NCBI GenBank assembly: GCA_002774875.1
Contig: PCYM01000001.1
Coordinates: 246,153-310,152, forward strand
Length of the DNA: 64,000 nucleotides
Reading direction: 5' to 3'
Source of the DNA: Candidatus Uhrbacteria bacterium CG10_big_fil_rev_8_21_14_0_10_50_16
GTDB taxonomy: Bacteria > Patescibacteriota > Patescibacteriia > UBA9934 > UBA11717
In this document: piece after piece, positions 1 through 64,000 of the stretch
Layout: each line of letters opens with the position of its first letter
Position numbering within the stretch: position 1 is the stretch's first letter
Program-made: the position numbers and the translations under genes
Notes under the pieces: model-generated
The model's input: the letters and a program-made list of their open reading frames with translations, nothing else
Database searches by the model: none
Told to the model about the DNA's origin: nothing

Positions 1-16
1 CATATTTACTCCTAGT

Positions 17-1858
17 ATGTCAACGCTTCGTTATAAACTCGCAGAACTTCGTGGACGATCGATTCGCTTTCACAAACCCTCCACCACAACAACAATTGTT
101 AGCCTCGTCGTGGTAATCGTAATGGCCCTCTTTGGATACCGTTATATTACAAATAAGGCCCAAATGACCGAGACATCCGTTACGCCTGCCGTACAGATGA
201 TCGCCGTCAAAGATTACCGTGCCAATACAGGCGTGGTACAGGCATCCGGTGAGGTGACATCTGTGGATCAAGTCACCATTAAGAGCGAGGTAAACGTGCC
301 TGTACGTTCCGTTTTTGTGTCCATCGGGCAAACCGTTTACGCAGGTCAACCACTCGTAGAGTTTGAACATGGCGATGTGGATGCACAGCTTGCACAAGCA
401 AATGCTGGAGTTGATCAAGCTCGCGCCCTTCTCAATGTGCAGCTCGCCGGCGCGCGGGCAGAAGACCTTACACGTGCACACCTCGCTGTTACCCAAGCAG
501 AACAATCACTCTACCAGGTGATCGCCGCACAAGATCAAACACGAATTGCAAACGAGGCCGCTATGAGCACACTTACCGCCTCGTTAACCAACGCGACTAA
601 CAACAGCATCCGAACGGCGCAACAAGTACTCTCCACCACAACCGATGGATTGGTAACCGTTGCAACGTATCAACAAACCTATTTTAATTGCACATCCCAA
701 TCCGTGTGTCATAAAATTGAGCTTGCGAAACACGATGCAATGCGAGAAATTTTTGCGGTCAACAACGGTGGGCAATGGAATGCGGAAACAGTCTTAGCGC
801 AACGAGGTGGGTTAATTGCACGTGTGCAACAGCTTGCAGAAAGCTCACATCCAGATCCAATCGAACTCGATGGTGTGCTAACAGACTTACTCGCCGGGCT
901 GCAGGACACGCGAACCGCACTCATACTCACACGTGAGGGATTTGAATTGCCAGTGGCATTCGCAGCCACGTCAACGGACAAGACAACCGTTGAAACAAAG
1001 CGTGCAGCGGTCGATGCGGCTATTACAACCCTCCAAACACAAATCCAAACGTTACATTCCGTTCAGGGAAATGGATTTGTGGGAGGAGACGCAAAATCGC
1101 TCGCCGATGAACGCGCACGTGCAGAGGCAAGCCGGCGCGCCACAAACGCCAGTATAGAAATTGCACAAACTGTTCTTGCATCTGCGCGACAAACGCTTGC
1201 TATTTTAGAAAACGGACCACGCGACGTAGATCTTGCGTCTCTCTATGCAAGCGTCCGATCGGCCGAGGCCGCACGAGACGCGCTCTCGTCACAATATCGA
1301 CGCTACCTTATTACAGCTCCCTTTAACGGTGTCGTGGCGTCGCTCCCTGCACGTATGGGAGAGATCATTGGCGCCGGTCAAACCGTGATTTCTCTCATCA
1401 ATCCTGATCTTCTGGAGATCGTGGCCTACATAAGCGATCAAGATCGAGCCCTTGTGCAGGCTGGCGCATCCGTCACCATTCGCGACACACACCAAGGCAT
1501 CGTGAGTTTCGTAGCGCCAAGTATCAACCCCGCAATCGGTAAAATCGAACTCCGTATTACGGTCCTTGATCCCAGCGCCACACTCACTATAGGTCAAACG
1601 GTTCCGGTCGTGATTGAGCAAACCATCTCCACAACCGATGCTGAATCGTATCGCCTCCCCCTACCATCCGTACGCATTCGACCAGCAGGATCCTTTGTCC
1701 TCATTGTCGACGATCAAGGAACTATTCAAGAACAGCAGGTAGAAACAGGTGTCGTGTTTGGAGCGCGCGTTGAGATTCTCTCAGGACTGTCTGTCAATGA
1801 TTCCATCCTCGCTTCCGTCCGAGGTCTCTCCGTCGGAGATCAGGTAACCATTGACTAG
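17..1858 (+). CDS. RND efflux periplasmic adaptor subunit (HlyD/membrane-fusion-protein family)
   Basis: 613 aa ORF with an N-terminal TM segment and a long coiled-coil/beta-barrel-like body. It overlaps the downstream RND permease by 8 nt, the typical operon arrangement. Confidence 0.6.
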   Translation: MSTLRYKLAELRGRSIRFHKPSTTTTIVSLVVVIVMALFGYRYITNKAQMTETSVTPAVQMIAVKDYRANTGVVQASGEVTSVDQVTIKSEVNVPVRSVFVSIGQTVYAGQPLVEFEHGDVDAQLAQANAGVDQARALLNVQLAGARAEDLTRAHLAVTQAEQSLYQVIAAQDQTRIANEAAMSTLTASLTNATNNSIRTAQQVLSTTTDGLVTVATYQQTYFNCTSQSVCHKIELAKHDAMREIFAVNNGGQWNAETVLAQRGGLIARVQQLAESSHPDPIELDGVLTDLLAGLQDTRTALILTREGFELPVAFAATSTDKTTVETKRAAVDAAITTLQTQIQTLHSVQGNGFVGGDAKSLADERARAEASRRATNASIEIAQTVLASARQTLAILENGPRDVDLASLYASVRSAEAARDALSSQYRRYLITAPFNGVVASLPARMGEIIGAGQTVISLINPDLLEIVAYISDQDRALVQAGASVTIRDTHQGIVSFVAPSINPAIGKIELRITVLDPSATLTIGQTVPVVIEQTISTTDAESYRLPLPSVRIRPAGSFVLIVDDQGTIQEQQVETGVVFGARVEILSGLSVNDSILASVRGLSVGDQVTID

Positions 1859-4800
1859 TATGTGGGCATTTTTTGTCACACATAGACAGTTCACAACCAT
1901 CATTACGATTGCCGTGGTGTTACTTGGTTTTGTCTCGACCATCCAAATTCCAAAAGAATCCAACCCGGACATTGCAATTCCGATCGTGGTTATCTCAACT
2001 CCCTTCCCCGGTGCCAACGCCGTAGACGTTGAATCGTTTGTCACGAAACCGATTGAAGACGCAGTGCTCGGACTCGCCGATATCGATGAAGTTACTTCTT
2101 CCTCGTCTCTTGGAATGTCGTCCGTGGTGGTGAGTTTTACCATCGGCGTTGACGCGAAAGAAAAACGCGACAGTGTGCAAGAGGTTGTGGACGCGATTTC
2201 TTACAAACTTCCAACGGACGCAAACGACCCGAACATCGCACGCGTCAGTTTTGATGATCGGCCTATTAAGGTCTATGCGCTGGGCGGTCCTTATCCGTTA
2301 GAGCAACTCAACGAGTTTGCAAAGGACCTGCAAGCAGATTTAGAACGCATCCCTGGCGTCTCTAGAGCACCTATTGTTGGAGGTGCCGACCGAGAGGTGC
2401 GTGTTCTTGTAAGTCCGCAACGATTAGACCAGTTTGACCTGAGCTTGTCCCAGGTCACCATGGCCATCTCGCGCGCCAACTCTAATATTCCCGTTGGAAC
2501 CATTGAGACAGCCAACCAGGAATACAGCGTTCGTTTTGAAGGTCGACTCACGGATCCAACACAGCTCAATGCGCTTCCTATTACCTCTCGGGGTGGTGCA
2601 ATTATTACCGTAAGCGATGTGGCAACGGTTATTGACGGATACACCACGCGTAACAGTGCCTCGCAACTCAGTCTCGACGGACAACCCGCTGCACCTTCCG
2701 TAACGCTTCAGATTGTTAAATCGGATGAAGGCAACATTTTGGATATTGTAAGCGCTGCAGACATCGTCTTTGCACGTGCGCGAGAGAATGATCTCCCACG
2801 TGATGTCAACATTGAGGTGGTGGATGATGACGCCCAATTTATTAAAGATGATCTGCGCAATCTGGGAGTCAGTGGACTACAGACAAGTTTTATTGTCTTC
2901 CTGCTTATCCTTGTGTTTCTTGGATGGCGGGAGTCGATCTTGGCGAGCTTAACGATTCCCGTCACGTTCCTCATTACGTTTGCCTGTCTCCAATTCCTCG
3001 GTTACACCCTCAATTTCCTCACGCTCTTTTCCTTGATTTTGTCGCTTGGAATCCTTGTAGACGGATCCATCGTGATGACGGAAGGGTTACACGCGCACAT
3101 GCAGTCCAGTATTACACCTAAGCAAGCGGCACTAAAAACCGTTAGGGAATTTAGCGCACCGTTGATTGCCGGGACACTCACAACGGTCTTTGCTTTTGTT
3201 CCCATGCTGCTCTCCTCCGGTTTGATTGGCGAGTTCATTAAGAGCATACCGGTAACGGTCAGTATCGTGTTGTTTGCGTCCCTCTTTGTTGCGCTTGCGC
3301 TCATTCCAACATTTGGCATGCAGCTTCTGTCTGATCGTATGGCACCATCAAAGCATTTTCAGGGATTCCGACGATGGGCAGTCGCGTTTGGATACAATCG
3401 TGTACAACACTTTTTTGCCCGCGCGCAGCAACAACGCGAGCAGATGGTGAAGTATATGCAGGATTGGTACGTTGCATCCCTCTCACGTTTTATGAATCAA
3501 CCAAAGCGTCGCAAACGGCTCACGCGCCTTCTTGTCGTTGGATTTATCATAAGCATCGCACTCCCAGTGACAGGCATTTTGCAGGTGGATATGTTTCCAG
3601 CCACGGATCTTGATCGTCTCTATGTTGATGTCACCTTCCCAATTGGGACACCCTTGGAGATTACCATGGAATCCATGGACCGTATTGAGTCTGTCTTGTC
3701 AGAAGACGATCGGATAACCTCCTACCTCATGAGTTCCGGTGCCGGTTCTCCACTTCGTGGTGGGTCTGGCGGGCATGTTGGGTCAATGGTGCTAAATCTC
3801 GTGGACCGATCAAAACGTCCAGATAGTCGCGATCTCGTACAGGAGCTTGAGGGGAATCTTAAACCACTTATTCCCCTTGCCACCGTCACGGTCTCACAAC
3901 TTTCTAATGGTCCAGACTCGGCACTACCCATTGAGATTCTTCTAAAGGGACCCGAGTTGGAAACGCTCGAAGAACTTGCGCGCACGTTTGAATCAGAGCT
4001 CAAAACTATTCCCGGCGCTCGCAACGTGTCGACCAGTATCCAAGAAACCGCCGGAGAGTTTGTGTTTGAACTCGACCGCGCAGCGATTGCTCAGTATGGA
4101 CTCTCTGCGTTTGACGTTGCCTCCGAGCTCCGTACGGCAGCGTTTGGGTCCAAGGCGACCACCATCGCAACCGTTACAGATGACCTGGATGTTGTGGTTA
4201 AATATCGCTTTAACGGAAACGACGATCAAGGAACCAAAAATCGCATCACCATTGATCAACTCGCCTCCATCACCATTCAAACGCCAGGCGGAGATATTCC
4301 GTTGAGCCGCTTCTTGTCCACGCACCTCACGCAAAGTCGCGCATCCATTTCGCACACAGATGGCGATCGTGTGGTTCGTGTCACGAGTTCCACGGCCAAG
4401 GACGTCACCGCCACAAGTATCTTTAATGAGATCCGTGCGCGTATGGAGCACATTGAGATTCCAGACGGCTACACCGTGACGCTTGGTGGACAGGACGAGA
4501 GCACACAACAGTCGTTTGCCGACCTCTACAAGGCGATGATCATTGGAATCTTCTTGATTGGTGCACTCCTCGTCCTGCAGTTCAACTCGTACCGACAACC
4601 CCTGTTTATCTTGTCGAGTATTCCCCTTTCGTTAATTGGTGTTTTGCCAGGACTCAGTCTTATTGGTCAGCCATTGAGTTTCCCTGGCATGATTGGAATC
4701 GTGGCACTCGCCGGTATTGTGGTAAATAACGGTATTATCCTCGTAGACCGGATCAATGAAAATCAATACAATCACCTACAAAAAAGTGACGCCATTCGAG

Positions 4801-5006
4801 AAGCCGCCGGCGCACGCTTGCGACCGATCCTTTTGACCACCATTACGACCATTGCCGGACTTTTACCTCTTGCACTCACGCAACCGTCCTGGGCACCGCT
4901 TGGATTTGCCATTATTTTTGGCCTGTTATTTGCCACCGTTCTCACGCTTTACGTGGTTCCATTGCTCTATCAACGGTTTGGAGAAACCCTCTCTAACCAG
5001 GCATAA
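1851..5006 (+). CDS. RND efflux transporter permease (AcrB/HAE1-like, 12 TM with two large periplasmic loops)
   Basis: 1051 aa. Size and TM/loop architecture are characteristic of the RND superfamily. Translationally coupled to the upstream adaptor gene. Confidence 0.85.
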   Translation: MTSMWAFFVTHRQFTTIITIAVVLLGFVSTIQIPKESNPDIAIPIVVISTPFPGANAVDVESFVTKPIEDAVLGLADIDEVTSSSSLGMSSVVVSFTIGVDAKEKRDSVQEVVDAISYKLPTDANDPNIARVSFDDRPIKVYALGGPYPLEQLNEFAKDLQADLERIPGVSRAPIVGGADREVRVLVSPQRLDQFDLSLSQVTMAISRANSNIPVGTIETANQEYSVRFEGRLTDPTQLNALPITSRGGAIITVSDVATVIDGYTTRNSASQLSLDGQPAAPSVTLQIVKSDEGNILDIVSAADIVFARARENDLPRDVNIEVVDDDAQFIKDDLRNLGVSGLQTSFIVFLLILVFLGWRESILASLTIPVTFLITFACLQFLGYTLNFLTLFSLILSLGILVDGSIVMTEGLHAHMQSSITPKQAALKTVREFSAPLIAGTLTTVFAFVPMLLSSGLIGEFIKSIPVTVSIVLFASLFVALALIPTFGMQLLSDRMAPSKHFQGFRRWAVAFGYNRVQHFFARAQQQREQMVKYMQDWYVASLSRFMNQPKRRKRLTRLLVVGFIISIALPVTGILQVDMFPATDLDRLYVDVTFPIGTPLEITMESMDRIESVLSEDDRITSYLMSSGAGSPLRGGSGGHVGSMVLNLVDRSKRPDSRDLVQELEGNLKPLIPLATVTVSQLSNGPDSALPIEILLKGPELETLEELARTFESELKTIPGARNVSTSIQETAGEFVFELDRAAIAQYGLSAFDVASELRTAAFGSKATTIATVTDDLDVVVKYRFNGNDDQGTKNRITIDQLASITIQTPGGDIPLSRFLSTHLTQSRASISHTDGDRVVRVTSSTAKDVTATSIFNEIRARMEHIEIPDGYTVTLGGQDESTQQSFADLYKAMIIGIFLIGALLVLQFNSYRQPLFILSSIPLSLIGVLPGLSLIGQPLSFPGMIGIVALAGIVVNNGIILVDRINENQYNHLQKSDAIREAAGARLRPILLTTITTIAGLLPLALTQPSWAPLGFAIIFGLLFATVLTLYVVPLLYQRFGETLSNQA

Positions 5007-5029
5007 TTATCCACAAACGTGATTGTGCT

Positions 5030-5058
5030 TGACAACAATACGTATTTGTGGCATAGTC
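5030..5058 (+). promoter_or_regulatory. sigma70-like promoter TTGACA-N17-CATAGT upstream of the RRM gene
   Basis: Exact -35 hexamer, 17-nt spacer and a weak -10, about 70 nt upstream of the start at 5125. Confidence 0.3.
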
Positions 5059-5124
5059 TTGGGGCTTTCTTGTTCCTGTAACACGTAATAAGAGAGTTCG
5101 TTTATTCACTCAGTTCGCTCTTAC

Positions 5125-5379
5125 ATGCAGAACAAGCTATTTGTTGGCGGCCTACCATGGGCCGTTGATGACGCTCAGCTCGAAGAGATCTTTGCCCCAC
5201 ACGGTGAAGTGACCTCAGCTCGCGTTGTCACAGACAAGTTCACAGGGAAGAGCCGCGGATTCGGATTCGTCGAATTTGCAACAGACGAGCAAGCGCAAGC
5301 TGCCGTCGATGCAATGGATGGATCAGAACTTGGCGGACGCACCATCAATGTGAACGTTGCTCGCCCAAAGGGAGAGTAA
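5125..5379 (+). CDS. RNA-binding protein with a single RRM domain
   Basis: 84 aa. RNP2-like LFVGGL and RNP1-like RGFGFVEF motifs are present. Confidence 0.85.
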   Translation: MQNKLFVGGLPWAVDDAQLEEIFAPHGEVTSARVVTDKFTGKSRGFGFVEFATDEQAQAAVDAMDGSELGGRTINVNVARPKGE

Positions 5380-5397
5380 TTCTCGCAAGAGATATCC

Positions 5398-5422
5398 AAA
5401 ACACCCCTCACGGGGTGTTTTG
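5398..5422 (+). terminator. rho-independent terminator after the RRM gene
   Basis: ACACCCC-TCAC-GGGGTGT hairpin followed by a T-run. Confidence 0.5.
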
Positions 5423-5433
5423 AGTTTTCAAGG

Positions 5434-5697
5434 TTATTTTGCGTCTCCTTGTAACCGGGTGAGCTTAAAATCCCACACCATCGGCTCCACGTCTACCTCG
5501 GCCTGGTACCGTGTCCCACAAACATCACAAGTCATCTCCCATATTTGATAGCCCATAGAGAGATCCACGCCTGCCATTCCCGGGAGCGCTCTTACCGTCG
5601 CGGGTATTCCCTCACTCTCTTTATCCAAAAAATCGATCGATACCCTGTCGGGGATCGTCGTACACCGCGCACATGCATTCCAAGGAGATCTGATCAT
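5434..5697 (-). CDS. small hypothetical protein with two Cys pairs (zinc-ribbon-like)
   Basis: 87 aa ORF carrying CARC and CDVC motifs. No recognisable family. Confidence 0.3.
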   Translation of the reverse strand: MIRSPWNACARCTTIPDRVSIDFLDKESEGIPATVRALPGMAGVDLSMGYQIWEMTCDVCGTRYQAEVDVEPMVWDFKLTRLQGDAK

Positions 5698-5871
5698 AAG
5701 GATATTTTTACGTGGGCCATGTATACTTTAACAGATCGATTCGTGGTCAACAGACATCCCCACGATTAGCTGCGCTATCGATATTTTTATAGGTGTGTGG
5801 CATAGAAGATTCAAGTATTTTTACGCGTGTTGATACACATCACTGGTCATGTGCGGTTGTACCTAAATAAT

Positions 5872-6435
5872 TTATTTGCTTATTGTAATAACTTTTGATC
5901 CAAACACGTACACAATCTGTGTTGATCCTAGCTGCGTGACAAGCGCATCTTCCTTTGGATACGTGTGACCGTGCAAAAGATACCCGGGCGCTTTTTGCTC
6001 AACGTATTCTCGTAATCCCTTGTATCCTGCATGAACAGAATCATCTGGTTCATCATTTACCCCAAACGGAGGAGCATGACAGAGCATAACATCTACACGT
6101 GAAAAATCACGTAGTAATTCGATCGATTCCTCCTGCGTGTACATTTTGGCAGACGTGTTTTTGTAACGTACGCATCCTTCAAATCCCCCAAACGTAACCC
6201 CATCAATCTCCAACGTTCGCAGATGCATATTCTCAATTCCCAGTTCCGTCATGTACATTCCTGAGCAATGATTGCCATAGACGCCTAGTTTTGGGATATC
6301 GGTGATCTGCTCCAGCTCGTAAATTTGTTGTTGTTCCAAATCTCCAAGTGTCACGATTACGTCGATCGCGTGTTTTAAGAGGATCGTCTTGATAGGTTGA
6401 TCCGGCGGTCTGTCCGCAATGGCGAGTATTTGCAT
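5872..6435 (-). CDS. metallophosphoesterase (calcineurin-like phosphoesterase)
   Basis: Start probably at MQILAIAD. Metal-ligand motifs TLGDL, GNHC and HAPPFG are present. Confidence 0.7.
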   Translation of the reverse strand: MQILAIADRPPDQPIKTILLKHAIDVIVTLGDLEQQQIYELEQITDIPKLGVYGNHCSGMYMTELGIENMHLRTLEIDGVTFGGFEGCVRYKNTSAKMYTQEESIELLRDFSRVDVMLCHAPPFGVNDEPDDSVHAGYKGLREYVEQKAPGYLLHGHTYPKEDALVTQLGSTQIVYVFGSKVITISK

Positions 6436-6597
6436 AGGATCTAAGTATAGCAAAATATACAACGTAAAGAGTATCTATAAAAAACCTGCACGGGCAGGCT
6501 CAACTCAAAGAGGCACTAACGATGTGGGCATCCAGGCCAGCAGCACGGGCGGCGTTTACGGATCACTAAAAAAACGTGATAAATCACGTTTTTTTGC

Positions 6598-6682
6598 TGG
6601 TGGGCCGGGAAGGACTCGAACCTTCGTAGGCAATGCCAGCAGGTTTACAGCCTGCCCTCGTTGACCGCTTGAGTACCGACCC
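6598..6682 (-). tRNA. tRNA-Tyr (anticodon GUA), long variable arm
   Basis: Hand-folded cloverleaf: acceptor GGGTCGG/CCGGCCC, anticodon loop CUGUAAA, T-arm GAAGG-TTCGAGT-CCTTC, encoded CCA, 85 nt. Confidence 0.8.
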
Positions 6683-6709
6683 ATAGATTGTTGCTTATCC
6701 AAAATTCAC

Positions 6710-6785
6710 TGGAGCCACCTATCGGACTCGAACCGATGACCTACGGTTTACAAAACCGTTGCTCTACCAACTGAGCTAAGGTGGC
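6710..6785 (-). tRNA. tRNA-Thr (anticodon UGU)
   Basis: Acceptor GCCACCT/AGGTGGC, anticodon stem ACGGT/ACCGT with loop TTTGTAA, T-arm ATCGG-TTCGAGT-CCGAT, discriminator U and encoded CCA, 76 nt. Confidence 0.8.
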
Positions 6786-6848
6786 CTCTCTCAAATAAGC
6801 AGTGGCATTGTACCCAACAAAAATCCACCTGTCAACGCTCAGTCGCTC

Positions 6849-7589
6849 CTACGTATACAGGCGCAAAAACCACGGCTCTAACCACAAAAATAGCACAGCA
6901 GCCATCATGAGGTATGCTCCCAGTGGAAGATGCATCTGCTTTTTAGCCCGCCCGTGCCCAATCAGCCAAAGAGCGTGCGTAGCCCCAATAACATATCCCA
7001 ATCCAATGGCAATCAACACCATCGGCCATCCAAACGCCGCGCCCAAGAGCACACCAATCCAGACATCCCCAAAACCGATCGCCCTGCCTTGGGTCACCAG
7101 ATATTGAAGCAAAAATACACCCCCACCAACAATCATCCCCATACCGGCATGATCTATTGTCAATGGCCAAGAAATTCCAAGAATCCCTATGGTCGCAATC
7201 CATGTTTCCGGGACAGCAACAAGTTGTTTCTCTGCGTCTAATCGAATCGCGTACAGCGCGTAGATCACCAAAACTGCTCCAAGCAACGCCGCTCTCAGAT
7301 CTGTAAATAGCAAACTCGCAACATAGGCGCCGCCCACAAACCCGATCAGTTCCGTCGTGAGATACCACCCAGAATAGATCTTCTTGCAACAGGCAGTCCT
7401 CCCGCGAGACAATACGTAACTCACGATAGGAATCAACACATACCACGGCAACACCTCTGCACAAACATCACAGATAGAACGTCCAGTTGTCCAAGAATGC
7501 CCCGTTCCTCGCCGCATAACGGCGCACGAGATAGCACTTGCAAGTGCTGCACCCACAACACCTCCAACCAATAGAATAAACCATGTCAT
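6849..7589 (-). CDS. type IV prepilin peptidase (A24 family)
   Basis: Polytopic membrane protein with the N-terminal CxxC...GRxxCC zinc-binding pattern (CDVCAEVL...SRGRTACC) typical of PilD-like enzymes. The start may be at 7646. Confidence 0.65.
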   Translation of the reverse strand: MTWFILLVGGVVGAALASAISCAVMRRGTGHSWTTGRSICDVCAEVLPWYVLIPIVSYVLSRGRTACCKKIYSGWYLTTELIGFVGGAYVASLLFTDLRAALLGAVLVIYALYAIRLDAEKQLVAVPETWIATIGILGISWPLTIDHAGMGMIVGGGVFLLQYLVTQGRAIGFGDVWIGVLLGAAFGWPMVLIAIGLGYVIGATHALWLIGHGRAKKQMHLPLGAYLMMAAVLFLWLEPWFLRLYT

Positions 7590-7687
7590 AGACAGAATTT
7601 GTTTTCTTGTGACCCCACTATACCCTCTCCTCACCCATCCGCCCACCTACACTTGCTGTCTGGCGCAAAATCACCTACCATCCACGC

Positions 7688-8035
7688 ATGAAGATCTCTG
7701 GAATCGTCCAAAAAGGGCAACAACGCGCGCGAGATTTTGGCTATCCAACCGCCAATATCCATCTGGACTCATACAATAAGGAGCCGGGCACGTATGCGGC
7801 GCACGCAACGGTTTTTGGTTCCACCTATCCCGCGGCCGCCTACATAAGCAAGCGCCACGGAGCCTGGATGTGCGAAGTGCATCTCTTTGACGTAGAAATG
7901 AATTTATACGGTGCAGAAATGACCGTAGACCTCCTCTCCCACGTAAGCCCCATAGACCCCTTTGAAAGCAGGCAACAAATGCAAAAAAAGATCCACAAGG
8001 ATATGCGCGATGTCCGCTTTTTTCACAACCCCTAG
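7688..8035 (+). CDS. riboflavin kinase (monofunctional, RibF C-terminal-domain type)
   Basis: 115 aa. The glycine-rich KGQQRARDFGYPTANI motif resembles the flavokinase domain. Confidence 0.65.
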   Translation: MKISGIVQKGQQRARDFGYPTANIHLDSYNKEPGTYAAHATVFGSTYPAAAYISKRHGAWMCEVHLFDVEMNLYGAEMTVDLLSHVSPIDPFESRQQMQKKIHKDMRDVRFFHNP

Positions 8036-8036
8036 T

Positions 8037-8630
8037 ATGTTTACCGGTATTATTAAGCAGCTTGGAACAATTACTTCCATGGATCGTCACGGCGATGATA
8101 TGCGACTCTGCGTAGAGATACACCCTGTGCCAGAGGTAGACATCGGCGCCAGCGTCTCCAACAGCGGTGTGTGTTTAACGGTGGTAGAAACAAGCAACTC
8201 GCGGCTTTCTTTTGACGTCATGACGCAAACCGTAAAGCTCACCTCGCTTGCCAATAAAAACGTTGGCGATCAACTCAATATTGAGACGTCTCTGCGTGTT
8301 GGAGATGAAATGGGCGGGCACTTTGTGTATGGACACGTGGATGGTGTGGCGCATGTGACACAGATTCAGCAAAAGGGCGACTCGGTTGTGATGACCATTC
8401 AACCGCCAGAGCACTTGATGCGCTACTTGGCACCGCAGGGATCCGTGGCCATCGACGGCGTGAGTCTCACAGTTGCCGATCAACGCGAACATGATTTTGA
8501 CGTGTCGCTTATTGATCACACTATGAAGGTCACGACACTCGGGCGTCTGACGGTCGGGGCGGCAGTCAATATAGAGGTAGATATGATGATGAAGTACTTA
8601 GATCGACTCACCAACGCAAAACCTGTATGA
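8037..8630 (+). CDS. riboflavin synthase alpha subunit
   Basis: Starts with the canonical MFTGII lumazine-binding repeat, about 197 aa. Lies 1 nt after the riboflavin kinase stop. Confidence 0.8.
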   Translation: MFTGIIKQLGTITSMDRHGDDMRLCVEIHPVPEVDIGASVSNSGVCLTVVETSNSRLSFDVMTQTVKLTSLANKNVGDQLNIETSLRVGDEMGGHFVYGHVDGVAHVTQIQQKGDSVVMTIQPPEHLMRYLAPQGSVAIDGVSLTVADQREHDFDVSLIDHTMKVTTLGRLTVGAAVNIEVDMMMKYLDRLTNAKPV

Positions 8631-9109
8631 GGCTCCCAATCAGAAAAGCAGAGCAAGAGCGGCTCGAGAACCAGATTGTAGATCATCACATGACGGCCGG
8701 TAAGTTAGAGCGGCTCAAAGCGGAACTTGCGCGTTTGCAGCGCGAGCATCCGGAGGCCAAGGAAGAGATGCAACGAACGGCGGAGGAAGGTGACTTTTCT
8801 GAGAACGCTGGGTACCAAGATGCAAAACGGCGTCTGCGTGGCATGAATTCTCGCATGCTCAGGTTGCAGGAACGGATTTCCCAGGCGGTTGTGATCAACG
8901 ACGGACCCACAGACGGCACGGTTGGCATCGGCTCCACCGTTGTTTTAAAAAATACACAGGGTGAGCGAACCTTTAGGATTGTCGGCGCGCAGGAGGTAGA
9001 CCTAAGCAAGGGTCGCATCTCGCACGTCTCGCCGCTTGGCGCAGCATTGTTGGGCAAACGCCCCGGTGACTCCGTAACCGTGGGTAGCACCGTTTGGGAG
9101 ATACAATAA
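8627..9109 (+). CDS. greA: transcription elongation factor GreA
   Basis: MTAGKLERLKAELARLQ aligns with the GreA N-terminal coiled-coil, and the length fits. ATGA overlap with the upstream gene. The true start may be the internal M at 8690. Confidence 0.8.
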   Translation: MRLPIRKAEQERLENQIVDHHMTAGKLERLKAELARLQREHPEAKEEMQRTAEEGDFSENAGYQDAKRRLRGMNSRMLRLQERISQAVVINDGPTDGTVGIGSTVVLKNTQGERTFRIVGAQEVDLSKGRISHVSPLGAALLGKRPGDSVTVGSTVWEIQ

Positions 9110-9225
9110 TTGATCACGTACCGATGCATCTACCCACCACTTACTGGTGGGTTTTTGTTTTTGTATCTCCTTGCCCTTCGATCCCCTCTAACACATTATA
9201 ATTTATCCCCATTTCAGATATCACT

Positions 9226-9245
9226 TTTGTCGTACCTACGACATT
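9226..9245. repeat. 20-mer TTTGTCGTACCTACGACATT (6-2-6 dyad), copy 1 of 2
   Basis: Identical 20-mer recurs at 49952-49971, with similar flanks over about 27 nt. Confidence 0.6.
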
Positions 9246-9265
9246 CTTGATACACGAAAAGGATC

Positions 9266-9294
9266 ACAAAAAAGAGCCCGAAGGCTCTTTTTTC
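9266..9294. terminator. bidirectional terminator between convergent greA and copA
   Basis: A-run, AGAGCC-CGAA-GGCTCT hairpin, T-run. Confidence 0.5.
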
Positions 9295-9488
9295 TTCCAT
9301 ACCCCATTTCCCATCAACCATCCCCCATCTACTATTCCTCGTTCCTCATCTTCCCCTAAAACATGATCATCACAAGCAACGTCGCGCCGATGCCGCACAC
9401 AAACCCAAATACAAAGCTTGTTTTGGACGGCATGCCAATTAAGAATTTCCACATAGAACCAGACGCACCTGATTTTTTTGACAACATA

Positions 9489-11630
9489 CTACAACCGTTT
9501 TAATCGCAATGAATTGAGAAGTACCGAGATAGAGGAAAACGCCATAGCACCTGCTGCGATCATTGGATTCAACAATCCTAGCGCCGCCAACGGGATACCT
9601 AACACATTATACAGGAACGCCCAAAATAGATTCTGTTTTATGGCGTTGAACGTCTTGCGCGAGATATAAATAGCCTCAGGAATCTTAGTTGGCTCGCCAC
9701 CCACCAGCACAATTTGACCAGACTCAATGGCAATATCCGTGCCGGTTCCCATCGCAATGCCAAGGTCCGCCTGGGTAAGAGCTGGTGCATCATTGATTCC
9801 ATCACCCACAAATGCCACACGGTTGCCTTTAGCCTGCTCCTCTTTTACGAGTCGTAGTTTATCCTCCGGCATTACCTCTGCGTGCACGTCATCAATTCCA
9901 ACGGCGTTTGCAATTGCGCGTGCCGTTTGTGTATTGTCTCCCGTGAGCATAACGGTGCGTGCGCCCATGGCCTGCAATTTTTTGATTGCCTGTTCTGCCC
10001 CTGCCTTTACAGGATCTGCAATTGCTACAAATCCCATCAATACACCCGCTTTAGAGACAAACACGACGGTCTTTGCCTCATGCTGCAGCACCTCTACCTG
10101 TTTTGTGACTATTGAATCGATCGCCTCAACCACATACGTCGCACGGCCAACACGCACGGTTTCTCCGTTGATTTCACCTTGGATTCCCTTTCCTGTTTCC
10201 GTTTGGACATTTTGAACCGGTGGCAACCCAGCCGTCCCCGCGTGTCGCACGATTGCATCTGCCAACGGATGCTCCGATAGTTTCTCCACAGCCGCCGCCA
10301 ACAAAATAAGCTCAACGTCTGATCCTTTTAGAGCAACCACGTCTGTAACGGCAGGTTTTCCCATAGTAATGGTTCCCGTTTTATCCAACATCACCACGTC
10401 CACCACCTTTCCTCGCTCCAACGCCTCACCCGACTTAATAAAGATACCGCTCTTTGCCGCACGACCCGTCCCTACTAAAATCGCCGTCGGCGTCGCTAAC
10501 CCAAGCGCGCACGGACAGGCGATCACCAGAACCGCAACCGCCGGAATCAACGCTGTTTGCAGATCACCGCTGATCAAGTACCACACAACAAACGTCACAA
10601 GCGCAATGCCAATCACAATAGGCACAAACACACCCGAAATCTGGTCTGCCAGCTTCTGCATAGGGGCCTTTTGCGCTTGTGCATCTTTGACGAGTTGTAC
10701 GATTTGCGACAACACCGATTCCCCCGCCAGCTTAGTCATCTTCACGTGGAGCGGTCCTTTTTGATTCACCGTTGCACCATACACCTGTGCACCGATCGTT
10801 TTCTTAATAGGCACACTCTCTCCTGTCAGCATGGACTCATCTATGGTTGATGTCCCTTCCGTCACTTCTCCGTCCAACGGAATCTTCTCACCTGGTCGTA
10901 CTAATACCACATCGCCAATCGCCAGTGTCTCTACATCCACATCTCTAAACGACCCGTCCTTCAACACAAGATGCGCCTGTTTTGCCCCGAGTTCGAGTAG
11001 CTTTTGAATCGCCTCGCCTGCACGCCCCTTACTCAACGCTTCAAAATACCGACCAATCAAAATCAACGCCGCAATCACCGCCGCCGTTTCAAAGTAGGCT
11101 TCTCCACTTTGTGTAATGGACCACACACTGAATACGGTCGCCACTAATGTCCCCATGGAAATAAGTGTGTCCATGTTGGCACGGCCTTTTTTGAGTTGAT
11201 TCCACGCGGTCACATGAAACCCGAGCCCCGGCCAGAAAATCACCACCAGCGTAAGCACCGCCTGAATCGCCAGACTCGACGGAATCCCAAACACCGCACC
11301 TGGCAACGAAATCTTAAACATCGCCAACACAAACACTGGAAGCGCCAATATCACGGCCGTCAGTGCCTTCTTCTTTGCCGCAGCACCCGTCTCATGCATA
11401 TGCTCATGTCCTTCCATTCCCTCCATCTTCTCGTTACGTACCGTATATCCCTCTTTTTTTACAATCTCCTCTAGAGCAGCACGATCCAAATCCGTCTCAA
11501 CCACTGCCTCTTCCGTTGCATAGTTGACGTTGGCGTTCGTTACCTCTGGCAACGCCTTAAACGCCCCTTCAATATTGACCGCGCAACTCGCACAATGCAT
11601 TCCTTCTATCTTGAGCGTATGTTTTGTCAT
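9489..11630 (-). CDS. copA: copper-translocating P1B-type ATPase
   Basis: N-terminal HMA motif GMHCASC, membrane CPC motif, DKTGT phosphorylation site, GDGINDAP hinge. Confidence 0.85.
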
Positions 11631-11638
11631 AGTTTAGG

Positions 11639-12973
11639 TTATGGTGTCACAATCATGGTTCCACGGATCATTCCCATGGAACAGCTAAACGTAAACGACC
11701 CTGTCTTTGTTGGTGTAAATTGTACCAGGTTTTGACCCGTTTTAATCCGCGTGTTCACGTTAAACGCTGGTAACACAAGTGTATCGGCACATCCAAGGAA
11801 GTCGGCACCCGTAATCTTCCAATCAACAGGAACTCCCTTCTTGACCGTAAGGATATTTGGCTCATATGATCCACGCGACGTCACCTCCATTGTGACTTCT
11901 TGTCGCGCACCATTTTGCACCGCCGCTTGCCCTGCCTCAACAGGCCCAACTGACAAATATTGATCCGTGTTAATGCCAAGCAACGTCATTCCGTTTGTAA
12001 TGTTGCTCATTCCAAGCACGAGCACCACCAACCCCGCTACTTGCACGGCACGCTTGAGCGTCGTGCCCTTTGCGTAGGCGGTCAGGCTCCCAATCCCGAG
12101 TAACACCGGTGCAGTTCCAAGTGCAAACAGTGCCATCACCACACCAGACATCAATGGATCCTGCAGAGAAAGTGCCAATAGCTGCATAGACTGTGTAAAT
12201 CCACAAGGCAAGAAAAACGTTGCCGCACCCAATACGAGCGGAGCCTTGGCGTCTTTTGACTCAGCGAGATCATGAATTTTGTGCGAGAGCCACTTAGGCA
12301 TGCCCACCACGGGCGTTGGAAATATTTCCATCAAGTTGATGCCAATCACCATCATCATCACCGCAACCACAATCAAGAACACTGCGTTTAACGTAATGTT
12401 GAGTTGTAGTGCTGATCCTACAAGTCCAATAAGAGCACCCAACACAAAGAACCCGCCAATACGCCCAATGTTAAACAGAATATGTGGCCGCATGCGTTCA
12501 AATGTAGTGAGACGCTCCTGCGTTTTTGCCACCGCGCTCGACACGGCTGCCACAAGGCCACCTACCACCGCCGTGCAAGAAGACACAGACGCAATCAACC
12601 CAATCACCAAAATCCCAAGCAAACTTGAAGGCTGCGCCGATGACGGACTAATCCGCAACAATCCTGTTGCATTCAAAACAAGATACAGCGCAATTGCCAA
12701 CACCACACCCGCACCCACGCGCTGCCATTTGATTTTTGGTTTTTGCAACCCGCCTTTCTGTTTCCCTCCAACGGTATAATCATGCTTTTGCAAAAGCGTG
12801 TTGAGCTCTCCATGCGAGAATTCCTTGTCTCCCTCCGTCTCAATCGTGAGTGTCTGTTTGTTGTGCGACACGTCCACTGTAAGGATCTCCGCTTGTTGAA
12901 TTAACTCGCGCTCAATCACCACTTCGCAGCTTTTACAGTGTGTTCCCTTTACGTAAAATTGTTGTTTCGCCAT
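11639..12973 (-). CDS. HMA-domain polytopic membrane protein with C-terminal cupredoxin-like domain
   Basis: N-terminal GTHCKSC metal-binding motif, about 8 TM helices, and a C-terminal beta-rich domain with Cys/Met/His residues. Lies 8 nt downstream of copA. Confidence 0.45.
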   Translation of the reverse strand: MAKQQFYVKGTHCKSCEVVIERELIQQAEILTVDVSHNKQTLTIETEGDKEFSHGELNTLLQKHDYTVGGKQKGGLQKPKIKWQRVGAGVVLAIALYLVLNATGLLRISPSSAQPSSLLGILVIGLIASVSSCTAVVGGLVAAVSSAVAKTQERLTTFERMRPHILFNIGRIGGFFVLGALIGLVGSALQLNITLNAVFLIVVAVMMMVIGINLMEIFPTPVVGMPKWLSHKIHDLAESKDAKAPLVLGAATFFLPCGFTQSMQLLALSLQDPLMSGVVMALFALGTAPVLLGIGSLTAYAKGTTLKRAVQVAGLVVLVLGMSNITNGMTLLGINTDQYLSVGPVEAGQAAVQNGARQEVTMEVTSRGSYEPNILTVKKGVPVDWKITGADFLGCADTLVLPAFNVNTRIKTGQNLVQFTPTKTGSFTFSCSMGMIRGTMIVTP

Positions 12974-13022
12974 AGAAAAATAAAAAAGAATAAGACGTCT
13001 TCATCACGCACGATGAGATGTT

Positions 13023-13406
13023 TTATTCCCTTGCTTGCGTGGAGAGATGTTTAGATCTCCACACATGATGACTACGTAAAAATATTTTTCTATAAAGTGT
13101 CTGTCTGCGGTCAAATCTTGCGTACGCAGTAACAGGTAATAACGATACGTACGTTGATTCAAACGACGTCGATATTGCCTCCACTTTATGATGAATTGTT
13201 TGTTGTAAACAATGCTCCAAACAAGGCTCTGGATTTGCACAGGAGTCGTTGCAGACAGATTGATCGCTTGTCTGCACGGCCAGGTGCTGATCCATGTCCA
13301 CATCCATGGCCATCGCCGCATGCGACACGGGAAGCAAACCCAAAACGAGTGTCCCAATCCACAGGAGCACCCAGCGACTAGACACCCTTTTGAGATGTTT
13401 CTGCAT
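13023..13406 (-). CDS. secreted Met/His/Cys-rich small protein (possible periplasmic metal-binding protein)
   Basis: Signal peptide followed by HAAMAMDVDMDQH and Cys-containing motifs. Sits next to the copper cluster. Confidence 0.35.
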   Translation of the reverse strand: MQKHLKRVSSRWVLLWIGTLVLGLLPVSHAAMAMDVDMDQHLAVQTSDQSVCNDSCANPEPCLEHCLQQTIHHKVEAISTSFESTYVSLLPVTAYARFDRRQTLYRKIFLRSHHVWRSKHLSTQARE

Positions 13407-13439
13407 AACAAGATTCTATCACATCCCGTAAACAAGAGG

Positions 13440-14630
13440 CTATACCCGCGTTTTTATCCGCGTTTTACCAACCATAAGAGCCAATAAGGCGATCACAATT
13501 GTACTCGTCCCCGCAAGCACAAAACTCACATGAAACACATTCGTGAGCAGCGCCAACAGGCCAAAGAGCACAGCTTGGGACCCCATATTAAACAGGTTGC
13601 GATACATGGACGCCGAGAGCGAATCCACTTTCTCCCCACGCTCGTAGATATTGCTGTCCGTTGGGATGAGGATCATCACCGCAAAGAGACCTACAAGGAA
13701 AATGCTTCCATAATAGAAGAATGATGAGGCGAGCACGAGTCGTAACAACCAAACAAGTGCAATCATCACGCCGCCGACCGTGACTGCCCGCAAACGATGT
13801 TGCTCTTTGATTCTCCCGGCGAAAAACGTAAAGATAATCGTGGTAATGGAGGCGATGATCGGAATGATTGCCACAGACTCCACCGAGGCAAACAACGTAA
13901 AAATAAACATCGGCCAAATAATCTCCTCAGCAGCACCATGCACCCCATAGAGACTCATGGTCACATAGTCTCTTAGCCCATGTCTCCTTTCAAAAAATTG
14001 CTTAAACGTAGGCTGCGGCGTAGACGGCTTGTCTGGCAAGTCTTTTGCACGCAAGAGCGGTAAGACGGAGAGGGCTAAGAAAACGGTACTTGTAATAATC
14101 AACGCTTGTTGATGGAAGAATATGAGAATCCCGGCTCCAAACGCTGGCGCCAAAAGACCACCAAATTGTCGTACCACACTCAGCGAGCTCGTATCTTTAG
14201 AGGTTTTACCACGCTTTTTGCTGCTCTCCATAAACAAAAAGATGTGAGCCACCCAGTAGAGCGCATCGTAGACTGCGGAAAAGAAGGCCAACAAAATGAG
14301 TAGCGGCCAGTCCCCAACCCCTAACGCAAACAATACACCAAAAAAGAGGATTGACGACAACGTGCTTATAGCTATTGTCAGCCGCGCCCCCCAACGTCGT
14401 GTGCTCCAACGCGCAATAAAGTTGAGTGGGATATCAAATGCACAGTAGATAAAGTAGTACAACATCACCCGCTCCACACCATAACCCAACTGCAACAAAA
14501 AGATGGGAATAAAGACGGAGATCAGAGCGCGACCAAACACATGGATCCAAACGGAAAGTTCAAACAAGTGAAAGTCCGAGTGGAGCGCACGGTGTTTTGT
14601 GAGCGCGTGATAATGACGATAGAGCTGCAT
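13440..14630 (-). CDS. MFS-type transporter
   Basis: About 12 predicted TM helices in a 6+6 layout with a central cytoplasmic loop. Start chosen at MQLYRHY. Confidence 0.5.
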   Translation of the reverse strand: MQLYRHYHALTKHRALHSDFHLFELSVWIHVFGRALISVFIPIFLLQLGYGVERVMLYYFIYCAFDIPLNFIARWSTRRWGARLTIAISTLSSILFFGVLFALGVGDWPLLILLAFFSAVYDALYWVAHIFLFMESSKKRGKTSKDTSSLSVVRQFGGLLAPAFGAGILIFFHQQALIITSTVFLALSVLPLLRAKDLPDKPSTPQPTFKQFFERRHGLRDYVTMSLYGVHGAAEEIIWPMFIFTLFASVESVAIIPIIASITTIIFTFFAGRIKEQHRLRAVTVGGVMIALVWLLRLVLASSFFYYGSIFLVGLFAVMILIPTDSNIYERGEKVDSLSASMYRNLFNMGSQAVLFGLLALLTNVFHVSFVLAGTSTIVIALLALMVGKTRIKTRV

Positions 14631-14692
14631 AGTGCCTACAGTATAGCAAATGTAAACGCCCGCAGGTGGCGGGCGTAGAAGCGTTGTTGATC

Positions 14693-15070
14693 CTAGGCTG
14701 CGTTGGCAGCCAACTTGGGGCACGAGAAGATGAGATCCGCGAGTTCAATTGAGGTGAGCCCGGTGGCCTCCAGCCAAACGGGAAACTCGTCCGTCACACC
14801 TTCCACCCGCCGGGAACGTGTGTCGATGCCATCCCAGTCCATGACCCTATGGAGCATCAGCCCCGCCTCAGGCGCGAATGGTCCCGTAACGAATCCCACG
14901 CAGAGCGTTCCGTTGGCAGTGCGGTCGTACACCAGAAACTTGGTGGTGTCTCTCGCTCGTGGACATACGTCCGTGATCTCCACCACGTACCAGCCCCTCG
15001 AGTAGCTCCTTACTTCACACAGCCTCTCACGCAAATCATCTCGAATTTGTGGCATTCTGCCTCCCATCAC
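14693..15070 (-). CDS. hypothetical protein in a GC-rich patch
   Basis: 125 aa ORF with locally elevated GC. No recognisable family. Confidence 0.3.
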   Translation of the reverse strand: MMGGRMPQIRDDLRERLCEVRSYSRGWYVVEITDVCPRARDTTKFLVYDRTANGTLCVGFVTGPFAPEAGLMLHRVMDWDGIDTRSRRVEGVTDEFPVWLEATGLTSIELADLIFSCPKLAANAA

Positions 15071-15296
15071 AAGCGTTATAATCCTCTTTTTCCGTTACGT
15101 CAATAGGTCGCTCGACACCTCGCTCCTGTGGATTCGGTTCCAACTTCTCCTTGAGCTCCCTTCGCTCGCGGACCAGTCGATCAAATTCCTTCGCTCGGGC
15201 GTGCTGTTCCCAGCTTTCTCGTCCGGAAGCAATCGCACACAGCATCAGCAACAGAAGAGCCAACAGCCAAACCATGCCCCTCCAGGACCGCTTCAT
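15036..15296 (-). CDS. small membrane-anchored coiled-coil protein in a GC-rich patch
   Basis: 86 aa with an N-terminal hydrophobic helix and a charged tail. Overlaps the downstream ORF by 35 nt. Confidence 0.3.
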   Translation of the reverse strand: MKRSWRGMVWLLALLLLMLCAIASGRESWEQHARAKEFDRLVRERRELKEKLEPNPQERGVERPIDVTEKEDYNACDGRQNATNSR

Positions 15297-15380
15297 TTCC
15301 GCGCCTCCTCAACATCTAGCACCCGCGCCAGATAAAAAGAAACTACTCCTCGATTCTATTAACGTCAATATACAGACCAA

Positions 15381-16049
15381 CTATTCCACTTCGCCGCCGA
15401 TCTCAATCGTATCACCCAAAAACTTGGGCTGTGTGTGCAACAGGACATCCAAAAGAACCTTAACGCGCGCCAAACGCTCACGTAACCAAATACGGGGGCT
15501 CCGTGCCACAGAAACATCCTGTACGTTATAGGCAATCGCCTCAATCCCGTTGGTCTGCGCAATATAGAGTGCGCGTTGATTTTGAAATGCCTGCGAGACA
15601 ATCACAAAATTATTTTCTAAAAACACCTTGTTGGCCCGCACGACGGAGTCCCAGGTTCTAAATCCGGCGTAGTCCAAGTAGATGCGATCGGAGGGGATTC
15701 CTCGATCCAGCAGATCTGTCTGCATCATCTTTGGCTCTGAGTATTGCAGAGTTCCGTTGTCTCCGCTAATGAGGATGTAGTCGACCTTCCCCGCCTCAAA
15801 TAGTTCCACGGCGGCGTTCATACGATACGTGTAAAACAGGTTATCGCGACCGTCTGGGACATACTTACTCGTGCCAAGCAACAGCGCGGTTTTCGTATGA
15901 GGCATCTCCGCAATGCTTGTATAAGCATGACCTTCTGCGGCTTTATTAACCACAAAATCCGCATAACCTATGAGCAGAAATGCCGCAAGCCCCGCTACAA
16001 TTAACAGCGGAAGAACAAGGGATCTATTGTTTTTTACGTGCGTGTTCAT
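15381..16049 (-). CDS. SanA/YdcF (DUF218) family protein
   Basis: N-terminal TM followed by a DUF218-like core (LLLGTSKY...ILISGDNG...YLDYAGFRTWDS). Confidence 0.65.
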   Translation of the reverse strand: MNTHVKNNRSLVLPLLIVAGLAAFLLIGYADFVVNKAAEGHAYTSIAEMPHTKTALLLGTSKYVPDGRDNLFYTYRMNAAVELFEAGKVDYILISGDNGTLQYSEPKMMQTDLLDRGIPSDRIYLDYAGFRTWDSVVRANKVFLENNFVIVSQAFQNQRALYIAQTNGIEAIAYNVQDVSVARSPRIWLRERLARVKVLLDVLLHTQPKFLGDTIEIGGEVE

Positions 16050-16198
16050 TCAGGCAATAGTAGCACAGATCCCGCAAGTAGGCGGCTTCGTGTTTAATTA
16101 ACCGACTGTCATTTCATTCATTGGCAACTATTTGATCAAAACGCTGACGTGCACTCGAGTCATTGTCACGTATTTCTTCCCATGGTACAAAGTGTTTC

Positions 16199-16864
16199 AT
16201 GAAACACTTTGCAATCATCATTGACGGCAACCGCCGATGGGCACGCGAACGCGGTCTGCCAACGTTGGAGGGACACCGACGCGGATATGAAAACGTCAAA
16301 ATCATCGGCCAGGCGGCCTTGGAGAGAGGTATTGAACACCTCACCATCTATGCGTTCTCCACAGAGAACTGGAAGCGCTCAGAAGAAGAAGTGGGCTATT
16401 TGATGGACCTTTTGTTGCGTGTGCTCACAGCGGATCGTCAATTTTTTATTAATCAAGGCGCACGAGTCCGCGTTATTGGACGTCGAGAAGGGTTGAACAA
16501 TAAAATTATTCAGGCAATACAAGAGACAGAGGCAGCAACGGCAGGTGGAACGCGAGGGCAAATCAATCTCTGTATTAACTACGGTGGGCGTGCAGAGATT
16601 GTGGATGCGGTGAATCAACTCTTTGCGGCAGGCCAAGAGGTCACCGAGGAGACAATCAACACGACCATTTGGATGCAAGGAGTCCCAGAACCAGACATAA
16701 TTGTACGCACCAGCGGTGAGCAACGGCTGTCTGGATTTCTTACATGGAGTGGCGTGTATAGCGAGCTCAAATTCATAGAAAAAAACTGGCCAGATTTTAC
16801 CGAAGCAGACCTGGACGATTGTCTGGCCGATTATGATCATCGGCAGAGGAGGTTTGGACAATAA
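16199..16864 (+). CDS. uppS: undecaprenyl diphosphate synthase (isoprenyl transferase)
   Basis: HFAIIIDGNRRWA, EGHRRGY and YAFSTENWKR are canonical cis-prenyltransferase motifs. Confidence 0.85.
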   Translation: MKHFAIIIDGNRRWARERGLPTLEGHRRGYENVKIIGQAALERGIEHLTIYAFSTENWKRSEEEVGYLMDLLLRVLTADRQFFINQGARVRVIGRREGLNNKIIQAIQETEAATAGGTRGQINLCINYGGRAEIVDAVNQLFAAGQEVTEETINTTIWMQGVPEPDIIVRTSGEQRLSGFLTWSGVYSELKFIEKNWPDFTEADLDDCLADYDHRQRRFGQ

Positions 16865-17066
16865 ACCACCCATCTGGGTGGTTTTTATGCAGCAATATTT
16901 TTCTCTAACACGTCCACGCGTATCTCCAGCCGATCAGACCTGGAACGGCTCACTGCAAGTTCTGCATTGTAAACTTTTTGACGGCCGGCCAATCCGTCGA
17001 TGTGCACAAACACCCCGGCCCCGTGGGCTCTTTTTCGATAATAAAATGGAGGCGGAGACTGACAAC

Positions 17067-17930
17067 CTATGCAGCGGCCTCATTCTGCGCCGCAGACGTC
17101 TGTGCCTCTTCCTTTGCGGTCACAACCTCTTTGTAATTTTTTAACTTCTCTTGCAACGGGATCAGCATCTCACTGATCAGTCTGTTTCCTTGTTCCCCTT
17201 GAGAAACAGCCCGCGCAGCCAGACCATCCACACCTTCATTCTTAAGAATATCCGGCTTTTCCCTATAGGAAACTTGTCCATCCAATACCTGAAACTTCTG
17301 TACAAGCTCTTCCCCCCTCTTCTTTTCCGATAAAAAGACATCGAGCTGATTCGAAAGCCGGTCGACTAATTTTAACGCCTGTTCTCCTGGCATGTTTGTA
17401 ATTGCGTCAGTGACGTCAAATTTAGGTAAGGACCCACCATTTTTATCCTTTGCCCATCCCTTTTTTGCATAACCAAGCTGATCTCGAATCATACGGTTTA
17501 AAGATGGGAGTTCGTCAATGCCATCACGGTCTTTAATTTGAGATGCAAGCGAATCAAATAATGACGGGTTTAGCTCACGTAATACGTCGGAAATAATTTC
17601 CAGCTCAGCCCCCAACATCTCAACACTTCTACCGTTTGGATCTACGAGTTCATTAAGCTCAAGCCCGGCCTTCTGGACACCTTCTCGATCGAGATTTGCT
17701 AGTTCTGGATATCGTTCTGCAAGTTCACTAGGACTAAGTGCCTCCGTTGCCGTCTCATAGATATCCTTGAGTTTCTCATCGGCGCTTGTGAGTGACTCCA
17801 TCTCTGGAGATTGGCTCAATAACTCCGCATTCTCCTTTATTCCCTGTTCCTCTTGAGAGACCTCCTCTAAGCCAAATCCACTCTCTGAGTTTGACGTTGA
17901 CATACTTCTTACATTAATTATTGATCCCAT
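17067..17930 (-). CDS. acidic hypothetical protein
   Basis: 287 aa, glutamate/serine-rich. No recognisable domain. Confidence 0.4.
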   Translation of the reverse strand: MGSIINVRSMSTSNSESGFGLEEVSQEEQGIKENAELLSQSPEMESLTSADEKLKDIYETATEALSPSELAERYPELANLDREGVQKAGLELNELVDPNGRSVEMLGAELEIISDVLRELNPSLFDSLASQIKDRDGIDELPSLNRMIRDQLGYAKKGWAKDKNGGSLPKFDVTDAITNMPGEQALKLVDRLSNQLDVFLSEKKRGEELVQKFQVLDGQVSYREKPDILKNEGVDGLAARAVSQGEQGNRLISEMLIPLQEKLKNYKEVVTAKEEAQTSAAQNEAAA

Positions 17931-18071
17931 TATAACAAAATTAACGTTTTTATTCTTCTTCGACCACTGTGCATTGCATTATTAACGTCAATTTATTACT
18001 TTCTGCTCTTATTTGAATAAATTAAGCAGGTGGTAACCTGGATGTCTTTCCAAAGGTGCAAAATGAGAGGA

Positions 18072-18092
18072 GGTGGATAAAGGGGACAGGCA
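18072..18092. repeat. 21-nt motif GTGCCTGTCCCCTTTATCCAC (inverted copy), copy 1 of 3
   Basis: Reverse complement of the motif at 61696-61716. A near-identical copy lies at 62748-62767. Confidence 0.6.
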
Positions 18093-18130
18093 CACGTATC
18101 CACACATGTATTTCTGCTTTCGCAGCACAA

Positions 18131-18160
18131 CAAAAAAACAAGCCTTTCAGCTTGTTTTTC
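18131..18160 (-). terminator. hairpin plus T-run immediately 3' of the displaced tRNA-Thr 3' fragment
   Basis: ACAAGC-CTTTCA-GCTTGT hairpin with a flanking A/T run. Consistent with the original chromosomal tRNA terminator. Confidence 0.45.
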
Positions 18161-18163
18161 TCA

Positions 18164-18208
18164 TGGAGCCACGATCGGGAATCGAACCCGAGACCTCATC
18201 CTTACCAT
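18164..18208 (-). repeat. attR-like partial tRNA-Thr(GGU) copy (tRNA positions 32-76, intron-less)
   Basis: 45 nt identical, apart from one T-loop base, to the 3' part of the tRNA gene at 26306-26345, and extending through an uninterrupted ATGGTAA anticodon loop. Confidence 0.7.
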
Positions 18209-18413
18209 GAAGTTCCCATAGAAGATAATGGAGAAGAGACACTGTTTACGGAGTAAAACCACGATTTTTATCTCTAGTACCTGTCTTCTATGTAGACCAC
18301 TTTATTACCTGCAACAATAGCTCTGTTGAAAGGTTCTGATGTTCGTAATAATGTGTTAATTTTGGTAAATTGTATAGGTATTATATAGTAAAAAATTGTA
18401 TTACTCAAGCTTT

Positions 18414-18911
18414 TTACAAATTATATTTATGTAAAAATGAATCGGTTATTTCTTCCCCAAGCGTTATTCCCAGTATGGTCTTTGTATCATCTGGAGTATC
18501 TGTAGATCTTCGTGCTCGTACTTTAAGCTGGTCTAATTCTCTCATTCCATTTTCTGGTAAACGTGCCATTTTTGCAAAACTTTCGCGGCCACCTCGTCGC
18601 TTTTTCTGTATATCTTCGACACTTAAAATTTCGACACGCTTTACATCTATATACGTTGTCGTTTTCGGAAAATGTCGTGTCTGTACATCACACCATTCTT
18701 TTGGTTCAACAATTTTCGTCGTCCACCTTTTGCAGGAGCTTCCCCGTGAGGTAAGTACAATAAACGGGAAGATAGCTAACTCATCAGCTATCACCGTATT
18801 GGCTAGTTTGTATTTTACCTTCACATCACCCGTGCTTTCTTCCCTTGAGAACTCATCACGATATACCCAGCCACGCTCAACAATATTGGCCATGAGTATG
18901 GAGAGTTGCAT
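18414..18911 (-). CDS. hypothetical protein downstream of the Panacea-domain gene (candidate toxin partner)
   Basis: 165 aa ORF starting 5 nt after the upstream gene. No recognisable family. Confidence 0.35.
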   Translation of the reverse strand: MQLSILMANIVERGWVYRDEFSREESTGDVKVKYKLANTVIADELAIFPFIVLTSRGSSCKRWTTKIVEPKEWCDVQTRHFPKTTTYIDVKRVEILSVEDIQKKRRGGRESFAKMARLPENGMRELDQLKVRARRSTDTPDDTKTILGITLGEEITDSFLHKYNL

Positions 18912-18916
18912 GCTAT

Positions 18917-19393
18917 CTACGCTTCAAGATTAAGAACCTCGTTGATGTGTTCATTACCACCAAGAGTTGCACCCAAAGCTTGCATAGGTGCAGTCTTGTA
19001 CGCAATGTCTGTTAGAGCCTTTGCACCGTAACCCTTTAGTGACTCCATGATTTCGTTGAACATAGCTTCCTGGACTTCCGTAATAGAAAAATCGGTATCA
19101 GTAGGTTCTTCGTTAAAATTATATACAATGTATTCCTTCCCGTCAGAAGTATATTCCGTCGTCGCAATGGCGACACCGTCGTCTATCAAAGCCTTCAAAT
19201 CATGATATATCGCTTCGTCAAATGGACCATAGGTATAGCGTCGATACACATAGCCAAAATAAACATCCTGTTCTTTTTTTCTAGCAATGAGATCCAGAAG
19301 GTACGCTAACTTCATCAAAACCGTTACCGTGGGTCGCTCGTGTCTTTGAATTAGTTGAGCGATTAATTTTTGGCGGTTTGATAATTCTGGCAT
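18917..19393 (-). CDS. Panacea/SocA-like (DUF4065) antitoxin-type protein
   Basis: LMKLAYLLDL...YTYGPFDEAIYHDL resembles the Panacea domain core. Called from memory of the family, not from a search. Confidence 0.45.
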   Translation of the reverse strand: MPELSNRQKLIAQLIQRHERPTVTVLMKLAYLLDLIARKKEQDVYFGYVYRRYTYGPFDEAIYHDLKALIDDGVAIATTEYTSDGKEYIVYNFNEEPTDTDFSITEVQEAMFNEIMESLKGYGAKALTDIAYKTAPMQALGATLGGNEHINEVLNLEA

Positions 19394-19447
19394 ATAAACA
19401 AAGTTTACACGAACACTGAGAGCCAGTAAACGTGAGGTATGGATAAG

Positions 19448-20407
19448 TCACCCAACATACTTCCCATTCCCAAGCTTCTCCACGCTATCACGTAGGGCCT
19501 CTGTAGTGACCTGACGGCCGTATTTTAGCGTCATACGCGGGTCTACGTGTCCCATGAGTTGTTGTACGTGAGAAAGCGAAACACCTTGTGCGTAGAGGTT
19601 CGCAGCGTACGTGTGCCTACAGCGGTGCACAAAGAAATTCACTCCGCTCTTTTGTTTGATCAGGTCGGCCAAGTGTTTTAACCCATGCTTACCAAGCGGA
19701 CGGTTTCTTTTTGAAGACACAAACAGTGCATTCGTCGTGTACGCAATAGGATGATCCTCTCTTGCTCGTAGATACCGCTGAAGCTCGACCATAAGTTCCC
19801 TCTGCAAGGGAATAGTCCGTGTCAATTTGGATTTAGACGTCTTGCCTTCCACAGTAAGTGTCCGTTGTTCCATATTTACGCTCTCCAATGTAAATCCGAG
19901 AAGTTCATTACGTCGTATACCCGTTAGAATGAGTAGTTTTAGTATAGTGTAATTTCTACAGCGAAGAAATTCCGTTGCCCACTCATAATCGTACTGACAA
20001 AACTGCAACAATTTATGTATCTCTGTTTCTGTAAGGTAACGTCTATCCACATACTCTACATGCGGTTTGCTGATTGTTGGCAAGGGATTCTCCTTAATTT
20101 GTCGTGTGTCTACCAACCATCGCATGAACTTCCCCCACTTACTCCTGTATGTTAGAAGCGTGGAGTTTTTTACACCCTTATGTTGTTTTCCGTTGTTGAG
20201 GGTTCGTGTTCGCGTTTGGAGCGTCTCAAAAAGTCCGATCCAAAAACTACGTTCTTGCACAGATTTTAAATCAGCATCAGGAGCGAGCTTAAAAAGTAAC
20301 GAGAGAGCGGCACGATACCCCTCTAACGTATCTGGGCGAGCACCTGCTGTATATTGTTGTTCGCGCAAAAAATCGTCGAACAAGACCTGTAATTCATTCT
20401 GTTGCAT
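19448..20407 (-). CDS. tyrosine-type site-specific recombinase/integrase
   Basis: C-terminal HRCRHTYA...GH...Y catalytic motifs, 319 aa. Confidence 0.85.
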   Translation of the reverse strand: MQQNELQVLFDDFLREQQYTAGARPDTLEGYRAALSLLFKLAPDADLKSVQERSFWIGLFETLQTRTRTLNNGKQHKGVKNSTLLTYRSKWGKFMRWLVDTRQIKENPLPTISKPHVEYVDRRYLTETEIHKLLQFCQYDYEWATEFLRCRNYTILKLLILTGIRRNELLGFTLESVNMEQRTLTVEGKTSKSKLTRTIPLQRELMVELQRYLRAREDHPIAYTTNALFVSSKRNRPLGKHGLKHLADLIKQKSGVNFFVHRCRHTYAANLYAQGVSLSHVQQLMGHVDPRMTLKYGRQVTTEALRDSVEKLGNGKYVG

Positions 20408-20816
20408 ATAATTATTTTGATAAATAAAAACCGCCTAAAGACCCAACATCCAAAATGGACATTCGATTTTTAGGCGGTTGCACTTATTTTGTGGCACGGT
20501 GTACATGTTTACGCTTCGGGATCCATGTACAGATAACCCCGACGAGCGGTCAGCGTCTTACGACGTCAACTTGTTGCTCCACATTTGTTGCTCAACCCAA
20601 ATTGAAATGTACTACGTGATACATTCTATGCGAAAAAGTCTCTTTGTCAACGTATACTAGCTAACTTTGTGAGGTTTATTTACTTTGCAACTTTATGAGC
20701 TTTTACACTTTGTAAACTTTTGTCTGCTAGATCTAGCAAATAACCAATAATCCAAAAAACAAAAAATCGGATCCCTGTCCGATTTTTGTGTTGACCTCTT
20801 GTGTGGATAACTACAT

Positions 20817-21713
20817 TCAGCTACCGATGCCTTCTAGTCGTTCATTCACGTCTTGATAGCTCGCATCTTCCGCACATACACGTTCGTAATACCGTTTTGC
20901 ATCTTTTGGTTTGCCGAGTGCCTCACTACTTACTCCGAGTTGATAGAGCGTTTCTAACAAATCCTGATCCAAGTTACGCTTTCGTGTTGGAGCCTTTTTT
21001 AGTGTCTCAATGGCTAGCTCATGCTTTCCTTGCTGAGAAAAACACCGTGCCAGCAGGTTAAGATAACGCGTCTCTTTTTCATCCCCCTCACAAAGCTTTT
21101 GCAATAAGGAGGTCGCCTCCGAATAACGTTGCAACTCAACGAGGCTATCCGCTAAAGGATAGATCGCCCCCATTGGAGGTTCTTCCTCCTCTCGCAATGC
21201 TTGGAAACCTTTTACAGCCTCCGCATAGTTCTTGTCTGCATAATCCAACAAACAGATCAGGAAATGTGTCTCTCTATTTGGTTTTTGGATTTCATTTAGG
21301 ATTAATCGTGCCGAGTCAATATCATGCTTGTCTATTGCATTTTTCGCCCTCTTATTCTTATAGGGTGCCGTTTTTGTGTGTTTCCAATAGAAATAGCCAA
21401 TAACGGCCCAACCCAACAATCCAACTGGAGGGGCTATTACCGTCAGAATAAGCAATATAACCACGCCCACAAAGGTACCGCAGCCAACAAGACCACGTGT
21501 AAAATCTTGCGCACCAGTTGATGAGTTACCACCAGATATCTGCTGACGCGAATAGATACCCGTTCCAGGAATACTGCCATGAACGTAGCTACCTTTCGAA
21601 TTCATTCCAACACGTAAGCCTTTAACACCAGCGCTAACACCGAGACCGCTTTTGCTCAAGTTCAACTTAACACCCTTGCCTAGTCTAATTGATTTTCGGA
21701 ATCCATATGCCAT
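20817..21713 (-). CDS. DUF4236-TM-TPR repeat protein
   Basis: N-terminal MAYGFRKSIRLGKGVKLNLSKSG matches the DUF4236 signature, followed by a TM helix and TPR-like repeats. Confidence 0.5.
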   Translation of the reverse strand: MAYGFRKSIRLGKGVKLNLSKSGLGVSAGVKGLRVGMNSKGSYVHGSIPGTGIYSRQQISGGNSSTGAQDFTRGLVGCGTFVGVVILLILTVIAPPVGLLGWAVIGYFYWKHTKTAPYKNKRAKNAIDKHDIDSARLILNEIQKPNRETHFLICLLDYADKNYAEAVKGFQALREEEEPPMGAIYPLADSLVELQRYSEATSLLQKLCEGDEKETRYLNLLARCFSQQGKHELAIETLKKAPTRKRNLDQDLLETLYQLGVSSEALGKPKDAKRYYERVCAEDASYQDVNERLEGIGS

Positions 21714-21746
21714 ATATCTACATGGTCTCAGATAATGTTCGTTTCA

Positions 21747-22280
21747 TCAATTCCTTTCTGTAATCGTGGGCTCTGACAAAACCTCCCAATTGCTCACCAT
21801 CATGGGCGAGCCTCCTTTGTATCGCAAGTCAACCGTATAGTACAAACGCCCTTCTGTACCTAAGGCATTTGATGCGATGACGTATCCACTCATCTGATAC
21901 GTATCGCCCCCTGTACTAACCAATCTAGCCTCTGTACAGCTTGGCTTACGTGCTTCGTCTGGGTATTTTGTATAACCTTCAATAACAGCCCCTGCTACAA
22001 ACGCGTGAATATCACAAGCTGTTGGCTCACGATCCACTGACGTGGTCGTGCTGCTGCTCGCCGTGCTCTCTCCCGAGTAATCTCCGGGTTCGCTCACCGC
22101 AACAGCAACAATCATAATAAAGAACAAAATACCAAAGAAGACGAAAGTGCCTTTCATGTTAAATCCGCCTTTCTTGACCGTTGTCTGGCTAGGTGTGCCG
22201 ATGTCTGATTTGCAATGCTTGCAGTAAATAGCTTCTGCAATAATTTCTTCCGCGCACAGTGGGCATTTCTTTTTCGTCAT
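21747..22280 (-). CDS. zinc-ribbon membrane protein
   Basis: N-terminal CPLCAEE...CKHC ribbon, one TM helix, extracytoplasmic Ser/Thr-rich domain. Confidence 0.4.
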   Translation of the reverse strand: MTKKKCPLCAEEIIAEAIYCKHCKSDIGTPSQTTVKKGGFNMKGTFVFFGILFFIMIVAVAVSEPGDYSGESTASSSTTTSVDREPTACDIHAFVAGAVIEGYTKYPDEARKPSCTEARLVSTGGDTYQMSGYVIASNALGTEGRLYYTVDLRYKGGSPMMVSNWEVLSEPTITERN

Positions 22281-22281
22281 A

Positions 22282-22608
22282 CTACGACTTCAACACGTTA
22301 ATAATTGCGACGAGCGTTGGTCCACCAAAGAAAATCACGAATGGAAGAAATACACGTACGCGATGAAGCGTTTTTTCCGAGACACGATGCCGAATAAGTG
22401 GCAAGTAGTAGTCTGTTAAGGAAAGTGCAAACAAAGCCATTATAAACGCATTTTGAGCGTTCTCAGACGTAGGTTCTGATAGCAGAGTTAGCCCACCAAA
22501 AAACAACAGGATTCCGATCACGTTTCCAACTTTCGCTCCCAACGAACGTTGCTGTGTCTTGTTTGGCGTCGAGCCTGAATCATCAGCCTTTGTTTTAACG
22601 TTTGTCAT
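22282..22608 (-). CDS. small membrane protein
   Basis: 108 aa with three predicted TM helices. Starts 2 nt after the upstream gene. Confidence 0.35.
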   Translation of the reverse strand: MTNVKTKADDSGSTPNKTQQRSLGAKVGNVIGILLFFGGLTLLSEPTSENAQNAFIMALFALSLTDYYLPLIRHRVSEKTLHRVRVFLPFVIFFGGPTLVAIINVLKS

Positions 22609-22614
22609 GGTTTT

Positions 22615-22680
22615 TTAGCAGTGCTTGCACTTCACCGCCTCGTCTTGCACCTCTTCGGCACAATAAGGACATTTTTTCAT
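22615..22680 (-). CDS. 21-aa zinc-ribbon peptide MKKCPYCAEEVQDEAVKCKHC
   Basis: Short ORF below the ORF-track cutoff. Its motif duplicates the N-terminus of the 21747-22280 protein. Confidence 0.25.
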   Translation of the reverse strand: MKKCPYCAEEVQDEAVKCKHC

Positions 22681-22886
22681 AATATTGCGGTTTTATGGGG
22701 CGGTATACTAAAAGCCCGCCACCAGCGATACCCCCGAGGGGATACCTGCCACCCTTTCGGATGACAACCGCAATAGTGCTCTGATGACGAGCTCAGAATA
22801 CTATTGCGGATTTGATGCCATGCCCTGGAAACCAAGGTTTAGGCTAAATTGTAGTAGTATTGTATTAAATACCCATTAATAAATCA

Positions 22887-23519
22887 ATGCCTCCATCCTA
22901 TATATCTATGATAGATAAGAACACTCTTAGTTCCTTCGTAAAAGAAGTCGATCATGCTTACCAACAGTTTTCTGTTTGGAAATACTGCAACAACCAATAC
23001 GCAGAACATTGTGATAACTTTGAGGAAAAGCTAGTACAGCACTGGGCAACGTCCGTGGAAGAATTCATGCAAAACAACCGTACATTTCAAAACTTTTGGG
23101 AGGTTACCTTACCGTCGCTACAACATGCTTGGATGATATCTGTTTGTAGATTAATGGATCCTGCTTTCTTTCAAAACGATAAGACCAAGCCAAACCTTTC
23201 CTTGGATTACATTATTGAACATCTTGATAACGATGTCCTGATCAACCAGATCCGTTTATCTGCAAAGACACACAGCAGTTACACCAAACATATGAAAACA
23301 TGGCGAGACAAATACCTTGCCCATAATGATTTTAATTTTGCGGAGCAAACTATTGAGGCGGGATATGAAGACTACATAGAGTTCCTTGTCGAAACCATTA
23401 AAAACATCAAGAAACAATACCCACACCTTAAGGACTGCAATAACGTCGACCTTATTTGGTTGGATCGTGTTTCTGAAACAGGTGTAAAAGAGGTCTTCGA
23501 AAAGCTTTCTGTTGATTAA
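22887..23519 (+). CDS. hypothetical protein with an Rx5H HEPN-like motif (candidate Abi-type protein)
   Basis: 210 aa helical protein with WRDKYLAHND near the C-terminal half. Tentative. Confidence 0.35.
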   Translation: MPPSYISMIDKNTLSSFVKEVDHAYQQFSVWKYCNNQYAEHCDNFEEKLVQHWATSVEEFMQNNRTFQNFWEVTLPSLQHAWMISVCRLMDPAFFQNDKTKPNLSLDYIIEHLDNDVLINQIRLSAKTHSSYTKHMKTWRDKYLAHNDFNFAEQTIEAGYEDYIEFLVETIKNIKKQYPHLKDCNNVDLIWLDRVSETGVKEVFEKLSVD

Positions 23520-23532
23520 ACGCTGGGCACCA

Positions 23533-23554
23533 AACTTATAATGCGTTATAAGTC
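23533..23554. repeat. 22-bp recombinase-type site (9-bp inverted arms around a 4-bp core), left copy
   Basis: AACTTATAA-TGCG-TTATAAGTC. A 21-nt exact match, in inverted orientation, to 25353-25373. Confidence 0.65.
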
Positions 23555-23718
23555 TACGTGCTTGACCGTTTCTACCCCCCCTACCAGGGGTAGACGTTTT
23601 CGACGTTTATTCGATCGACCTATGCCGAATAAATACTAAGATTAGAGATAAATAAAAATCGTACTTTATCTACTTTGCGTGGTTTTTCTGTGGATAACCT
23701 TCCGATTCTTTCGGAAGA

Positions 23719-24705
23719 CTACGATACCAATGCTCTTCTTAGATTTTTAAAGTGAATAGTCTCACTTTGGTCCTTCGGGAACATCTCCAACAAGGTGTAC
23801 GGATAATATCCAGCAAGCCCACTGATAATAGTCGCGCCATATTTCACATCTTCTTCAACACGTTTTTTCCAATCTTTGGGCTGTGTCGAACTAATGACAT
23901 AGATACGTAATCCATGGTTTATTACACCGTCTGCAAGAACGGCGTTTATGTGTTCATCCCCGAAACCATAGCCTATAATAAGCATTTTTTTACTGTCTTC
24001 TTGAACAGCTGAGGAAAATAGATCGAAATACGCTTTTAGTAAAGGTTCAGATGTAATCGTGTGTACTTTATTCTTCCCAATAACCATCCTTGTGGACCCG
24101 TCAGAAGCAACCCAACCATAGGAACCATGAAGCTTAATATAAACTGGTCCAGCATGACCTCTGATGGCGGTTTCGACAAGATTGTTAACTTTATCTTCCG
24201 TTGGTAATACTAAGAAATCAGACTCCTCCAATGATGTCGTGCTCAGCCCGCCCTTTTGTGCATGAAATCCAGGCACCCCTGGGCATACACTTCCGCTCCT
24301 GCGTTCCATGAACAGGTCTTGATTCAGTGTGAAGAATACGCTAATTTTTTCTCTGCCACTATTGAATAAGCTGAGTAATCTATTTAATGTATACCAACAT
24401 ACAGGATGTGCTGAATCGTCTCGGAAAACCCAGTCCTTAGTGGCTATGTCTAGATTCTTATAAGCCTCTCTAACGGCACTCTGTATTCTCTCTTTATCCT
24501 CACAAGATACGGACTTGTCATCATTCACACGGCTGTACACGGATTCGTAGTCAAAGTCATCACACAGTAAACTCCTTAATTTCTCTGATGATTGAACATC
24601 TGGGTGATTGTATATTTGAGACCACATCTCTGAAGCCAAAAAACCACCAAAGTTTTTAGTAAACCCCGCCCCAGTCAGCAATATTAGGTTATGGTAATTA
24701 GACAT
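23719..24705 (-). CDS. SIR2-like domain protein (SIR2_2/defence-type, standalone)
   Basis: LLTGAGFTKNFGG Rossmann start, FTLNQD (the TTNYD-like motif), IKLHGS, IGYGFGDEHI. 328 aa. Overlaps the upstream gene by 8 nt. Confidence 0.65.
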   Translation of the reverse strand: MSNYHNLILLTGAGFTKNFGGFLASEMWSQIYNHPDVQSSEKLRSLLCDDFDYESVYSRVNDDKSVSCEDKERIQSAVREAYKNLDIATKDWVFRDDSAHPVCWYTLNRLLSLFNSGREKISVFFTLNQDLFMERRSGSVCPGVPGFHAQKGGLSTTSLEESDFLVLPTEDKVNNLVETAIRGHAGPVYIKLHGSYGWVASDGSTRMVIGKNKVHTITSEPLLKAYFDLFSSAVQEDSKKMLIIGYGFGDEHINAVLADGVINHGLRIYVISSTQPKDWKKRVEEDVKYGATIISGLAGYYPYTLLEMFPKDQSETIHFKNLRRALVS

Positions 24706-25384
24706 CTTTACCTTCCTCCTCTGGGGATGTCTCTTCTAGCCCCTTAGTCACCATGGACGGCAGAACGAACAGAAACTCTGCAAGAGCTTGAGCAAAGTTG
24801 ACAGTCAACTTTGCATCTTGGTAGCTAGGCATCATTGCATCATCGTCAGCATGTCGTTCTTCATTGGCCTCTAATCGTACTTGATGCGCCCAAGTGGACA
24901 TATCTTGGGTTATAAGATGCTTACCTGCCGCCTCATCTATTCGGCTGTATAATGAACCGTCTACGTAACCTTTTTCTTTCAACATCGCATCAACCGAACT
25001 TGCGGCAAGCATGATAGCACCAGAAGGCGCATGGAGACATTCTAATGCCTGCAAGAGGTAGGCCCTAGGCTTCTCTGGTATCACTTCATCTACACTCATG
25101 ACATTTGGATAGATTTCCAAAACAGCGCCCCCGGGATGTCTACTTGAACACACAACCACACCACCACAACGCTTGCAAACATACAGACCCCAATAACGTC
25201 GATTGTCACCTTTGTGATCGGCTGAGCCAACCCCATGCTCCAGTACCAAACTTGGGGTGTCTGTGGTGCAATGTGGACATCGATCCAGTTCAAGATTTTG
25301 GGATAAATTTGGCATACAATAGAAATTTGTGTAGATATTACCACATTTCTCGGACTTATAACGCATTATAAGTCGAGCTATCAT
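24698..25384 (-). CDS. zinc-ribbon + DUF4145-like (HEPN-related) protein
   Basis: N-terminal CPHC...CKRC ribbon. C-terminal helical domain with LKEKG...LYSRIDEA...AHQVRLEANEERH, resembling the DUF4145 R..(G/A)N...H signature. The start codon lies inside the 22-bp site. Confidence 0.5.
   Translation of the reverse strand: MIARLIMRYKSEKCGNIYTNFYCMPNLSQNLELDRCPHCTTDTPSLVLEHGVGSADHKGDNRRYWGLYVCKRCGGVVVCSSRHPGGAVLEIYPNVMSVDEVIPEKPRAYLLQALECLHAPSGAIMLAASSVDAMLKEKGYVDGSLYSRIDEAAGKHLITQDMSTWAHQVRLEANEERHADDDAMMPSYQDAKLTVNFAQALAEFLFVLPSMVTKGLEETSPEEEGKDV
25353..25374. repeat. 22-bp recombinase-type site, right copy (inverted)
   Basis: GACTTATAA-CGCA-TTATAAGTC. It encodes the last codons plus stop of the integrase and the first codons (MRYKS) of the DUF4145-like gene. 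Confidence 0.65.
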
Positions 25385-26273
25385 CCAATGGATGTTTGTT
25401 AATCTGTGTGCGCAGGTGTTCTGCTGAAGCGGCGAGGTAAATGCTTGTCGTTTTTAGGTCGGCATGACCTAGCATTTTTGAGAGAGAGTAAATGTCACAT
25501 CCGCCCTCTAGCATCATCGTAGCGAAGCTGTGACGTAGCTTGTGCACGCTGAATTTTATTCCTGACGCTTCCTTCATCTTCTCAACCAACCTCTTCATAC
25601 CTGTCCCCGTGAATCCAACGTTACGGTTAAGGGAGGCAAAGAACTCTGGGCAGGTTTTGTGTAGCCGTTTACGTTCTACAAGATAACGATCTAGACTCTC
25701 CTGTAATGCTGAGCAAATCGGCACTACGCGATCCTTTGACCCTTTGCCCTGTCGAATAAAGATAGAGCGGTTCTCTACATCTATATCGTTGTACTGCAGG
25801 TTAAGCAATTCCTGTTTTCGCAGTCCTGCATATAAGAATGTAGCAAAAATCGCATGATTGCGATACTTAAGGTACTTGTAAGGATAAGGGAAGTTCATAG
25901 CCGTTTCCAATATCCGCATCGCCTCTTGTTTGGTGAGCTTAGGAGGCAAACGCCGTTCAAGTTTTGGCATCTCCATTCCATCCGCAGGGTTCTCTTGCAT
26001 ATACCCCTGTTCCACACACCACCTGAAAAAGACGACAAAGCTCTTGTGGTACGTGATGAAGCTGTTAGCCGACCATTTGCGCGTTGTCCTACCATAGAGC
26101 ATGTAGCGCTCAAAACAAGGCTTAGTGACCTGCTGAAGCGTTTCTATGCCTTCTGTACGTATAAAGAATCCCACGGCGTTCTTATATCGCTGAATAGTCG
26201 TTGGTCTGTACCCACGAATAAACGAAGAGTGGTCACAAAATTGTCGCAACGCTGTTTGTATGTACATAAACAA
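25356..26273 (-). CDS. tyrosine-type integrase adjacent to the tRNA-Thr attachment site
   Basis: HKLRHSFAT...GH...Y catalytic box, 305 aa. A terminator hairpin separates it from the tRNA 3' end. Confidence 0.85.
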   Translation of the reverse strand: MFMYIQTALRQFCDHSSFIRGYRPTTIQRYKNAVGFFIRTEGIETLQQVTKPCFERYMLYGRTTRKWSANSFITYHKSFVVFFRWCVEQGYMQENPADGMEMPKLERRLPPKLTKQEAMRILETAMNFPYPYKYLKYRNHAIFATFLYAGLRKQELLNLQYNDIDVENRSIFIRQGKGSKDRVVPICSALQESLDRYLVERKRLHKTCPEFFASLNRNVGFTGTGMKRLVEKMKEASGIKFSVHKLRHSFATMMLEGGCDIYSLSKMLGHADLKTTSIYLAASAEHLRTQINKHPLDDSSTYNAL

Positions 26274-26305
26274 AAAATCCTGATGGTGAACATCAGAACC
26301 TTTCG

Positions 26306-26589
26306 TGGAGCCACGATCGGGATTCGAACCCGAGACCTCATCCTTCGCTTACACCCTAATTTATTTCGTCACGTATATAGGGACTAGACTGTATATTAGG
26401 CATATTCCCTAAGGAACTTAGCCCCCCTTGTCAGTCGTTCGGGCGTTTCTTCGATTGACGCCACGGTCTTACCCTTGTGACAGGGCTTTAACCGTTATTC
26501 GGGATTCACTCTACCGTTTCCAGTGGGGTGGGCTACTTTCTCGTATGAAAGTGACCATGGATGCGCTCTACCGACTGAGCTATCGCGGC
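26306..26589 (-). tRNA. tRNA-Thr (anticodon GGU) interrupted by a ~208-nt intron between positions 36 and 37
   Basis: Exon 1 at 26589-26554 (GCCGCGATAGCTCAGTCGGTAGAGCGCATCCATGGT). Exon 2 at 26345-26306 (AAGGATGAGGTCTCGGGTTCGAATCCCGATCGTGGCTCCA). Joined they give a canonical 76-nt cloverleaf with a G4-U69 wobble. The intron-less version of the same 3' part is present at 18164-18208. Confidence 0.6.
26346..26553 (-). ncRNA. putative group I-type self-splicing intron in the tRNA-Thr anticodon loop
   Basis: The 5' exon ends in U and the intron ends in G. A UAUACAGUCUAGUCC segment resembles the group I S/P7 region. No ORF inside. Confidence 0.35.
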
Positions 26590-26751
26590 TTAATTGTTTT
26601 CTTGGTATATGGTGAAAGCACCATCATTGTAATACAGAGGTGTCCCCTTCGGGGACTACTTTAGTAAAGGAAGTGGTATCTATCTCTCACACAACAGCCG
26701 AAACGGCTGTAGTCTTAGGGATAATACTCTTCTTAACTATAGACCTCTTTA

Positions 26752-26789
26752 TTACCATGGATGCGCTCTACCGACTGAGCTATCGCGGC
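26752..26789 (-). repeat. second copy of tRNA-Thr(GGU) positions 1-38 (pseudo-tRNA 5' fragment)
   Basis: A 36-nt exact repeat of exon 1 plus AA. It is followed by degenerate tRNA-like sequence and a 164-nt hairpin-rich spacer. Confidence 0.55.
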
Positions 26790-26800
26790 ACGAGCCTCGC

Positions 26801-27589
26801 CTACAACGGCAGACTATAAATGCGATCCTGGAACTCCTCGATCTTATTATTCTCAGGATTCACCTGTTTGAGCAATTTCAACCCTTTTTGAGCGCGTTTG
26901 CGATCGCCGGCAAGTATACTCGCATCGATCAGAAAATCAAGGTACTTGGGGTTATTGGAACGTAAATCCACCGCCGCCTCAAAATACTCCACAGCTTTTT
27001 GCGTCTCGCTCGCCCGCATAGCCAACTCTCCAAGCGACGTCAAAATACTCGCATCCTCCGGCGCCAACGCCGACGCATACTCAAATGTCTGCCGTGCTTG
27101 GTCAAACTGTTTCATATCCACATACACTTTCCCCAACAACTCATACACTTCCGCATTCTTGGCATCCAAACTCAACAACTCAATCAATCGCTGCTCAGCC
27201 GCCGCGTAGGATTCCTTCTCAATCAACTCCTCCGCCTCTTCTTTAAGGTGATTGCGCATCTCCAACGTTCCCGCCACATCGCCAGACGACTCCTTTTGCA
27301 ATCGCTTGTAATGACGCTCCATGGCCTGTGCGTGGTGATACAATTTTTTGATCAACCCTTTCCCCTCACGCGTAACACTCGACGCTGCCTTTCCAGCCTT
27401 CTGCGCACGCTCACCGCCAATGCGCTCCAACCGTTGCACAAACAACGCACGCTTTTTGCGACGTTTCTCGCGTTCCGGGTCCGAGGACACATCCAACACA
27501 ATCAACTTGCTGTAATAACGCACCACAAACCAAACAATAACGGCTAAAGACACAACCAGCAACAGTAACGGTAATAACCACCAAAGCAT
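26801..27589 (-). CDS. membrane-anchored TPR-repeat protein
   Basis: N-terminal TM segment. TPR-like helical repeats in the C-terminal half. Confidence 0.55.
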   Translation of the reverse strand: MLWWLLPLLLLVVSLAVIVWFVVRYYSKLIVLDVSSDPEREKRRKKRALFVQRLERIGGERAQKAGKAASSVTREGKGLIKKLYHHAQAMERHYKRLQKESSGDVAGTLEMRNHLKEEAEELIEKESYAAAEQRLIELLSLDAKNAEVYELLGKVYVDMKQFDQARQTFEYASALAPEDASILTSLGELAMRASETQKAVEYFEAAVDLRSNNPKYLDFLIDASILAGDRKRAQKGLKLLKQVNPENNKIEEFQDRIYSLPL

Positions 27590-27591
27590 AT

Positions 27592-28338
27592 TTACGATAA
27601 TTCGGAGGCGAGTTGAATCAACTCAATCAACGATTTAATACGAACGCCTGCACCTCCTACAAGCGCGCCATCCACTGACGAGTGATTTAAGAACTCGTAC
27701 GCGTTTTCCGGTGTCACACTTCCCCCATAAAGCACCAAAACGTCCGGAATGTCAAGTTGCGCAAGCTGTTCCTTGATCTGTGTGTGCACCACGGAAACGT
27801 CTTGAATGGAGGGAACTTTACCGCTGCCAATGGCCCATAACGGCTCATACGCCACATAGATGGTATGCCGTTTTGTTGGATGAATCCCCATAAAAATCGT
27901 GCTAATTTGATCGTGGATGTACCCTGCGGTCTCTCCCGCCTCACGCGTGGCCATCGGCTCTCCCACCGCCACGATTACGTCCAATCCATGTTGCAGGGCC
28001 AACGCCACCTTCTCGCGCACGTCCGCGTCCGTCTCGCCTTGCCGTCGGCATTCCGAATGTCCCAAAATCACCGCCTGCGCTCCCACTTCCTTAAGAACCC
28101 GTACGGATACACTCCCTGTATAGGCACCAACCTCCTCCGTATGCATGTTCTGCGCGGCCATTTGCACACGGGACCGCCCTAGGACTTTGGACACCTCAAA
28201 CAACGCCGGGAACGTTGGCGCCACAAGAATATTTGGAATATCTTGCATGCCCCGAAGCCCACGCAAAACACCCCGTGCAAGAGCCACGGACTCACGCACG
28301 CCTAGTTCCATTTTCCAATTGGCAATGATGGTTTTCAT
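27592..28338 (-). CDS. tpiA: triose-phosphate isomerase
   Basis: IIANWKM start and TIM-barrel motifs, 248 aa. Confidence 0.9.
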   Translation of the reverse strand: MKTIIANWKMELGVRESVALARGVLRGLRGMQDIPNILVAPTFPALFEVSKVLGRSRVQMAAQNMHTEEVGAYTGSVSVRVLKEVGAQAVILGHSECRRQGETDADVREKVALALQHGLDVIVAVGEPMATREAGETAGYIHDQISTIFMGIHPTKRHTIYVAYEPLWAIGSGKVPSIQDVSVVHTQIKEQLAQLDIPDVLVLYGGSVTPENAYEFLNHSSVDGALVGGAGVRIKSLIELIQLASELS

Positions 28339-28388
28339 AAGGATGAGTTACGGGTTTGCAAACTACGTCTTGGGTGAGATCTCGCGGA

Positions 28389-29660
28389 TTATCGAGGAGG
28401 AAGTGTTGCACGGATTACATCTGGGTCTGTCTCGGGTCCAATGTAGGACATGGTCATCTTAGAGCGATCAAACAGCTCTTTTGCGAGCGTCTGCACGTCT
28501 TGCTTAGTGATTTTCTGCAACGCGGCAATACGGTCCTCAGGTGATGGAACCACCTCTTGAAATAACGCTTGCTTGGCATACCACTCGGCACGCTCGGACG
28601 AATCCTCAATACCCAACAATATTCGTCCACGCAGAAAAGCTTTGGTACGGTCCATTTCCTCGTCCGTCGGTCCATTGGTCACAAGATCGTTGATCTCTTC
28701 AAAAATGCGATCCATGGCCTCCGACAGCCGTGTCTTGTCCAACCCTGCCAAAATAGATGTGATACCGGCATCCTCGTACGCACTGTGGTAACAGTTGATT
28801 CTATACGCTAATCCCCCTTTTTCTCGCACATTCATAAACAAACGAGAACTCATATTGCCACCCAACATCGTACTCAACAAGCGCATGGTGTCCCCTCGCT
28901 CATCATTGTGTGACAACCCCGGAAATCCGAGTCCAATGTGCACTTGCTCGGTGGCCTTTTGCTGCATCTCGATCGGCGGAACATCTTGGGACGCAAACCC
29001 ATTAAACGCACCGTACCCGTCCGACGCTAATAAGCTCTCAACTGTTCCAAACGTCGCATTAAGCCACGTCTCAACCTCCGGTGTTACGTTTCCTGCAACG
29101 GCGATCGTCATGCGATCTGGTGTGTAATGTTGATCTCTAAATGCCATCACAGCCTTACGATCCATGGCACGCATGGTAGCAGGCGTCCCGGCAATGTCTC
29201 GTTCCAAAGAGTTACCTCTAAACATCACACGCTCCAACAACTCGTCGATGTGACGTGTAGGGCTATCCTCATACATGTTGATCTCCTCAATAATCACGCG
29301 TCGCTCGCGGTCCATCTCCTCCTCGTTGTAGAGCGAATCAAAGTTCATGTCATATAACGTTTGAATGGCGAACTGCGCATGCGTGGAATCCGACTTAATA
29401 TAGTACCCCGTATATTCCTTACTCGTGTAGGCATTAAACTCGGCCCCAATGGCGTCCAACGCGCGCGACACATGCGCGGGAGTGGGCAGTGCTGTAGAGC
29501 CCTTAAACATCATGTGCTCAATAAAATGTGAGGCACCACTTAACTCCGGTGTCTCATAGCGAGATCCAACCTTTGCCATCACCAAAACTGTCGTGGCTTG
29601 GGTGCCTTCAACCGGTACAAGAAAGGCGCGCATGCCGTTGGTCAATTCAATTTGTTTCAT
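28389..29660 (-). CDS. M16-family zinc metallopeptidase (insulinase-like)
   Basis: Inverted zinc-binding motif HFIEHMMFKG near the N-terminus, about 420 aa. Confidence 0.75.
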   Translation of the reverse strand: MKQIELTNGMRAFLVPVEGTQATTVLVMAKVGSRYETPELSGASHFIEHMMFKGSTALPTPAHVSRALDAIGAEFNAYTSKEYTGYYIKSDSTHAQFAIQTLYDMNFDSLYNEEEMDRERRVIIEEINMYEDSPTRHIDELLERVMFRGNSLERDIAGTPATMRAMDRKAVMAFRDQHYTPDRMTIAVAGNVTPEVETWLNATFGTVESLLASDGYGAFNGFASQDVPPIEMQQKATEQVHIGLGFPGLSHNDERGDTMRLLSTMLGGNMSSRLFMNVREKGGLAYRINCYHSAYEDAGITSILAGLDKTRLSEAMDRIFEEINDLVTNGPTDEEMDRTKAFLRGRILLGIEDSSERAEWYAKQALFQEVVPSPEDRIAALQKITKQDVQTLAKELFDRSKMTMSYIGPETDPDVIRATLPPR

Positions 29661-29705
29661 AGATTCACGTCGGGAATAAAGATCAATCGCTACCAATACA
29701 GGCGA

Positions 29706-31106
29706 CTACGCCGCAAGACGCTGCGCCAGGTACGCCGTAAGCTCTACAATCGGCACACGCGTTTGTTGCATGGTATCGCGATCACGCACGGTCACAGCCT
29801 TGTCTTCCAATGTCTCAAAGTCCACCGTTACACAAAACGGTGTTCCAATCTCGTCCTGCCGGCGATAGCGTTTTCCAATGGATCCCGAGGCGTCAAACTC
29901 CACGCGTGCCATTGGAAGGAGTTGATCGACCAATTTCTGTGCCGGCTCAATAAGTTGGTCTTTCTTAGAAAGCGGCAGGACTGCTACCTGATAAGGCGCT
30001 AACGCAGGCACAAATTTCATCACAACACGTGTATCTGTTCCGCCTTTAGAATCAGGGACCTCCTCTTCCGTATAGGCGCTTGTAAGCAACGCAAGTAGCG
30101 TTCGGTCCACGCCAAGTGACGGTTCGATCACATGCGGAACCACTTTCTTTGACTGTTCGTCTGGATCGGTATATTCCAATTTTTGTTTGGAGTGATTTTG
30201 ATGATTGGTCAAATCAAAATCTGTTCGATACGCGAGACCCCAAAGTTCTTTTGTGCCAAATGGAAAGTCAAACTCAAAATCCACCGTACGCTTGGAATAA
30301 TGCGCCAACGCGTCCTTTGCAACTTCCAATCGATGTACGTGTGCTATGTCGATTCCAATTTGTTTGCCCCAGTTTTCTATGGTGTCTGCCCATGTCTCAA
30401 ACTGTGCCTGCCAATCCTGCTCTTCCAAAAAATACTCAATCTCCATTTGCTCAAACTCAAGCGTTCTAAATGTAAAGTTTCCCGGCGTAATCTCATTCCT
30501 AAATGCTTTTCCGATTTGCGCAATCCCAAATGGCAATCGTATGCGTGTTGTATCTAACACGTTTTTAAAGTTCACGAAAATAGCTTGCGCTGTTTCTGGC
30601 CGAAGGTAAATCACTTGATCCCCTTCTCCGGCCGCACCTGCGGTGGTTTCAAACATCCCGCTAAACTGTCGCGGCGGCGTCAGCGCATTTCCATCTGGGC
30701 TCTTGAGGCTCTTCGCCTCGATAATCGCCGCAAGTTCCTCAAGCGACTTTCCATCGACATTCTCTCCTGTCATCTCCTGGATCAAATGATCGGCTCGAAA
30801 CCGTTTATGGGTTATTTTATCTTCTACTAACGGGTCATTAAACGTCTCTACGTGACCCGACGCCTCCCACACACGCGGATTCATCAAAATCGAACTATCG
30901 ATTCCCACAATATCTTGTCGGCGTTCCACAAATGTTTTCCACCAACTATCCTTAATATTTTTCTTAAGCTGAGACCCCAATGGACCATAATCCCAGGTAT
31001 TGGCAAGCCCCCCGTAAATCTCCGAACCAGGAAACACAAACCCGCGCCGCTTGCACAGCGACACGATTTTATTCATGAGATCCTCGGGTTGTTCTTGTTT
31101 GGGCAT
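29706..31106 (-). CDS. glyQS: glycine--tRNA ligase (dimeric class II type)
   Basis: N-terminal MNKIVSLCKRRGFVFPGSEIYGG signature, class II motifs, and a C-terminal anticodon-binding domain. Confidence 0.85.
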   Translation of the reverse strand: MPKQEQPEDLMNKIVSLCKRRGFVFPGSEIYGGLANTWDYGPLGSQLKKNIKDSWWKTFVERRQDIVGIDSSILMNPRVWEASGHVETFNDPLVEDKITHKRFRADHLIQEMTGENVDGKSLEELAAIIEAKSLKSPDGNALTPPRQFSGMFETTAGAAGEGDQVIYLRPETAQAIFVNFKNVLDTTRIRLPFGIAQIGKAFRNEITPGNFTFRTLEFEQMEIEYFLEEQDWQAQFETWADTIENWGKQIGIDIAHVHRLEVAKDALAHYSKRTVDFEFDFPFGTKELWGLAYRTDFDLTNHQNHSKQKLEYTDPDEQSKKVVPHVIEPSLGVDRTLLALLTSAYTEEEVPDSKGGTDTRVVMKFVPALAPYQVAVLPLSKKDQLIEPAQKLVDQLLPMARVEFDASGSIGKRYRRQDEIGTPFCVTVDFETLEDKAVTVRDRDTMQQTRVPIVELTAYLAQRLAA

Positions 31107-31113
31107 AGACTCA

Positions 31114-31740
31114 CTAGACTTTCATAATCTGATCCTCCTTGGCGTCCCCCAAACGCTCAAGCGCATCATTAACCTCTTTGACAAACGCATCCAACTCCTC
31201 CTGCAATCGATAGCGTTCGTCCTCGCGAATTTCATTTTCCTTCTCGGCGCGCTCAATATCTTTTTTTATTTCATCACGCCCCGTGCGCACACGAATCCGT
31301 GCCTCCTCCACTTTTTTGCCAACCATCTTTGCTAGCTCTTTACGTCGATCCTCCGTAAGCGGTTGCACCACCATACGAATAATCTTACCACTCACGTTTG
31401 GCATGATCCCAAGATTAGCCTCGGTGAGCGCCTTCTCAATATCCTTAACGACACTCGCATCCCACGGTTCAATTTGCACCGTATGCGCGTCTGGCGTAGA
31501 GATGGCCGCGAGGTTTTTGAGCACTTGTGCTGATCCATACGTGGTCACCAACACCCCGTCTACGAGTCCGGTACTTGCCCGGCCCGTTTGAATCCCGGCG
31601 AGTTCTCCTTCTAAAAATTCGATGGCTTTTTCTACGTCTGATTTTCGTTCTGTGAGAAATTGATGCATACACGACTGGTCAAGAATTACGGGAACCGTCA
31701 GATAAGGATTCATCTGAATTGTAGGAACCTTAGCAAACAA
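31114..31740 (-). CDS. frr: ribosome recycling factor
   Basis: Alignable with RRF over the whole length (KAIEFLEGELAGIQTGRAS...). The start is probably an internal Met. Confidence 0.8.
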   Translation of the reverse strand: MFAKVPTIQMNPYLTVPVILDQSCMHQFLTERKSDVEKAIEFLEGELAGIQTGRASTGLVDGVLVTTYGSAQVLKNLAAISTPDAHTVQIEPWDASVVKDIEKALTEANLGIMPNVSGKIIRMVVQPLTEDRRKELAKMVGKKVEEARIRVRTGRDEIKKDIERAEKENEIREDERYRLQEELDAFVKEVNDALERLGDAKEDQIMKV

Positions 31741-31752
31741 ACCCAGAATCTC

Positions 31753-32838
31753 CTAGAACACGAGTCCGCTTTGTTCCTCAAACGCGCGCAGCCCCAAATA
31801 GGCCGTAGAACCGTTCTCTGGATCAATTAATAGCTGATACCCACGTGAATTTGCTGGCATTTTTTCTGGGTCCCAACGTGATCCGCCATTAACCGACGTG
31901 TAAATTGTTGATCCCGCAACATATATCACATGGTTTCCGTCACGTGGATCCACGGCAAGTGCCGAGATATCCGACCCTGCCGCAAGTAAGGGAACCGGGC
32001 TCCACGTTTCTCCGCGATCCGTGGACGTCAACAAACCGTAATCGGTTGACACCCAGTAGGTATCACCCGCGGCTGTTTGCACAATGTCACGCACATTTTT
32101 TACGCCATCCAAATCTTTATATTGATCGTCTGCAAACAGATTCACCCACGTAGCACCGCCATCAATGGATCGTCGTAGCCCACTTTGGGCGGTGGACAAA
32201 AGCAAGATGCGACTATCCCGGTTATCAATTTCTAAATCTCGATTAAATCCACCCTTGTTATACGCTGTCATCCAGTTGACGCCCGCGTCTGTTGATTTCA
32301 AGACTTCTCCGGCTGTGTTGGTGAGATACACCACATTTGGATTAAACCAATCAACCTCGATATCGGTAATTACCACATCTGCTCGTGGGTCCACATACAT
32401 TTCTGTGTTAAATGTACGCCCGCAATCATCGGTTTTGAGCAATCGCTGACCGCGTGACACATACACCGTACATTTGTTGTTTGGGTCTACAGAGATCGCA
32501 CGCACGCGTCCATCTCGTAGTAAGGGTTCTCGCACACGATTCCACCCCGCACCGCCGTCATAACTATAAAGGAGTCCGTTTGCGAGCGTCCCCATGTACA
32601 GCGCAAAATGATCCGACGGATCAAACACGAGCTCGTTCACTTCTACGCTTGTAATGTCCCCCACACCTGTTGGGGTTGGAAGAGCTGCTTGTTTTTCCCA
32701 GTTAGCGCCACCGTCCACAGATTTCCACGCGCTAAATTGGTCCGCTTCACTGTTACCACCAAAAATACAGCCAGCACCGGTAAGGATGAGAATTCCGCAG
32801 AGCGCGGAGAGTTGAACGAGAGATCGATTCATATGCAC
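31753..32838 (-). CDS. BNR/Asp-box repeat lipoprotein (beta-propeller)
   Basis: Lipobox LTGAGC, then six SxDxGxTW-type Asp-box repeats. Confidence 0.55.
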   Translation of the reverse strand: MHMNRSLVQLSALCGILILTGAGCIFGGNSEADQFSAWKSVDGGANWEKQAALPTPTGVGDITSVEVNELVFDPSDHFALYMGTLANGLLYSYDGGAGWNRVREPLLRDGRVRAISVDPNNKCTVYVSRGQRLLKTDDCGRTFNTEMYVDPRADVVITDIEVDWFNPNVVYLTNTAGEVLKSTDAGVNWMTAYNKGGFNRDLEIDNRDSRILLLSTAQSGLRRSIDGGATWVNLFADDQYKDLDGVKNVRDIVQTAAGDTYWVSTDYGLLTSTDRGETWSPVPLLAAGSDISALAVDPRDGNHVIYVAGSTIYTSVNGGSRWDPEKMPANSRGYQLLIDPENGSTAYLGLRAFEEQSGLVF

Positions 32839-33794
32839 TGCATGAGTTGAATGAGAGCAAGTTTTGGATTGAGATGTTGTTGCAATTGTACCCTAAGCAC
32901 CGGCAAAGCGTGTAATAACCCTGTGAGTTGTTTGACCTCCATGTTGCTTTGGATTTGTTGGGCGGCAAGATCTGAGCACTGCAATTGCACAAGGAGTGCG
33001 TCGCGTGTTTGCATCTCAAGCGCACTTACGCGTTGCAACAATTCTGTGCGTGTTTTGACATGGTCTTCCTCGTAGGCCGGTAGCACACCGCGACTCGCCA
33101 AAATACGTTTTTGTACAGAAGCGTCCAAACATGCCAACGTGAGTGCATTTCGTTGATCAATCAATTCCCGCAATTGTGGATCCTCGGCGAGTGAGATAGC
33201 CACACCCGGAGATCCGGCCGAGAGGCCAGCTAACACGTGTGCTTCTTCACGCGACGAGGCACGTTCCTCCAACCCCGCACAAATCATCTCTCGTGCCACA
33301 AGACTTAACCGCAACGGCTGAACGCGAGAGGTAATCGTTGGTAAAAGCAATGTATCGTCTGTCACCGTCAACAAGATGCACGCATTCCCGCGCGGTTCCT
33401 CAAGAGTTTTGAGTAAGGCATTTGCGGCCGTAGTGGAGAGGAGATGTGCGTCTTGCACAATCAACACCTTGTATCCACCATGTAGCGCCGACTGTTGAAA
33501 CCGTTTACGCGCCTCTTGAATTTGCTCCACGGTAATCTGCTCACGCAATCTATTGGTTTTTTTATTTAATCCACGTTGCACGACCACCAGATCCGGATGC
33601 GTCTTGAGTGTCCCGGGATGTGTTTTAAGCAATCGCGCCGCAAAACGCCATGCAACGGTCATTTTTCCAACAGATTGCGGGCCCACAAGCAAGTATGCAT
33701 GGCTCACACATTGGCGATCCAACACACGATCCAAAAATTCCAACACCGTCTGGTGACCAATGACATTCCAAGGTTGTGGCGTTGTTTGAGGCAT
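32829..33794 (-). CDS. holB: DNA polymerase III delta-prime subunit
   Basis: N-terminal HAYLLVGPQSVGK AAA+ P-loop, and size typical of HolB. Confidence 0.7.
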   Translation of the reverse strand: MPQTTPQPWNVIGHQTVLEFLDRVLDRQCVSHAYLLVGPQSVGKMTVAWRFAARLLKTHPGTLKTHPDLVVVQRGLNKKTNRLREQITVEQIQEARKRFQQSALHGGYKVLIVQDAHLLSTTAANALLKTLEEPRGNACILLTVTDDTLLLPTITSRVQPLRLSLVAREMICAGLEERASSREEAHVLAGLSAGSPGVAISLAEDPQLRELIDQRNALTLACLDASVQKRILASRGVLPAYEEDHVKTRTELLQRVSALEMQTRDALLVQLQCSDLAAQQIQSNMEVKQLTGLLHALPVLRVQLQQHLNPKLALIQLMQCI

Positions 33795-33855
33795 AACTCT
33801 ATTATAGCAAAGTCTTGAATACAGCTAACGTTAGTGGAGATTATAAGGGTACCTC

Positions 33856-33884
33856 TTGACAAAATCACAAAAACATGTTATAAG
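33856..33884 (+). promoter_or_regulatory. near-consensus sigma70 promoter TTGACA-N17-TATAAG
   Basis: Exact -35, 17-nt spacer, 5/6 match at -10. It faces a GC-rich ORF-free segment. Confidence 0.45.
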
Positions 33885-33885
33885 G

Positions 33886-34575
33886 GACGGTTCCCAAAGG
33901 TACACACATGCGTGTGCGATTCGCGTATACCAATCTGGGGGAGAGAAAACGGCGTGAGTGTAGAGCAACAGCTCGAGGCTCCGCTGCTGGTATCAAGTGC
34001 TTAGACTGGGTCTTGACTCACTCTTCGCACACACCCGATACCATCGATAGTCAATCCAAGCTTTGCGCGGATGACGGCTATCATTGTTCCCCAGGTTGGT
34101 GTACGTGGACGTCTACACCAGTAGCGGTTCCATCTGCTCACGACCGGCGTCCTCCTGGACGTCGGCCCGACCACCCGCGAGATCAATTTGATTGAGCTTG
34201 CAGGTGGTCGCCACGACCCTCTATCTCCGTGCGAGGAGATGGCAGTCTCCAAGGCCAACCGCATTCGCGGGTTGCGCAGCTGCGCCTAAGAATGTTCTGC
34301 CAAATACCGAAAGGTGGCTCCCATTCTCACCGTGCCAACCGAGGCTGATATTGCAAGAGGAATCGAGATAGTCCACCACGTGTGGGTTATCTCCCTCCAA
34401 CTAGCCCCACGAGCAATCGTGAGGCTTAATGAGGACACTTTGTGTCTCTTCCGGGATCGCACTCCCGAGACGCAAAGTACATTTCTCTCCCCGAGAGGCC
34501 GCCAGGGTGTTTTATGCCTTGTGCGGCTTTTCTTATTTTGCTAGCAAAAACAGAGCCATTGCGGCCCTGTTTTGT
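33886..34575 (+). ncRNA. candidate large structured ncRNA or decayed foreign remnant (GC-rich, no ORF >100 aa in any frame)
   Basis: About 700 nt of elevated GC downstream of the promoter, with many local dyads and a possible terminator near 34547-34575. No match I can recognise to RNase P RNA, tmRNA or SRP RNA. Confidence 0.2.
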
Positions 34576-34780
34576 ATACCTATTTAAGTGAGAGTGTCGG
34601 TTCAATCGCGTCTTTTACCTCCTGACATCCATGCGCTCGGCCCGGTCCATCATCAAAGCCTGTACCACATGCATTGGTAAACACCAACCAGTCACCATTC
34701 AACATCGCCAGATTCACCCGTACACCCGTGTCACAAATTTTAAAATCCATGTTAAATGCATCGAGTGACGTGTAGCACAA

Positions 34781-35563
34781 TTAACTCGATGGAAACGCAA
34801 TGTCCGTTGGTGCCGCGTCCCAGGCAAGATTAAACACGCGACGCAGGGCTTGCGCCAACGGCGGATTCTCAATCACCACACCCACAGGGATTCCTTCAAA
34901 CGCGACCCCATATACTTCGTTACCTTTGACACTTATTTGACCCGTTAGCGGCGCGTCGTCACTTGGCAGATACCGCACATGCCATCCGTGACGCTCGTGC
35001 ATCTCACGCATAGATTCTACCGGTGGAACATCGGCCACAACCAGCACGCGCCCGTGGATACAATTATGCGTAAGCGTCTCACGATGATCTGCGTATTCAT
35101 GCGCCTCAATAAACGTATGCAGCGCATCGTAGGGAACAATTTCAAAAAAATCTGCAGAGCATTCCTCGTATCGGCGGGAAAGCTGCCTAATCCCCTCCCT
35201 CCCCTCATACATAAACATACGCGGGCGATGTTGAATGGTTTTTTCAAGCGCCATGAGCTCCGGCAACAACTCCTCCACAGCTTCCATGCGACGCAACAAC
35301 TCATCCGCCTTTGATTTGAGCATACGCACAATCACTTCTGGCGGCTCGGCGGCATACGTGTTCTTGCCTTTTTGCTCCAGGCTTGTCATGAGACCCGTCT
35401 CGATCAAGGATTCAATCACATTGTAAACCGTGGTACGCGTAATCTGCGACGCATGCGCAATCTCCTGCACACTGGCCGATCCCAACGACAGCGTGGTTAA
35501 ATACACACGCGCCTCGCGGTCCGACAAGCCGGCTAGTTGGAGTTGTTCGACAATATGCTGCAT
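34781..35563 (-). CDS. TrmB-family transcriptional regulator
   Basis: N-terminal winged HTH (REARVYLTTLSLGSASVQEIA) and a TrmB-like C-terminal domain. Confidence 0.6.
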   Translation of the reverse strand: MQHIVEQLQLAGLSDREARVYLTTLSLGSASVQEIAHASQITRTTVYNVIESLIETGLMTSLEQKGKNTYAAEPPEVIVRMLKSKADELLRRMEAVEELLPELMALEKTIQHRPRMFMYEGREGIRQLSRRYEECSADFFEIVPYDALHTFIEAHEYADHRETLTHNCIHGRVLVVADVPPVESMREMHERHGWHVRYLPSDDAPLTGQISVKGNEVYGVAFEGIPVGVVIENPPLAQALRRVFNLAWDAAPTDIAFPSS

Positions 35564-36624
35564 AGAACTTGCAGTGTTTTTTGTGCGGTCGCCTCCCAGG
35601 TAAACATCGCGACTCGCTCCAATCCTTGTGCGATTTTCTCCTCCATCAATTCACCACACACACGGTCAAATGCCGCCATCCATTGCCCCGCATCCTCTCG
35701 ATCAACAAATAACGGAACCTCTCCCCCCACTTCGTGCAACGCAGGGAGATTGGAACAAATCACCGGCACGCCCACCGCCATTGCTTCTAAAATAGGTATG
35801 CCAAACCCTTCTTTTTTTGTTGGAAACACAAAGGCCTTTGCGCCGGCCACAATCGCCGCCGCATCTCTCCCGTCTACCCAGCCAAGTACGTGCACGCCTA
35901 GATGTTGCGCAAGCGTTTGAATCTCTGTATAGCCATCCTCTCCAGGGGTGCCCACAAGCACGAGGTCCACGTCTGCATGTTGCTCACGCCACGTCGCGAA
36001 CATACGCAATAGGTCTGCCTGGCCCTTCCGTTGATCTAATCGCCCCACGCACACAAAATAGGTCTGCGGTAATTGATACTGCGCACGCACTTCTTGAATA
36101 CGATCAATCGCCTGCATGTTGTACAACGTGTGATCAATCCCAAGCGGCGTAACCGTCATGCGCTGTGTGTCCACCCCATAGGCACGCGCCACATCCTGCC
36201 TGGTTTGATCGGCCACCATCAACAACTTTGTTGCCACACGTGCGCAACGCAGGTGATCCTTTTCTAATTGTTTGACACGCTTTGCAGAAAAAAGTTCTGG
36301 ATTCCAATGAAACGCAATGTCATGAAGCGTCTGTACACTCTTTTGTGGAATGTAGGGCGGCAGAGCATCGCCAGGTGAAAACGTGACTTCTGGTTTTTCT
36401 AACCAAAGATACAGGCTCCACATCCATTTCCACCCCGGGAACGGCCACATAATGACCACGTTCTTCCAATTTCCCGCCAACGCAAAATCCAACGGACGAT
36501 GCGTATACACGCACACCTCCAATTCTGGTTGGAGTTTATTCATGGCTTTAATCAGATGGTACACGTACCACTCAACGCCCGTTTTGATAGGTTTTGCCGC
36601 CGGTACACCGTCGATTGCGATCAT
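35533..36624 (-). CDS. glycosyltransferase family 4 (GT-B, group 1)
   Basis: EGFGIPILEAMAVGVPVI motif and GRLDQRKG. Canonical start at MIAIDG. The ORF extends further upstream, to 36819. Confidence 0.7.
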   Translation of the reverse strand: MIAIDGVPAAKPIKTGVEWYVYHLIKAMNKLQPELEVCVYTHRPLDFALAGNWKNVVIMWPFPGWKWMWSLYLWLEKPEVTFSPGDALPPYIPQKSVQTLHDIAFHWNPELFSAKRVKQLEKDHLRCARVATKLLMVADQTRQDVARAYGVDTQRMTVTPLGIDHTLYNMQAIDRIQEVRAQYQLPQTYFVCVGRLDQRKGQADLLRMFATWREQHADVDLVLVGTPGEDGYTEIQTLAQHLGVHVLGWVDGRDAAAIVAGAKAFVFPTKKEGFGIPILEAMAVGVPVICSNLPALHEVGGEVPLFVDREDAGQWMAAFDRVCGELMEEKIAQGLERVAMFTWEATAQKTLQVLCSILSNNSN

Positions 36625-36843
36625 AGGATTATTTATGCCGTGTGCTCGTTTAGTATACCGTATAGAGTAGTATCGATCGTCATTGCGAGTTTTACGAAGC
36701 AATCTATTTATTCTTTCTCTCTCCTTTTTGTTTCGCCAAAACAGAAGGGCTTCGTTTATGCCAAGGTCATAACGGCGTACTCGTGGGGACACGCAGAGAG
36801 AACTCTCGATGTTGCTCACGAATTCCTTTTATCTTAACAACCC

Positions 36844-37854
36844 TTAACTCGTAAACACACTTCGCTTGTAAGCCTCCAGGTTCTCCAACGCTATACCCGT
36901 GCCACGTGCCACGCACAACTGGGTGTCGTCGGCAATGTACGTAGGCACACCGGTCGACTCCGCAATCAACTTATTGATGTTGCGTAGCTGACTCGACCCT
37001 CCCGACATCACAATCCCCTTATCCATAACGTCTGCAGACAACTCCGGCGGCGTTTTTTGCAATACGTCTTTGACCGCATCCACAATCCCCTGCATCTCGT
37101 TGGTAATAGCATCCGTTACGTCATCGCTGTTGACTTTAATCAATTTTGGCATGCCCGTAATGAGATCGCGACCCTTGACCTCCATCTCTAATTTATCTTC
37201 CAAATACATAGCCGACCCAATCTCAATCTTGATCGCCTCGGCCGTACGTTCACCAATCGCCAATCCATACACGCGCCGCACATGATCTTGAATTGCCGCA
37301 TCAAACCGCACGCCGCCTATTCGCACACTCGTACTTGCCACAATGCCACCAAGCGATATGACCGCCATCTCGGACGTTCCCCCGCCAATATCAATAATCA
37401 TGTGACCCGACGGACTTCCAATGGGAATATTGGCGCCAATAGCTGCAACAATCGGCTCCGTAATAATGTAGGCTGCCTTAGCACCTGCCGCAAGTGTTGC
37501 ATCGATCACCGCACGTCGTTCTGTAGACGTGATTCCGCCTGGCACCGCCACCATCACTTCTGGACGAATAAAACGCACACCGCCTAACGCCTTGTTAATA
37601 AAATAGCGCAACATGGCCTCTGTGGTCCGATAATCTGCGATCACGCCGTCTTTGAGCGGTCGACGCGCCACAATGGTGTCCGGGGTTCGGCCCAGCATGT
37701 CTTTTGCCTCTTTTCCGACGGCCAGAACCTTTCCATCAATCGTAGAAACCGCAACCACGGAGGGCTCGTTGATAATAATTCCGCGTTTTGGCACGTACAC
37801 CAATACGGTGGTCGTTCCCAAATCAATCCCAATTTTTTTCTGAAAAACGGCCAT
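36844..37854 (-). CDS. mreB: rod shape-determining protein MreB
   Basis: IGIDLGTTTVLVY actin-fold phosphate-1 motif, 336 aa. Confidence 0.9.
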   Translation of the reverse strand: MAVFQKKIGIDLGTTTVLVYVPKRGIIINEPSVVAVSTIDGKVLAVGKEAKDMLGRTPDTIVARRPLKDGVIADYRTTEAMLRYFINKALGGVRFIRPEVMVAVPGGITSTERRAVIDATLAAGAKAAYIITEPIVAAIGANIPIGSPSGHMIIDIGGGTSEMAVISLGGIVASTSVRIGGVRFDAAIQDHVRRVYGLAIGERTAEAIKIEIGSAMYLEDKLEMEVKGRDLITGMPKLIKVNSDDVTDAITNEMQGIVDAVKDVLQKTPPELSADVMDKGIVMSGGSSQLRNINKLIAESTGVPTYIADDTQLCVARGTGIALENLEAYKRSVFTS

Positions 37855-38005
37855 GTAGAGAGGGGTTCTAAGTGGCCCTATCTTATCAAAGCCCTAGGTA
37901 AAGGGAAAGGATGGCGTTATGGGGCCCCGAATATTATTCTAAGGGGATCTTCGTTGACATAGGGGCTTATTAACACCACATCCCCATGCTGGGGAATGGA
38001 GGTAG

Positions 38006-38614
38006 ATGGCTATGACAAATTGTGCTTTGTTCGGTGAGCGGTACGGAGAACACCAGATAGACGATCTATTGAGACTGCACGAGAGGATCGTCGAGCATGC
38101 ACACATGATGGGGAAGCTTCTGGACTTTGCGAAGAGTTTGAACCTGAGTTTTACCTTTTACGTAATTCCGGCGTCAGCAAGCCACCAATATATCTGCGTG
38201 GTGAATGTCTTGAGCTACACCATCCGGATGGTGCTCAACAACCATAACGGTAGATGTACCTTGTCTTTTGGTGAGCTCGAGGAAGTTCCCGGATCAATCT
38301 TCGAGATCGATTGGTTCGGCATATGTCACACTTCATCCATGGACAATGGTGTGCAACAGATCATTGGCGAATCCGGTTCCCCCATGGAGGACGTGCTGGA
38401 ATCGCCTGCTGGCAGAGCTCACGCGACGTCACGAGGTTCGCTCCCGGCAGCCAGCGCCGGCCAATCTCGCCTGAGGCCACAACGCTCTCCCTACACGCTC
38501 CGAGCCTTGCTCGGAGTCCACTTTTTTAAACTTATACACACCGATCCCCCGTTGACAGGTTTACGGGTCCTTTGCTGCCAGGAAACCATTGACAAAATCA
38601 ACAAATCCACGTAA
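38006..38614 (+). CDS. hypothetical ORF (3' part doubtful)
   Basis: The ORF runs through a terminator hairpin at 38497-38527. The real gene is probably shorter or frameshifted. Confidence 0.2.
   Translation: MAMTNCALFGERYGEHQIDDLLRLHERIVEHAHMMGKLLDFAKSLNLSFTFYVIPASASHQYICVVNVLSYTIRMVLNNHNGRCTLSFGELEEVPGSIFEIDWFGICHTSSMDNGVQQIIGESGSPMEDVLESPAGRAHATSRGSLPAASAGQSRLRPQRSPYTLRALLGVHFFKLIHTDPPLTGLRVLCCQETIDKINKST
38497..38527 (+). terminator. rho-independent terminator
   Basis: CTCCGAGC-CTT-GCTCGGAG hairpin followed by T6. Confidence 0.45.
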
Positions 38615-38654
38615 ACAAGAGGCAGTTCTCCTAACCTTGGATCCTGGAGGTCCC

Positions 38655-39080
38655 ATGAGCATCAGTATTTTTGCAGAACGACTCAGCGAGCAGGCTTTGC
38701 TCCTCAACGAACTTCTGGCAGAACTCACTACTTCTGTCGATGGCGACGAAGGACAACCGCAATCCAACCAGGGCAGGACTGACCAGGATCTCTCCATGAC
38801 GGTCACGGTGGGTGGACGCCACGCGCGCGTCACCTACCGGCAAGAAGGTCAGGACACTGGCAGGCCCGAGGTCGAGGTCGCGTTGCTGCTTGGCAACCAG
38901 GAACGTCCGTCGATCGCCTGGTGCAGAGGGTTGAATGGCGAGGCCTACACCACTGGTGTGATCGGCTGCTACGACCCCGTGTTGATTGCGTGCGAAGGCA
39001 TAGAGAAGAGGTCGCTGAACTGCAAACTCCGCTCTTTGCTCGCGCTCATGGACAAGCACAAGAACACCCCCGTCGCTTAG
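38655..39080 (+). CDS. hypothetical protein, GC-rich patch
   Basis: Start at MSISIFAERL. Clearly higher GC than the flanks. A long antisense ORF on the minus strand looks spurious. Confidence 0.35.
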   Translation: MSISIFAERLSEQALLLNELLAELTTSVDGDEGQPQSNQGRTDQDLSMTVTVGGRHARVTYRQEGQDTGRPEVEVALLLGNQERPSIAWCRGLNGEAYTTGVIGCYDPVLIACEGIEKRSLNCKLRSLLALMDKHKNTPVA

Positions 39081-39104
39081 GCGACACACCCACCCGGAGA
39101 CACC

Positions 39105-39569
39105 ATGCACGACCCGTTTAACGACTTGCTGGAGAATCACAAAGTTCGGGGTATCGTTCTGAAGCTCGTATGCGAAATGCAGGCATTCGCGCAAGAACAT
39201 GGGTACGCATGCCGTCTGGAGCGGTTCAATCGCGGCAGCTATGCAAGAGGCTCTATCGCCACGCTCCGCATTGCCGAGCACGAGGTGAGTGTCGAGGTGA
39301 GTGAGACGGCCACAAGCCCAACGGCGATCAACATCGGTCTCAAGTGGTTCACTGGGCAACCAGGGAATCACTCGGTGCAATGGAACTTCGCTCATCACGA
39401 CATGGACGGACGCATCGTTCTGGCTGCGACCTACGGCGACAACGCTGTTCAACGCGTGGTTGATCAGGCGCCCGAGACCACCGGGACGGCACTCGCTCTG
39501 CTCCTGGACGCCCTCCACGAGGCCGCCCAAGCAGAACACGCCAAGCAGCGCAGCCCGACGCTCCACTAG
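39105..39569 (+). CDS. hypothetical protein, GC-rich patch
   Basis: 154 aa ORF co-directional with the previous gene. No family recognised. Confidence 0.35.
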   Translation: MHDPFNDLLENHKVRGIVLKLVCEMQAFAQEHGYACRLERFNRGSYARGSIATLRIAEHEVSVEVSETATSPTAINIGLKWFTGQPGNHSVQWNFAHHDMDGRIVLAATYGDNAVQRVVDQAPETTGTALALLLDALHEAAQAEHAKQRSPTLH

Positions 39570-39640
39570 CACCTCATGACCCGTTCATCCACGACCCTAT
39601 CGTCTGGTGCGCGGGTCGCAATTTTTTTCTCAAACAAACC

Positions 39641-39676
39641 AAAAACCACCACCGCTTATTGGGCGGTGGGTTTTAT
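39641..39676. terminator. bidirectional terminator between convergent genes
   Basis: A-run, CCACCGC-loop-GCGGTGG hairpin, T-run. Overlaps the stop of the DUF4012 gene. Confidence 0.45.
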
Positions 39677-41713
39677 TTCTAATTGAATATTGAAGGTTTG
39701 GAACGGTCCTGCCTGAGTGGTGTAGGTGTAACTGTCGTTAAACCAGAACTCGGAAACCTCTGGCGGAGTCGCCGACATAATTGGCTTCCCTAGATCCAGG
39801 TCCAGATTCAACGCCACGCCTCCCACACCAGGTTGCCGCTGAATATCCAGCACATACTCCCCGCGATCCACCATCTCCTTAACGTAGTCTGGCAATTTAT
39901 AGGTAAATGAAAGTTGTCCATTTGCACCCGGCTCCACCGCGGTAAACGCCCCAAACACCGTAGCGCCAAACTCCTGGCCCACGTCCACCGCACCTGCAGC
40001 ACCCGAAGGATTCTTGGTTCGATCATTAAGTAACGACCCCTCTACACGAATCAACTCGCTTCCCAACGGCGCATAGACCCGGGTATAAGTACGGTAGCGC
40101 GTGGTTCGGTAATCAAATCCCCCCAAATGATCGTAGTTAATCTGCGCGGTTGCAATCAACTCGCCTGCAGGGTTTGTGTGCACCGAGTAGGTATACGCAC
40201 GCGTAATCGCTTTATCCGTCTTGAGCGCCGCTAGATTTGTATCCACAATCATCATATGATCGTGCTCGGCATTAATGCGCAGATCCCCCGACCAATGCTC
40301 GCGCTCAAAAATACGTTGTACCTCGGGCTTCACGCCATAGAGCATAATGTCGTTGTTATCGAGCAATTGCAGCGTCATGCGCGCCAAGTCTCCCAACTGC
40401 TCCGTATTCGCGTCCTTTAACCGTGCAAACAACGCATTGATCATCTCTCCAATCACATCTTTACGATCCAGAGTCTCAATTCCCTTATTCACAAACGCCT
40501 GTTCTACCTCAAACTCTAATACGTCATAAAAATTCTCCGGTGTGAACGTTACAGACCCCGTATCTACATCTCCAAACAACTTGAGCAACTCCACACCAAG
40601 CTGCGGATTTACCAAGATCACGCCCTGAAAATTGACACGCGGAGCGGTAACGTATTGTTGATCCGGTAAACGCGTTTCGTTGGCATAGGCCTCCAACGCG
40701 CGCTGTGCGGATGCAGGCACATCTGGTGACCAATTGATGTCACGTAAATACCATTTGTCGATTCCAAGATAGCGTTTCATGGGAAGAGGGGGCTCTGCGG
40801 TAATCACTCCCTCGGAGGGAAAATCAACCGCATACACATCGTCTGTAAAAATCTCTGCGATCTCTCCATTTTCTACTCGTAGCACGCCATAGGTTCCCCA
40901 AAAACCGCCCGTTGGCCGCAACTCACCATCGTTTTGTAGCAAAAGAAGGTAATGCTGTGCCCCATTAAAGCCACCCATATCCGGTAAAACGCTCAACACC
41001 GGTATAAGTACGTTCAACGTGTCGTCCAAGCGACGGATTTGATCGAGGAGTTCTGTTCGGACAATCCTAAGACCAAAAAATAGTTCATCTCCATCAAGCG
41101 TCTCCAGTCCAAGTCGTTGTTGATTTAATCGTGCCTTCGCGCGCTCCAAATCTGGCACTTTTCGACTCAGTGCAAACACAAGCTCTTTCCGCATTTCAGG
41201 CGTTAGCTCCGTAAAATGCTCCACGCTCGCCAATCCTTCCACTAACCCCACGGATTGCAAATCAGATTCAATGTCAACACCAATATCTAACAAGGTTCGA
41301 ATTACCTCCAACGACACACGACCGTCATTCACAAGTTCGATTAAGGACGACACCTGATTCCCCAAATACGGAACAGGCCTTAAAAATCCAAACAAACGTA
41401 CTCGCGACTCAATCGTCTCAAGCTCTGTGGTTGCGTCTGTAATCGCCAAACTTGCACCCGCAATATCTCTATTGACCAACGCCGTCTGCGCATCACCAAC
41501 ACGTTCACGAATCACGCTTGCGCGCTGCAAACCGTCCACAACGGCCAGCGAACTCAGGCCAAGAACAAGCACAACAATGCCTGCCGCGATCGCAACAAAC
41601 AAGGCAACTTTTTTTTGACGGTGACGTCGATGAAAGAATGCGTCCGTGTGTGACATATAGGGAGAGTATAGCACGCTAAACAATGTACCCGTTAATAACA
41701 GAAACGGGTTCAC
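39656..41713 (-). CDS. DUF4012 domain protein (cell-envelope polysaccharide-associated)
   Basis: N-terminal TM and the hallmark HYLLLLQNDGELRPTGGFWGTYGVL segment, 685 aa. Confidence 0.6.
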   Translation of the reverse strand: MNPFLLLTGTLFSVLYSPYMSHTDAFFHRRHRQKKVALFVAIAAGIVVLVLGLSSLAVVDGLQRASVIRERVGDAQTALVNRDIAGASLAITDATTELETIESRVRLFGFLRPVPYLGNQVSSLIELVNDGRVSLEVIRTLLDIGVDIESDLQSVGLVEGLASVEHFTELTPEMRKELVFALSRKVPDLERAKARLNQQRLGLETLDGDELFFGLRIVRTELLDQIRRLDDTLNVLIPVLSVLPDMGGFNGAQHYLLLLQNDGELRPTGGFWGTYGVLRVENGEIAEIFTDDVYAVDFPSEGVITAEPPLPMKRYLGIDKWYLRDINWSPDVPASAQRALEAYANETRLPDQQYVTAPRVNFQGVILVNPQLGVELLKLFGDVDTGSVTFTPENFYDVLEFEVEQAFVNKGIETLDRKDVIGEMINALFARLKDANTEQLGDLARMTLQLLDNNDIMLYGVKPEVQRIFEREHWSGDLRINAEHDHMMIVDTNLAALKTDKAITRAYTYSVHTNPAGELIATAQINYDHLGGFDYRTTRYRTYTRVYAPLGSELIRVEGSLLNDRTKNPSGAAGAVDVGQEFGATVFGAFTAVEPGANGQLSFTYKLPDYVKEMVDRGEYVLDIQRQPGVGGVALNLDLDLGKPIMSATPPEVSEFWFNDSYTYTTQAGPFQTFNIQLEIKPTAQ

Positions 41714-42698
41714 GCTGTTGCATCTTCATTTCTTGACGTTTTTTGCGTATGGATGGCAACGTGGTTCCGATTGATCGTAGATACGACAATCCATATCGAT
41801 CCCCTACCACCATCTTAACCGTCGGTAGAACATCTCCAATAAAAAACGAAGCAGAGCGTCTGAGCACCTGACCCAACGACACGTGTTTTGCAAGACAGAG
41901 CAATCGATCACGCTGTCGTAGTCCCCGAAGTCGATGTTTGCGCGTGTCTACCTGTTCCCCATAAACCCCGCTAAATGTATAGGCGTGCGCATCCGACGTA
42001 ACGGCTATTCCCCAGCCTGCGCGTTGTAATCGCCACGCGAGATCGACAAAACATTCTTCTGTTTTAAAATCTGTATCAAAAAATTGTTTACCCGTGTGTT
42101 GAATGCTCTCGAGCGCAGAAAGTCTAAGCAATACGCATGCGTCAGACAGAGCAAACACGTGTGTAAGCCCCTCATACTGATTTTGATTAACTTCGTCCTT
42201 CCCTCGATCCTCCACCGCAAGCCCGCGCGTCAGAAAGCGACCTGCCGAAGCCAAATGATCCGACTCCACACGCTCGCGCAATGCCTCGTCCGACCGATTT
42301 TCTTCAAAAAGTTTTAGGATCAACGGACCAACAGCCGCTAATGTTGGATCTTTATCGAGTTGGTCAACAAGGGCATCTAAACACCCTGCGTCTAAAACAG
42401 TATCAATCCCCAAGCAAAGCACATAGGCCTGTGTCGTGGGTTGATCACCCGTTGCCTGCAGGGCGAGACGTACGCCTTGATTTTGCGCCACTGCCACGCC
42501 TTTATTGTTTGGGTTACGTACAAGCACCGTCGAGGGAGATTGATGACGAAGCATCTCTGCAAGTCCATCGACAGACGCATTGTCAATCACCCGCAATCTA
42601 AATGTCTCTAATGTTTGCTCAGACAACGCCTTAAGCACTTCTGGCAATGTCGTCATGTTATTACACGTAACAAGATGCACACTCACGCGTGGGATCAT
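41676..42698 (-). CDS. glycosyltransferase family 2
   Basis: N-terminal GT-A fold (VSVHLVTCNN...VIDNASVDG). Confidence 0.6.
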   Translation of the reverse strand: MIPRVSVHLVTCNNMTTLPEVLKALSEQTLETFRLRVIDNASVDGLAEMLRHQSPSTVLVRNPNNKGVAVAQNQGVRLALQATGDQPTTQAYVLCLGIDTVLDAGCLDALVDQLDKDPTLAAVGPLILKLFEENRSDEALRERVESDHLASAGRFLTRGLAVEDRGKDEVNQNQYEGLTHVFALSDACVLLRLSALESIQHTGKQFFDTDFKTEECFVDLAWRLQRAGWGIAVTSDAHAYTFSGVYGEQVDTRKHRLRGLRQRDRLLCLAKHVSLGQVLRRSASFFIGDVLPTVKMVVGDRYGLSYLRSIGTTLPSIRKKRQEMKMQQREPVSVINGYIV

Positions 42699-42699
42699 A

Positions 42700-44169
42700 C
42701 TAACGCCGCTTTTTTGTCACATTGAATCCGAGATATTTACCAAGGGCAAAGCGTGTTTGTGCGTCGATCGCAGGAATAGCACCAAACAAGATAAACGTCA
42801 CCGGCAAAAGCACCCACTGTGCAATTAAGATCAGCCATGTCCAAGATTTAACTTGTTTTGGGCGGCGAGGAAGTAAGGAGAATGAAAGCGCACCTGAGAA
42901 GAGGATTCCCATAGCCGCCACACGCATAATCCATTCCAACGTAAACGGTGCGTTGTGCGCAATCGCATCCGAGCTATTTTTTGCAAGCTCTAGCGGTAAC
43001 CAACCCATGATAAAGATCACAATCGGCGCTGTGGCCCATGTAAACATACCTTCCAAATGGTTCCACAACAATCGCCAGCGTATAGTAAACGGAATTTCCT
43101 TGTCCTCCCAAATCTGTCTAATAATGTAAGGAAAATGCTCTACCCCCCACGCCCATCGACGTTGTTGTTTATACAATGCACGCAAACTATTCGCATATCC
43201 CGTCCCAGCAACAGCATCCATACTCACTGGCAAATATAATGGTTCAGCACGGTAGTCCCCCTTGTATCGCTTCACGCCCTGCAAAAAAATGCGTGAATCC
43301 TCCGACACCATGTCTTTTTCCCAAAATCCCACATCTACCAACATCTTAAACGGCATGGAGTGAGAAGAGAACGTCCACATACGGTGCGGGCGTGCGAGTT
43401 CTCCAAACAGCCAAAACGTCGTTCCAAATGCCGAGATACGAATTGGCGCAGGTGATTCCCAAATATTATTGTTAAACACAATCACGGGTTGATAGCTCGT
43501 GCGCTGTGGCTTGGCCGTTGTGGCAAAAGAATGCGTAAGGTGAGCAAAATACTGCAAATGCACCACCGTATCCACGTCAAAAGACGAGGCGATGGCTCGC
43601 TCATAAGGGATACCGCGACGATCAAGTTCCTTTTGTACCTGGTGTCCGGACCAATTAAGGTTGGATCCTTTTCCTGGAATCTCATCCGGCAAATTCGCCG
43701 GATGTTCTGTGACAAACAGTCCGCCAAACTCCTTTCCATATTTTTTTTGCATCAGAGAACACACGCTTGCAAAATGCTCGTGCGCCCGTTCTTCGCCTGC
43801 CAGCACGATCAAAATCCGCTCGTTTGGAAACGTCGACTGCTTAATAGTGCGTAAGGTTTCATCCACAATCTCCACCGGCTCCTTCACCATCGGCAAAAAA
43901 ACCACATGCCAATACTCTTCCCAGTGATCCACCTCCGTTTGCAGTCGTTCCATCCAATTGGTAGCCTCTGCAATCCGATGTTGTCGCCAGGCGTGAATAA
44001 CAAACACAATAAAATACAGGACGCGATACATCCAATAAAGATCAAACACGATAATGACCTCGATTGCAAGGATAGGGGCAAAAAACGACAACGCAATTGC
44101 CACAACAAACGTTCCCCACACGAGAGAAGCTGGGATCATCTCCAGTCCACGATGTTTTCCGTATTGCAT
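42700..44169 (-). CDS. membrane-embedded processive family 2 glycosyltransferase (cellulose/chitin-synthase-like)
   Basis: QQRRWAWG (the QxxRW motif) with flanking TM helices. The stop lies 2 nt before the upstream GT2 start. Confidence 0.55.
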   Translation of the reverse strand: MQYGKHRGLEMIPASLVWGTFVVAIALSFFAPILAIEVIIVFDLYWMYRVLYFIVFVIHAWRQHRIAEATNWMERLQTEVDHWEEYWHVVFLPMVKEPVEIVDETLRTIKQSTFPNERILIVLAGEERAHEHFASVCSLMQKKYGKEFGGLFVTEHPANLPDEIPGKGSNLNWSGHQVQKELDRRGIPYERAIASSFDVDTVVHLQYFAHLTHSFATTAKPQRTSYQPVIVFNNNIWESPAPIRISAFGTTFWLFGELARPHRMWTFSSHSMPFKMLVDVGFWEKDMVSEDSRIFLQGVKRYKGDYRAEPLYLPVSMDAVAGTGYANSLRALYKQQRRWAWGVEHFPYIIRQIWEDKEIPFTIRWRLLWNHLEGMFTWATAPIVIFIMGWLPLELAKNSSDAIAHNAPFTLEWIMRVAAMGILFSGALSFSLLPRRPKQVKSWTWLILIAQWVLLPVTFILFGAIPAIDAQTRFALGKYLGFNVTKKRR

Positions 44170-44277
44170 AGCTCTAGTATAGCATTATCTTCTTCCAAGC
44201 CTATTTGTTGACATTCCAAGTGGCTGAGGACGAAATAAAAACACCCCGCGTCATCTGACCGCGAGGTGTTCCATTTT

Positions 44278-44958
44278 TTATTTGTGACCAATATCTTCTC
44301 CGAGTTTCTTAAGGAATGCTTTTGCGTGCTCCTGTCCTCCGAGCCCAAAGGCGAGACCACCCGCAATCGCGAGCATACCGACTAATCCCATGGTCAACGT
44401 CTGCAACAATGCTGGAGCGATTCCCAATTGTTCCATCGCTGCAATGAAGGCGAATACAAACACGGCCCACTTAGAAATTCCTGCCAACAGGTGTGCACCA
44501 CCAAGTTTAGAAGCTTTCACCGCGGTCATCACGATGTCATAGACGAACGATCCCAACACGACACCCATCAACAAAATCACGGCTGCAATAAACGCGCTTG
44601 GGATATAGAGAACCACATCGTTTAAGAACTGTGTGATCTGTGACCAACCGAGAACGTCCGCAGCAGCGATCAATGCGAGAATAATCACGAACCATTTTAC
44701 GATCCATCCAAACAACATTCCCACATGCAAGTTAAAGCCAACCTTCTTTGCCATGTCGGTGACACCCGTGCGCTTCAACAACATGTCTACTCTAATTGCG
44801 GACACGATTTTTTCTACAACCACACGCAACGCCCAAGCAACAATCAACCCAATAATGAGAATAATAATAGCTCCAAGGAGCTCGGGAAGAAAAGAGAACA
44901 TCTGGGCGAGCAGCGACTGAAACGTCAACTGCAATACACCAATAGCATCTTGTTGCAT
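44278..44958 (-). CDS. membrane protein with conserved TM-helix repeats (mechanosensitive-channel-like N-terminal module)
   Basis: 226 aa with four or five TM helices and a repeated hydrophobic pattern. Confidence 0.4.
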   Translation of the reverse strand: MQQDAIGVLQLTFQSLLAQMFSFLPELLGAIIILIIGLIVAWALRVVVEKIVSAIRVDMLLKRTGVTDMAKKVGFNLHVGMLFGWIVKWFVIILALIAAADVLGWSQITQFLNDVVLYIPSAFIAAVILLMGVVLGSFVYDIVMTAVKASKLGGAHLLAGISKWAVFVFAFIAAMEQLGIAPALLQTLTMGLVGMLAIAGGLAFGLGGQEHAKAFLKKLGEDIGHK

Positions 44959-45106
44959 AGGAGAGTTGTTAGGCCCGAAGGCTGTTTAAGATAAGAGAAC
45001 GATATCCTTGTACGCGATTCTATCAACGTCCGCATGAAAGGTTTATCTGACTCTAGTATAACACTCTGGGTCACAGATACATGGGCATCTGTGGATAAAT
45101 TTGTGT

Positions 45107-45511
45107 TCAAGAAACCTTTTTGGCCAATGAGATATTTGGCTCAGAAAAATAGTCTGGTTCCAAAGGTATTATGGCGAGTGTTGCCTTAGAAAGGTTATCT
45201 TCAAATAGCTGTACCTCTTTACTATGGAGAGGTGCCAATGCATTAACAAGCGTGATCAGCCCTCTAACCGACGTATAAGATTCCACATGTGCCGAAACAA
45301 ACCATACCGTGATTTTTTCCCAACCACCACTTTTTTGAACCTCTAACTCTATTTCGCGTAAATAGTGTTCCGAGGGGATCATCTGAGCCGTTGCCGATAG
45401 AACGTCAAAAGACGCTACATTTTCTGTAACGCCTACCTGGATTCCCGCTTTTACAAGCCGAGTGATCAAAACCATGTTAAGGAAGCGTGTTATGAATCTC
45501 AATGAATTCAC
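45107..45511 (-). CDS. hypothetical protein
   Basis: 134 aa. Overlaps the upstream gene by 35 nt. Confidence 0.3.
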   Translation of the reverse strand: MNSLRFITRFLNMVLITRLVKAGIQVGVTENVASFDVLSATAQMIPSEHYLREIELEVQKSGGWEKITVWFVSAHVESYTSVRGLITLVNALAPLHSKEVQLFEDNLSKATLAIIPLEPDYFSEPNISLAKKVS

Positions 45512-46085
45512 CGTCTAGAATTGACATCAGGAACCGATCCGAAATATCTCGTCGATACAAATATTCATCCGTTGGCATCACTGTGTAGTTAATCTCACAG
45601 CCAAGTTCCTGTTCAAACCCCTCAATACGTTCTTTGAGATTTTTTTGTTCTGGAGATCCAACAATCAACATATCCGTTTCATTCTCCGTGCCTCCTGTAA
45701 ACATCCCCGTCAAAATCAACACCTGAATGGGTTGCTCATCAACAAGCGTACGAACCAGGTCCTGCTGGATTAATACCGAGGCTTTTGCAAACAACGATTG
45801 CAATTCTTCATAGAGACCAAAATTCTTGTTCACCTGATAGTACTTTTTTCGATCCTTTTTCCCCTCGTCCTCCGTATCTTCCATCTCTACAACAACGCCT
45901 AATTCCACCAGGTTATTGAGCTCGCGTCGCACGGAATTCAACTGGGCGTTGATTTTCCGCGTCAATTCACGCACAAAAAAACGTGTATCCTGATTTTTCA
46001 GGAACAACTGTAAAAGTCGAGATCGGGTCTTTGAACCAAAAAGCTGTTCAATACCGAATCGTTCGTTGTCGCTTCCCTTCTTCAT
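45477..46085 (-). CDS. winged-helix DNA-binding protein (ArsR/MarR-like N-terminus) with an unknown C-terminal domain
   Basis: SRLLQLFLKNQDTRFFVRELTRKI resembles a wHTH. Confidence 0.4.
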   Translation of the reverse strand: MKKGSDNERFGIEQLFGSKTRSRLLQLFLKNQDTRFFVRELTRKINAQLNSVRRELNNLVELGVVVEMEDTEDEGKKDRKKYYQVNKNFGLYEELQSLFAKASVLIQQDLVRTLVDEQPIQVLILTGMFTGGTENETDMLIVGSPEQKNLKERIEGFEQELGCEINYTVMPTDEYLYRRDISDRFLMSILDGEFIEIHNTLP

Positions 46086-46169
46086 AGGATATGAGAGGTT
46101 ATCAATAAGCTCGTCCTCCTCTTTTTGCTATGGTAGTATCCTACGTGAGATAGCTCTTTTCCGCAATAT

Positions 46170-48311
46170 ATGGAATCCAGTAGGTTAGAAATCAAAGCAG
46201 CGAGTCGAGAAATGCTCCGAGGGAAACCTCGTGGGACGTTTTTAACATTCACACAGCCGCTTGAACACAATAACGGCCACGTGTTCCTTTTATTAGACTT
46301 AGACGCTACGTGTAAGGTGGCGCCCAACGTGATTGCACTATTAAGAGAATCCGTAGAACGCCTTGGTCGTACGTTAAGCGCCGAAAGTCACCTACAACAT
46401 AGATTCGAACAAGTATTGCAATCAGTGAATGAAGATCTTTCTGAGTTGATAGAAAAGGGTGTGTGTCCGACAGAGAGTCTTCATATTGCGCTTGGCGTCT
46501 TGCGTGATGGCGCATTCATTCTTTCGGCCACAGGAGAACTTAATGCCCTTTTTTTGCGCAAAACAGCAAAGCAACGGTTCCGTGTTTTTGATCTTTCACA
46601 AAATTTACAATCAGAGGCCGGTAAAATTGAGGAACGAAAATTATTTAGTGTTGTCCTTGATGGAGATCTACAGGCAGACGACGTACTCTTTCTTGCATCA
46701 CGCGAATTACAAAATGTTCTCACGGTAGAGGAGATTCACCCCCTCCTTTCTACCCTCCCGCCAGCGAGCGCGCTTGAGGCTATTGAGCAATATCTCCCCG
46801 TTAAAACACATCTCTCAATTGTGCTCTTTCAGGTGCGTGTGGAAAAGGACATCCTCACAGGGTTTGGAAAGCACACAACCGGCAAATCGAGTATGAACGC
46901 TCTTCTGGAGTCAGAGCGTAAAACAACATCCATGTTGGAATTAGAAAAACCGCACGTGCAACAAACATTTAGCCAATTTGTTCGTCTGGTGCGATCCGGC
47001 AATGCCATTGAACGCAAGGAGACCTTGCGACGTATTGGCGAGCGTCTCTTGCATTGGATAAAAATACTCGGCTCACAAGCGTTTCATATTCTCACGAGTA
47101 TTGCCGTTTCGGTTGTTTCTCTTCTCTCCGCGATCGTAACGCGAGGGTCAAGACGTGAGCGATCGATTAAAAATATGAAGAGTACCTGGGGACGCACAAT
47201 CAACTCTATTAAGGCACAATTTCATCATGCGGGCTGGGGAAGCCGGCTTTTGCTCATAAGTGGTATCGTGTTTGTCGTCCTTTTCTCCAGTATTACCGCC
47301 TACACACGATTCCAGACAACCTCCCAAACAGAACGCGAAGTGATCACTGCAACGTTTGATGAGATTCAAAGTAAACGCGATCGTGCACACGCAAGCAATC
47401 TCTATCAAGACGAAGCCGCTGCACGACAACAACTCCAAGAGGCACTCTCGCTACTCGACACAATTGATACCAAGAAGCAGACACAGAAAGACCAAGTTGA
47501 ACAAGTTCGTGCGGGTATCCTGGAGGATCTTAATGTCATTCGACACCTCTTGCAGCCAACGATTACAACGATTCCCGTCGTAAACCAGGTCATTGCTTCC
47601 GGCGAGAAATCAACGGTCTATTTCCGTGACGGATCCCAGGCGAACCTCAACGGATCAACTCTGGAGCCCGCTGAACGTACGGGCGAGGAAACGGGCTATT
47701 TGAGACTTGTCACCACCTATAACGACACGGTCGTGGGGCTTGATGAACACAATACGTTTCTTGCCTATCACTCTGATACGCAATCATGGAGTCGTGTTGG
47801 AATTAACTCGGTAGAAGGTGAATTTACCGACGCCGTAGATCTTTTCCATTACGGGGAACGACTCTATGTTCTCACGTCCAGCAATCTCTACAGGCATCAA
47901 CGTGTAGAAAACGGCGAATACGGCCCCGGCACTTCCTGGCTCCAAGATCCCGTTGATTTGAGTCAGGTGCAGGCGATTGCGATCGATGGCAATGTCTGGC
48001 TGGCCGACAATGGTTCTGTACGACGATTAGAGCAAGGACGCGAAGTTGGAGCAGACATGAGTTCCATCGATCCACCACTTGGAGCTGTGCGTGATTTGTG
48101 GACCAACGCGGAGACGCCGTTTCTCTTTATCTTAGACCCTGCCAACAAACGCGTGATTGTCTACAATAAGGAAACGCAGACTCTCGTGAACCAATACGTG
48201 GACGACGCCATCGGGAGCGCCTTTGGCATGCGTGTAGATATCGCAAACAAAACAATTATTCTCTACGCTCCCACAACGGTCTACACCTTCCCTCTCTCAG
48301 ATACCCTTTAG
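46170..48311 (+). CDS. large membrane protein: N-terminal cytoplasmic domain, two TM helices, coiled coil, C-terminal beta-rich domain
   Basis: 713 aa. No family recognised. Confidence 0.45.
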   Translation: MESSRLEIKAASREMLRGKPRGTFLTFTQPLEHNNGHVFLLLDLDATCKVAPNVIALLRESVERLGRTLSAESHLQHRFEQVLQSVNEDLSELIEKGVCPTESLHIALGVLRDGAFILSATGELNALFLRKTAKQRFRVFDLSQNLQSEAGKIEERKLFSVVLDGDLQADDVLFLASRELQNVLTVEEIHPLLSTLPPASALEAIEQYLPVKTHLSIVLFQVRVEKDILTGFGKHTTGKSSMNALLESERKTTSMLELEKPHVQQTFSQFVRLVRSGNAIERKETLRRIGERLLHWIKILGSQAFHILTSIAVSVVSLLSAIVTRGSRRERSIKNMKSTWGRTINSIKAQFHHAGWGSRLLLISGIVFVVLFSSITAYTRFQTTSQTEREVITATFDEIQSKRDRAHASNLYQDEAAARQQLQEALSLLDTIDTKKQTQKDQVEQVRAGILEDLNVIRHLLQPTITTIPVVNQVIASGEKSTVYFRDGSQANLNGSTLEPAERTGEETGYLRLVTTYNDTVVGLDEHNTFLAYHSDTQSWSRVGINSVEGEFTDAVDLFHYGERLYVLTSSNLYRHQRVENGEYGPGTSWLQDPVDLSQVQAIAIDGNVWLADNGSVRRLEQGREVGADMSSIDPPLGAVRDLWTNAETPFLFILDPANKRVIVYNKETQTLVNQYVDDAIGSAFGMRVDIANKTIILYAPTTVYTFPLSDTL

Positions 48312-48315
48312 GAGT

Positions 48316-49290
48316 ATGCTTATTCACGATGCGGTTTACGGTCCAACAGAGATTCTGGAACCTGTTCTTTTAGACGTGATAAACGCGCCTTCTGTTCAGC
48401 GTCTCAAACACATTGCACAATTTGGCTTGCCAGACGCCTATTGTCACCTGCATGGGTTTTCTCGTTTTGATCATTCCGTTGGTGTCCTTCTCCTGCTCGC
48501 ACACCTCGGCGCCTCGCTCGAGGAACAAGTTGCCGGGCTTCTGCACGATGTGTCCCACACCGCCTTTTCTCACGCCACAGACTGGATTTATCAAGAATCT
48601 ATCACAGAAGATGGTCAAGATTCTATTCATGCACATTTTTTGTGCACATCCGATCTCCCCACTATCTTAGAGACGCACGGGATGACCGTTACACGCATAG
48701 CGGATCATCATCTTTTTTCTCTCTTAGAACAAGACGCACCCGCGCTCTGTGCGGATCGTGTGGATTATACGTTGCGAGAATGTGACACATCCGTAACGCA
48801 AGCGTGTCTTCCATACCTGATGGTCCACGAGCATCGGATCGTTTTTTCTGATCTTGCCGCGGCACAAACACTTGCCCATGCTTACGCGGAGAGACAGCGT
48901 GTGCATTGGGGGAGCGCAGACAGCGTCTCCCGTTATAAACTCGCAGGACTGTTGTTTAAAATTGGGTTGAAGGAAGGCGTAATAACAAAGCAAGATTTTT
49001 GGACAACAGATGAGCAGGTTCTCACAAAATTAGAGTACGCCTCTTCCGCGCAGATTCAACATCTTCTCTCCGTGCTCAAAACGCCTTCGCTCTTTGAACA
49101 ATTCGCCTTTACCGTACCAACACACAAAAAATTCCGTCACATTGATCCGGATGTGTTGGTAGATCATCAGCTCGTCAGACTCTCGGAAATGGATCCGGAC
49201 TATTGCAAAACGCTCGACCAGGCACGAGTGGATAACGCACAAGGTGTACGTACTCTGGACCTTGAGGACGTAATGAGGGGGATCGAATAA
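48316..49290 (+). CDS. HD-domain phosphohydrolase
   Basis: H...HD...H...D metal-binding pattern (HSVGV...LLHDVSHTAFSH). Confidence 0.7.
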   Translation: MLIHDAVYGPTEILEPVLLDVINAPSVQRLKHIAQFGLPDAYCHLHGFSRFDHSVGVLLLLAHLGASLEEQVAGLLHDVSHTAFSHATDWIYQESITEDGQDSIHAHFLCTSDLPTILETHGMTVTRIADHHLFSLLEQDAPALCADRVDYTLRECDTSVTQACLPYLMVHEHRIVFSDLAAAQTLAHAYAERQRVHWGSADSVSRYKLAGLLFKIGLKEGVITKQDFWTTDEQVLTKLEYASSAQIQHLLSVLKTPSLFEQFAFTVPTHKKFRHIDPDVLVDHQLVRLSEMDPDYCKTLDQARVDNAQGVRTLDLEDVMRGIE

Positions 49291-49667
49291 TCGTGGTCAA
49301 AAACCCAAAAGACTTTTATAAAATATTCACCCGCGGCAAGTGTGCCGCGGGTTTGACGTTGTTGAACTGTGTTCAGTTGGTCCCGAGATAGTGCCTGAGC
49401 CCTCGCACATCGGCTTCCGTCGCGTAGAGCCGAAACTCGATGTTTTTTTGTTTCCGGCAGAAAACCGACCTCCAAAAACCGCTGGGTGCACACGAGCCCA
49501 CCTACGGCCGTAGCCTCGATCTGCCGCCGAAGCTCCGCCTGCATGGCCAACACGATCAAAAACAAGCACTTTTCCGCTCGATCTTGGTGCAGTTCCACAT
49601 CCCTCGTAAAGACCGCCTCCTCGTCGTACGTGAAGTTCATGTAGACTCGCTTGTTGCCGTTCTGCAC
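49200..49667 (-). CDS. hypothetical ORF in a GC-rich patch (possibly a pseudogene or mis-delimited gene)
   Basis: 155 aa ORF. Its 3' end runs through the HD-gene terminator and 90 nt into the HD gene. Confidence 0.2.
   Translation of the reverse strand: MQNGNKRVYMNFTYDEEAVFTRDVELHQDRAEKCLFLIVLAMQAELRRQIEATAVGGLVCTQRFLEVGFLPETKKHRVSALRDGSRCARAQALSRDQLNTVQQRQTRGTLAAGEYFIKVFWVFDHDYSIPLITSSRSRVRTPCALSTRAWSSVLQ
49329..49353 (+). terminator. terminator hairpin after the HD gene
   Basis: CCCGCGGCA-AGTG-TGCCGCGGG followed by TTT. Confidence 0.4.
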
Positions 49668-49733
49668 AAACTGGGGTACACCTCCTTTATCGGCAAGGTG
49701 TCAACAAAGTGGGTGACCGTCAATCAATCACTC

Positions 49734-49755
49734 TTTCAAAACACCGACGATCGTC
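49734..49755. repeat. partial copy (22 nt) of the palindrome half-site TTTCAAAACACCGACGATCGTC
   Basis: Identical to 49819-49840. Confidence 0.7.
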
Positions 49756-49816
49756 ACCTTGTTAATTTTGTGATAATAGCGATTATATGAGAGATTGTGC
49801 TAATTATCAAAACGCC

Positions 49817-49854
49817 CGGTTTCAAAACACCGACGATCGTCGGTGTTTTGAAAC
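49817..49854. repeat. perfect 38-bp palindrome GGTTTCAAAACACCGACGA|TCGTCGGTGTTTTGAAACC
   Basis: Verified base by base as its own reverse complement. Confidence 0.8.
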
Positions 49855-49951
49855 CTTATCAATCACCCTATTAAGAACGCGTCACGCCCCACTTTTCTTT
49901 ACATGATCCTTTCTCTTTCCCTTCTTTTTTGCTCCTACAGAACGTAACAGA

Positions 49952-49971
49952 TTTGTCGTACCTACGACATT
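49952..49971. repeat. 20-mer TTTGTCGTACCTACGACATT, copy 2 of 2
   Basis: Identical to 9226-9245. Lies 28 nt upstream of the rplJ -35 element. Confidence 0.6.
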
Positions 49972-49999
49972 TTTGTTATGAACGGATTCTACCTCCCAC

Positions 50000-50028
50000 T
50001 TGACAGCCCTCATTAAGCCCTATATACT
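50000..50028 (+). promoter_or_regulatory. sigma70-like promoter TTGACA-N17-TATACT for the rplJ-rplL operon
   Basis: Exact -35 and a good -10. It leaves a ~190-nt leader before rplJ, the L10 leader position. Confidence 0.5.
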
Positions 50029-50221
50029 CCTCATAACCTTAACCGTAGACAACGGCTGCCTGAAAAGGCTTAATTGGCCGTCGAGGTAGAGAATCGTATA
50101 AAATCCTAGGATTTACACGCGTTTCTTCCGATGTCTGTGGTTTAGGGCCACAGGTTTTTTTAATTAGAAGTGGGATCCGGGACGGTGTTCTTCTCCCCTA
50201 TTCCTCAATTCTACAGATGGT

Positions 50222-50746
50222 ATGGCAAAAACACGTGCTCAGAAAGAGCAAATGATTGCCGACCTGACGGACACGTTCTCAAAGACCAAATCCGTGGTGT
50301 TCGCTGAGTTTTCCGGAGTTCCCGTCCAAGCAATGGACCGTCTCCGTACACAGGCACGCAATGAAAACATTGCTGTGTCGGTCTCCAAAAAGACCCTCAT
50401 GAACATTGCAGCGCAACAGGCTGGTTGGACCGGTGTGGATACGGCTCAACTGCCAAATAGCGTGGTCACCCTTATGGGGTACGAGGACGAGGTACTTCCA
50501 GCAAAGTTGGTCGCAGCTTTTGCAAAGGGACAGGCCGGTGTCCAGATTGTCGGTGGCGTGCTCGAGGGAGCCTATGCTTCCGCCGACCAAATGATTGCCT
50601 TGTCACAGCTTCCTGGAAAGCAGGAGTTGTACGCAAAGCTCGTTGGTTCGATCAATGCCCCCGTCTCTGGTTTCGTCAATGTATTGGCAGGCAACATTCG
50701 TGGCCTGCTCTACACATTGAACGCGATCCAGGAACAAAAGGCATAA
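50222..50746 (+). CDS. rplJ: 50S ribosomal protein L10
   Basis: [15 protein letters not shown]...VVFAEFSGV is canonical L10. Confidence 0.9.
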
Positions 50747-50801
50747 CCAGGGTTGGCTATCTACCGCCCTCAATTTATTCGACTATTCTAAGCCCCTACA
50801 T

Positions 50802-51227
50802 ATGGCAGATGAAGTAACAGAGGTTGTAGCAGAAGAAAAAGCTGCTGTACCTGCAAAGTTCGCGTCTCTTGTTGAGACAATTGAGCAGTTGTCCGTTTTG
50901 GACCTTGCTGAGTTAGTAAAAGTTTTGGAGGACAAGTTTGGTGTGAGCGCCGCAGCTCCTATGATGATGGGTGGCATGATGCCAGCCGGAGGAGAAGCTG
51001 GTGGTGCTGAGGAAAAGACTTCATTCGATGTTGAGTTGTCCGCAATTGGCGAGAGCAAGATCAACGTGATCAAGGTTGTAAAAGAACTCCTCGGACTTGG
51101 TTTGAAGGAAGCCAAGGATCTCGTAGATGGAGCACCTGCAATCCTTAAGGCCGGTGTTGCCAAGGATGAAGCAGAAGCAATCAAAGCGAAGATTACAGAA
51201 GCAGGTGGTGCCGTTACCCTTAAGTAA
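50802..51227 (+). CDS. rplL: 50S ribosomal protein L7/L12
   Basis: N-terminal dimerisation helix, Ala/Gly/Met-rich hinge, and the C-terminal domain with the KVIKVVKEL...[13 protein letters not shown] motif. Confidence 0.9.
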
Positions 51228-51240
51228 TTGCCCCAACAAA

Positions 51241-51266
51241 AACCCACTCAAAAGAGTGGGTTTTTT
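51241..51266. terminator. bidirectional terminator after rplL
   Basis: CCCACTC-AAAAG-AGTGGG hairpin followed by T6. Confidence 0.55.
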
Positions 51267-51277
51267 AATTCCTGTTG

Positions 51278-51544
51278 CTAGTTAAACAAGGAGACGAGGA
51301 ACGTCAATACACCTGCAAGTACAACAGACGCAAGTAAAAGCATGAGCATCCCGACCCAGAGGGCAAACATTGCAGAAAAATGATGCCCGATCACGGCGAA
51401 TGCGCGCTTCCAAAAATGATCTCCCAAGAGCCAGCTACTTTGATTGTGATGTTCCAATGCAGCGATACGAGCTTCTAATGAAGCAATGGACGGCGCAGGC
51501 GATTTTGCTGCGCGCTTTGTGGGTTTCTTTTTTGTTGTTGGCAT
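51278..51544 (-). CDS. small membrane protein (Lys/Pro-rich N-terminus, two TM helices)
   Basis: 88 aa ORF convergent with rplL. Confidence 0.35.
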   Translation of the reverse strand: MPTTKKKPTKRAAKSPAPSIASLEARIAALEHHNQSSWLLGDHFWKRAFAVIGHHFSAMFALWVGMLMLLLASVVLAGVLTFLVSLFN

Positions 51545-51572
51545 ACCTCCTTTTATGAATACGTGCAGTATA

Positions 51573-52283
51573 CTAGTTTATTGTCGTTCCAACAAATGGC
51601 TTTCCATCAAAAATCTTTTCGAGGTTTTTGAGCTTGCCTCCATTTGCAATGACCACCGGAATTCTCGACGCATGCGCGAGCTTAGACGCCACGGGATCAA
51701 ACGGTACATTCATCCCCGGATCCCAGGTGCTTCCTACCAATTTCCTAAATTCCTCCCAACGCATTTCCTTGATCTTCACCGCATCCTTGTGTGTGCGCGG
51801 GTCTTTGTCATACACGTAATCAATATTAGAAACATTGATCACCATTTTTGCGTTGAGCTGTTTTGCAATCCGCACGGCACCATCATCCGTAGATCGTCCC
51901 GGTTTCCAGCCGGCGGCAATCACTAATTTATGCTTTCCCAAATGGATTGTGTTGGGATTTTTTTGAATCGTCGGACGTGCAACGTCTCGAAAGATGGTTC
52001 GCAATAAGTGCGCATTTAAGCGTGTCGCATGAATCCCGAGCCAGTCCACGTCGTCCCGCGTGAGCGTTGTCACCTTCTCGGCCGCGCGTTGATACCCACG
52101 AGATGTTCCTCCACCCCCCGCAATAATCACAAATTTATCGCCCTGGATAATCCGTTTTTCAATCAACGTTCGAAACCCCTTAAGAAATTTGGTATCAATA
52201 TCGGTTCCTGGAACAATCATCGATCCGCCAACAGAGAGGACATAGGTAGGCATAAGAACGTTTGAAGAGAATGGGTTTGGTGT
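51573..52283 (-). CDS. pyrH: UMP kinase
   Basis: Start at MPTYVLSVGGS, then GGGGTSRGYQ and the aspartokinase/UMPK fold. The in-frame upstream extension to 52640 overlaps the next gene and is probably not translated. Confidence 0.8.
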   Translation of the reverse strand, partial: TPNPFSSNVLMPTYVLSVGGSMIVPGTDIDTKFLKGFRTLIEKRIIQGDKFVIIAGGGGTSRGYQRAAEKVTTLTRDDVDWLGIHATRLNAHLLRTIFRDVARPTIQKNPNTIHLGKHKLVIAAGWKPGRSTDDGAVRIAKQLNAKMVINVSNIDYVYDKDPRTHKDAVKIKEMRWEEFRKLVGSTWDPGMNVPFDPVASKLAHASRIPVVIANGGKLKNLEKIFDGKPFVGTTIN

Positions 52284-52315
52284 ATCTAAATAGGTGCTAG
52301 CAAAAAAACCGAGGA

Positions 52316-52657
52316 TTACTCGGTTTTCAATAACCAACTGGTGATCCACCCAACGACCCACATAAAGATCGCCGCGAGCATCGCCGTAAAAAATGAATCG
52401 ATCGAGAACCCAGGAACCAAGCTCGAAGCCAACCAAATCACGAGACCATTGACCACAAGCAGAAACAATCCGAGCGTCATGACCGTGATTGGCAATGTCA
52501 GGACCACGAGCAACGGTCGAACGAGCGCATTGACAAGTCCCAACACGAGCGCTGCCAAAATCGCCAATAAGATTCCATCTAATTGAAATCCTGGGAGCAC
52601 ATAGGCAATCCCCAAAAGTGCTGCGGCGTTGACCATCCAACGAAAGAGAAGTTTCAT
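52316..52657 (-). CDS. DUF360/YvlD-type 4-TM membrane protein (phage holin 4-1 superfamily)
   Basis: Start at MKLLFRWMVNAAALLG, with four TM helices. Confidence 0.5.
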   Translation of the reverse strand: MKLLFRWMVNAAALLGIAYVLPGFQLDGILLAILAALVLGLVNALVRPLLVVLTLPITVMTLGLFLLVVNGLVIWLASSLVPGFSIDSFFTAMLAAIFMWVVGWITSWLLKTE

Positions 52658-52664
52658 AGGTTGA

Positions 52665-52874
52665 TTACACGTTAAATTTTTCTCGAATTTCTTTAACACG
52701 GACTTCCAACGTCTGGATGTGTTGTTTGCAGATCTGCGCAAGCTCCAAGCCACGCTCAAAGTCTTTGAGACCAGATTCTAAATCCACATCATCGCGTTCA
52801 AACGTCTCGGCGATCTTCTCTAATTCCTCAAACGCTTGTTTAAACGTTGGTTGTTTTTTTGTGGGCATAGTCAT
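52665..52874 (-). CDS. xseB: exodeoxyribonuclease VII small subunit
   Basis: 69 aa. FEQAFEELEKIAETFE...LE is the XseB helical hairpin pattern. Confidence 0.8.
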   Translation of the reverse strand: MTMPTKKQPTFKQAFEELEKIAETFERDDVDLESGLKDFERGLELAQICKQHIQTLEVRVKEIREKFNV

Positions 52875-54175
52875 TAATTTGCTTCCTGTACGTCTGCGCG
52901 AATCGTTCCGTGGGCCAATTGTACCTGGATTGTGTCTCCTTGACCAACCTTTGATGCATCCTTCAACACAGCATCTCCCGCATGCACAATCGCATAGCCT
53001 CGGCTCAAAACACGTACTGGATCCATCTCTTTTAAGTAACGTCCCATCCCCTCCACGCGTTCTTTATACCTTGTCAGCTCGTGTAACAAAACATCTCCCA
53101 CATTCTGCACGGTTGTCATCACACGATTCACCTCAAACGCTAACGACTGCATGACGCGCGTCAGTTTTGCGACAGCCGACTCGACGCCGTACATCCGAGT
53201 CTGTACCGCATCTTGCACACGATCCACGAGTCGACGTTCTGTCATCTCAATTTGATTCAGCACCGAGTCTTTGTCTGGCACGACGCGCTCGGCGGCATTT
53301 GAGGGTGTTGAGGCACGCACGTCAGCCGCGTATTCGGCAAGTGATTCGTCTCGTTCATGCCCAATTCCCACCACAATTGGCACAACACTCGCAAATACGG
53401 AGCGTACCACCTGTTCGTCATTAAACGCCGCGAGGTCCTCCAGACTTCCACCGCCACGCGTAAGGACAAGGACGTCTGGTCGGTCCTCCACCGGTAGTTG
53501 ATTCACATATCCAAGCGCACCCACAATATCGGGCACCGCACGTTCACCCTGTACCGCCACGTGCAGCGATTGCACCTCGACCCCACCCCATCGATTCTGC
53601 AGAATCCGCAAAAAATCTGAGTATGCGGCCGATTCTCGACTCGCAATAAGTCCAATCTTCTCCGGGTACAACGGAAGCGCACGTTTCCGATCCACCGCAA
53701 ATAACCCTTCTGCCTCCAATTTTTTTCGCAAACGCTCGAGCTGCTGCGCTAAGGCACCTGCACCCACAATCTCAATGGTATTCACATTCAACGTCAACTG
53801 ACCGTAACGTGGATACACTTTAGGCGTTGCGCCAACAATAATTTTGTCGCCATTCTCAATCTCAACCTGCAATTGATACACCGTCAAAAAACACTTGAGC
53901 AGGGCGCCGTCCTCTAAATCCTTGAGCGTAAACCGCACCCACTTTCCTTGCGAGACAGAAAACTCGCTCACCTCGCCCTCAATAAGCATATTTGGGCCCG
54001 CGATAGAAAAGAGCTGTTGATTGATCAGCTCCACGGCTGCAGACACAGAAAGCGCCACGGGCTTCCCTAGCGTCTGTGCAGATTCAAAAAGGTTATCTTG
54101 GAATGGATCTATCATGTGTTTACATAAACCAACTTGGCTGGAACCATTGCACCACCCACACATAGCCAATGACAA
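52874..54175 (-). CDS. xseA: exodeoxyribonuclease VII large subunit
   Basis: N-terminal OB fold, GGGSLEDL and TPSNAAE motifs. Overlaps xseB by 1 nt. Confidence 0.85.
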   Translation of the reverse strand: MSLAMCGWCNGSSQVGLCKHMIDPFQDNLFESAQTLGKPVALSVSAAVELINQQLFSIAGPNMLIEGEVSEFSVSQGKWVRFTLKDLEDGALLKCFLTVYQLQVEIENGDKIIVGATPKVYPRYGQLTLNVNTIEIVGAGALAQQLERLRKKLEAEGLFAVDRKRALPLYPEKIGLIASRESAAYSDFLRILQNRWGGVEVQSLHVAVQGERAVPDIVGALGYVNQLPVEDRPDVLVLTRGGGSLEDLAAFNDEQVVRSVFASVVPIVVGIGHERDESLAEYAADVRASTPSNAAERVVPDKDSVLNQIEMTERRLVDRVQDAVQTRMYGVESAVAKLTRVMQSLAFEVNRVMTTVQNVGDVLLHELTRYKERVEGMGRYLKEMDPVRVLSRGYAIVHAGDAVLKDASKVGQGDTIQVQLAHGTIRADVQEAN

Positions 54176-54599
54176 GCAAGATCATTGTCACGGCTGTCTC
54201 TAACCAGACCCACGTGTCTTCCTTGGTACCAAACGCTCCAAGTCCCATGAACGGAAATACAATCAGATTGGCAATCAAATACAGGGCCGCACCATAGGTC
54301 ATGACACTCACAAGTCCATACGCTCCACCCATCCACGACCACACACCAGGATTAAACGGATACAGCGCGCCAAACGCTAGTCCCAGCACGAGATGAAACA
54401 ACAACCCTAGTGCAAACGACTCGCGATCAGATAATTTCTTGCCCGCAAAATCTTGAATATCAATCAACAACGGATGTCCGTGGTGTCGACGCCGCATCTC
54501 ATGCACAAGCGCCGGAATACTTAACACAAGCGCCAAGAGCGCGCCAATTCCACCTCCCAATGCAATATCATTTATCATACCGTTAGCGTTTATGAACAA
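54120..54599 (-). CDS. hypothetical membrane protein
   Basis: 159 aa with four TM helices. Confidence 0.35.
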   Translation of the reverse strand: MFINANGMINDIALGGGIGALLALVLSIPALVHEMRRRHHGHPLLIDIQDFAGKKLSDRESFALGLLFHLVLGLAFGALYPFNPGVWSWMGGAYGLVSVMTYGAALYLIANLIVFPFMGLGAFGTKEDTWVWLETAVTMILLVIGYVWVVQWFQPSWFM

Positions 54600-55413
54600 C
54601 GATAATCATTTTTGCCCCCTGCGCCGGGTTTCCGCCATTCCAATCTCCCATCGCCTCCATGATCGTATCAAATGTGTACAAATACTGCTCACCTCGGCGG
54701 GTTCCGGGATCGTTGGTAATAAAACTTGTGGATGTATAGCCCCGCAAAACAAGCATGTGGTACAAAGGACCTACTCCCGAATAAAAGGGATTCTGCAATT
54801 TCCGACCCGCCGCCGGCACAATCACCGGGACACCGTTTGCCAATAGCGTCTTTATTTCATCAATCGTCGGGTTATTGACGGACGTAAACACCAAGCTCGG
54901 GAAACGCGCATTGGCAACTCGTATCGTTTCTTCCACCGTTGTGTCTAAATAGGCCCCCAATTGTGTTTCCTCCAACGCGACAAACGATAAGATCTCTTGC
55001 TCAGCCAGTACGGGTGTTGATAGATCAACCTCTGCATTCAAAAATGCGGCCGCCATGAGCACACTCGCCTCCTCACATGCTTCTTGGTACGGCAGCCCCC
55101 AATCAGTTTGCGGTGCTTGTGAAGTGAACGGAATCGCCAGGTTGATACTCTGTGGTGGAGGCACGGGCTCCGTTGGGTCAATCGTGCCTGTCTGTAAATC
55201 TTGCGGTGTCTCTGTCTCGTCTAATCCTTTGTCTGACTCAACAGGTTGATCTTGATCGTTGACAACTGGCGCAACCACGAGATCGTACTCTACAGCCTTA
55301 GGAATCGTAAGCGACTGCACCGTTTGCGACACAATAAATCGCTGTCGATACAACGCATAACCACCTCCCAACAAAAGAACAATGATCAATGCAACAATGA
55401 TGTTATTCTTCAT
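54583..55413 (-). CDS. membrane-anchored protein with peptidase C39-like domain
   Basis: Start at MKNNIIVALII. The FTSQAPQTDWGLPYQEACEEASVLMAAAF segment resembles C39_2-type papain-fold domains. Confidence 0.4.
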   Translation of the reverse strand: MKNNIIVALIIVLLLGGGYALYRQRFIVSQTVQSLTIPKAVEYDLVVAPVVNDQDQPVESDKGLDETETPQDLQTGTIDPTEPVPPPQSINLAIPFTSQAPQTDWGLPYQEACEEASVLMAAAFLNAEVDLSTPVLAEQEILSFVALEETQLGAYLDTTVEETIRVANARFPSLVFTSVNNPTIDEIKTLLANGVPVIVPAAGRKLQNPFYSGVGPLYHMLVLRGYTSTSFITNDPGTRRGEQYLYTFDTIMEAMGDWNGGNPAQGAKMIIVVHKR

Positions 55414-56915
55414 ACGGAGGGTCGTTGTTTTTTTAACCAGGTCTTTAGCAGATACGTCGCACGCACATCGTCTTCGTTGTATTGCACGATGCGCTCCAAT
55501 AAACTTTTGTCTCCTCGCTCCAACCATTCGTGATACCAACGGATGGAATTAACCCCACTCGCATCTTCCGCACGCCAAGAAAACCCAATATATCTAGCAA
55601 GATCTTTAAGCGAATAAAATGGAAGTGGAAAAATAACTGCTGACCGCAGCTGCGCATTGAGATCAATGAAATTCTTTTCCAAACTCTCCAACACCCCGTC
55701 AGGTGCGCCATAGCGATCGATCATTTTATGACACACGCTGATCTCATACCAACCATAGTGATACACCGGCGCGTGTTTATGCTCGTGCAAAAACTGCGCA
55801 AATTCCTCCCACGCACGTTGTTCTTCTTCCTCCGATTTTGCCAAAAATGCCTGGTAGGACTCTTCCGTAGTGCCGTCTTCTTTAGAGACAACCGTTAGCA
55901 CACCAAACAAATAATCCAAATCACGCACGGGGTCTGACTCAATATCAAAGTAGAGTTCAATGTTGGATTGTGGGAATGTAATGACCTCCACTACGTCATG
56001 CACACGCTCTTTTAAACTCACGGCTTGGCGATGCAAAAAACGTAATCGGTCTTCCTTCATGTCTAACAGTTTGTCTGCCAATGGAGCAACATCGGCGGCG
56101 GCGAGTTCCAAAACCGTTGTAACACCGGCACCCTGCAGCTCTTCCACCTCACTCGCCTGAATACGATTCAACAATGACAGGTCATCGCAATCCTCCGTCT
56201 CATCCATGCAAACGTTGAAAAACGGAGAGGTCTTGCATCCACTCGTAAGGATATGTGCCGGATCTTCTCCGGCGAGAATACGCTCAATCGCATCCAACGT
56301 CAGCCGATAATTGGCTTCAAACCGCTCCAAATCATAGCGCATAATAACGCCCGAGGAGGACATAATATATCCGCTCGTTGGTTTGACATCTTGCACACGC
56401 TCAAGGAGCTCCGCATAAAACGCGCCCTGCATTTTGTGCTCGTCACGGATGGAACGTGGATCGCTCATCCGTTTTATATCCACCGCCACGTAATAATAGG
56501 CGCCCAGTGCACTTTTGCCCTCCACACGCTCCAATACATCCGGACGCGCGACCCAATGCCCGTCCACAAACACCCCTCTATAAATAGTCTGCACGCCACT
56601 CTTCATCAATTCCATCGTGCGACTAAACGCGTCATTTTGATCTTCATCCTCCACCACGCTGTACTGTCCGCGGATGGTCAAAAGTTTCTCCATAACTTCC
56701 GGCAACAGCCCATCATCAATCAATCGCGCTTGCAATGCGTCTAAATTTGCCCCATGTACAACGGATCGTCGCACCCACTTTGGGCACTTTGCGTAGTAAA
56801 AAAAGGTTTTTTCTGTAAGTTCCATGATAGACACAGTATAACATGCTTGAGGTAACCGCTTGACAGATCCGCGTATTTTTTCTACATTCCGCCCGTAACG
56901 GAAGGAGGGGATCAT
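55410..56915 (-). CDS. RecB/Cas4-like PD-(D/E)xK nuclease fused to an RNase-H-fold exonuclease domain (TM0106-like)
   Basis: YVAVDIK...QGAFYAELL (the QxxxY motif), a Cys cluster CKTSPFFNVCMDETEDC, and a C-terminal YFDIESD exonuclease-like start. Confidence 0.5.
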   Translation of the reverse strand: MIPSFRYGRNVEKIRGSVKRLPQACYTVSIMELTEKTFFYYAKCPKWVRRSVVHGANLDALQARLIDDGLLPEVMEKLLTIRGQYSVVEDEDQNDAFSRTMELMKSGVQTIYRGVFVDGHWVARPDVLERVEGKSALGAYYYVAVDIKRMSDPRSIRDEHKMQGAFYAELLERVQDVKPTSGYIMSSSGVIMRYDLERFEANYRLTLDAIERILAGEDPAHILTSGCKTSPFFNVCMDETEDCDDLSLLNRIQASEVEELQGAGVTTVLELAAADVAPLADKLLDMKEDRLRFLHRQAVSLKERVHDVVEVITFPQSNIELYFDIESDPVRDLDYLFGVLTVVSKEDGTTEESYQAFLAKSEEEEQRAWEEFAQFLHEHKHAPVYHYGWYEISVCHKMIDRYGAPDGVLESLEKNFIDLNAQLRSAVIFPLPFYSLKDLARYIGFSWRAEDASGVNSIRWYHEWLERGDKSLLERIVQYNEDDVRATYLLKTWLKKQRPSV

Positions 56916-57834
56916 GCAGATTCCGGATTACATTGGACCCTACAGGGTTGTTTGCCGCGTTGGTACTGGCTTCATGGGGGAGGTGTACGAAGCTGAACGG
57001 GAAATTACAGGAGACGGGGCCGTGTTCCTGGAAACCGTAGCGATCAAGTTGCCCCGTTCTCGCTTGCCACGATTAGCCGAATTCTTCCATCACGAATACG
57101 CCATCGGGCGGCACATGCGCTACCAGCATCTCGTGTGGATCCAGGATCTCATCCTTCTCGAAGATCACACGCCATGCTTGGTGATGGAGTTTGTTCACGG
57201 GCAACTCTTGGGATCACTCGTGGACAACATCCGCACGCTGGAGGCTCTGGAGATCATCCGTCAGGTCGCCCTGGGGCTTGATTGGTTCCACACAAGGTGC
57301 GACGGGAGCACATGGCTCCGAGCCGTACATAGTGATGTCAAGCCTGACAACATCTTTCTCACCAATGAGGGGACTATTCGGGTCTTTGACTACAGCATCG
57401 CAGACCATTTGATCCGTAACCGACAAATCGAAACTGAGACCACCCAAGGAACCCCTGTCTACATGTCCCCGGAGCTGGCGCTGGCACGCGCCATCGACTT
57501 CCGGTCGGACCTCTTCACTCTTGGGACCCTGCTGTTTGAGCTCCTCTTTCATTGGCGACCGTTTGATCGAGCAAACACGTTCGAGACAATGACGTACATC
57601 GCAAACGGCAGCTTCAAAGGGCAGATCAATGAGGTAAATAGGCATTATCATCACCTTCCGGATCTTTCTCGCGTTCTTGCATCCTGCTGGGAAAGGGACC
57701 CGGGAAAACGACCGAAAAGCGCCATGACCGTAGCTTTTGCCATGGAGGGGTTCATCTTACAGGAGCAAAAGCACAAGCATCTCCCCATTGGACCCGTGAG
57801 TCTCCTTCCACTCCTTGGCAATCACACTCCGTAA
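56914..57834 (+). CDS. Hanks-type Ser/Thr protein kinase (kinase domain only)
   Basis: G-loop GTGFMGEVY, VAIK, HSDVKPDNIFL, DYS, YMSPE. Confidence 0.75.
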   Translation: MQIPDYIGPYRVVCRVGTGFMGEVYEAEREITGDGAVFLETVAIKLPRSRLPRLAEFFHHEYAIGRHMRYQHLVWIQDLILLEDHTPCLVMEFVHGQLLGSLVDNIRTLEALEIIRQVALGLDWFHTRCDGSTWLRAVHSDVKPDNIFLTNEGTIRVFDYSIADHLIRNRQIETETTQGTPVYMSPELALARAIDFRSDLFTLGTLLFELLFHWRPFDRANTFETMTYIANGSFKGQINEVNRHYHHLPDLSRVLASCWERDPGKRPKSAMTVAFAMEGFILQEQKHKHLPIGPVSLLPLLGNHTP

Positions 57835-57978
57835 ATCCCCGACCATCCAGGCCGGGGCTCATTTTTTATAAGATCACCCAGGGATTGACAAACGCCCTAC
57901 GATCGACTATATTCCCCTGTCACCAACCACAACCTAGAGGGAGGAACCGTGACACTTACACGCGTTGGTTCGTATTAC

Positions 57979-58932
57979 ATGGAGGAAGAGGAGTTGGGGC
58001 AAGGATGGCTGTGCACCGTACACGAGGCGTGGAAGCCCGTTCAGTTGAAAACTGGTACGTGGGGAAGGAAGTACGTGGCCATCAAGCGCTACAGGGACAA
58101 TGTATCTCCCAATCAGCCAACGTGGGAATCGTTGAGAGACGAGGCAACCATCGGTACGGCGGTAGACCACCCCAATCTTCTGCGTGTGCAGGAGGTGATC
58201 GAGACCGACCGTGGTCCACACCTGGTTATGGAGCTCTTGGACGGCGTGACACTGGACAGACTCACTACCGACGGACGGCACCTCGTTCCCCTCATGCCGC
58301 CGCTTGCGCTCGAGATTATCTATCAGGTGGCGCTAGGACTACACTCCTTGCACACGCTGGAGATAGACGGCAAGCCCGTGTTCCCTGTGCATCGGGACGT
58401 CAAGCCGCACAACGCATTCCTGACGCGAGATGGTCGTGTTGTGCTCTTTGACTACGGAATCTGTCACTTCACGGGAATGAAGTTACAGGACCTGCCCAAT
58501 CAGGTCTACGGCAGCTGCCATTACATGTCTCCAGAACAAGCGCTTGGGCTAGTAGACATTACCCATATGACTGACCAGTACGGGCTCGCGACGATGCTCT
58601 ACCAGCTCATCGCCGGACGCTACGCCTACGAAGGCTGTGCGCAGAATATCCTGTACGACGTTGTCAATCCTGAGAAGTCGCCGCCCCTCGACCTCATCGA
58701 GCAGCGATGCCCGCAGGTGGTGCCCATTCTGCGGCGATGCTGGCAGAACAACCCGAAGATGCGCTACCCCAACATGCGGTGGCTGGCGCGAGCCCTGTGG
58801 CAAGCGCGACGCACCTACCAGAGTATCAACAACCTGGCTGTTGTCCGACCCGCACTCACAGGATGGACGCTCCCCTCGTCAACCCCGACGCGGCGCGTAG
58901 CTACTGCGCCCATGCCAACGGCCCACGAATAA
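57979..58932 (+). CDS. Hanks-type Ser/Thr protein kinase paralogue
   Basis: VAIKRY, HRDVKPHNAFL, DYG, YMSPEQ. GC-rich. Overlapping Arg-rich ORFs in other frames are spurious. Confidence 0.75.
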   Translation: MEEEELGQGWLCTVHEAWKPVQLKTGTWGRKYVAIKRYRDNVSPNQPTWESLRDEATIGTAVDHPNLLRVQEVIETDRGPHLVMELLDGVTLDRLTTDGRHLVPLMPPLALEIIYQVALGLHSLHTLEIDGKPVFPVHRDVKPHNAFLTRDGRVVLFDYGICHFTGMKLQDLPNQVYGSCHYMSPEQALGLVDITHMTDQYGLATMLYQLIAGRYAYEGCAQNILYDVVNPEKSPPLDLIEQRCPQVVPILRRCWQNNPKMRYPNMRWLARALWQARRTYQSINNLAVVRPALTGWTLPSSTPTRRVATAPMPTAHE

Positions 58933-58980
58933 AAGCACCCGACCTCCACTGGAGGCCGGGGCTCAATTTTTTTTACAACC

Positions 58981-59712
58981 TTACTCAACGGGCAAAATCT
59001 CGATCGACTTAATAACCGGTGGAGTTAACGGCTTGTCTGATGGCGGACCACTCGTCTCCACCGTTGCAAGCATGTTTACCACATCCATGCCATCCGTCAC
59101 CTGTCCAAAAATCGTGTAGAGATTTGGAAGCGGCGTGTTGCCATGCATAATAAAGAACTGACTACCGTTGGTGTTAGATCCGGAGTTTGCCATAGCCAGT
59201 GTTCCTGGTTGGTACGTATTATGTCCACGTCCAAGTTCATCTGGGAATTGGTATCCCGGGCCACCCATACCCCATCGCGAGCTCAGGTTGACATCCTTTG
59301 ACTGTGGATCTCCTGTTTGAATCATAAAATCCTTGATAATGCGATGAAATCGTACCCCATCGTAAAACCCTGTATTTGCAAGGATAAGAAAGTTACTCAC
59401 GGCCGCCGGGGCCTCATCTCCATACAACGCAATCGTCACATCTCCCTTATCGGTGTGCAAAACAACGGATCGATTCACACGTTCTGCCTCCACCAAAATC
59501 CCAGGGAATGCCGTTGGCGGCGCAGTAAAGTCAGACAAGGACACGTCTCCAGTCACAGGTTCAACAACGGGTTCTTCCATAGGAACAGTATTAGGTTCTA
59601 CTTGTAATTCGATCGGTTCCTCCACGGAGGCCGGGACGCATCCCGCTCCCACAAACATAAACAGGCCCAAAAACGCGCACAGTGATGTAAGTTGTTTCAT
59701 AGATTGATTCAT
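58981..59712 (-). CDS. cyclophilin-type peptidyl-prolyl isomerase, lipoprotein
   Basis: Lipobox VGAGC, then FHRIIKDFMIQTGDP and GxxxMAN motifs. Confidence 0.85.
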   Translation of the reverse strand: MNQSMKQLTSLCAFLGLFMFVGAGCVPASVEEPIELQVEPNTVPMEEPVVEPVTGDVSLSDFTAPPTAFPGILVEAERVNRSVVLHTDKGDVTIALYGDEAPAAVSNFLILANTGFYDGVRFHRIIKDFMIQTGDPQSKDVNLSSRWGMGGPGYQFPDELGRGHNTYQPGTLAMANSGSNTNGSQFFIMHGNTPLPNLYTIFGQVTDGMDVVNMLATVETSGPPSDKPLTPPVIKSIEILPVE

Positions 59713-59812
59713 AGCCTGCCGATAGTATCAACTCATGTTCCGTCCGTCAAAAAGCCCTCCACAAAAAAAACATGACCCTTACGAATCATGTTTCAACGAA
59801 CCGATCTGTCCG

Positions 59813-59962
59813 TTATTGTTTGAGTAACTCAATCTGGTGTGCCTGGGTCTCAATCACCGTCTGCTGCTCACGCATGCGGAAGTTGGAAATGGACATCACA
59901 ATTACCAGCCCAAACACGGTCACCAATAACATAACCATAAGTTCTACGTGACCCTTTGACAT
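59813..59962 (-). CDS. small single-TM protein (FtsL/septum-formation-initiator-like topology)
   Basis: Start at MSKGH. One TM helix, then a short coiled coil. Confidence 0.25.
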   Translation of the reverse strand: MSKGHVELMVMLLVTVFGLVIVMSISNFRMREQQTVIETQAHQIELLKQ

Positions 59963-60070
59963 GCAGCGTATACATCCATGAACGCACGAGGTACACGATT
60001 TTTTAACGGATGAGGATTTTGTTTTTGTTGCCATAAGGTTTTATTGATACTTGTATTCTATCAAATTTTT

Positions 60071-60835
60071 TTACGGTGTCTGTGGATGAATAAGTGTCGA
60101 GCAACCGGAACCTACGTCCCAATGTGTTATGGCACGCAGCGTTGCGGATCGTTCCACACCATCTATGCGCAGACTCACCGATTTATCACTCACCGTTTGC
60201 ACACGTTTATCGCGCACGGACACGGGCTGCGCACAAATCCATCGATCCGCTTCTTGATCCAACAACACGAAATCTGCGTCCACCGTGGCATAGGCTAAAT
60301 CTACCGAGTAGCCTGTAGTGCCAACGGGAATCATGGCGTGGACGTCGGCCAAAAGCGCCTCTCGATCTGTATCAAATGTATTGATTACTGGCCGCTCCAA
60401 TAACGCCCAGTGAGAAAAATGGTTGGTGTGCGCCTCAAACAAGCCGGTCTCGGTGTTGCGTGTGGTGTCCACCGGCACCCAGGTATTACGATCGCCATCA
60501 AAATAGGCAATAGAGTACGTCTTAGATCCACTGTAATCTGCAGCTTTCATATGAATCGTCACTGGCACGGGTAACAAGACCCCATCAGGCTCTGCCACAT
60601 AGACATCGCTCACCACAGACGTCCAAACCTTATTAGAAGCGTCTACATCTTTTGCAACATGAACGGCAACCGTAGAGGGGACATCTCCCTCAACAGCAAA
60701 GAGACCGTCGTCCGATTGTGCCTGCACAAATTCTGGACGCACATCCAAAAAAAGAACGGCCCACAAAATCGTGGACAAAAATCCGACGACAAGCAACGGT
60801 CCCACCCATTGTTTCTTCCGTTTGTGCTGCAACAT
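60071..60835 (-). CDS. membrane-anchored hypothetical protein
   Basis: Start at MLQHKRKK. One N-terminal TM helix, then an extracytoplasmic domain. Confidence 0.4.
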   Translation of the reverse strand: MLQHKRKKQWVGPLLVVGFLSTILWAVLFLDVRPEFVQAQSDDGLFAVEGDVPSTVAVHVAKDVDASNKVWTSVVSDVYVAEPDGVLLPVPVTIHMKAADYSGSKTYSIAYFDGDRNTWVPVDTTRNTETGLFEAHTNHFSHWALLERPVINTFDTDREALLADVHAMIPVGTTGYSVDLAYATVDADFVLLDQEADRWICAQPVSVRDKRVQTVSDKSVSLRIDGVERSATLRAITHWDVGSGCSTLIHPQTP

Positions 60836-60903
60836 GATGCAAGTATAACATGCGATGGTCAGAAAAAAAGTGGAGGGCGCCCAGTGGACACCCTCGCGTA
60901 AGT

Positions 60904-61482
60904 CTATGCGTGCCGCGCAAGCCACCTGTCGCGCGTCAACACCCACAGAAGTTCATCATGCCACGTTCCATCACGGAAGAACTGATCCGGCATCCGACCA
61001 ACCTCCACGTATCCGCTCTTCTGCAAGGATCTATTTGATCGCAGGTTGTTGGCGACCGTAGCGGATCGTACCGTGCGCAGATTGAGCGTGTTAAACGCGT
61101 GACCGAGCAAAAGCTCCTTGGCCTCGGGTCCATACCCACAGCCACGACATTCCACCTCACCGATCAGCATCCCAGTAACCGCTGATTGATTGAGATGATC
61201 AATCCTATGCAGACCGATGTTGCCAATGTGTCGATTTCCCTCGTTGAGTACGATTGCGAGCACAATCTCATTCTCGTCTTGATACAGACTCTCGATCCAC
61301 GCCTGTTCACGTGCCAGATTGTAGACTCCACGACTTCCGAGCCACTTGCGAGTCTCGGGGTGATTGATCCACCGAGTGGCACACGGCGCGTCTTCCACCT
61401 CCAACGGACGCAAATACAGACGGACTCCTTGTAAAAAGACGACGGGCTTTTGCGGTTCCATATATCTTCTCCTGGTCGCCAA
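60904..61482 (-). CDS. GNAT family N-acetyltransferase (RimJ/RimL-like)
   Basis: 192 aa with the GNAT A-motif region RGCGYGPEA. Called from overall similarity to RimJ/RimL-type acetyltransferases. Confidence 0.65.
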   Translation of the reverse strand: MATRRRYMEPQKPVVFLQGVRLYLRPLEVEDAPCATRWINHPETRKWLGSRGVYNLAREQAWIESLYQDENEIVLAIVLNEGNRHIGNIGLHRIDHLNQSAVTGMLIGEVECRGCGYGPEAKELLLGHAFNTLNLRTVRSATVANNLRSNRSLQKSGYVEVGRMPDQFFRDGTWHDELLWVLTRDRWLARHA

Positions 61483-61695
61483 TCAAAACACCCCTACCGT
61501 CCAATTACGGCAAGGGTGTGCTGACTGCATCTATCTAGTCGATCACAACACCTAGCCGCTTGGAGCGACGTTCATCTGCTTGGCGCAGATAAGCACGTGT
61601 TGTGTGTAGGATATATTCATAACACTTCTATAAGACCATACGGCTGTGCATCTGTCAACCCCTCTCCCCTCACCCTTGACACTCTGTGAGAAAAG

Positions 61696-61716
61696 GGTGC
61701 CTGTCCCCTTTATCCA
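61696..61716. repeat. 21-nt motif GTGCCTGTCCCCTTTATCCAC, copy 2 of 3
   Basis: Direct repeat partner of 62748-62767 (one deletion). Inverted copy at 18072-18092. Confidence 0.6.
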
Positions 61717-62050
61717 CAATTCATGTGGCCTCAAACAAGGACATCCGTTAATAGCGAACAGATCACCCCCTCACCCCTCCTTCGCAGGGAGGGGAGGAAA
61801 GCTAGATCAAATCCAGCCTGTCGCAACCCGAGGATATGTGCGTTTTGAAGGCGAGCCCATAACTCACTCAAAACACACATGTCCGAAGATGAGCGAGTGC
61901 GGCAAAGGGTTCTAGCAATGCAGGAGCGAAGTACGTTGCTTATAAATAATCCGCGTTGGGCGTCGACCCAATCTTTAGCAGACGCAGGCAATACACTGGT
62001 ATGTCGACGACTCCTTGCGGATTATTTAAAGCAATGTGCCGAGCGACCCC

Positions 62051-62079
62051 TTGACAAATGGGTCTTTTTGTGGTATAAG
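62051..62079 (+). promoter_or_regulatory. near-consensus sigma70 promoter TTGACA-N17-TATAAG
   Basis: Same -10 hexamer as the promoter at 33856. About 55 nt upstream of the GC-rich gene start. Confidence 0.45.
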
Positions 62080-62133
62080 AAGCGGGTTCGCAAACCCCTA
62101 TTTCGCCTAAAACGGCGGAGAGAGACGTGCAAA

Positions 62134-62676
62134 ATGGAGCAGTTCCTCGTTCCCATCCTGTTGGTCGGCAACCTCCTGGGCTGGAGCCTTGTGCTCTGGT
62201 TCGGAAACGAGTTCAGGAAGAAGTTCTCCTACATGGACGATTTCCGGCGAAATGCCGGGAACATGGCCTGTGACTTCTGGATCGAGGCCATGACCTCGCT
62301 CCACGGCCAGAAGGATCGTGCCGGTAGGAAGCCCGGCATGAACACCTTCCAGCTCCAGGCCGACGAGGCGTTCACCACGCTCGTCGGGTTCAATCTGGTG
62401 GTGCCTCAGTGGGCCCGCCCGCTGTTCCGCGCCCTCTGCGGGCGTGACAGCGGGTTCGACTACTACGGCCGGGTGTCTTCGACCGTCATCGACGGCCGAC
62501 ACACGGCCTTCGTGACGACCTGGTTCGGGAAGAACCAGTGCATATTCCGGTTCCTCTCGTCCACGAGGGGGGTAAAGATCACCCTCCTCAAGGAGCCGGT
62601 CACTTACCGGCACGAGGACGCCCACGGCGTGTACCCGCCGCACTTCTACCAACGCTGGCTCGGGTGGTACGCCTGA
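62134..62676 (+). CDS. hypothetical protein with N-terminal TM helix, GC-rich cassette gene
   Basis: Start at MEQFLVPILLVGN. GC is clearly above the flanks. The long antisense ORF is spurious. Confidence 0.4.
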   Translation: MEQFLVPILLVGNLLGWSLVLWFGNEFRKKFSYMDDFRRNAGNMACDFWIEAMTSLHGQKDRAGRKPGMNTFQLQADEAFTTLVGFNLVVPQWARPLFRALCGRDSGFDYYGRVSSTVIDGRHTAFVTTWFGKNQCIFRFLSSTRGVKITLLKEPVTYRHEDAHGVYPPHFYQRWLGWYA

Positions 62677-62689
62677 TCTCTCCTTCAGC

Positions 62690-62737
62690 CCCCAAGTCAA
62701 AGTCCCCTGGACTTCTCGACTCGGGGGCTTTGACGTT
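62690..62737 (+). terminator. long imperfect hairpin after the cassette gene
   Basis: AGCCCCCAAGTC...GACTCGGGGGCT 12-bp stem with one mismatch. Confidence 0.35.
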
Positions 62738-62747
62738 TGCATTATGG

Positions 62748-62767
62748 GTGCCTGTCCCCTTTACCAC
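62748..62767. repeat. 21-nt motif copy 3 of 3 (GTGCCTGTCCCCTTTA-CCAC)
   Basis: See 61696-61716. Confidence 0.6.
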
Positions 62768-62787
62768 AGGCAAACAAAAACAGCCCC

Positions 62788-63840
62788 TTAATCGGAGCTG
62801 TTTGTTTTTTGCACGTTTTCCCACGGCAAATCCACCCTCCCCACTTGTCCGTAACTGGACAGTGCACGATACAGCGGCTTGTCGAGTCCAAATCGCTGCA
62901 CAATAGATTCAATCGAAAATTCAAACTGTTCTTTTATATACTCCGTGAGATCCTCACCTGCATCACCCGTCGCCTCGATGATAATTGGATCCACGCGACC
63001 AATCGTGTAGACAATTTTGACCAGCGCCTGACTTGCCTTACCCTGAGACACAAGTGTCTTGGCAATAAATCGCGCCATGTAACTCCCCGCACGCGCAGGA
63101 TGACGCGGATCTTTACCGCAGAGAGAAATATTCCCTTGTGGCACAAGTCCACCATATAAATCCGCGCCTACTCTGCGTCCCGACTGCCCCGTAGCACACG
63201 CAAGCCCGCCTTGCGTAAACGGACCCGCAGGATTTACAAATAGCTTCACTTTGTCCACCGATCCAATCACTGGTCGAATAATATGTTCCAAAATGCCTCC
63301 GTGAATCTCTTGCACTTTTACCTGGGCATCGTGCTGCGCAAAAATAGAAACATGGGATACTTCGCGACCGTTCATGGCCACCAACACGCGGCCGTCGGGC
63401 CGGAGCCACTTCATAGCAACATCATGCTGCCGCGCCTCGTCGATTTTACTCGCCAGCGCGTTTGCATACACAAGCGACGGTGGCAACATCTCGCGCGTAG
63501 CTTTTGTGGCGTATCCATAGCAAACAGCTTGATCGCTCGCTGCGCCCTTCCCCACCAACGCCGACCATTCTCGCTCGTGCGCACCCAAATGTACAAATGG
63601 TTCCACCTCATCCTCGTAACCTGCCTCCCTATACACGCGTTTTGCAATCGCACTCACATCAAAATCAGCCCGCGAATCCACCTCGCCAGAGATCATCATA
63701 GCTCCGTGACCACCAAACACCTCAATATTCACGCGCGCATCTTTATCGCGACGCAAAAACTCGTCTACAATAGCGTCGGCAACTTGATCACATAATTTAT
63801 CGGGGTGCCCCGCAAGCACCGCCTCGGCGACTTTTAACAT
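62788..63840 (-). CDS. metK: S-adenosylmethionine synthase
   Basis: GHPDKLCDQV, GKDP and the C-terminal FGR motifs. Alignable along the full length with bacterial MetK. Confidence 0.9.
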   Translation of the reverse strand: MLKVAEAVLAGHPDKLCDQVADAIVDEFLRRDKDARVNIEVFGGHGAMMISGEVDSRADFDVSAIAKRVYREAGYEDEVEPFVHLGAHEREWSALVGKGAASDQAVCYGYATKATREMLPPSLVYANALASKIDEARQHDVAMKWLRPDGRVLVAMNGREVSHVSIFAQHDAQVKVQEIHGGILEHIIRPVIGSVDKVKLFVNPAGPFTQGGLACATGQSGRRVGADLYGGLVPQGNISLCGKDPRHPARAGSYMARFIAKTLVSQGKASQALVKIVYTIGRVDPIIIEATGDAGEDLTEYIKEQFEFSIESIVQRFGLDKPLYRALSSYGQVGRVDLPWENVQKTNSSD

Positions 63841-64000
63841 AGTGGGTTTACCTTAGCATGGACTTGCGGGAATGAGAAGAACCACGCATACTGCTTAGGA
63901 ACCTTAGTATTAACTTCCGGGTCTGCAAATGCGGCCCCAAACCCTCATATATGGACCATGAACATGATCATGATCACGAGGAGGAATGCTGCTCCTCACC

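What the first reader, a model, noticed from the sequence alone, without database searches (positions are those of the whole stretch)
26306..26589. tRNA-Thr(GGU) split by a ~208-nt intron immediately 3' of the anticodon (group I-like)
Joining 26589-26554 to 26345-26306 yields a 76-nt cloverleaf with the anticodon loop AUGGUAA. The chromosomal gene has 208 nt between positions 36 and 37. Upstream of the junction the exon ends in U. The intervening sequence ends in G and contains a UAUACAGUCUAGUCC stretch reminiscent of the group I P7/S region. Bacterial tRNA genes with self-splicing group I introns are uncommon. From memory of the Azoarcus tRNA-Ile and Agrobacterium tRNA-Arg cases, which I cannot verify here, position 36/37 is an intron site for that class. 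The element-borne copy of the 3' part is intron-less, which independently defines the exon boundary.
Basis: partly seen in the sequence, partly recalled or inferred. Interest (0 to 1): 0.7.

Follow-up and report, generated by a model that had tools for sequence, protein, structure and literature searches.

The report
Group I intron in island-borne tRNA-Thr
A threonine tRNA gene of a candidate-phyla-radiation bacterium is split by a 208-base intron of an already reported, very divergent group I family, and the gene sits on an 8.5-kb mobile island that broke the cell's own intron-free copy and replaces it.

Summary
On the minus strand, 26589-26554 plus 26345-26306 join into a canonical 76-nt tRNA-Thr(GGU). 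The 208 nt between positions 36 and 37 follow a U and end in G. Rfam's group I model does not hit the window. In 110 metagenomic tRNA-Thr(GGU) genes from a truncated scan the insert is a conserved RNA with the group I helix order: P1 with a U.G wobble at the splice site, P2, a P3/P7 pseudoknot, P4-P6, P8 and P9. On 40 sequences, 89% of cells pair, against 33-45% for slid controls, and 43 of 62 pairs show compensatory changes. The host is a Candidatus Uhrbacteria bacterium (Patescibacteria). The literature already reports "divergent group I introns" at 36/37 of tRNA-Thr(GGU) in that phylum, missed by RF00028. Self-splicing of this family is untested in the papers I could read.

The context reading was reversed. 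A close relative has an intron-less tRNA-Thr at this site. In the window that gene is split at its anticodon loop (core CATGGTAA) by an ~8.55-kb integrase island, and the intron-bearing gene is the island's own copy. This resembles "tRNA-dependent lysogeny". Of eight islands sampled from the integrase side, three carry the intron.

The parts
26554..26589 (-). 5' exon of tRNA-Thr(GGU), tRNA positions 1-36, ending in U36
   Evidence: Sequence read. ARAGORN on the joined exons gives a 76-nt tRNA-Thr(ggt).
26346..26553 (-). 208-nt intron of the divergent group I family, with no ORF. Omega-G is at 26346.
   Evidence: Family alignment and covariation. Family model R1 scores 192.6 bits. The window deviates at 1 of 93 columns that are at least 90% conserved.
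26306..26345 (-). 3' exon of tRNA-Thr(GGU), positions 37-76
26531..26556 (-). P1 hairpin. Exon GGU pairs with the internal guide GCC, with a U36.G wobble at the 5' splice site. It continues into the extension ACUUUC/GAAAGU and the loop AUACGA.
   Evidence: Hand fold, RNAfold and RNAalifold. The three basal pairs G-C, G-C, U.G are kept in 38-39 of 40 sequences, and the distal stem covaries.
26507..26530 (-). P2 hairpin with a GAAA tetraloop (L2)
   Evidence: 9 of 10 pairs show compensatory changes. L2 is GNRA in 96 of 100 family members.
26387..26504 (-). Catalytic-core region: P3 (26504-26501 with 26427-26424), P4 (26495-26490 with 26468-26463), P5, P6 (26462-26458 with 26446-26442), P7 (26436-26432 GACUG with 26391-26387 CAGUC), P8 (26423-26399) and J8/7 UAAUAUA
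   Evidence: P3 forms a pseudoknot with P7, and three of its pairs show C-G to U-A changes. P4 is invariant although it was not in the search pattern. P5, P6 and P8 covary.
26399..26423 (-). P8 with a GCUAAG...UAUGC internal loop of the 11-nt tetraloop-receptor type
   Evidence: Sequence. It also matches a receptor-like stretch of the GEBRO model. GAAA in L2 co-occurs with a receptor-like P8: 24 of 44 against 2 of 56, Fisher p = 4e-9, not corrected for phylogeny.
26354..26382 (-). P9 hairpin (CCCUA/UAGGG), followed by the conserved 3' tail UGUAAGCG
   Evidence: 98.5% of cells are paired and 3 of 5 pairs have compensatory changes. The tail is TGTAAGCG in 66 of 110 sequences.
26741..26789 (-). 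attL: remnant of the chromosomal tRNA-Thr gene. Positions 1-38 are intact. The island sequence TAAAGAGGTCT follows, which does not rebuild the anticodon stem. The common core CATGGTAA is at 26759-26752.
   Evidence: Relative L249 is collinear through TPR and the tRNA down to window 26741. The same junction motif occurs in L160, L164, L212, L218, L254, L257, L340 and L341, and a variant of it in L339.
18164..18209 (-). attR: core CATGGTAA (18209-18202) and the displaced chromosomal 3' part of tRNA-Thr (positions 32-76, intron-less). The original terminator and downstream flank follow.
   Evidence: It is 97.8% identical to the 3' part and downstream flank of the intron-less gene in L249.
18210..26751 (-). 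Integrated island of about 8.55 kb. It carries the intron-bearing tRNA-Thr, integrase 1, DUF4145, a SIR2-like protein, HEPN/AbiU2, a LOOT RNA, a DUF4236/TPR protein, integrase 2 and a SocA/Panacea-domain protein.
   Evidence: It is an insertion relative to L249. Gene content comes from the Pfam marks on identical contigs, PADLOC SIR2 hits and the LOOT RNA hit.
25356..26273 (-). Tyrosine recombinase (integrase 1), starting about 30 nt downstream of the tRNA on the same strand
   Evidence: Pfam Phage_int_SAM_4 and Phage_integrase. Homologues at 51-75% identity sit directly downstream of a tRNA-Thr(GGU) in 14 other loci.
19448..20407 (-). Second tyrosine recombinase, near the attR end of the island
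   Evidence: Pfam Phage_integrase. L218 has a homologue at the equivalent place.

Best explanation
The 208 nt are a small, ORF-less self-splicing intron of the group I kind. It belongs to the divergent family that interrupts tRNA-Thr(GGU) between U36 and A37 in Patescibacteria.

Inferred mechanism:
- The pre-tRNA folds so that exon GGU pairs with the guide GCC in P1, giving a U36.G wobble.
- A free guanosine bound at the G-C pair of P7 (GACUG/CAGUC, next to a bulge) attacks after U36.
- The terminal G (26346) then takes that site.
- The 3'-OH of U36 attacks before A37, which restores the anticodon loop AUGGUAA.

The gene is not the ancestral chromosomal one. An ~8.55-kb island with a tyrosine integrase recombined with the chromosomal, intron-less tRNA-Thr gene through an 8-bp core (CATGGTAA) in the anticodon loop. 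The junction does not rebuild a tRNA. The island supplies a complete tRNA-Thr(GGU) of its own about 160 nt inside attL, and in this island that copy carries the intron.

Shown here: exon boundaries, the conserved covarying structure, the family's distribution, the insertion relative to a close relative, and the recurrent island layout. Inferred: catalysis, expression, and that the island copy is the working tRNA-Thr(GGU).
For: Intron:
- The joined exons give a canonical tRNA.
Lengths are 170-256 nt.
- De novo RNAalifold recovers P1, P2, P4-P9.
- For the hand structure with the P3/P7 pseudoknot on a MAFFT alignment of 40 sequences, 89.1% of cells pair, against 33-45% when slid. 43 of 62 pairs have compensatory changes. 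The covariation score is 0.409, against 0.10 or less for slid controls, and 0 of 500 shuffles reach it.
- L2 is GNRA, and its identity co-varies with a receptor-like loop in P8.
- RF00028 gives weak full-length hits exactly on the intron, on the right strand, in three members: 21.4, 19.4 and 15.4 bits.
- The host is Candidatus Uhrbacteria. PMC13011429 reports divergent group I introns at 36/37 of tRNA-Thr(GGU) in Patescibacteria. They are missed by RF00028, miscalled Arg(GCG) 34/35 by ARAGORN (the same miscall as), and found by the tFind model.
- The Williams 2020 preprint lists a Thr.5Ug class.

Island:
- L249 has an intron-less gene at the syntenic site, and so do L251 and L252.
- BLAST places an insertion between 26741 and 18209.
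- The same layout occurs in L160, L164, L212 and L218, and in 8 of 8 loci sampled from the integrase side.
Against: - No catalytic test exists for this family in the papers I could read. PMC13011429 tested only the Asn and Asp introns.
- RF00028 gives no hit in the window even at E <= 10.
- A model built from this family does not detect classical tRNA group I introns: 3.8 bits, E 1.8, with filters off. Assignment to group I therefore rests on architecture and splice-site features, not on demonstrable sequence homology.
- P7 and part of J8/7 were fixed by my search pattern, so their invariance is uninformative.
- I could not check that the three published genomes carry this same family.
- A two-event history for the island junctions is not strictly excluded.
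- I could not check the rest of the genome for another tRNA-Thr(GGU).
Confidence: 0.85

Rival explanations
1. The tRNA gene is a pseudogene disrupted by a non-splicing insertion, such as a small mobile element or recombination debris.
For: Standard tools do not call the gene. Rfam finds no group I core in the window. The locus is full of recombination scars. In L254, ARAGORN in intron mode produces a false 'intron' by joining an attL 5' half to the island tRNA, so such artefacts do occur at these loci.
Against: The insert is a conserved, covarying structure in 100 distinct sequences. It always lies at the same phosphodiester bond of an otherwise perfect tRNA-Thr(GGU). It has no terminal inverted repeats or target duplication. 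The window copy keeps 92 of 93 highly conserved columns. It is the only intact tRNA-Thr(GGU) at a locus where the chromosomal copy is broken.
Confidence: 0.04
2. It is a real, spliced intron of a structured-RNA class distinct from group I. Either the chemistry differs or the RNA needs a protein, and it only mimics the helix order of group I.
For: There is no significant covariance-model link in either direction. P3 is short (4 bp), and J3/4 (5 nt), J6/7 and J7/3 (ACAA) are longer than in the classical IC3 alignment. The published tree puts these introns on a long branch (PMC13011429).
Against: All positional hallmarks of group I are present together: a U.G wobble in P1 formed with a guide directly downstream, a terminal G, the P3/P7 pseudoknot, the P4-P6 stack, J8/7 of the form AAGAUA followed by CAGUC, and a GNRA L2 with a P8 receptor. 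The weak RF00028 hits fall exactly on the intron. The tFind group I model is reported to detect the Patescibacteria tRNA-Thr introns (PMC13011429).
Confidence: 0.08
3. The intron-bearing gene is the chromosomal gene. The island integrated into its 3' exon, and the upstream 5' half is a scar of an older, unrelated event.
For: A tRNA directly followed by an integrase, with a 3' partial copy at the far end, is the textbook arrangement. The single T-loop mismatch between the gene and the distal copy fits either model.
Against: The 5' half at 26789 sits at the ancestral position, 11 nt after the TPR stop, as in L249. The two junctions share only CATGGTAA. The junction motif TGGTAA+TAAAnAGGTC, followed 130-190 nt later by a complete tRNA-Thr and the integrase, recurs in 14 independent loci with or without the intron. 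One integration explains it all.
Confidence: 0.08

Closest known systems
'Divergent group I introns' in tRNA-Thr(GGU) of Patescibacteria (term attributed to Castelle et al. 2018, Nat Rev Microbiol; analysed in Nakagawa et al. 2026, mSystems, PMC13011429)
   Same: Same phylum, same tRNA and anticodon, and same 36/37 site. Length is about 200 nt. RF00028 does not detect it. ARAGORN makes the same miscall, Arg(GCG) at 34/35.
   Different: I could not compare sequences, because none are in the held supplements. The paper counts three cases in 95 complete genomes, whereas a metagenome scan here hit its limit at 120 loci. The paper groups them with subgroup IA. I see no P7.1/P7.2 and an IC3-like L2-P8 contact. 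The paper does not mention island carriage.
Thr.5Ug class of tFind (Williams 2020, bioRxiv 10.1101/2020.01.27.920355)
   Same: tRNA-Thr interrupted after the fifth loop nucleotide, with U at -1 and a terminal G.
   Different: The seed member Rba53.Thr.5Ug has a classical IC3 core (AAAUUCGGGGAAA ... GUAGAGACCA ... AAGGGAUGGUCC). The window has GAAUAACGGUUAAA ... CGAACGACUGACAA ... UAAUAUACAGUCUAG. At least two unrelated-looking intron lineages therefore use this site.
Azoarcus tRNA-Ile(CAU) and alpha-proteobacterial tRNA-Arg(CCU) IC3 introns (Reinhold-Hurek and Shub 1992); examples here are L108 and L021
   Same: Insertion after position 36, about 200 nt, no ORF, a short P1 with U.G, a GAAA L2 and a tetraloop receptor in P8. 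The structural details of Azoarcus are from my own knowledge.
   Different: RF00028 gives 36.8 and 42.8 bits for those and nothing for the window. The family model R1 gives them 3.8 bits. P3 is shorter and the joining regions differ.
tRNA-dependent lysogeny of actinobacteriophages (Guerrero-Bustamante and Hatfull 2024, mBio, PMC10865867)
   Same: A tyrosine integrase uses a short common core inside a host tRNA gene. Integration does not rebuild the tRNA. [quoted passage not shown]
   Different: Here the element is a small island without phage structural genes, in Patescibacteria. Its integrase family has no close relative in IMG/VR (31% identity or less). In a subset of islands the replacement tRNA carries a group I intron that lies inside the att core. 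Dependence on the island tRNA is inferred, not tested.

Membership tests
Group I intron | 5' splice site follows a U that forms a U.G wobble in P1 with an internal guide sequence | tested here: met
   Exon GGU pairs with GCC. U.G is kept in 38 of 40 sequences, and the flanking G-C pairs in 38-39 of 40.
Group I intron | Intron ends in G (omega-G) | tested here: met
   G at 26346. With ARAGORN-derived boundaries, 103 of 112 end in G followed by AA. The rest were length miscalls, resolved.
Group I intron | Helices P1-P9 in canonical order, with the P3/P7 pseudoknot and the P4-P6 stack | tested here: met
   89.1% of cells paired, against 33-45% when slid. 43 of 62 pairs have compensatory changes, including three pairs of P3. 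Eight helices are recovered de novo.
Group I intron | Guanosine-binding G-C pair in P7 next to a bulged nucleotide, and a conserved J8/7 | tested here: inconclusive
   The sequence fits: A-(C)-GACUG with CAGUC-U, and J8/7 AAGAUA or UAAUAUA. These bases were fixed by the search pattern, so there is no independent variation to test.
Group I intron | Match to the Rfam model RF00028 at gathering score (50 bits) | tested here: not met
   No hit in the window at E <= 10. The best family members reach 21.4, 19.4 and 15.4 bits. Classical tRNA introns also fall below the threshold, at 42.8 and 36.8 bits.
Group I intron | Detectable relatedness to classical bacterial tRNA group I introns by a covariance model | tested here: not met
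   Model R1 of this family scores L021 and L108 at 3.8 bits or less, E 1.8, filters off. The tFind model is reported to detect the Patescibacteria Thr introns (PMC13011429), but it could not be run here.
Group I intron | Guanosine-initiated two-step self-splicing | not testable with these tools
   No experiment on this family appears in the papers read. PMC13011429 tested the Asn and Asp introns only.
Patescibacteria tRNA-Thr(GGU) divergent group I intron family | Host phylum, host tRNA, 36/37 site, about 200 nt, invisible to RF00028, ARAGORN miscall as Arg(GCG) 34/35 | tested here: met
   compared with Table 1 and the text of PMC13011429.
Patescibacteria tRNA-Thr(GGU) divergent group I intron family | Sequence similarity to the published members | not testable with these tools
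   The sequences are not in the held supplements, and the genomes cannot be fetched.
tRNA-dependent integration (as in tRNA-dependent lysogeny) | [quoted passage not shown] | tested here: met
   The core is CATGGTAA (8 bp). attL continues TAAAGAGGTCT instead of GGATGAGGTCT, and no tRNA is called there.
tRNA-dependent integration (as in tRNA-dependent lysogeny) | [quoted passage not shown] | tested here: met
   A complete tRNA-Thr(GGU) lies 160 nt inside attL. The same holds in 14 other loci.
tRNA-dependent integration (as in tRNA-dependent lysogeny) | The element's tRNA is required for survival of the host carrying the element | not testable with these tools
   This needs genetics, or at least the complete genome, to show that no other tRNA-Thr(GGU) exists.

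The most novel reading that the evidence does not exclude
A widespread family of Patescibacteria islands integrates into the anticodon loop of tRNA-Thr(GGU), destroys the gene and substitutes its own copy. When that copy carries the homing-endonuclease-less group I intron, the island acts as the intron's vehicle: the intron spreads by allele replacement rather than by homing. Because the intron sits inside the 8-bp att core (CATGGT|AA), any intron-bearing allele, chromosomal or island-borne, is no longer a target for this integrase family. The intron would then double as immunity against (further) integration.
Probability: 0.3. Interest if true: 0.7.

Novelty: new member of a known kind. Interest (0 to 1): 0.42.

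Why it matters
The intron itself adds one more member to a described but biochemically untested family. Three points have some value:

- The family is far more common in metagenomes than the three complete-genome cases suggest. The comparative data give a secondary-structure model with a P3/P7 pseudoknot that is ready for a splicing assay.
- Standard tools (Rfam, default ARAGORN) miss the gene. Genomes of this group can therefore appear to lack tRNA-Thr(GGU), or show a false tRNA-Arg(GCG).
- The intron-bearing gene is cargo of an island that breaks the host's intron-less gene. This extends "tRNA-dependent lysogeny" to small islands of Patescibacteria. It also offers a testable route by which an intron without a homing endonuclease could move between lineages. 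One intron-bearing island lies in a 3.5-Mb Zixiibacteriota genome record.

Tried and rejected
- **Rfam search.** Searches at gathering and at E <= 10 gave no group I hit in the window. I rejected this as evidence against a group I intron after the control on classical introns.
- **First genome-collection scan.** I used a general pattern (D-arm, 190-220 nt gap, T-arm). Only three real intron-tRNAs were recovered by filtering, so I have no systematic taxonomic census.
- **First boundary script.** It had an index error, corrected.
- **Castelle et al. 2018.** Not held, so I could not check whether splicing was ever shown.
- **Supplements of PMC13011429.** They hold no intron sequences.
- **Search for the integrase family in IMG/VR.** Nothing was found with one sequence, and only distant integrases (31% identity or less) with an alignment.
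- **Family model R1 against classical introns.** No significant hit.
- **Idea that the island needs the intron to protect its own tRNA from its integrase.** Weakened, because 5 of 8 islands sampled from the integrase side carry an intron-less tRNA-Thr with an intact core.
- **Promoter scan of the spacer.** Nothing found.
- **MITE or IS-type insertion.** Considered and rejected: there are no inverted ends and no target duplication.
- **Attempt to rebuild the ancestral tRNA from attL plus attR.** I mis-sliced it and do not use it. The intron-less gene of L249 serves instead.

Full report
**1. The observation**

On the minus strand the window reads GCCGCGATAGCTCAGTCGGTAGAGCGCATCCATGGT at 26589-26554. 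An insert of 208 nt follows at 26553-26346. Then AAGGATGAGGTCTCGGGTTCGAATCCCGATCGTGGCTCCA lies at 26345-26306. The flanking bases differ, so the boundary cannot slide.

ARAGORN calls the joined exons a 76-nt tRNA-Thr(ggt) with anticodon loop AUGGUAA. Default ARAGORN and the Rfam tRNA model do not see the interrupted gene. Shuffles give no chance matches for either half.

Six metagenome contigs carry the same region with an identical intron. Three of them were aligned across the whole region, and they differ by a single base.

**2. Is the insert a structured RNA, and which kind?**

Rfam's Intron_gpI gives no hit in the window, even at E <= 10 on 1 kb. That test is weak. The same model scores a classical tRNA-Arg(CCU) intron (L021) at 42.8 bits and a tRNA-Ile/Met(CAU) intron (L108) at 36.8 bits. 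Both are below its 50-bit threshold.

RNAfold of the window sequence already gives a series of hairpins in the group I order.

A scan of public genomes found one homologue in a tRNA-Thr(GGU) gene at the same site (L089). I then scanned metagenomes for the two strands of the putative P7 (ACGACTGACAA ... ATACAGTCTAG).
- In 110 of these loci I could set the boundaries.
- All 110 are tRNA-Thr(GGU) genes interrupted after U36. The boundary search itself required a terminal G followed by AA.
- With ARAGORN-derived boundaries, 103 of 112 already end in G followed by AA.
- There are 100 distinct introns, of 170-256 nt, too short for a homing endonuclease gene.
- Identity to the window copy is only 44-67%.

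RNAalifold on all 100 recovers P1, P2, P4, P5, P6, P7, P8 and P9 without guidance.

I wrote the structure on the window sequence, including the P3/P7 pseudoknot, and projected it on a MAFFT alignment of 40 diverse members (A3). The counts are:

| Measure | Named structure | Controls |
|---|---|---|
| Cells that form a standard pair | 89.1% | 33-45% with the 3' partners slid by 1-3 columns |
| Pairs with compensatory changes | 43 of 62 | - |
| Covariation score | 0.409 | 0.10 or less (slid) |
| Shuffles reaching the observed value, on each of the five measures | - | 0 of 500 |

Per-helix points from the same call:
- The three basal pairs of P1, G-C, G-C and U36.G, are kept in 38-39 of 40 sequences.
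- P3 has C-G to U-A exchanges at three pairs.
- P4 (ACGGUU/GACCGU) is invariant although it was not in the search pattern.
- P2, P5, P6, P8 and P9 covary heavily.

L2 is a GNRA tetraloop in 96 of 100 sequences. GAAA in L2 goes with a receptor-like internal loop in P8: 24 of 44, against 2 of 56 for other loops (p = 4e-9, not corrected for phylogeny). The window has GCUAAG...UAUGC in P8. This is the kind of L2-P8 contact known from the Azoarcus intron (my own knowledge).

The window copy departs from only 1 of 93 columns that are at least 90% conserved, so it looks intact.

**3. Limits of the group I assignment**

RF00028 gives only weak hits. They are full-length and fall exactly on the intron, in 3 of the 21 other family members tested: 21.4, 19.4 and 15.4 bits.

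A model built from this family (R1) finds new members at 152-178 bits. It does not find the classical introns of L021 and L108: 3.8 bits, E 1.8, with filters off.

The assignment therefore rests on architecture and splice-site features, not on demonstrable sequence homology. P7 and part of J8/7 were fixed by my pattern, so they cannot be tested for variation.

**4. What is known**

The triose-phosphate isomerase encoded next to the locus is 100% identical to a protein of a Candidatus Uhrbacteria bacterium, a member of Patescibacteria.

Nakagawa et al. 2026 (PMC13011429) report tRNA-Thr(GGU) genes with "divergent group I introns" at 36/37 in three of 95 complete Patescibacteria genomes. They attribute the term to Castelle et al. 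2018, which I could not read. According to that paper:
- RF00028 does not detect them;
- ARAGORN miscalls two of the three as Arg(GCG) 34/35;
- the tFind model finds them.

ARAGORN makes the same miscall on this family. Splicing was tested there only for the Asn and Asp introns.

The Williams 2020 preprint lists a Thr.5Ug class. Its seed member has a classical IC3 core that looks unlike this one.

The window's intron is thus another member of a described family.

**5.

Besides the interrupted gene there are two partial copies:
- tRNA positions 1-38 at 26789-26752, continuing with partial similarity to about position 49;
- positions 32-76, intron-less, at 18208-18164.

In the closest relative with an available contig (L249, Uhrbacteria GCA_003509895.1, isomerase 86% identical) an intron-less tRNA-Thr(GGU) lies directly after the TPR gene. 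A terminator and flank follow it. In the window, that same terminator and flank follow the partial copy at 18164. Two more distant relatives are also intron-less at this site.

BLAST shows the insertion:
- L249 3-3377 aligns with window 30164-26741.
- L249 3359-3447 aligns with window 18209-18121, at 97.8% identity.
- Synteny then continues downstream.

The window therefore has an insertion of about 8.55 kb (26751-18210). It is bounded by the shared core CATGGTAA, which is the anticodon loop. The intron-bearing tRNA gene lies inside the insertion, about 160 nt from attL.

The attL junction (…CATCC ATGGTAA TAAAGAGGTCT…) cannot form the anticodon stem, and nothing calls a tRNA there.

The island encodes an integrase directly downstream of the tRNA. 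It also encodes DUF4145, SIR2-like and HEPN/AbiU2 proteins, a LOOT RNA, a second integrase and a SocA/Panacea-domain protein.

**6. The layout recurs**

Among the intron loci, six have a homologue of integrase 1 (51-60% identity) 31-69 nt downstream of the tRNA.
- Four of the six show the upstream 5' half followed by the junction TGGTAA+TAAAnAGGTC.
- L218 also shows the distal 3' copy, 11.4 kb away.
- Of 63 intron loci with at least 1.5 kb downstream, 60 have no such integrase. Most intron-bearing genes therefore appear not to be on an island of this family.

Starting instead from the integrase, the family is large: 1660 proteins at E <= 1e-30. I sampled eight loci.
- All eight have the att-like junction, a spacer of 130-190 nt, a complete tRNA-Thr(GGU) and then the integrase.
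- Five show a host 5' half at the junction.
- Three carry the intron (L256, L339, L340) and five do not.

In all ten junctions with a host 5' half, the loop reads through TGGTAA uninterrupted, so the target allele was intron-less.

L256 is from a 3.5-Mb genome record labelled Zixiibacteriota.

This is the logic of tRNA-dependent lysogeny (Guerrero-Bustamante and Hatfull 2024, PMC10865867): a short core, no rebuilt tRNA, and an element-borne tRNA of the same isotype. I found no paper that links it to Patescibacteria or to introns.

**7. Interpretation and scores**

| Claim | Confidence |
|---|---|
| The 208 nt are an intron of the group I kind belonging to the known Patescibacteria tRNA-Thr family | about 0.85 |
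| The gene is island cargo that replaces a broken chromosomal gene | about 0.85 |
| The island spreads the intron, and the intron blocks integration by splitting the att core | about 0.3 |

The third claim is inference only. The idea that the island needs the intron for its own protection is weakened by the five intron-less islands.

The intron is a new member of a known kind. The island arrangement is a new variant of a known kind. Overall interest is moderate.

Noticed in passing
window 22727-22845 (-): A LOOT RNA (Rfam RF03000, 69.1 bits, above gathering) lies inside the integrated island, between the HEPN/AbiU2 gene and small ORFs. Whether LOOT RNAs are generally island cargo was not examined.
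   Followed up: no
window 18210-26751: The island cargo looks like defence or addiction genes: a SIR2-like protein (PADLOC SIR2 models, E 1.7e-11), DUF4145, HEPN AbiU2, and a SocA/Panacea-domain protein with weak DarG and PDC-M19A hits. There are two tyrosine recombinases, one at each end.
   Followed up: partly
window 26590-26751 (-), and the equivalent spacers in L160, L164, L212, L218: The 130-190-nt spacer between the att junction and the island's tRNA holds hairpins (ACAGCCGTTTCGGCTGT and GTCCCCGAAGGGGAC in the window). In some islands it holds AGGTCGCGGG-TTC, which looks like a decayed variable loop and T arm. The consensus scan found no promoter. Its role (arm sites, promoter, or relic of a once-restoring attP) is unexplained.
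   Followed up: partly
L254 about 2178-2461: ARAGORN in intron mode calls a false tRNA-Thr 'intron' of 187 nt by joining the attL 5' half to the 3' half of the island's intron-less tRNA. At such islands, split-tRNA callers can invent introns.
   Followed up: yes
L256 2190-2417 (NCBI LS998015.1, 3.5-Mb record labelled Candidatus Zixiibacteriota): An intron-bearing tRNA-Thr(GGU) of this family (157.9 bits with model R1) sits upstream of an integrase 64% identical to the window's. It lies in a genome outside Patescibacteria. The att-like junction there is not preceded by a tRNA 5' half.
   Followed up: partly
L195 (contig Ga0265327_10000073, 214 kb), about 130 nt upstream of the tRNA: An attP-like site (TTTAATGGTAAAGAACTGGTCTACC) without a host tRNA half precedes the intron-bearing tRNA. 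A homologue of integrase 2 lies 2.7 kb upstream. This is the order expected if the two island ends were joined. L255, L256 and L338 have similar junctions. Their state (secondary site, tandem copy or assembly artefact) is unknown.
   Followed up: no
L008 1109-1160 (copy of window 26789-26741): The only difference found between the contigs of this organism is a G-to-A change in the D stem of the orphan 5' half. This fits loss of constraint on that fragment, but it is a single observation.
   Followed up: no
L089 (CALLKE010000091.1, 1378 bp, labelled uncultured Pedobacter sp.): A member of the intron family lies on a very short contig binned with a Bacteroidota MAG. This is probably a binning error rather than a true host.
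   Followed up: no
window 6598-6785 (-) and 50025-50171 (+): Ordinary tRNA-Tyr(GUA) and tRNA-Thr(UGU) genes, and a ribosomal protein L10 leader (63.1 bits). There is no other tRNA-Thr(GGU) in the window.
   Followed up: no
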